In this document: one piece after another, positions 1 to 13,289 of the stretch
Layout: each line of letters starts with the position of its first letter
Position numbering within the stretch: the stretch's first letter is position 1
From: Nanobdellota archaeon
GTDB lineage: Archaea > Aenigmatarchaeota > Aenigmatarchaeia > QMZP01
Direction: 5' to 3'
Length of the DNA: 13,289 bases
NCBI GenBank assembly: GCA_043814765.1
Contig: JBDRJQ010000001.1
Coordinates: 1 to 13,289, forward strand
Notes under the pieces: model-generated
What the model was told of the DNA's origin: nothing
The model's input: the letters and a program-made list of their open reading frames with translations, nothing else
The model's database searches: none
Position numbers and translations under genes: made by a program

Positions 1-27
1 CGATAGCTTTATATACCCCTGTTCGAA

Positions 28-35
28 TTTATAAA
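28..35 (+). promoter_or_regulatory. Candidate archaeal TATA box for the CBS-toprim-dnaG cluster
   Basis: TTTATAAA about 30 nt upstream of ATG 66; GTGA SD-like element at 58-61. Confidence 0.5.
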
Positions 36-65
36 CTAGAGTGTTAACAAATATCTAGTGATGTC

Positions 66-953
66 ATGTTGCACTTTAGGCTTGAGGAGTTCATGAACCC
101 CGGAAAGCCTGCAATCTCAATAGCTTCCAAGAACTTTTCAGTTTGCATGGAAACAGCACCAATTAGAACATTAATAAGAATGCTGATTGCAAACAGAAGC
201 AGAAGGGTAGCTGTTGTAGATAACAATGGTGAATTCAAGGGGTTTGTAACGGACTTGGATGTTCTCGGCTATCTTGGCGGGGACGAAAAATACAATAGTT
301 ATGTTACAAACAAAATGAAAGAAACCTACAAAAAAACAACAGAACGAAAAAAATATGGAATTGATTCGTCTGTTAAAAACATAATGAATAGTAATGTTCA
401 CACACTGACTGTTAAGCAAACTGTCAGGCAAGCACTTGATGCATTTAAAAAAACAGGTCAGGATGCATTTCCTATACTCAATAAAAAGAGGAAGGTTTTA
501 GGCATTCTGTCCAACAGAAATCTTGTGGAAGCTGTGTATAAGCAGGCTTCAATGAGAAGTTCAAGAGGATCAAAATTGATGATAAAACATATCATGGTCA
601 AACCCATGATAGTTAAGGAAAAGTTTCCAATAAACGAAGTTGCGAATATGATGTGTTTCGGAAAGTTTCGCAGATTCCCTGTAACGAACAATAAGATATT
701 AACAGGTATGGTAACTGCACATGATCTCCTTTACTTCTTGAGTGTGAACAGAGGCTTTGAACAACTGAAAACAGAAAAAGAAGCCATTAAAAAAATTGCC
801 AACAGAAACGTTGTTTCGATTGGGTTTGAAAAACCTGTTAGAGACGCAATAAAAATAATGCTGGCAAAGAAAATAGGCGCTATTCCGGTTACTGACGGAG
901 AGGAAATTAAAGGAATAGTAACGTTCACAGACGTATTAGATATAATACATTAG
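66..953 (+). CDS. CBS-domain-only protein with four CBS motifs (MJ1225-like adenosyl-nucleotide sensor)
   Basis: Four CBS repeats: RRVAVVD..GFVTDLD, FPIL..GILSNRN, FRRFPV..GMVTAHD, IGAIPV..GIVTFTD. YLGGDEKYN resembles FMGGGSKYN of MJ1225 as recalled. Confidence 0.9.
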   Translation: MLHFRLEEFMNPGKPAISIASKNFSVCMETAPIRTLIRMLIANRSRRVAVVDNNGEFKGFVTDLDVLGYLGGDEKYNSYVTNKMKETYKKTTERKKYGIDSSVKNIMNSNVHTLTVKQTVRQALDAFKKTGQDAFPILNKKRKVLGILSNRNLVEAVYKQASMRSSRGSKLMIKHIMVKPMIVKEKFPINEVANMMCFGKFRRFPVTNNKILTGMVTAHDLLYFLSVNRGFEQLKTEKEAIKKIANRNVVSIGFEKPVRDAIKIMLAKKIGAIPVTDGEEIKGIVTFTDVLDIIH

Positions 954-962
954 GCAATTGCA

Positions 963-1424
963 ATGAAAATTGATGAAAAGTTGCTGGAATTTGCCAAAGA
1001 AACAAATAATAGTATAATCATTGTTGAAGGTAAGAATGACAAGGAAGCCCTCATGGCTATTGGAATTCTTGCCAAAGACGTAGTTGCAATCAACGGCAGA
1101 ACCTTGCTAAAGGTTGTGAACGAGGTTGCAAAGAAAGATAAAGAAGTCGTGATACTCACGGACTTCGATTATAAAGGAAAGATGCTTGCAGCAAAGCTAA
1201 CAAGGCTTTTACAGGCGATTAAAATACATCCAAACCCAAGATTGAGGAAGATGTTTATTGCCTTTGGCAGGCATCAAGTACAAGACATAAAGTATATCAA
1301 AGAGGCGAGCTTCAGAAAGAAACTTGCAAAGGAGGTTGATGATTATGTCAAAATTAGCACCGACTTCAACGAAGTACATAATAAAAGCAAATATAAAAGC
1401 AAAAGGAGTAATAGAGAAACCTGA
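963..1424 (+). CDS. Small stand-alone Toprim domain protein (COG1658, RNase M5/small primase-like)
   Basis: IIIVEGKND and VVILTDFDYKG Toprim motifs (E and DxD); 3' end overlaps dnaG. Confidence 0.85.
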   Translation: MKIDEKLLEFAKETNNSIIIVEGKNDKEALMAIGILAKDVVAINGRTLLKVVNEVAKKDKEVVILTDFDYKGKMLAAKLTRLLQAIKIHPNPRLRKMFIAFGRHQVQDIKYIKEASFRKKLAKEVDDYVKISTDFNEVHNKSKYKSKRSNRET

Positions 1425-2631
1425 CGTAATAGGAGCTGTATTTGGTCAGACAGAAGGTTTGCTTGGTTCAAGCCTTGACCTGAGAGAGCTTCAGAGAACA
1501 GGAAGAATAGGAAGAATTGAGGTTAACATAAAATCCACAGGAGGAAACTCTGAAGGAGAAATATTAATCCCTTCTTCATTAGATGCTTCAGAGACAGCGT
1601 TAATAGCTGCAACACTGGAAACCATCGAAAGGGTGGGTCCTTGTACAGCTGTAATAAAACTTGACGGAGTAGAGGATACGCGTTCTATAAAAAGAAAATA
1701 CGTTGTTGACAAAGCAAAGGATATTCTCAAGGATCTTATAGATTCTGGCATACCTGACGCATCAGAAGTTTCAGAACAAATAAAAGAGGCCATTAGAACA
1801 GAAGAGATAACAAGCTTCAATGGATTACCTTGTGGTCCAAACATGATGGATTCTGAAGAGATAGTCATAGTTGAGGGCAGAGCAGATGTCTTGAACCTTT
1901 TAAAATATGGCATAAGAAACACAGTTGCTCTGGAAGGAACGTCAGTTCCACCTGCAATTATTGAACTAGCAAAAAAGAAAGTCGTTACAGTGTTTGTTGA
2001 TGGTGACAGGGGAGGAGAACTGATTATAAAAGAACTTACACAGTTAACAGAGATTGACTATGTGACATCTGCGCCAACGGGCAAGGAAGTCGAGGAACTT
2101 TCAAAGAAAGAGGTTTACAAAGCTCTAAGAGATAAAGTTTCTCCAGAACAGTTCAAGTTTGAAACAAATGGAATGAACACAGCTAACAACAATTACAAAA
2201 AAGAAACTGCAAATAGAGAAACTACTTATAAAAGACCTGCAAGCTATAGCCAGGACAGTAAGCCTGATACTAGGAGAAGGCCTGATAGAAATTTTGATAA
2301 AAAATATGATAGCAGGCCAAGAACTCCAACAAAAGCCAGACTAACAGAAGGTAACAAGGAATCATTTAAGAAAACGTTAGACGAGCTTGTTGGGTCCAGA
2401 GCTGCATATATATTTGATAATGATGACCAATTACTAGGAAAAGTTCCTGTAACTGAGCTTGAAAACACAATAAAAACAATGGACAATATAAAAGCAGTTG
2501 TTTTTGACGGAAAGATTGACAGGCAGCTTCATAGCACTGCTCAGAGAAAAGGAGTTAAATTCCTTGTTGGAATGGACAAAATGGATGTGGGTTTAACATC
2601 TGTTGTAGTTCTTTCAAGAAAAGATTTATAA
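1345..2631 (+). CDS. dnaG: Archaeal DnaG (primase-like, exosome-associated RNA-binding protein)
   Basis: KPDVIGAVFGQTEGLLG..LDLRELQRTGRIGRI, LETIERVGPC, VEGRAD, DGDRGG. Start moved from ORF-track 1324 to ATG 1345 because GGAGGT lies at 1331-1336. Confidence 0.95.
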   Translation: MSKLAPTSTKYIIKANIKAKGVIEKPDVIGAVFGQTEGLLGSSLDLRELQRTGRIGRIEVNIKSTGGNSEGEILIPSSLDASETALIAATLETIERVGPCTAVIKLDGVEDTRSIKRKYVVDKAKDILKDLIDSGIPDASEVSEQIKEAIRTEEITSFNGLPCGPNMMDSEEIVIVEGRADVLNLLKYGIRNTVALEGTSVPPAIIELAKKKVVTVFVDGDRGGELIIKELTQLTEIDYVTSAPTGKEVEELSKKEVYKALRDKVSPEQFKFETNGMNTANNNYKKETANRETTYKRPASYSQDSKPDTRRRPDRNFDKKYDSRPRTPTKARLTEGNKESFKKTLDELVGSRAAYIFDNDDQLLGKVPVTELENTIKTMDNIKAVVFDGKIDRQLHSTAQRKGVKFLVGMDKMDVGLTSVVVLSRKDL

Positions 2632-2634
2632 TAA

Positions 2635-2676
2635 AAGTTGCGAGTTCGAAAGTTTATCTTTCGAACTTTGCTACTT
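2635..2676. terminator. Inverted repeat between convergent dnaG and rpoN; candidate bidirectional terminator
   Basis: AGTTCGAAAG (2643-2652) pairs perfectly with CTTTCGAACT (2658-2667) around loop TTTAT; imperfect extension to 2635/2676. Confidence 0.5.
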
Positions 2677-2848
2677 CTTTTAGAGTATCAACATGACTTA
2701 AGAACAAAGACCTGCAGCAATATCTTTCTAAACCTAACCTATCTAAGCTCCCTTTTATATTTTTGCCTGCTTTCTTGTCCTTTTGGAATTCTTCCCAGAG
2801 ATGACCAACAGGCTTTCCACAAGTCATGCAGCGAATAGGTATAATCAT
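2654..2848 (-). CDS. rpoN: DNA-directed RNA polymerase subunit N (Rpo10)
   Basis: MIIPIRCMTCGK...LDRLGLERYCCR zinc-binding signature; 64 aa. Confidence 0.97.
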   Translation of the reverse strand: MIIPIRCMTCGKPVGHLWEEFQKDKKAGKNIKGSLDRLGLERYCCRSLFLSHVDTLKEVAKFER

Positions 2849-2870
2849 ACTAACAAATACGAATAGATAG

Positions 2871-2878
2871 TTTATAAA
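2871..2878 (-). promoter_or_regulatory. Candidate TATA box for rpoN (leaderless transcript likely)
   Basis: TTTATAAA 23-30 nt upstream of the rpoN ATG at 2848; no SD. Confidence 0.5.
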
Positions 2879-3001
2879 GTTTTATTCAAAGTCTATAGAA
2901 TAAGAAGCCATACTTTCCATTTTTTATTATTTGAGCATAAAATAGCTTAAATATGTACTATTTTAATAATTATTACAGTTTTATTATTATGGGTGATATC
3001 C

Positions 3002-4570
3002 TTGAAGCACTTAAGTAAAACAACCTCAGTTTGTCCAGAATGCCTTAAGATAATAGCAGCTGAAATATTCGAAAAGGACGGAAAGGTTTGGATAAAGAAG
3101 AAGTGCGAAGAGCATGGTGCATTTGAAGACCTTTACTATGGATCATATGAAATGTATAAAAAAGCTGAGAAATTTGCTAAAGATGGTCGTGGCGTTGAAA
3201 ATCCAGCTATAACTAAAGACAATCCACTCTGCCCCTTTGACTGTGGTTTATGTAAATTACATAAAAGCCATACAGCTCTAGCTAACATAGCTATTACTAA
3301 TAGGTGCGATCTTTCATGCTGGTACTGTTTTTTCTATGCAGGCAAAATGGGTTACATCTACGAACCAACTCTTGATGATATAAAAAAAATGGTAAAGACT
3401 TTGAGAGACGAAAAGCCTGTTCCATGCAATGCTCTTCAGTTAACCGGTGGAGAACCAACACTGAGAGACGATTTAGTTGAGATAATAAAGATAGCCAAGG
3501 ATGCCGATATAGATCATGTTCAGTTGAATACAAACGGAATAAAAATGTCAAAGGATCTTGATTTAGTTAAAAGGGTAAGGGAAGCAGGCGTTAATACAAT
3601 GTATTACAGTTTTGACGGTGTTTCAGCCAAAACTAATCCAAAAAATCACTGGGAAACCCCTGAGTTTTTAAAAAACTGCAGAGAGGCTGGCGTAGGTGTT
3701 GTATTTGTGCCAACTGTTATAAAAGGGTCAAACGACAGCGAGTTGGGTGACATTCTAAGATTCGGTTTCAAGAATATAGATGTTGTTCGAGGGGTTAATT
3801 TTCAGCCAGTTTCATTAGTCGGCATGATGCCACGCAAAGAAAGAGACAAGCACAGAATAACAATACCAGACACGATTCAGAAAATAGAAGAACAGACGGA
3901 TGGTGAGATATCAAAAGATGATTTTTATCCAATACCAATAATATCAGCATTTACAAGGTTTGTTGAGGCTATAACAAACAAACCCCGCTATAATCTAACA
4001 TCTCATTTTGCATGCGGTATGGCCACATATGTATTCAATGATAATGGTAAAATGCTGCCAATAACCAGATTCGTTGATGTTGAGGGCTTGATGGAATACC
4101 TCAATGAAAGAGCTGATGAATTAGAAGGTGGCATGAGCAAATACGTTACAGGAGCCAAACTACTCTTTAAGCTTAAGGGATTTGTTGATGCTAAAAAATC
4201 ACCAGATGGCATGAGCTTCCCAAAAATAATATACAATGCTCTGATAAAGCATGATTACCGATCATTAGGTGAAATGCACTATAAATCGCTATTTGTTGGC
4301 ATGATGCATTTCATGGATTTGTACAATTATGACATAGAGCGTGTTAAGCGCTGTTGCATACACTATGCAATGCCTGACGGAAAGATAGTGCCTTTTTGCA
4401 CATTCAATGTTATGCCTGAAATGTATAGAGACAAAGCACAGAAAGAACACAGCATGACAATTGAAGAATGGGAAAAGAAAGTTGGCAAAAGCATGAAAAC
4501 AGACATGTATAAAAGAGATGCAAAGTTTCTAGAAAACACAGACCTTTACAAAAAAACTTATTCTAAATAG
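3002..4570 (+). CDS. tes: Radical SAM tetraether lipid synthase (Tes / GDGT-macrocyclic archaeol synthase, MJ0619 family)
   Basis: N-terminal CPEC..CEEH metal site, CPFDCGLC auxiliary cluster motif, TNRCDLSCWYC radical SAM motif, GGEPT, VRGVNFQPVS, RITIPD, HFACG, MHFMDLYNYDIERVKRCCIHYA, PFC. Start probably TTG 3002 after GGTGA (2992-2996); the ORF track gives GTG 2993. Confidence 0.88.
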   Translation: MKHLSKTTSVCPECLKIIAAEIFEKDGKVWIKKKCEEHGAFEDLYYGSYEMYKKAEKFAKDGRGVENPAITKDNPLCPFDCGLCKLHKSHTALANIAITNRCDLSCWYCFFYAGKMGYIYEPTLDDIKKMVKTLRDEKPVPCNALQLTGGEPTLRDDLVEIIKIAKDADIDHVQLNTNGIKMSKDLDLVKRVREAGVNTMYYSFDGVSAKTNPKNHWETPEFLKNCREAGVGVVFVPTVIKGSNDSELGDILRFGFKNIDVVRGVNFQPVSLVGMMPRKERDKHRITIPDTIQKIEEQTDGEISKDDFYPIPIISAFTRFVEAITNKPRYNLTSHFACGMATYVFNDNGKMLPITRFVDVEGLMEYLNERADELEGGMSKYVTGAKLLFKLKGFVDAKKSPDGMSFPKIIYNALIKHDYRSLGEMHYKSLFVGMMHFMDLYNYDIERVKRCCIHYAMPDGKIVPFCTFNVMPEMYRDKAQKEHSMTIEEWEKKVGKSMKTDMYKRDAKFLENTDLYKKTYSK

Positions 4571-4614
4571 AGCATTTACAAATAATATAAGCAACCTTAG
4601 ATAATTATTACTAT

Positions 4615-6048
4615 ATGGCATCACCCTTTGATTTGACACTAACAGTCACATATTTTGGCATACTGCTAGGTGTTGGGATATTGATAGCAAACGTTCTTAA
4701 AAAAAGGAAAATACCAGACACCTTTTTCCTGCTTCTTTTGGGTCTGGTTCTAGGTCCAACAATTGCTTTAAACCCAATTGTAATGCAGTATATAGACTTA
4801 GGAAGCGGTATAGTCAACGTATCCGCAATGGGCGAAATACCTGATTTCTTGCGCATACTGGCTCTGATACTCATAGTTTTTAGCGGAACCTTTAAACTGA
4901 GCTTCAGCCTTTTCAAAAGGGTTTCTGGAGTTTCTATAAACCTTGCTATTGTGGGTGTATTGTTTTCCACAGTTGTGTTAGGATTTTCAGCTTATCTGAT
5001 ATTCCAGATAGATTTTGTTATAGCTCTTCTTTTAGGAGCTGTTATATCAGGAACAGGCAGCAGTGTAATATTTGCTTTCGAGGATGTTTTACCGAAGTCT
5101 AAAAAAGCATTATCTGTACTCAAGATAGAATCTGTATTCAACTCGCCACTAACAGTTTTGCTGCCATTCATTTTTCTTGATGTTGTTGCACTAGAACCAG
5201 GCGCTTTATTTACACCACTAGTTTACATATCACAGTTCTGGGAGATGATAGCTGCTGGTGCGGGCACCGGCCTTTTAGTTGGTGTTTTCATTGCAATTTT
5301 CCTTAAGCGCATGGAAAGGGGATATGGAGCATTGTTGTTGTTTGCCGTAGCGATTATAACTTACGCGCTCTCTGAAAATATAGGCGGTTCTGGCATATTG
5401 GCTGTGGCTGTTTGTGGTCTTGTTGCAGGAAAGATGTTGGTAAAACACAAGAATGAAGTAGGAGAATTTGATGATCAGATTTCGGAAATGTTAAGAATAG
5501 CTGTATTCACAATGTTTGGTGCGCAGGTAACATTATGGATGCCTATGAAAGAATTGGCAATGATACTGTTGTTCTTCTTAATAACTGTCATGATAAGACC
5601 GATTTTCGTAATGTCGGTTCTTGGCAAATTAAGAAAAGAGCTAACTAGGTCTGATTTAATCTTGATGAATTTTGTCGCACCAAAGGGAATAGCAGCAGCT
5701 GCGATGGCACCGATAGTCGTGGCCTCTATTATTAGCTTGGCAAACCTTACAGTGCTTGCGGATAGGCTCGTTAACATAATATTTGTAATTATAATGCTGT
5801 CCATACTTCTGAGCACAATCATTGCTAAAATTATTAGCTATAATCAACTCAAAGGAAGCTCTTGCAACAGTAAAAAAGCAGAAAGGGTAATTGAAAAGAA
5901 AGTGAAAAAAACCAAGAATCCTGAAAAGAAAAAAGAGCTTCTCATGGATGCATCTGAAAAGAAAACAGAGAAACAGAAGAAAGAAAGCACGCAGGCACTC
6001 TTAGATAAACTTGAAGAAAAGGAAGAATTTAAAGGCAAAAGAAAATAA
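4615..6048 (+). CDS. Cation:proton antiporter family (CPA1/NhaP-like) membrane protein with degenerate ion-binding motifs
   Basis: About 12-13 hydrophobic segments; LLGAVISGT, IESVFNSPL, GGSGILAVAVCG, IRP, APKG equivalent to NhaP motifs; charged K/E-rich C-terminal tail. Confidence 0.85.
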   Translation: MASPFDLTLTVTYFGILLGVGILIANVLKKRKIPDTFFLLLLGLVLGPTIALNPIVMQYIDLGSGIVNVSAMGEIPDFLRILALILIVFSGTFKLSFSLFKRVSGVSINLAIVGVLFSTVVLGFSAYLIFQIDFVIALLLGAVISGTGSSVIFAFEDVLPKSKKALSVLKIESVFNSPLTVLLPFIFLDVVALEPGALFTPLVYISQFWEMIAAGAGTGLLVGVFIAIFLKRMERGYGALLLFAVAIITYALSENIGGSGILAVAVCGLVAGKMLVKHKNEVGEFDDQISEMLRIAVFTMFGAQVTLWMPMKELAMILLFFLITVMIRPIFVMSVLGKLRKELTRSDLILMNFVAPKGIAAAAMAPIVVASIISLANLTVLADRLVNIIFVIIMLSILLSTIIAKIISYNQLKGSSCNSKKAERVIEKKVKKTKNPEKKKELLMDASEKKTEKQKKESTQALLDKLEEKEEFKGKRK

Positions 6049-6051
6049 AAA

Positions 6052-6642
6052 CTATCTTTTATTCCAGCGACCTGTTAGAACATTGTAAACAGCATTAACA
6101 TATACACTTTTACTTCTTCCGTCTATGTTAGGATCAAGAAAAGCTTGAGTGTTTTCAGGCTGTTCTCTGTTAGATGGCCTGTATTCACTAAAAAAGGATT
6201 CTATGAAAGCATCTTTTATGTAAGTATCCAATGCTTCAAGTCTTTTTATTTGATCACCTGGATTACTGGAAAATCTTTTTTTACATTTATTAGCCATTCT
6301 TGCTATATGAGAATAACCCTCTCTATCAACACTTCTTACCAGACCAGAGAATTCTGTTGGCAAAGAAGATGATATATGTCCGTTATATCTTTTTAGAAAT
6401 CCAGACCCGACGTATTTTGATATAATTTCATCAGGATTCATTAGGTCTGCCATATCACTTGGTATCTCAATATTGAAAAGGCCATAAAAAAGGTTTTCCA
6501 GAGCATCATAATTTAAGCTATATAAGTCAGGTGTTTTTCTTATCCCCCAAAGATTTGGAACCACTATGTCCATTGAAGGAGATTCTTCTATCCCTTCATT
6601 TCCACTACCTTCAAACAAATCCAGCTGGTCTTTGTTGCTCAT
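6052..6642 (-). CDS. Hypothetical protein (196 aa, no family recognised)
   Basis: Long ORF exactly filling the gap between flanking genes; TTTAAATA TATA-like box on the minus strand at 6668-6661. Confidence 0.7.
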   Translation of the reverse strand: MSNKDQLDLFEGSGNEGIEESPSMDIVVPNLWGIRKTPDLYSLNYDALENLFYGLFNIEIPSDMADLMNPDEIISKYVGSGFLKRYNGHISSSLPTEFSGLVRSVDREGYSHIARMANKCKKRFSSNPGDQIKRLEALDTYIKDAFIESFFSEYRPSNREQPENTQAFLDPNIDGRSKSVYVNAVYNVLTGRWNKR

Positions 6643-6740
6643 ACAAATAGATATGTTTAGTATTTAAATGTTTTCACTACTATAAGGTTAAAATAAGATA
6701 TTTACTGTTTATTTATCTTATTCTAAGCAAATAATAAAGC

Positions 6741-7592
6741 ATGATTATTTTTGCTTGGTTGCTTATTGGTATAGGTGTTGCAGGATTCGGACTGGCTGCC
6801 TACTTGGATCTCAAAACAACAGAGTTTCCAGAATGGCTGCCTTATGGCATGATAATACTGTCTTTAATTATTCATGGAATTGCTGCGTTCATATTAACTG
6901 ACGTCTGGATATTTTTATCATCGCTTCTAATTGGTTCAGCCTTTCTGGGATTGGGGCTTCTTTTATATCTCACCAAGCAATGGGGAGATGGAGATTCCTG
7001 GTTACTAGGCGTTATGGGATTCATGTTTCCAGTAGGAGAGTGGTTCTATACAGCCAGTACGCAAATCATATTTCCATTTCATTTAATGCTTCTGATGAAT
7101 TTCTTTTTAATATCGTTTGGTTATCTGATAGTATACTCGCTGGTTATGGGTTTAAGATCGCCTAAACAAACAAGAATATTTTTAAGAGAACTTAAAGGGC
7201 AGACTAAAATTCTGCTATTGTTCTTTGTGGCTTCTGCCACAATATCAATAGCATTTTCTTACTACGCGTTCTCTTTTTTTGCTGTGCCTTTAGCAAGAAT
7301 GATACCGATATTATCAATGCCGTTATTTGTTGTTTTCCTGATAGCCTTTTTTAGATACGGCCGCTTTGTAGAAAAAAACCTTTTCAAAAAAAGAATCAAT
7401 GTAAAGGATTTAAGAGTTGGTGATGTTTTAACCAAAGCCCGCTGGAAAGGCCTTACAGAAAAAGAAGTAAAACAAATCAAGACGCGCGGAGGAACAGTGG
7501 TGGTAAAGGACGGTGTTCGGTTTGCACCTGTTTTTCTGATAACACTGATTGTTACATTGTTGTTTGGAAACGTTATGCTGCTGTTTATTTGA
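6741..7592 (+). CDS. Archaeal prepilin/prearchaellin peptidase, family A24 (GxGD aspartic protease)
   Basis: Two catalytic Asp motifs, AYLDLK and WGDGD; multiple TM helices; C-terminal DLRVGDVL..WKGLT..DGVRFAP segment. Confidence 0.9.
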   Translation: MIIFAWLLIGIGVAGFGLAAYLDLKTTEFPEWLPYGMIILSLIIHGIAAFILTDVWIFLSSLLIGSAFLGLGLLLYLTKQWGDGDSWLLGVMGFMFPVGEWFYTASTQIIFPFHLMLLMNFFLISFGYLIVYSLVMGLRSPKQTRIFLRELKGQTKILLLFFVASATISIAFSYYAFSFFAVPLARMIPILSMPLFVVFLIAFFRYGRFVEKNLFKKRINVKDLRVGDVLTKARWKGLTEKEVKQIKTRGGTVVVKDGVRFAPVFLITLIVTLLFGNVMLLFI

Positions 7593-7594
7593 TA

Positions 7595-7634
7595 AAAAAA
7601 ATAAAATAAAAAAGGCCAATATTTTTTAGGCCTT
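7595..7634 (-). terminator. Candidate terminator for the MC1 gene
   Basis: AAGGCC (7612-7617)/GGCCTT (7629-7634) stem followed on the minus strand by TTTTTTATTTTATTTTTTT. Confidence 0.55.
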
Positions 7635-7935
7635 ATAATCTTGTAATTCTTTCTACACCAACTTTCTTTACAATTGGCTTCCAAACTTTTGCCGGTAGCC
7701 AACTTACGTTGCTTGAAGCAGGAACTGAAACTTTTTGCCTTGAACCCTTGAACATATGCATTGTGTATGTTCCGTCCTTGTTTCTTCGTCCTCTTTCCCT
7801 TAGCTTGATGTCAGAGAAGCCTCTTGTTGCTGCTTTAAGTGCTGCTTGTCGTGGCTGCCTTCCTGTAAAAATAGAACGCTTCTTTCCTGACTTCATGATG
7901 TAGTATTTCCTTGTCCTTGTTTTTTTTATTGCCAT
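7633..7935 (-). CDS. mc1: Non-histone chromosomal protein MC1
   Basis: FTGRQPRQAALKAATRG..IKLRERG..HMFKG..WLP..KPIVKK matches the MC1 signature. Start set at ATG 7935 with GGGTGA SD at 7945-7940; TATA-like TTATAAA near 7996-7990. Confidence 0.92.
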   Translation of the reverse strand: MAIKKTRTRKYYIMKSGKKRSIFTGRQPRQAALKAATRGFSDIKLRERGRRNKDGTYTMHMFKGSRQKVSVPASSNVSWLPAKVWKPIVKKVGVERITRL

Positions 7936-8084
7936 AAATTCACCCGTAAAAGCACTTGCCTTTTTGGTAATAAAATTATAACAAAAGAATTTATAAGCGT
8001 TTGCCCAGAGTTTCTGTTTCAAGAAAAAAGACTTGGCTTATTGTCGATTTGTTTATCGGTAGGAAGCGAGGAAATCAATAGCAA

Positions 8085-9980
8085 TCAGCCATAGAAAATA
8101 GGCCTCTTAGTCAAAAGCATTGGCAGAGGCAGTGGTCTGTAAGGGAAACCATCAGTCTGCTTCTTTATCTCTTTGACAAGTGAAGCAGTGCTTAGTGGCT
8201 TTATCTTTCCTGTCTTTCTTTCTCTAACAGCTAGCTTGCCACTCTTTTTCTCTTTATCTCCAACAACAATTATGTAAGGAATCCACTCTGATTCTGCATC
8301 CCTAACTTTCTTTCCTATAGATTCGACTCTATCATCAATATCAACACGTATGCTCTCTTTCTTGAAACTCTCTGCAATTTTTTTGCAGTAAGCAAGCAGA
8401 GAATCATTCATTGGGCACAAACGCACTTGTGTTGGTGATAGCCATAACGGGAATGTCACATTTTTTCCAGACTCTTTTTCCATGTGAGCTTTTTCCAGTA
8501 TAGCATACATCACCCTTTCTATTGCTCCGGACGGAGACTGGTGCAATATTATAGGATATTTTTTTGTGTTGTCCTTGTCAGTGAATGTTATGTCATATCT
8601 TTCCGCGTTCTCAACATCTATCTGATCTGTTGAAAGCGCTGCGGCCTTGTCCAAAGCGTCCACAAAGTTTAGCTCATATTTCAGTATGAAGTAAAAGAAT
8701 CTCTTGTCCCACATCTCTACCAGTATTGGCTTGCCCCATTTCTTTGCAATCCTTTTGATGTAGGGCCTGTTCTCTTCATAAAAATCATTAACAACTCTCA
8801 AGGCGAATTCAAGGTCGCTCTTTCCGAGGTCGAAGCCCTGGGAAACTTTTATGGAAAGGTCCAGCCTTCTGAAAAGATCTTCTTTGGCCTGTTCAATGTC
8901 CCTGCAGAATGAGTGGCAATCAGGCATTGTAAAGGCTCTAAGCCTTTTTAGTCCGCTAAGTTCCCCCCGCTGCTCAACACGAAAGCTGTATCTTGACAGC
9001 TCGTAAAGCCATAGTGGCATATTTTTGTGAGAAAAACTTGCATCATGCATCATTAAAAACTGACCAAAACATGCAGCAAAACGCAGGAAAACCTCTTTGT
9101 TGGGCGTCTGTATCCTGTATTGTCTTGCAGGGAATCTGTGCATGTATTTTTTCAATGATGGATGTTCGTAGTCATACATTATAGGAGTTTCCACCTGCAT
9201 TGCTCCTGCTTCAACTGTGCTTCTTGTAACAAAATCCTCTATCAAGGATTTTATCAGCTTTCCTTTGGGATAAAAACGGAGATTTCCTGGGTCACTACCA
9301 GGCTCATAATCAGCCAGTTGCATCTTCTTCATAAGGGCAATATGAGGAGGCTCCTGCTTTGCAACACGAACCTTCTTCATTTCATAAGCAGCAAACTTTT
9401 CCAGATTTTTGTACTTGGAAAAATTATAACCCTTTATCTTATCATCAGCCATTTCTATTTTATGAAGCTTTCCAATCGTGTCCATTATATACCATTGAGA
9501 TTTCAGCGTCTCCTCTGCTTTCAGGGCGTCAGAGATGTCATTTTTTACCTCTCCTGCTCCTTGCGCAGTTACCTGTTTGGATAGCTCAGCTAGTGGATGA
9601 CCTTTAACTTTGATATCAAAAGACTTGTACCAGCCAAAAGGCGCTCTTTTGACTGGTATTTTCTTTTCTTTCAGTAAACCTTCCATGCACTCTAATGTCC
9701 TAAGAGCCATGGAAGGGGATGACAAATCAGCGGATAAATGAGCATAAGGATAAACAACCACGTTTTTTGCTTTCACCTGCTTCAAAACCCCTTCAATCTC
9801 TGCAACTGCGTTGGCTGCCACAGCATCTGTGTTCTTCTCATCTTCCTTCTCAACAGCTGTGAAAACTACCAGAACTTCCTTAATCTTTATTGGCTTCATC
9901 GGTGTTTCTTCTGCTAACTTTATAGCCCTTTTCTGAGGCTCCCATTCAATAAAGTCAGAATGTAATAATAATAATTTCAA
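8085..9980 (-). CDS. thrS: Threonine--tRNA ligase, archaeal type with N-terminal DTD-like editing domain
   Basis: YPYAHLS, RAPFGWYK, GHPLAELS editing domain; LRFAACFGQF, FRVEQRGEL, RAFTMPDCH, ILHQSPSGAIER; C-terminal anticodon-binding domain; TTG start preceded by GTGA. Confidence 0.97.
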   Translation of the reverse strand: MKLLLLHSDFIEWEPQKRAIKLAEETPMKPIKIKEVLVVFTAVEKEDEKNTDAVAANAVAEIEGVLKQVKAKNVVVYPYAHLSADLSSPSMALRTLECMEGLLKEKKIPVKRAPFGWYKSFDIKVKGHPLAELSKQVTAQGAGEVKNDISDALKAEETLKSQWYIMDTIGKLHKIEMADDKIKGYNFSKYKNLEKFAAYEMKKVRVAKQEPPHIALMKKMQLADYEPGSDPGNLRFYPKGKLIKSLIEDFVTRSTVEAGAMQVETPIMYDYEHPSLKKYMHRFPARQYRIQTPNKEVFLRFAACFGQFLMMHDASFSHKNMPLWLYELSRYSFRVEQRGELSGLKRLRAFTMPDCHSFCRDIEQAKEDLFRRLDLSIKVSQGFDLGKSDLEFALRVVNDFYEENRPYIKRIAKKWGKPILVEMWDKRFFYFILKYELNFVDALDKAAALSTDQIDVENAERYDITFTDKDNTKKYPIILHQSPSGAIERVMYAILEKAHMEKESGKNVTFPLWLSPTQVRLCPMNDSLLAYCKKIAESFKKESIRVDIDDRVESIGKKVRDAESEWIPYIIVVGDKEKKSGKLAVRERKTGKIKPLSTASLVKEIKKQTDGFPYRPLPLPMLLTKRPIFYG

Positions 9981-10049
9981 CTAAATCACGATCCTAGTTA
10001 ATATATATGTTTTTAATAAATAAAGCTAAATCAGATATAAGTAGTCTAT

Positions 10050-10065
10050 GTATAACGGTCAAGTA
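10050..10065 (+). repeat. Degenerate copy of the spliced tRNA-Gln D-arm exon junction
   Basis: GTATAACGGTCAAGTA vs GTGTAGTGGTCAA|GCA (11007-11019 + 11051-11053): 12/16 identical, all four mismatches are transitions. Confidence 0.5.
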
Positions 10066-10066
10066 A

Positions 10067-10074
10067 TATTTAAG
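10067..10074 (+). promoter_or_regulatory. Candidate TATA box of the LAGLIDADG gene
   Basis: TATTTAAG 22-29 nt upstream of ATG 10096; no SD, so probably leaderless. Confidence 0.45.
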
Positions 10075-10095
10075 ATTTCAAATCTAATATAATAC

Positions 10096-11007
10096 ATGAA
10101 TGATAGAATTGTTTTTAAGAGGGGTAAACAAGGGGAATTTCTTAAAAAAGCAAAGGAACTTGGTAAATATTCTTGGAAAGAATTGGCTCATTTATGTAAG
10201 GTGAATGAAGGTACACTCCTAGTTAATTTAAGGACTGAGAAAACTACAGTTTCTATTGAACTATTTAATAATGTTATAAAAGAATTTCCTTCCCTAAGAT
10301 CTTATAAAAACTATATTGAAGAAATAAAACCAAGATATTGGGGATCAAAAAAGGCTGCTAAAATTACAAACAAAAAACAAGGTAAAAAAATAACTGTTAA
10401 AGAAAACAACCAAGAAATGTCAGAATTAATTGGAATAATTCTGGGTGATGGTAACTTATATTCAAATAAGAAATCAGGAAACTATTACCTTTGTATTGTG
10501 GGTGATAGGAAAGAAGAGGATTATTTAATTGGTTTTGTAAAGCCACTAATAGAGGGGTTATTTGGTACTGAGGTAAAAATAAGTAGAGCAAAAAAATCTA
10601 ATACTACTTATTTAAAATTACAAGGCAGAAGAGTTATCGAGTATTTTATTGGAAATCACGATCTAATACCTGGAAATAAAATAGAAAATAGACTTAGAAT
10701 ACCAAAATGGATACAAAAAAATAATGATTTTTTAAAGGCATGTATAAGAGGATTAATAGACACTGATGGGTCTGTTTTTAGATTATCAAAAAAGGATCCA
10801 AATATAATAAGAATATCATTTAAAAATTTCAATAATGAGTTAATGTTTGATATGAAATCATCTCTTATAAAATTAGGATATAATCCAAGCAAAGTTACGC
10901 ATAAAAGCATATATATTACAAAAAAAGAGAATGTAAATAGATATATGAATGATATAGGGTTTAATAACCCTAAACACAGAAGGAGATATGAAGAAATAGC
11001 CCTGTAG
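10096..11007 (+). CDS. Free-standing double-motif LAGLIDADG (DOD-type) homing endonuclease with N-terminal HTH-like domain
   Basis: ELIGIILGDG and CIRGLIDTDG motifs with both acidic residues kept; GNK..RIPKWI; C-terminal IGF; N-terminal SWKELAHLCKVNEGTL helix-turn-helix-like segment; no intein splice motifs; visibly more AT-rich than thrS. Confidence 0.9.
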   Translation: MNDRIVFKRGKQGEFLKKAKELGKYSWKELAHLCKVNEGTLLVNLRTEKTTVSIELFNNVIKEFPSLRSYKNYIEEIKPRYWGSKKAAKITNKKQGKKITVKENNQEMSELIGIILGDGNLYSNKKSGNYYLCIVGDRKEEDYLIGFVKPLIEGLFGTEVKISRAKKSNTTYLKLQGRRVIEYFIGNHDLIPGNKIENRLRIPKWIQKNNDFLKACIRGLIDTDGSVFRLSKKDPNIIRISFKNFNNELMFDMKSSLIKLGYNPSKVTHKSIYITKKENVNRYMNDIGFNNPKHRRRYEEIAL

Positions 11008-11101
11008 TGTAGTGGTCAATCTAGTTTTTTGTAAAAAAGACTAGGACTAAGCATGTGAGGTTCTGGACCTCTCGACCCCGGTTCGAATCCGGGCGGGGCT
11101 A
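10998..11101 (+). tRNA. tRNA-Gln(CTG) with a 31-nt intron at non-canonical position about 21/22
   Basis: Acceptor AGCCCTG/CGGGGCT plus discriminator A; D-stem GTGT/GCAT; anticodon arm TGAGG-TTCTGGA-CCTCT; T arm CCCGG-TTCGAAT-CCGGG; A1-U72 typical of archaeal tRNA-Gln; CCA not encoded. Confidence 0.93.
11020..11050 (+). other. Archaeal tRNA intron with a relaxed bulge-helix-bulge motif
   Basis: Central 4-bp helix GGTC (11014-17)/GACT (11045-48); bulges AAT and AAG; intron hairpin CTAGTTTTTT-GTAA-AAAAGACTAG. Removing it restores GGTCAAGCAT. Confidence 0.85.
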
Positions 11102-11114
11102 TTTTATTTTTATT
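11102..11114 (+). terminator. T-rich terminator after the tRNA
   Basis: TTTTATTTTTATT immediately after the discriminator base. Confidence 0.5.
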
Positions 11115-11147
11115 AGTTTTAATAAGGGGCTCAACTAATAATTATAC

Positions 11148-11378
11148 ATGGGACTATTTGATTTTCTAAAAAAGAAAAAAACAACCAAGGCTTCTAAAAG
11201 GAAAAAACCATCTAAAGTTGCTAAAATAAAAAAGAGCAACGTTACTAAAACAAAACCTATGGGTGTCAGGGTAAAGAAAACCAAAACAGGCTCTAAGTTC
11301 TACTTTGACGACATAGAGAAGAAGATAACCAAGTCGCAGAAGACCAAAGTGATACTTAGAGTTAAGACTAAAAAGTAA
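11148..11378 (+). CDS. Small lysine-rich hypothetical protein
   Basis: 76 aa ORF filling the gap; MGLFDFLKKKK N-terminus; TTTAATAA TATA-like at 11118-11125. Confidence 0.65.
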   Translation: MGLFDFLKKKKTTKASKRKKPSKVAKIKKSNVTKTKPMGVRVKKTKTGSKFYFDDIEKKITKSQKTKVILRVKTKK

Positions 11379-11389
11379 TAAAACCAGTA

Positions 11390-13289
11390 TTATTTTTTAT
11401 TTGAATCTGTTTGAATTGTTTTTTTAATTCTTTTCACAATACCAAAATTTAATACCTTTCCAAACTCTTTAACAATACCAAATTTTATTTTTCTTATAAT
11501 CCATTTACCAGAAAGATAATTTATTATTTTTGATTTAAATGCAATGTAAATTATTATGCTTGTTATAATAAATAGAAATAATGTGGCATAATTATAGTTG
11601 ATTCTCACAATTTTTGTTACATTAAACGTGTCACTACCTACGACTTTTGACTTGTAATCATCCCCATAAAGAAGAGTTACCTCTAATTTATATAATCCAC
11701 TTTCTATGCTTTCGGGTAATGCTATCTCTCTAAATAAATTAGCTTTGTTTTCTACAACAACATTTTCTGATATTTCTAATAAGATATTGCTATTTTCATC
11801 TATTATTTTAAATTCTATTATGACATTGGATTTTCCAGAAAGTTCAACATCTGTTAGTTTTATTACAGCAACAAGAGCATCTTCTACAGATATGTCTTTA
11901 TAGATAGCAGGTATCTCTAACAGCATGTCAAATGACGGTTTAAGTTCTACTACCAATTCTTCTTTTTCAAGTTCCGGAACGGTATAAGTGCATGACTGAA
12001 TTTCTTCAGGTTTGTTTTGTTGATCAGAACAGGTTCCAGTATAAGTACAAGTCCTTGTTTGAATGTTTTCTGTTTCACATTCTTCCCAACTAGTGCACTC
12101 CCATTCATGGAAGCAATTGCTTTTATCATCAGAAGGACTTGAGGGAGTTTCTGCATCATTAGAACCGCTATCAGTTTCTTCATCAGGAGTTTCTTCTGCA
12201 GAATATGTAGAAAAATGCAATACACTGAAAACAAACATTCCATTCTCATATGAAATCTCTGTACATACTGAATCCGGACATTCTTCACCGTTTAAAACAG
12301 GCCTTGGATCTGTGTAATTTAAATTGTAAACATGAACATTAGCAGGTTTGTTAAGTGCAGTCAATGCATTTGCGTTGAGCTGTATTGAGTTAAACGCTAT
12401 ATTGACATTGCCGTCTATATCTGCGCCTGAACTCAAATTTACAGCTTCTTGAAACATTATCTTACCTGCAGAAGAATTTTCGATTATAAGACCCGCTATA
12501 TTCGAGACATCAACTGAGCTCAAATCAGTGGTATTTCCTGAAAATTCAGTTGTTAGAATAACAGAGAACTGCCTGCTCTTTGAAGAGCCAATGTTTCCTT
12601 CAGAATCTGTGCAATTGATGCTCCATTCATAATTCAAAGCTGCGAGATTATTTGTCGTGAACTCCTGTATCATATTCTTTGTTACACTCGAATCAGTTTG
12701 GTTTATCTCGCCACCTATAATCAGGAAGCAGTTGTTTATGTCAGAAGAATCTGTTACGTTATAGCTAAAGGTGATGTTGCCGTCTATATCACCGCTACTA
12801 TCTGCTGGTGAGATTAAAGTTATAACAGGGGCTTCCTCATCAGATACCAAGAGTGTGTAATCAACACTCACATTGTAAAGCTTTGCTGATAAGCTAACAG
12901 AATTGCTTGTGAAATCAGCCTGATATTGGAAATACCTGTTATCAGAAACGGATAGATTTTCTCCAGAAGAGTCTGCATAACTTCCGGAAAAGCTTCCATC
13001 ACTGCAGTTGGCCAGCGCGCAGGATCTTGCCTGAAAAGTCAGGCCAGTCTCAAGCAAAAGGGCAGCCATTCCCTTGGCATTCCCATTATCACTGTTGAAA
13101 TTGGTGATGGTCTTTGTCCAGTTAAGCCCGCCATCAGAAGATTTCCACACATCTTCATCTCCTTCTATGATAAACACATTATCATCACTATCAACAATAC
13201 CGGTTTTTATGTGTTGTCCTTCGCCATTATAATCATCGTTTATCTTGGTCCAATTCTCACCCAAATCAGTCGACTGCCAGACGTCATCA
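11390..13289 (-). CDS. Large modular membrane-anchored surface protein (5' end beyond the window)
   Basis: Frame open to the window edge (DDVWQSTDLGENW). Contains two Asp-box/BNR repeats, an Ig-like DEEAPVITLISP module, an HFSTY motif, an acidic S/P linker, a Cys/Trp-rich TSP1-like module, a C-terminal TM helix and a basic tail; many N-x-S/T sequons. Confidence 0.85.
   Translation of the reverse strand, partial: DDVWQSTDLGENWTKINDDYNGEGQHIKTGIVDSDDNVFIIEGDEDVWKSSDGGLNWTKTITNFNSDNGNAKGMAALLLETGLTFQARSCALANCSDGSFSGSYADSSGENLSVSDNRYFQYQADFTSNSVSLSAKLYNVSVDYTLLVSDEEAPVITLISPADSSGDIDGNITFSYNVTDSSDINNCFLIIGGEINQTDSSVTKNMIQEFTTNNLAALNYEWSINCTDSEGNIGSSKSRQFSVILTTEFSGNTTDLSSVDVSNIAGLIIENSSAGKIMFQEAVNLSSGADIDGNVNIAFNSIQLNANALTALNKPANVHVYNLNYTDPRPVLNGEECPDSVCTEISYENGMFVFSVLHFSTYSAEETPDEETDSGSNDAETPSSPSDDKSNCFHEWECTSWEECETENIQTRTCTYTGTCSDQQNKPEEIQSCTYTVPELEKEELVVELKPSFDMLLEIPAIYKDISVEDALVAVIKLTDVELSGKSNVIIEFKIIDENSNILLEISENVVVENKANLFREIALPESIESGLYKLEVTLLYGDDYKSKVVGSDTFNVTKIVRINYNYATLFLFIITSIIIYIAFKSKIINYLSGKWIIRKIKFGIVKEFGKVLNFGIVKRIKKTIQTDSNKK

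Follow-up and report, generated by a model that had tools for sequence, protein, structure and literature searches.

A candidate LAGLIDADG endonuclease cassette within the tRNA-Gln(CUG) gene of a Nanobdellota archaeon

Positions 10043–11101 of contig JBDRJQ010000001.1, from a Nanobdellota archaeon (QMZP01 lineage), are probably a homing-endonuclease cassette that occupies the tRNA-Gln(CUG) gene beside thrS. The window, i.e., the whole stretch of DNA that was analyzed, is 13,289 nt long. Along the DNA, a decayed copy of the 5′ part of the tRNA gene (the relic) is followed by a TATA-like box, a LAGLIDADG open reading frame (ORF), and a complete tRNA-Gln. At the level of sequence, this layout matches that of the hybrid genes created by mORFs in fungal mitochondria, although the gene concerned is an archaeal RNA gene and the affected end is its 5′ end. 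A previous sequence-only reading of this DNA proposed a free-standing endonuclease gene that cuts the D arm of intron-less tRNA-Gln genes and spreads together with a tRNA intron. The present results partly support that interpretation. The features of the locus are as follows.

8085–9980, minus strand: thrS (threonyl-tRNA synthetase), with Pfam matches to tRNA-Thr_ED, tRNA-synt_2b, and HGTP_anticodon
9995–10028, no strand assigned: spacer block common to the sister species G001, from the alignment with G001
10043–10067, plus strand: relic, the decayed and intron-less 5′ part of tRNA-Gln, from its match to the spliced tRNA and its recurrence in relatives
10066–10074, plus strand: TATA-like box, putatively of the endonuclease gene, read from the sequence; related loci have a comparable A/T box after the relic
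10096–11007, plus strand: LAGLIDADG endonuclease gene, 303 amino acids, from the ORF call, Pfam, and the fold
10960–10967, plus strand: TATA-like octamer, 31–38 nt upstream of the tRNA, read from the sequence; a similar box is present in related loci
10998–11019, plus strand: 5′ exon of tRNA-Gln(CUG), positions 1–21, putative replacement copy, from Rfam
11020–11050, plus strand: 31-nt D-loop intron of the relaxed bulge-helix-bulge form, from the fold and co-variation across relatives
11051–11101, plus strand: 3′ exon of tRNA-Gln(CUG), from the D-stem 3′ strand to the discriminator, from Rfam

The gene and the tRNA overlap. Upstream of the tRNA, the ORF meets no stop codon; it continues into the new 5′ part, and its final 10 nt double as the first 10 nt of the tRNA. 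The claim that its stop codon lies inside the 5′ end of tRNA-Gln(CTG) was borne out, with TAG (11005–11007) occupying tRNA positions 8–10. However, the gene is not free-standing beside the tRNA, as had been supposed, but is flanked by two copies of the tRNA 5′ part, the old one upstream and the new one downstream. The likeness to the endonuclease-free allele runs out at 10028 in the alignment with G001; when the spacers of G000 (this genome) and G001 are aligned globally, only the first ~80 nt are informative. The native tRNA promoter is presumably located inside the spacer at 9995–10028. The TATA-like box at 10066–10074 lies directly 3′ of the relic and ~25 nt upstream of the ATG, and is a putative promoter of the endonuclease gene. 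The octamer at 10960–10967 is a possible tRNA promoter; it sits within a conserved C-terminal coding motif and is not independent of the protein motif encoded there. In this order, thrS is a conserved neighbor of tRNA-Gln: among the relatives, thrS was present in 40 of 41, and tRNA-Gln adjoins it in many.

The encoded protein appears to be a monomeric two-motif LAGLIDADG homing endonuclease, as indicated by its motifs and by the double alpha-beta-beta-alpha-beta-beta-alpha fold of its AlphaFold model (pLDDT 93.1). Pfam placed LAGLIDADG_3 at residues 212–288 (E 2.7e-9) and, below the threshold, LAGLIDADG_2 at residues 111–178. The motif aspartates D118 and D224 were invariant in alignments of 6 and of 48 sequences. 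The architecture comprises an N-terminal helical domain, a linker, and the two-motif core. The N-terminal 90 residues were modeled with high prediction confidence as a separate helical domain, for which the sole Pfam family match, DUF6686, fell under the cut-off. The best Foldseek matches were I-Tsp061I (E 5.9e-10, TM 0.74 on the target) and I-DmoI (E ~1e-8), which are archaeal rRNA-intron enzymes with the same monomeric two-motif fold. The likeness also extends through a paralogue of the 303-residue protein that lies inside a 16S rRNA intron of this genome. Whereas I-DmoI and I-Tsp061I are intron-encoded, the present protein is encoded outside any intron and has the extra N-terminal domain of ~90 residues. 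The genome contains four copies of the endonuclease, two of which have in-frame stops. One of the four reads into tRNA-Phe, and its stop falls in the acceptor-stem intron of that tRNA. The gene is AT-rich, as the sequence-only reading had remarked, with a G+C content of 27.4% versus 41% for thrS and 36.3% for the window.

The tRNA-Gln was not detected by ARAGORN, which reported no tRNA in the whole window, and Rfam was needed to find it. The Rfam match (10998–11101, anticodon CUG) scored 47.1 bits against a cut-off of 29 and contained a 34-nt unaligned D-loop insertion. The intron boundaries (11020–11050) were placed manually and are ambiguous by 1 nt owing to flanking A's. The pre-tRNA has a predicted folding energy of −41.8 kcal/mol (z = −4.3), which none of 200 shuffled sequences matched. 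At the 5′ site, a 3-nt bulge separates a 10-bp hairpin from the exon-intron helix, which is 5 bp long, and the 3′ site falls in an internal loop. The 3′ end of the intron co-varies with the D-loop exon: read by eye, GGTC occurred with GACT in nine loci and with GGCT in two, and GGCC occurred with GGCT in nine and with GACT in none, figures that are overstated because related genomes are not independent. These results indicate a bulge-helix-bulge intron of the relaxed form with a co-varying exon-intron helix, and a 31-nt D-arm intron had been correctly recognized beforehand. A gene for the EndA splicing endonuclease is present in the genome (PF01974, 76.1 bits, 406-amino acid frame). The best match to the intron elsewhere in the genome was 13 nt long. 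We rejected the idea that the intron came from a dispersed hairpin module because the genome contains no second copy. A foreign origin of the new tRNA 5′ part would rest on one wobble pair in the acceptor stem, U6–G67 here versus C6–G67 in G001. At least one acceptor-stem G–U pair was found in 15 of 62 linked tRNAs, a count that has no control set.

In the window, the upstream relic spans the acceptor 5′ strand, the D arm, and the start of the D-stem 3′ strand. Its core, GGTCAA (10057–10062), lies in a 12/14 match to spliced tRNA positions 10–23, which is weak on its own (47 of 1000 shuffles scored as high). Relics lie at the same distance from the ATG in related loci, and that of L005 matches 18/18 across the intron-less junction, with none of 1000 shuffles as good. 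We used an ungapped test with three control stretches, since a gapped search with free long gaps chained small chance blocks. An ungapped score of 9 or more was reached in the 85 nt upstream of the ATG in 14 of 61 loci, versus 0 of 61 in each control stretch. The matches included L132 (27/27), L098 (24/26), and L133 and L142 (21/22 each). In the window locus, GGTCAA was the only part to score. In all, 47 of the 61 loci scored below 9, and a relic better than 100 of 1000 shuffles was absent in 8 of 17 order-level loci. The best-kept relics are intron-less, that of L096 passes over the intron, and the likeness stops after tRNA position 25–26 in L005, L098, L132, and L096. The previously noted intron-less look-alike upstream of the gene is real, and where relatives have preserved it better, it reproduces the tRNA 5′ part without the intron. 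The gene is thus flanked by two copies of the host-gene end, one of them in the complete gene, with the reservation that the match of the window's own relic is weak.

Relatives of the endonuclease are also tied to tRNA genes, and this association, which had been suspected from the single locus, is real and general. At the order level, homologues were found in 41 of 61 genomes. Of the 30 loci fetched, 17 when examined by eye have an ORF that runs into a same-strand tRNA at its 5′ end or directly adjoins that end, while Rfam alone flagged 10. DPANN-wide, we found 389 relatives and fetched 80 loci. The tRNA was resolved in 62 of these; the stop lies inside the tRNA in 56, as a survey proposed in the sequence-only reading had been expected to reveal, and no more than 21 nt upstream of it in the other 6. 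Many DPANN lineages have cassettes of the same layout, located at tRNA-Gln, tRNA-Glu, and tRNA-Asp genes; the ORFs are co-oriented with the tRNA throughout. The enzyme tree, built by a quick method, tracks tRNA identity and not host taxonomy; tRNA identity requires 2 label changes versus 12.4 in shuffles, and the Gln enzymes form one group.

Presence and absence at one homologous site were observed among relatives. In the sister species G001, the spacer and the tRNA are the same but the cassette is missing (an empty site), and G047 carries thrS, the endonuclease gene, and tRNA-Gln in the same order as here. A groundwater contig of a relative that is ~87% alike joins 10028 to 10996. The same groundwater runs contain a 219-nt piece identical to the endonuclease gene. 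In three groundwater runs, in which contigs were short, no endonuclease-minus form of this organism itself was found. The sole ORF between the relic and the tRNA is the LAGLIDADG gene, and neither an integrase nor a recombinase gene was found in the insert, which led us to reject integrase-driven integration into the tRNA gene.

We consider it fairly likely, from the sequence comparisons, that the enzyme cuts the D arm of endonuclease-free tRNA-Gln genes, that repair of the cut copies the cassette, and that the spare 5′ part keeps the tRNA working. The relic and the upstream spacer would serve as the left homology arm, and the tRNA 3′ part would serve as the right arm. The host would keep a working tRNA because the cassette brings its own 5′ part. 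Since an unchanged rebuilt tRNA would restore the target, the rebuilt tRNA would have to differ from it. This difference may be provided by the 31-nt intron at 21/22, which would be spliced out by the host endonuclease; we hold this part tentatively, at somewhat less than an even chance. In other cassettes, an extra D-loop letter or altered D-stem letters may replace the role of the intron. If the relic recombined with the new 5′ part, the endonuclease would be lost and the tRNA would retain its intron, as in the sister species.

A broader reading, in which this endonuclease family creates non-canonical tRNA introns, is rather doubtful as a whole. LAGLIDADG enzymes usually cut with a 4-nt stagger. 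The cut would fall in the D-stem 3′ strand, at tRNA positions 22–25, with such a stagger; one cut position would correspond to the intron site (21/22) and the other to the relic end (25/26). The small D-loop intron would travel with the spare 5′ part to confer immunity, and would remain when the endonuclease is lost by recombination between the 5′ copies. The widespread 21/22 introns of DPANN tRNA-Gln, tRNA-Glu, and tRNA-Asp would then be footprints of past invasions, and introns at other positions would mark invasions by other endonuclease clades.

The point on which the readings of the intron divide is its association with the endonuclease. In tRNA-Gln genes of the order, a D-loop insertion at the intron spot was found in 4 of 4 linked and 19 of 89 unlinked genes (one-sided Fisher p = 0.003, overstated in the same way as the co-variation counts). 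The script labelled L169, L197, L200, L211, and L223 as lacking an insertion that they possess; with these five corrected by eye, 24 of the 89 unlinked genes have it (p ~0.007). A further 20 of the 89 unlinked genes have another D-loop insertion. DPANN-wide, 24 of the 62 resolved linked tRNAs are 73–74 nt long and have no intron, a count based on tRNA length because the D-loop labels of the script were unreliable (an insertion was called in five 73–74-nt tRNAs); the remaining linked tRNAs were classed by eye. On the enzyme tree, the intron label needs at least 8 changes. Because the same intron occurs without the endonuclease in G001 and in at least 19 other tRNA-Gln genes, the two are not inherited strictly together. 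The intron is accordingly linked to the endonuclease but not obligatory, and it could predate the cassette. The proposal that the gene and intron spread together fared unevenly: the association within the order favors it, whereas the intron-less linked tRNAs and the solitary intron of G001 do not, and a general need for the intron is contradicted by the same 24 tRNAs.

These data also bear on an unlikely alternative, namely, that the cassette is real and the intron unrelated to it, a bulge-helix-bulge intron that was already there or came separately, with immunity provided by the split target or by point changes. The intron-less linked tRNAs, the insertions in unlinked tRNA-Gln genes, and the homologous intron of G001 agree with this alternative, as does the length of the 22 tRNA matches in this genome, more than half of which exceed 100 nt. 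However, it leaves the association within the order unexplained, as well as the position of the intron site, only 4–5 nt from the ends of the best relics, and the uniqueness of the intron in the genome. Moreover, an extra D-loop letter is present in 11 intron-less linked tRNAs, is missing from the relics of L133, L092, L085, L073, L090, and L116 (and, by eye, of L139), and is found together with the intron in L132 only. Any target inside the tRNA would also be restored if the rebuilt tRNA were unchanged.

The remaining alternatives fit the flanking copies less well. The version in the sequence-only reading, a free-standing spacer gene that cuts the intron-less D arm and moves with the intron by co-conversion, the look-alike having no role, is very unlikely. 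The adjacency and the shared stop codon, the association of the intron with the endonuclease in the order, and the precedent in phages are in its favor. However, plain insertion into a spacer predicts no upstream copy of the tRNA 5′ end, whereas such a copy recurs at a fixed distance from the ATG and can be identical over 18–27 nt, including, in L132 and L133, letters just ahead of the tRNA; furthermore, the intron and the endonuclease are often apart. The upstream copies of L132 and L133, which are still intact, might suggest instead that the tRNA takes its true 5′ exon from the upstream fragment and that everything up to 11050 is spliced out as a giant intron. We regard this as the least credible possibility because a complete tRNA with a good acceptor stem lies 3′ of the ORF, pairing of the first 7 letters of the window fragment with the acceptor 3′ strand yields 2 mismatches and 2 wobbles (the relic can no longer pair with 11094–11100), and most relics have lost the acceptor strand. 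A domesticated host factor, immobile and kept by selection, that is co-transcribed with the downstream tRNA and, for example, regulates it or aids its processing would account for intact ORFs with conserved motifs across many lineages and for their constant co-orientation with the tRNA. Nevertheless, this is extremely improbable: the gene was not detected at the site in the sister species or, with this query, beside tRNA-Gln in 57 of 61 genomes, 5 of 80 ORFs are broken, in addition to the two own-genome copies with in-frame stops, the G+C content is 13 points under that of thrS, and the enzyme tree departs from host taxonomy.

Phage collaborative homing is reportedly exemplified by the free-standing F-CphI near an intron-bearing psbA and by T4 mobE with I-TevIII. 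Here, as there, the endonuclease gene adjoins a gene with an ORF-less intron, which lies at or near the presumed cut site, and the endonuclease gene and the intron may travel together. However, the phage introns belong to self-splicing group I and interrupt protein genes, whereas the present intron is a bulge-helix-bulge intron in a tRNA. In addition, the phage systems have no duplicated gene part; here, a part is duplicated and the intron is dispensable in many relatives.

A close parallel is found in the mORFs of fungal mitochondria, which form hybrid genes in Allomyces macrogynus (atp6) and Glomus (atp6, atp9, cox2, and nad3). In the available portion of that account (PMC3630166), as in the cassette here, a LAGLIDADG or GIY-YIG gene lies within a host gene and brings a spare copy of the displaced gene end, the native end persists beyond the cassette and diverges, the relic being its putative counterpart, and the ORF may be without its own stop and in phase with the host sequence. 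Horizontal spread would be another common feature. In contrast to mORFs, as that portion describes them (PMC3630166), the host is a tRNA gene on an archaeal chromosome instead of a protein gene in a mitochondrion, replacement would concern the 5′ end and leave the old copy upstream, only ~25 nt are duplicated, and a small archaeal intron is often included in the spare part.

Sugahara et al. (2012) presented a mobile-element model of the disrupted tRNA-Thr(GGU) of Caldiarchaeum subterraneum. According to the accessible text of that study (PMC3293823), a 5′ fragment lies upstream of the insert and a complete tRNA downstream, as here; the complete tRNA has an extra D-arm intron (24/25), which was proposed to have arrived with the element and to block further invasion; the D-loop intron of the present tRNA is at 21/22. 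That element has a recombinase gene and was explained by attP/attB integration, whereas the sole gene here is a LAGLIDADG endonuclease, which makes double-strand-break repair the likely route. Our literature search, which covered journals readable without a subscription, found no report of LAGLIDADG genes beside archaeal tRNA genes.

The origin of the non-canonical introns and of the split genes of archaeal tRNAs is a long-standing question, and the published proposals for tRNA gene disruption, in the accessible text of PMC3293823, invoke integrating viruses and plasmids. The cassettes described here would be a concrete and testable agent, i.e., a widespread endonuclease family in which each branch is located at one tRNA. 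Each cassette would leave the pre-invasion 5′ part as a dated relic, often with an intron a few letters from the relic end. The cassette also accounts for standard tRNA finders missing these genes, and the family may yield endonucleases that recognize tRNA-gene sequences. The strategy of fungal mitochondrial ORFs, to bring one's own spare gene end, would be extended to archaea and to RNA genes.

The LAGLIDADG gene adjoining thrS and the tRNA gene into which it runs comprise the following features:

10096–11007, plus strand: LAGLIDADG ORF of 303 residues (ORF call)
10998–11101, plus strand: tRNA-Gln, anticodon CUG (Rfam, 47.1 bits; cut-off, 29)
11020–11050, plus strand: D-loop intron of 31 nt (our own placement, ambiguous by 1 nt)

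The source genome comprises 859 kb in 39 contigs, and the window is one whole 13.3-kb contig. The G+C content of the endonuclease ORF is 27% versus 41% for thrS. Pfam identified LAGLIDADG_3 in the protein (E = 2.7e-9) and gave a sub-threshold match to LAGLIDADG_2. Both motif aspartates, D118 and D224, showed no variation among relatives, whether 6 or 48 were aligned. The AlphaFold model, which was built on the 48-row alignment (pLDDT 93.1), consists of an N-terminal helical domain (residues 1–88) joined by a disordered linker to a two-fold core. The closest structures to this core were I-Tsp061I (E = 5.9e-10) and I-DmoI; matches were also obtained at the sequence level. Nothing in the sequence or the model suggests that the enzyme is dead.

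Other genes in the window were also noted. Two overlapping same-strand ORFs with Toprim domains (963–1424 and 1324–2631; 153 and 435 aa) represent two genes or a single primase-like gene that is split or frameshifted. A lysine-rich ORF of 76 aa without a family match (11148–11378) lies directly 3' of tRNA-Gln, and a 624-aa ORF on the opposite strand (11390–13264) had a sub-threshold Nup98-type autopeptidase as its sole match.

The association of this endonuclease family with tRNA genes is general. Homologues of the window's enzyme were present in 41 of the 61 genomes of the order, and at 17 of 30 fetched loci the ORF, read by eye, ran into or stopped just short of a tRNA gene on its own strand (Gln, Asp, Pro, Thr, Arg, Ser, or Glu). 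Rfam alone flagged a tRNA at 10 of the 30. Four other loci reside in rRNA genes. From 389 confirmed relatives of the closest clade in public genomes, 80 loci were kept, originating from Woese-, Pace-, Nano-, Aenigmat-, Micr-, and Iainarchaeota; the ORF was broken in five. The sequence-only reading had proposed a survey of homologues for stops inside tRNA 5' ends, and this pattern was recovered: among the 62 loci with a tRNA resolved by script, the stop lay inside the tRNA in 56 and 1–21 nt before it in six. In a quick enzyme tree, tRNA identity changed twice, versus 12.4 times in shuffles, and host phyla were intermixed inside tRNA-identity groups. The tRNA-Gln-linked enzymes formed one group (support 88), and the tRNA-Glu-linked enzymes formed two. 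Some homologues (L022, L026, and L027) are convergent with the tRNA and overlap its 3' end in a mirror layout. A related cassette (L097) occurs in a record labelled Paceibacterota bacterium; its tRNA and endonuclease look archaeal, and a binning or labelling error is likely.

The source genome itself encodes three further homologues. The minus strand of contig C3 (14249–15306) carries tRNA-Asn(GUU), whose canonical intron measures 59 nt, and behind it a LAGLIDADG ORF of 258 aa (15117–14341), which passes the first 5–6 letters of tRNA-Phe(GAA) and stops within an acceptor-stem intron of approximately 40 nt. This is a second endonuclease-tRNA pair of the genome, with the intron at a different position. 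Two contig ends (C29:1–1402 and C37:405–945) each hold a part of the 16S rRNA gene, whose 3' part carries a 74-nt insertion and an 811-nt insertion holding a LAGLIDADG ORF with one in-frame TGA. The remaining homologue, a pseudogene with one in-frame TAA (C37:1661–2653), adjoins a class II tRNA that lies on the minus strand and contains introns. Beyond the ORF stop, 10 letters of the 3' end of this tRNA recur in inverted orientation; the locus may be a rearranged cassette on the 3' side of a tRNA.

Approximately 35–65 nt 5' of the ORF start codons lies a copy of the downstream tRNA's own acceptor 5' strand and D arm, followed in related loci by a TATA-like box. On sequence comparison, this look-alike is a relic of the tRNA 5' part. 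An intron-less look-alike had been claimed from the sequence alone, and relatives bore this out. In G047, a relative in which thrS, the endonuclease gene, and tRNA-Gln likewise adjoin one another in this order, the copy matched spliced tRNA-Gln at 18/18 positions across the exon-exon joint, and none of 1000 shuffles or 16 mismatched pairs was as good. Four orthologous tRNA-Ser loci retained a D-arm match of 10–14 nt (0–68 of 1000 shuffles as good). An ungapped score over the 85 nt before the ATG was compared with three control stretches at 61 loci. Scores of at least 9 were obtained at 14 loci versus none in each control, and scores of at least 8 at 19 loci versus 5, 3, and 3; the best relics matched at 27/27, 24/26, 21/22, and 21/22 positions. 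The score was below 9 at 47 of the 61 loci, and 8 of 17 order-level loci had no relic better than 100 of 1000 shuffles. The window's own copy (10043–10067) is weak and decayed (12/14; 47 of 1000 shuffles as good), and its acceptor strand is no longer able to pair. In L005 (the G047 locus), L098, L132, and L096, the intron-less relic spans the D-stem 3' strand and diverges past position 25–26. Six letters 5' of the tRNA in L133 and three in L132 are common to both copies; therefore, the ORF leaves the cassette for duplicated tRNA sequence, from which it takes its stop. In the window, this TAG (11005–11007) occupies tRNA positions 8–10.

The Rfam alignment of tRNA-Gln(CUG) contains a 34-nt unaligned insertion within the D loop, and ARAGORN did not detect any tRNA in the window. 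In the predicted pre-tRNA fold (z = -4.3), the last letters of the intron pair with D-loop letters 16–20, followed by a 3-nt bulge and a 10-bp hairpin, and the intron is modelled as a relaxed bulge-helix-bulge. Read by eye, a D loop with GGTC accompanied the intron 3' end GACT in nine loci and GGCT in two, and GGCC accompanied GGCT in nine and GACT in none. This co-variation supports a real exon-intron helix. No second copy of the 31-nt intron was found in the source genome. The only splicing endonuclease match in this genome (C37:39348–39605) is one catalytic domain in a 406-aa frame. The length would fit the three-unit type, which is reported for ultrasmall archaea (PMC3239211).

Endonuclease and intron, expected by the sequence-only reading to co-occur, were associated but not strictly linked at tRNA-Gln within the order, and many endonuclease-linked tRNAs DPANN-wide had no intron. 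The 61 genomes gave 97 distinct 5' ends of tRNA-Gln genes, including 4 endonuclease-linked and 89 usable unlinked genes. An insertion directly 3' of the D-loop GGYCAA was present in 4/4 linked genes versus 19/89 unlinked genes by script (five more by eye); one-sided Fisher p = 0.003 overstates the association because relatives are not independent. Among the other unlinked genes, 50 had no insertion and 20 had one elsewhere. The insertions in these 20 of 89 tRNA-Gln genes, which have no such endonuclease alongside, form a second class, placed directly after the YAG (position 15/16, approximately) and in many cases 40–100 nt long. DPANN-wide, 24 of the 62 resolved linked tRNAs were intron-less (73–74 nt), and the intron label changed at least eight times on the enzyme tree. 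In eleven of the linked tRNAs without an intron, an additional letter stands between the D-loop YAG and GG; this letter is absent from the relics of L133, L092, L085, L073, L090, and L116, and, by eye, L139. An empty site is seen in the sister species G001, whose thrS is 80% identical: the shared spacer block is followed by 21 nt and then by tRNA-Gln(CUG), with no endonuclease gene between them, and this tRNA carries a homologous intron in the same position. Two groundwater runs yielded a contig with this arrangement, about 87% like the window, and one of them also yielded a 219-nt piece identical to the window's endonuclease gene.

Literature searches returned no description of such endonuclease cassettes for archaea or for tRNA genes. 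In fungal mitochondria, mobile endonuclease ORFs insert in atp6, atp9, cox2, or nad3 and bring a spare gene end, while the native end stays (PMC3630166). The cassette layout matches that described there; the host here is an archaeal tRNA gene, and its 5' end is replaced. Caldiarchaeum tRNA-Thr similarly presents a tRNA fragment, an element, and an intron-bearing tRNA, but the element has a recombinase (PMC3293823).

We infer cleavage by the enzyme in the D arm of the tRNA gene, with the relic acting as a homology arm. LAGLIDADG enzymes make a staggered cut. The 4–5 nt from the intron site to the relic end is compatible with such a cut, for now no more than a coincidence of numbers. Either the intron or an additional letter in the D loop may confer immunity on the resident tRNA gene.

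Follow-up and report, generated by a model that had tools for sequence, protein, structure and literature searches.

The locus described here has its closest precedent in Caldiarchaeum subterraneum, where a 1.8-kb insert encoding a putative recombinase disrupts a tRNA-Thr gene and has left a fragment of the tRNA behind (Sugahara et al., 2012, PLoS One, PMC3293823). The accessible part of that paper describes a single locus from one population and attributes the insertion to a pNOB8-type element that integrated site-specifically (attP/attB), and its authors propose that the intron comes with the mobile element and bars further invasion. A second point of reference is phage T4, where the I-TevI operator has 15 of 20 nt in common with the homing site, overlaps a late promoter of its own, and is cut poorly although the enzyme binds it (PMC2988022, in the portion available). 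The same portion treats the free-standing T4 homing endonucleases and ‘intronless homing’, including SegB in a tRNA gene cluster, as well as host promoters embedded in endonuclease genes.

Here we analyze a 13,289-nt stretch of DNA (the window) from a Nanobdellota archaeon (genome G000), in which a sequence-only reading had noticed a 16-nt resemblance to a spliced tRNA next to the promoter of a LAGLIDADG endonuclease gene. Of the two explanations offered by that reading, a decayed 5' fragment of an ancestral intron-less tRNA left by insertion is strongly supported by copies that start at tRNA position 1 at other loci and by collinearity with a sister genome. The element is very probably the displaced, decaying, intron-less original 5' part (approximately positions 1-25) of tRNA-Gln(CUG), left by an endonuclease cassette inside the tRNA gene. 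The 16-nt resemblance would be the fossil of the invasion of a tRNA gene by a homing-endonuclease cassette, and it opens onto a recurrent architecture. The features of the locus are listed in Table 1.

Table 1. Features of the ThrRS/tRNA-Gln locus in the window (coordinates are window positions).
Feature	Position	Strand	Basis and remarks
Threonyl-tRNA synthetase (ThrRS) gene	8085-9980	-	Pfam tRNA-Thr_ED, tRNA-synt_2b, HGTP_anticodon; TTG start at 9980; divergent neighbor, synteny anchor
Divergent promoter block common with G001	9995-10026	+	Pairwise and global alignment
Putative decayed intron-less relic of the tRNA-Gln 5' part	10043-10065	+	10043-10049 correspond to tRNA positions 1-7; positions 8-9 deleted; 10050-10065 correspond to positions 10-25
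TATA-like box of the proposed endonuclease cassette	10066-10074	+	Sequence reading; TATTTAAG at 10067-10074, directly 3' of the relic; left end of the cassette
LAGLIDADG endonuclease gene, 303 aa	10096-11007	+	Pfam LAGLIDADG_3, LAGLIDADG_2; AlphaFold2; Foldseek
TTTAATAA in the 3' end of the ORF	10960-10967	+	Exactly 30 nt upstream of the present tRNA
tRNA-Gln	10998-11101	+	Exon 1 10998-11019; D-loop intron 11020-11050 (probable bounds); exon 2 11051-11101

Anatomy of the locus

The tRNA-Gln gene was placed by Rfam RF00005 with 47.1 bits and scored 52.4 bits with our own covariance model, R1; its anticodon, by our own reading, is CUG. ARAGORN, run on the window, reported no tRNA, because the gene carries an intron in its D-loop. 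The probable bounds of this intron were drawn from intron-less homologous tRNA-Gln genes, and the genes of L076, L078 and L103 have the same junction uninterrupted. Archaeal tRNA introns of the bulge-helix-bulge kind have two 3-nt bulges at the splice sites with a 4-bp helix between them. The minimum-free-energy fold around the tRNA-Gln intron gives a 3-nt bulge (positions 21-23) with a helix on either side, and a 5-bp helix joins the D-loop and the 3' end of the intron; the second bulge is absent from this fold. We rejected the idea that the 3' end of the intron duplicates the D-loop, as the fold pairs the two and so makes the helix beside the splice bulge.

The endonuclease gene runs into the tRNA, its stop codon TAG (11005-11007) coinciding with tRNA positions 8-10. 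Pfam LAGLIDADG_3 matches residues 212-288 (E 2.7e-9), and LAGLIDADG_2 matches residues 111-178 with a score under the curated cut-off. Eleven residues are invariant across 16 homologues (G113, L116, G117, D118 and G119; R218, G219, D222, T223, D224 and G225), and the catalytic Asp residues D118 and D224, one per LAGLIDADG motif, are kept in all 16. In the AlphaFold2 model (pLDDT 91), an N-terminal helical domain (approximately residues 1-80) is joined by a disordered, Lys-rich linker (85-96) to a single-chain core with two motifs; the model's best Foldseek matches in the PDB are I-Tsp061I (2dch), I-DmoI and PI-PfuI, at a probability of 1.00 for the whole model, in which the LAGLIDADG core dominates. 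With invariant catalytic Asp residues and a predicted I-DmoI/I-Tsp061I-like fold, the protein looks like an intact endonuclease. Relatives of the protein were found by a genome search, and none was confirmed in the genome-contig collection. Between the element and the tRNA, the LAGLIDADG ORF stands alone, with no integrase or recombinase ORF.

ThrRS, the divergent neighbor, has an orthologue in 85 of the 91 genomes of the order. We read TTTAATAA at 10012-10019 as the probable original TATA box of tRNA-Gln; it lies 23 nt upstream of the element, and in the sister genome G001 TTTAATAA lies 30 nt upstream of tRNA position 1. This motif occurs five times in the window, four times at 22-30 nt upstream of a gene start or of the element. 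The copy in the 3' end of the ORF is a candidate promoter of a cassette-borne tRNA, and the spacing TTTAATAA-N30-tRNA is also found at the native G001 tRNA and within the ORF ends of L007, L036 and L052. The TATA-like box directly 3' of the element lies 22 nt upstream of the endonuclease ATG (10096), in agreement with the TTTAATAA-to-start distances at 2962/2993 and 11118/11148, and this distance suggests that the endonuclease mRNA is leaderless. Among sequencing runs, no RNA run matched 9700-11400, the one match being a DNA run that shares a small part of the sequence words. The box is the putative endonuclease promoter, which would set its BRE beside the element, where the sequence-only reading had put it.

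The element in the window and in related genomes

Positions 10050-10065 are identical to the D-arm 16-mer of the intron-less (spliced) tRNA at 12 of 16 positions; the four mismatches (10052, 10055, 10056 and 10064) are all transitions, and GGTCAAG (10057-10063) runs unbroken over the tRNA intron site. The preceding AGTCTAT (10043-10049) is identical to tRNA positions 1-7 at four of seven positions, with two further positions differing by transitions. In all of these particulars, including the loose resemblance to the tRNA start, the earlier description was accurate. The 12/16 match is unique in the window, the tRNA itself excepted. A reading of the element as a true 5' exon, with the ORF lying in a giant intron, was rejected, as the tRNA at 10998-11101 is complete and has a good acceptor stem; it also fails at the homologous locus L007, where the upstream piece is unable to pair with the 3' acceptor strand.

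Shuffling tests of this match came out differently under generic and transition-aware scoring. In a local alignment of the 115-nt intergenic region with the spliced tRNA, the score of 8 was reached by 9.9% of 2000 dinucleotide shuffles (p = 0.10) and by 27% of 515 other 115-nt windows. A free-gap (unlimited) cross-locus alignment gave too noisy a null and was replaced by a one-jump alignment and a targeted test; for the window element, the one-jump alignment with +1/-1 scoring gave p = 0.33. By contrast, transition-tolerant scoring gave p = 0.02 (400 shuffles), and the targeted test, in which positions -95 to -10 are compared with the spliced 5' 32 nt, gave p = 0.014 (1000 shuffles). The targeted alignment sets 10045-10065 against tRNA positions 4-25, with 15 matches, 6 transitions, no transversions and one gap. 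Taken alone, the match in the window is borderline, and it is only comparison with other genomes that makes a tRNA relic convincing.

In G001, ThrRS and tRNA-Gln are separated by 73 nt, without the endonuclease gene. The window and G001 are collinear up to window position ~10028 (74.5% identity); the element aligns with the 5' part of the G001 tRNA and stands where the 5' end of that tRNA stands. The G001 tRNA carries a homologous D-loop intron, and tRNA plus intron are 86% identical to those of the window. G001 is not a never-invaded empty site, and secondary loss of the endonuclease gene is therefore required.

Across relatives, the endonuclease gene is present at the ThrRS/tRNA-Gln locus in G000 and G047 and absent from it in G001, G003, G006, G040, G041, G044 and G059, a pattern expected of a mobile homing endonuclease gene. 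Three states are found: neither D-loop intron nor endonuclease gene beside the tRNA (G006, G040), D-loop intron together with the endonuclease gene (G000, G047), and D-loop intron without the endonuclease gene (G001, G003, G059). ThrRS synteny was also considered across the close homologues of the endonuclease and set aside, being confined to G000 and G047; in G087, G086 and G002 the endonuclease gene lies away from ThrRS.

Homologous loci and the origin of the element

In 36 of 47 sources, covariance-model matches place the ends of ORF homologues within or just ahead of a tRNA on the same strand; at the other 11, a tRNA 5' end was read by eye at the ORF end. This architecture spans many genomes and several tRNA types, and two further endonuclease-tRNA pairs occur in the window's own genome (L004, L005). 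The locus counts overstate the number of events, since related genomes are not independent. D-loop inserts are present in 17 of 37 endonuclease-adjacent tRNA rows, versus 3 of 26 other rows. Two of these three other rows overlap an ORF end.

The sequence-only reading had raised the question of whether other tRNA-adjacent LAGLIDADG genes carry upstream mimics of their own tRNA, and some do. The targeted test covered 33 of the 52 collected loci, the remaining 19 being left out as their tRNA/intron offsets were not set; at 12 of the 33, an upstream sequence matches the 5' part of the locus's own spliced tRNA with p ≤ 0.05 (1000 shuffles each). At the other 21, which include L004 and L005 from the window's own genome and the close homologue L008, no copy reaches significance. 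Near-exact intron-less copies that start from tRNA position 1 are found at L037 (24/27), L039 (27/28), L052, L064, L066 and L007 (21/24, with an 18-nt exact run over the intron site). The element in the window is positionally homologous to the clear copies at L007, L036, L037 and L039. Copies stop 22-42 nt upstream of the ATG, right at an A/T box, which lies directly 3' of the copy at L007, L036, L037, L039, L046 and L064. Further, when upstream sequences are paired with their own tRNAs the summed score is 711.5, compared with 579 ± 23 for permuted pairings, and none of 20,000 permutations reached this value; for the window element, the own tRNA ranks second among 33 tRNAs.

These comparisons bear on whether the element is a chance resemblance in A/T-rich intergenic DNA, as the sequence-only reading had allowed. 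Its caveat stands for the generic tests on the window alone, none of which is significant. It does not stand given the pairing with own tRNAs, the unmistakable same-position copies at homologous loci and the collinearity of the element with the G001 tRNA; together with mismatches that are all transitions and transition-aware p values of 0.014 to 0.02, these make chance a highly improbable explanation.

A different account, duplication at insertion, would have the resident tRNA give rise to both the upstream copy and the working 5' part, either through a long repeat like a target-site duplication or through a tandem tRNA that the endonuclease gene split, with no foreign 5' part and with the intron gained later. 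It predicts the same layout of promoter, 5' copy, insert, 5' part and rest of the tRNA, and it is consistent with L039, where the copy equals the working exon across 24 nt, and with a comparison of L010 and L039, in which tRNA plus intron are identical at 105 of 105 positions and the flanks at 72-74%, so that the working tRNA and intron behave as conserved resident DNA. However, no intron is found in the upstream copies, even in cases where relatives already share it, and no trace of the tRNA 3' part (positions 27-76) is found between the upstream copy and the A/T box. At L064, 12 of 30 positions differ between the two 5' parts, and perfect pairing with the 3' acceptor strand downstream is found for the upstream copy, the working 5' part being divergent, as is expected after replacement by a foreign 5' part. 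LAGLIDADG enzymes, moreover, generally leave 4-nt overhangs, not the 25-nt staggered cuts that such a duplication would take. We consider duplication improbable.

The anatomy of the locus, the like arrangements found in other genomes and the collinear match to G001 are observed directly, and a displaced tRNA 5' part could have come about as follows. A cassette of ~0.95 kb would have inserted in the tRNA gene at approximately position 26/27, bringing the TATA-like box, the LAGLIDADG ORF, the ORF-embedded tRNA promoter, a replacement 5' part (the present exon 1) and the 31-nt D-loop intron. From approximately position 27 on, the working tRNA would be completed by the resident 3' part, and the old 5' part would be left beside the old tRNA promoter, to erode mostly by G/C-to-A/T transitions. 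What the enzyme cuts, how the intron protects and which promoters are used are predicted from sequence: tRNA alleles with neither intron nor cassette would be cut by the endonuclease in the D-arm/anticodon-stem region, the intron would protect the rebuilt tRNA from the cut, and the truncated relic would be missing the target's right half. If the relic recombined with the new 5' exon, the endonuclease gene could be lost again, leaving an intron-bearing tRNA, as in G001.

The second explanation in the sequence-only reading was a target-mimic operator, by analogy with I-TevI. The relic would be kept because the protein binds it uncut, via the left half-site contacts of the LAGLIDADG core, the N-terminal helical domain, or both, and thereby blocks TBP/TFB at the adjoining box and represses its own transcription. 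Such a role can hold in addition to the origin as a scar, and we judge it rather unlikely. The I-TevI operator is a precedent (PMC2988022, in the portion available), the stop of every clear copy at the A/T box, 22-42 nt upstream of the ATG, suits an operator, and the predicted structure has a modular build, in which a disordered linker carries an additional helical domain at the N terminus. Further, L011 and L038, which have 77.7% DNA identity overall, share a 33-nt block that spans decayed copy and A/T box and differs at just two positions; the block carries common derived changes relative to their tRNAs, and the flanking intergenic DNA is far less alike. This one related pair alone hints at constraint on the copy. 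However, the relation of the block to the tRNAs is not significant (p = 0.59 for L011 and 0.074 for L038), and part of the block is TATA/BRE, which would be conserved in any case. L016, L018 and L020 have a common 8-nt tRNA-like core beside a conserved A/T box. By contrast, the copy in the window is identical to the tRNA at 15 of 22 positions, with a 2-nt deletion, and is no better kept than the adjacent G000/G001 spacer, consistent with approximately neutral decay; the 21 of 33 loci that have no significant copy nevertheless have intact ORFs; and several copies begin exactly at tRNA position 1, a start that an operator does not need.

The displaced 5' part would be of interest beyond this locus. 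Many genomes of one archaeal class have LAGLIDADG genes that end in tRNA genes with introns near the junction, which bears on the old question of the origin of archaeal non-canonical tRNA introns and tRNA fragments. The idea that a mobile element delivers an intron that protects against re-invasion has hitherto come mainly from one integrase-type case (PMC3293823, as far as its accessible part goes), and the three predicted states, side by side at the ThrRS/tRNA-Gln locus, make it testable. Taken further, the loci might represent an undescribed selfish element of small-genome archaea of this class, a minimal LAGLIDADG cassette outside any intron that overwrites tRNA 5' parts with its own copy, including a promoter in the last codons of the ORF and a protein-spliced immunity intron; many D-loop and anticodon-stem introns could then be immunity footprints that remain after endonuclease loss by relic/exon recombination, with the relic doubling as a binding site for autorepression. 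We put this forward tentatively, as a possibility that is on balance doubtful. For annotation, such tRNA genes escape standard tRNA finders, and endonuclease ORFs overlap them. Meganuclease engineering may find possible interest in single-chain LAGLIDADG enzymes with putative targets in conserved tRNA sequence and an extra putative DNA-binding module.

Comparison with known systems

In the literature on homing endonucleases and on archaeal and DPANN tRNA genes, of which our coverage leaves out most subscription journals, we found no description of an architecture that combines a LAGLIDADG cassette with a tRNA relic. Its components nevertheless have counterparts. Like I-DmoI and I-Tsp061I, which give the best PDB sequence matches (E ~0.002-0.007), the endonuclease is predicted to be a single chain with two motifs (Foldseek E ~2e-9 to 6e-9, target-normalized TM 0.70-0.75). 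Those enzymes are encoded within bulge-helix-bulge introns of archaeal rRNA genes, whereas the gene here precedes the tRNA and is not part of its small intron, and its product has an extra N-terminal domain of ~100 aa. As in organellar group I intron cases, the endonuclease gene would come with a replacement piece of the host gene, and the displaced piece would decay as a duplicate; the organellar cases concern protein-coding genes in which a terminal coding segment is replaced, and group I introns, whereas the host here is a tRNA gene of an archaeon whose intron is presumably spliced by proteins and which the ORF overlaps.

Two further parallels come from phage T4. Like SegB, the gene lies outside a self-splicing intron, among or beside tRNA genes, and presumably spreads by cutting alleles that lack it, with co-conversion of the flanks. 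SegB, by contrast, is a GIY-YIG enzyme whose gene is flanked by intact tRNA genes and whose target is a tRNA intergenic region, and the available portion of PMC2988022 describes no displaced fragment, replacement 5' part or protective intron for it. Like I-TevI, the endonuclease would have a sequence resembling its target at its own putative promoter, the presumed target here being the intron-less tRNA D-arm, and the site could be bound uncut, part of the target being missing (PMC2988022, same portion). According to that portion, I-TevI is a GIY-YIG enzyme in a group I intron for which operator binding and repression were measured, whereas the enzyme here is a LAGLIDADG protein whose operator binding and repression are putative; moreover, unlike the I-TevI operator as described there, the element here very probably derives from a displaced gene piece, and its copy in the window has no conservation beyond neutral.

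The likeness to Caldiarchaeum, as presented in the accessible part of PMC3293823, extends to the layout. At both loci, a tRNA 5' fragment lies upstream as a direct repeat, and the element gene adjoins the rebuilt same-strand tRNA; the upstream copy is incomplete, appearing as the relic relative to the tRNA at 10998 in the window and as near-exact repeats at L037, L039, L052 and L007. Both also have an extra intron near the junction that is absent from the fragment, at 24/25 in Caldiarchaeum and in the D-loop at ~21/22 here, with the relic ending at ~25/26. Unlike the Caldiarchaeum insert, the one described here is ~0.95 kb in length and encodes a LAGLIDADG endonuclease alone, without an integrase, its ORF extends into the tRNA, and the arrangement recurs across genomes and tRNA types. 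The locus works like the model of Sugahara et al. (2012), outside the integrase-element kind for which that model was proposed.

Layout of the locus and its recurrence

The LAGLIDADG gene, divergent from the threonyl-tRNA synthetase (ThrRS) gene, runs into the tRNA that follows it on the same strand (table). ARAGORN, run on the window, did not detect this tRNA, whose anticodon we read as CUG (Gln). We place the D-loop intron with the help of intron-less tRNA-Gln sequences of relatives (L076, L078, L103), in which the D-loop/D-stem junction is uninterrupted. The two overlapping Toprim ORFs elsewhere in the window may represent two paralogues or a single primase-like gene that is split or frameshifted.

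Features of the window around the endonuclease gene, with other open reading frames
Feature	Position	Strand	Remarks
ORF	963-1424		Matches Toprim domain; overlaps next ORF
ORF	1324-2631		Matches Toprim domain
TTTAATAA	2962-2969		
ThrRS	8085-9980	-	
TTTAATAA	10012-10019		23 nt before the tRNA-like element
tRNA-like element	10043-10065	+	Match to intron-less tRNA 5' part
A/T box TATTTAAG	10067-10074	+	Directly 3' of the element; 22 nt before ATG
LAGLIDADG protein, 303 aa	10096-11007	+	Pfam LAGLIDADG_3 and LAGLIDADG_2
TTTAATAA	10960-10967		Within last codons of endonuclease ORF; exactly 30 nt before present tRNA
tRNA	10998-11101	+	Rfam, 47 bits; 34-nt insertion in D-loop
ORF stop codon TAG	11005-11007		tRNA positions 8-10
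D-loop intron of tRNA-Gln	11020-11050		Probable boundaries
TTTAATAA	11118-11125		
ORF, 624 aa	11390-13264	-	Weak, below-threshold match to Nup98-96 autopeptidase S59 family (E 2.4e-4)

Four of the five copies of TTTAATAA in the window, those tabulated, precede a gene start or the tRNA-like element by 22-30 nt, and the motif behaves like the TATA box of this genome. The copy inside the endonuclease ORF is encoded in conserved C-terminal 'GFNN' codons; at 30 nt before the tRNA, it appears to be a coding motif that doubles as the tRNA promoter. The TTTAATAA-N30-tRNA spacing is also found within the ORF ends of L007, L036 and L052. A look-up of sequencing runs for the endonuclease-tRNA stretch listed none from RNA.

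The layout of ORF followed by tRNA is recurrent. In the same genome (859 kb, 39 contigs), two further LAGLIDADG ORFs end 3 nt (L005) and 22 nt (L004) before a same-strand tRNA. ORF homologues occur in 32/61 related genomes (E <= 1e-5), 14/91 genomes of the order (E <= 1e-18) and 31/371 of the class (E <= 1e-25). Our collection came to 52 loci. A purpose-built tRNA covariance model, R1, matched on the ORF strand, starting -40 to +120 of the ORF end, in 36 of the 47 sources searched; related genomes are non-independent, and these locus counts ignore kinship. The commonest start offsets (-9, -14 and -22) place the stop codon within the tRNA. The remaining 11 sources are multi-intron tRNAs or contig ends, where by eye the tRNA 5' end lies at the ORF end. 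Several tRNA 5' ends were assigned by eye, as were the tRNA types beside the endonuclease gene (Gln, Asp, Gly, Glu and Ser).

Endonuclease stop codons lie nearly always within the tRNA, either as TAG formed by U8-A9-G10 or as TAG/TAA in the D-loop, with recurrent offsets of -9, -14, -22 and -27 (window 11005-11007; loci L007-L066), so that a co-transcript would lose its stop codon once RNase P cut at the 5' end of the tRNA. At L004 (contig C3) and L005 (contig C37) the endonuclease gene is flanked by two tRNA genes, the upstream one with an anticodon-loop intron; the downstream tRNA of L005 has both a D-loop and an anticodon-loop intron. Two more LAGLIDADG frames in this genome, C29:420-992 (L002) and C37:1905-2561 (L003), are broken by stop codons; the TGA-bearing one sits in the 16S rRNA gene and is presumably an rRNA intron, and the TAA-bearing one follows an intron-containing tRNA at a distance of about 500 nt.

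Origin of the tRNA-like element

The sequence-only reading had likened 10050-10065 to the intron-less tRNA and proposed either a decayed scar of insertion or an operator like that of I-TevI. The match itself stands: 12 of 16 positions agree, including an uninterrupted GGTCAAG; the four that differ are all transitions; AGTCTAT lies directly 5' and TATTTAAG 3' of the match; and no other 12/16 match occurs in the window apart from the tRNA. Its distinction from chance holds in part. When the spliced tRNA was aligned locally with the 115-nt intergenic region, the top score was 8; 9.9% of 2000 dinucleotide shuffles and 27% of 515 further windows of 115 nt reach that value. With a single cost-free skip allowed for an intron (one-jump alignment; +1/-1 scoring), p was 0.33; transition-tolerant scoring gave p = 0.02, and a targeted test of -95 to -10 against the 5' 32 nt of the spliced tRNA p = 0.014, aligning 10045-10065 with tRNA positions 4-25 (15 matches, six transitions, no transversions, one gap). 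Considered by itself, the window shows a borderline excess over chance.

The targeted test took in 33 of the 52 loci, the other 19 being left out because their tRNA and intron offsets were not set, and in 12 of the 33 it found an upstream match to the locus's own intron-less tRNA 5' part (p <= 0.05). From tRNA position 1, the match is 27/28 at L039 (G063, tRNA-Asp), 24/27 at L037 (G086) and 14 nt exact at L052; L064 (tRNA-Gly) and L066 also match from position 1. The closest syntenic homologue, L007 (G047), matches at 21/24, with 18 nt of unbroken identity spanning the intron site, and L036, L046 and L044 carry decayed copies. In all clear loci an A/T-rich box follows the copy directly and 22-42 nt separate the end of the copy from the ATG, and promoter alignments show copy and box to be the best-kept block of the intergenic region. 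The fit of the upstream regions is closer to the tRNA of the same locus than to those of other loci: the summed score is 711.5 for own pairs and 579 ± 23 for permuted pairs, and 0 of 20,000 permutations reach it. In the targeted test 21 of the 33 loci gave no significant upstream copy; none was significant at L008 (38% identical protein, same tRNA type), at L004 and L005 in the window's own genome, or at L010, L011 and L038 (p = 0.11, 0.59 and 0.074).

ThrRS is present in 85/91 genomes of the order, and a divergent tRNA-Gln lies within 1.5 kb of it in 8 of the 29 ThrRS loci fetched. In G001, a sister genome belonging to the same genus, 73 nt separate the ThrRS start from the tRNA, and this interval lacks an endonuclease gene. 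The two genomes are 74.5% identical from ThrRS through a common promoter block to about 10028 in the window, and in the alignment 10043-10065 falls opposite the 5' part of the tRNA in G001. G001 has TTTAATAA 30 nt before its tRNA, the counterpart of the window copy that precedes the element. This collinearity and motif placement put the element where the original tRNA 5' end lay, behind the original tRNA promoter. After the element the tRNA 3' part is absent in the window, and the A/T box comes directly. Together, the copies at homologous loci and the collinearity with G001 bear out the first of the two proposals: the element is very probably the displaced 5' fragment of an intron-less tRNA gene, a scar of insertion into that gene.

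Could the relic, in addition to its scar origin, serve as an operator at the endonuclease promoter? Its position would suit repression of an archaeal promoter, and I-TevI offers a precedent: its operator, which overlaps the promoter, has 15/20 nt in common with the homing site, and the enzyme binds it but cuts it poorly (PMC2988022). L011 and L038, 77.7% identical overall, have a common 33-nt block of decayed copy and A/T box with two differences, shared derived changes and poorly conserved flanks, although its relation to the tRNA is not significant; L016, L018 and L020 have a common 8-nt tRNA-like core beside a conserved A/T box. However, the window copy (15/22, with a 2-nt deletion) is kept no better than the neighbouring spacer between the window's genome and G001, most loci (21/33) have no detectable copy, and an operator would not require the exact start at tRNA position 1 that several copies show. 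On this balance of constraint we hold to the scar origin with confidence and regard an added operator role as doubtful.

A cassette model and the tRNA introns

If the relic is a scar, a cassette of about 0.95 kb would lie within the tRNA gene at about position 26/27, comprising the A/T box, the LAGLIDADG ORF, the second TTTAATAA (10960-10967), a replacement 5' part and the D-loop intron. At L064 pairing with the 3' acceptor strand is perfect for the relic, from which the working 5' part differs at 12/30 positions, which argues that the working part was brought in and not duplicated in place. The endonuclease would cut alleles that have neither cassette nor intron, close to the junction; the rebuilt gene would be shielded by its intron, in the D-loop or, in other loci, just 3' of the junction, and the right half of the target would be missing from the relic. 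The endonuclease looks active: its two catalytic Asp residues do not vary among 16 homologues, and an AlphaFold2 model (pLDDT 91) predicts an I-Tsp061I/I-DmoI-like core, to which a disordered linker joins an N-terminal helical domain.

Recombination between relic and new exon would leave the state of G001, with the intron kept and the endonuclease gene gone. G001 has a homologous intron (tRNA and intron 86% identical) and no endonuclease gene; a D-loop intron without the gene is also found at the ThrRS/tRNA-Gln loci of G003 and G059; the window's genome and G047 have both, and G006 and G040 have neither beside the tRNA. Endonuclease-free tRNA-Gln genes beside ThrRS in G041 (L093) and G044 (L094) carry an insertion of ~100-130 nt after D-loop position 15, a site different from that of the window's intron; this could be another intron type or a degraded cassette remnant.

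D-loop insertions occur in 17/37 rows of endonuclease-adjacent tRNAs versus 3/26 other rows, two of those three overlapping an ORF end; among the adjacent tRNAs that lack one, many instead carry an intron just 3' of position 26-32. The predicted fold of the window tRNA has one of the two expected splice bulges. Within 10998-11101, the 3' end of the intron pairs with exon 1 D-loop bases in a 5-bp helix beside a 3-nt bulge, and D-loop introns at other loci end in the same motif. The modelled pairing suggests a relaxed splicing motif formed from exon and intron. Between the tRNA-Asp loci L010 (G050) and L039 (G063), the tRNA and its 31-nt D-loop intron are identical at 105/105 positions, with flanks 72-74% and endonucleases 61% identical; this intron is either under strong constraint or recently converted.

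Comparison with known systems

We found no description of this endonuclease-tRNA architecture in the literature searched, a coverage that leaves out most subscription journals. Nearest among known cases is the tRNA-Thr locus of Caldiarchaeum, where a 5' tRNA fragment lies upstream of a 1.8-kb insert, the insert's putative recombinase gene abuts the rebuilt tRNA, and that tRNA has gained an intron at 24/25; the authors propose that the element brought the intron with it and that the intron bars renewed invasion (PMC3293823). The window case would work likewise. Unlike the Caldiarchaeum insert as described there, that of the window shows no integrase, encodes a LAGLIDADG endonuclease only and overlaps the tRNA, and its layout recurs class-wide at several tRNA types. 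The closest functional kind is the free-standing endonucleases of T4, including SegB in a tRNA cluster (PMC2988022).
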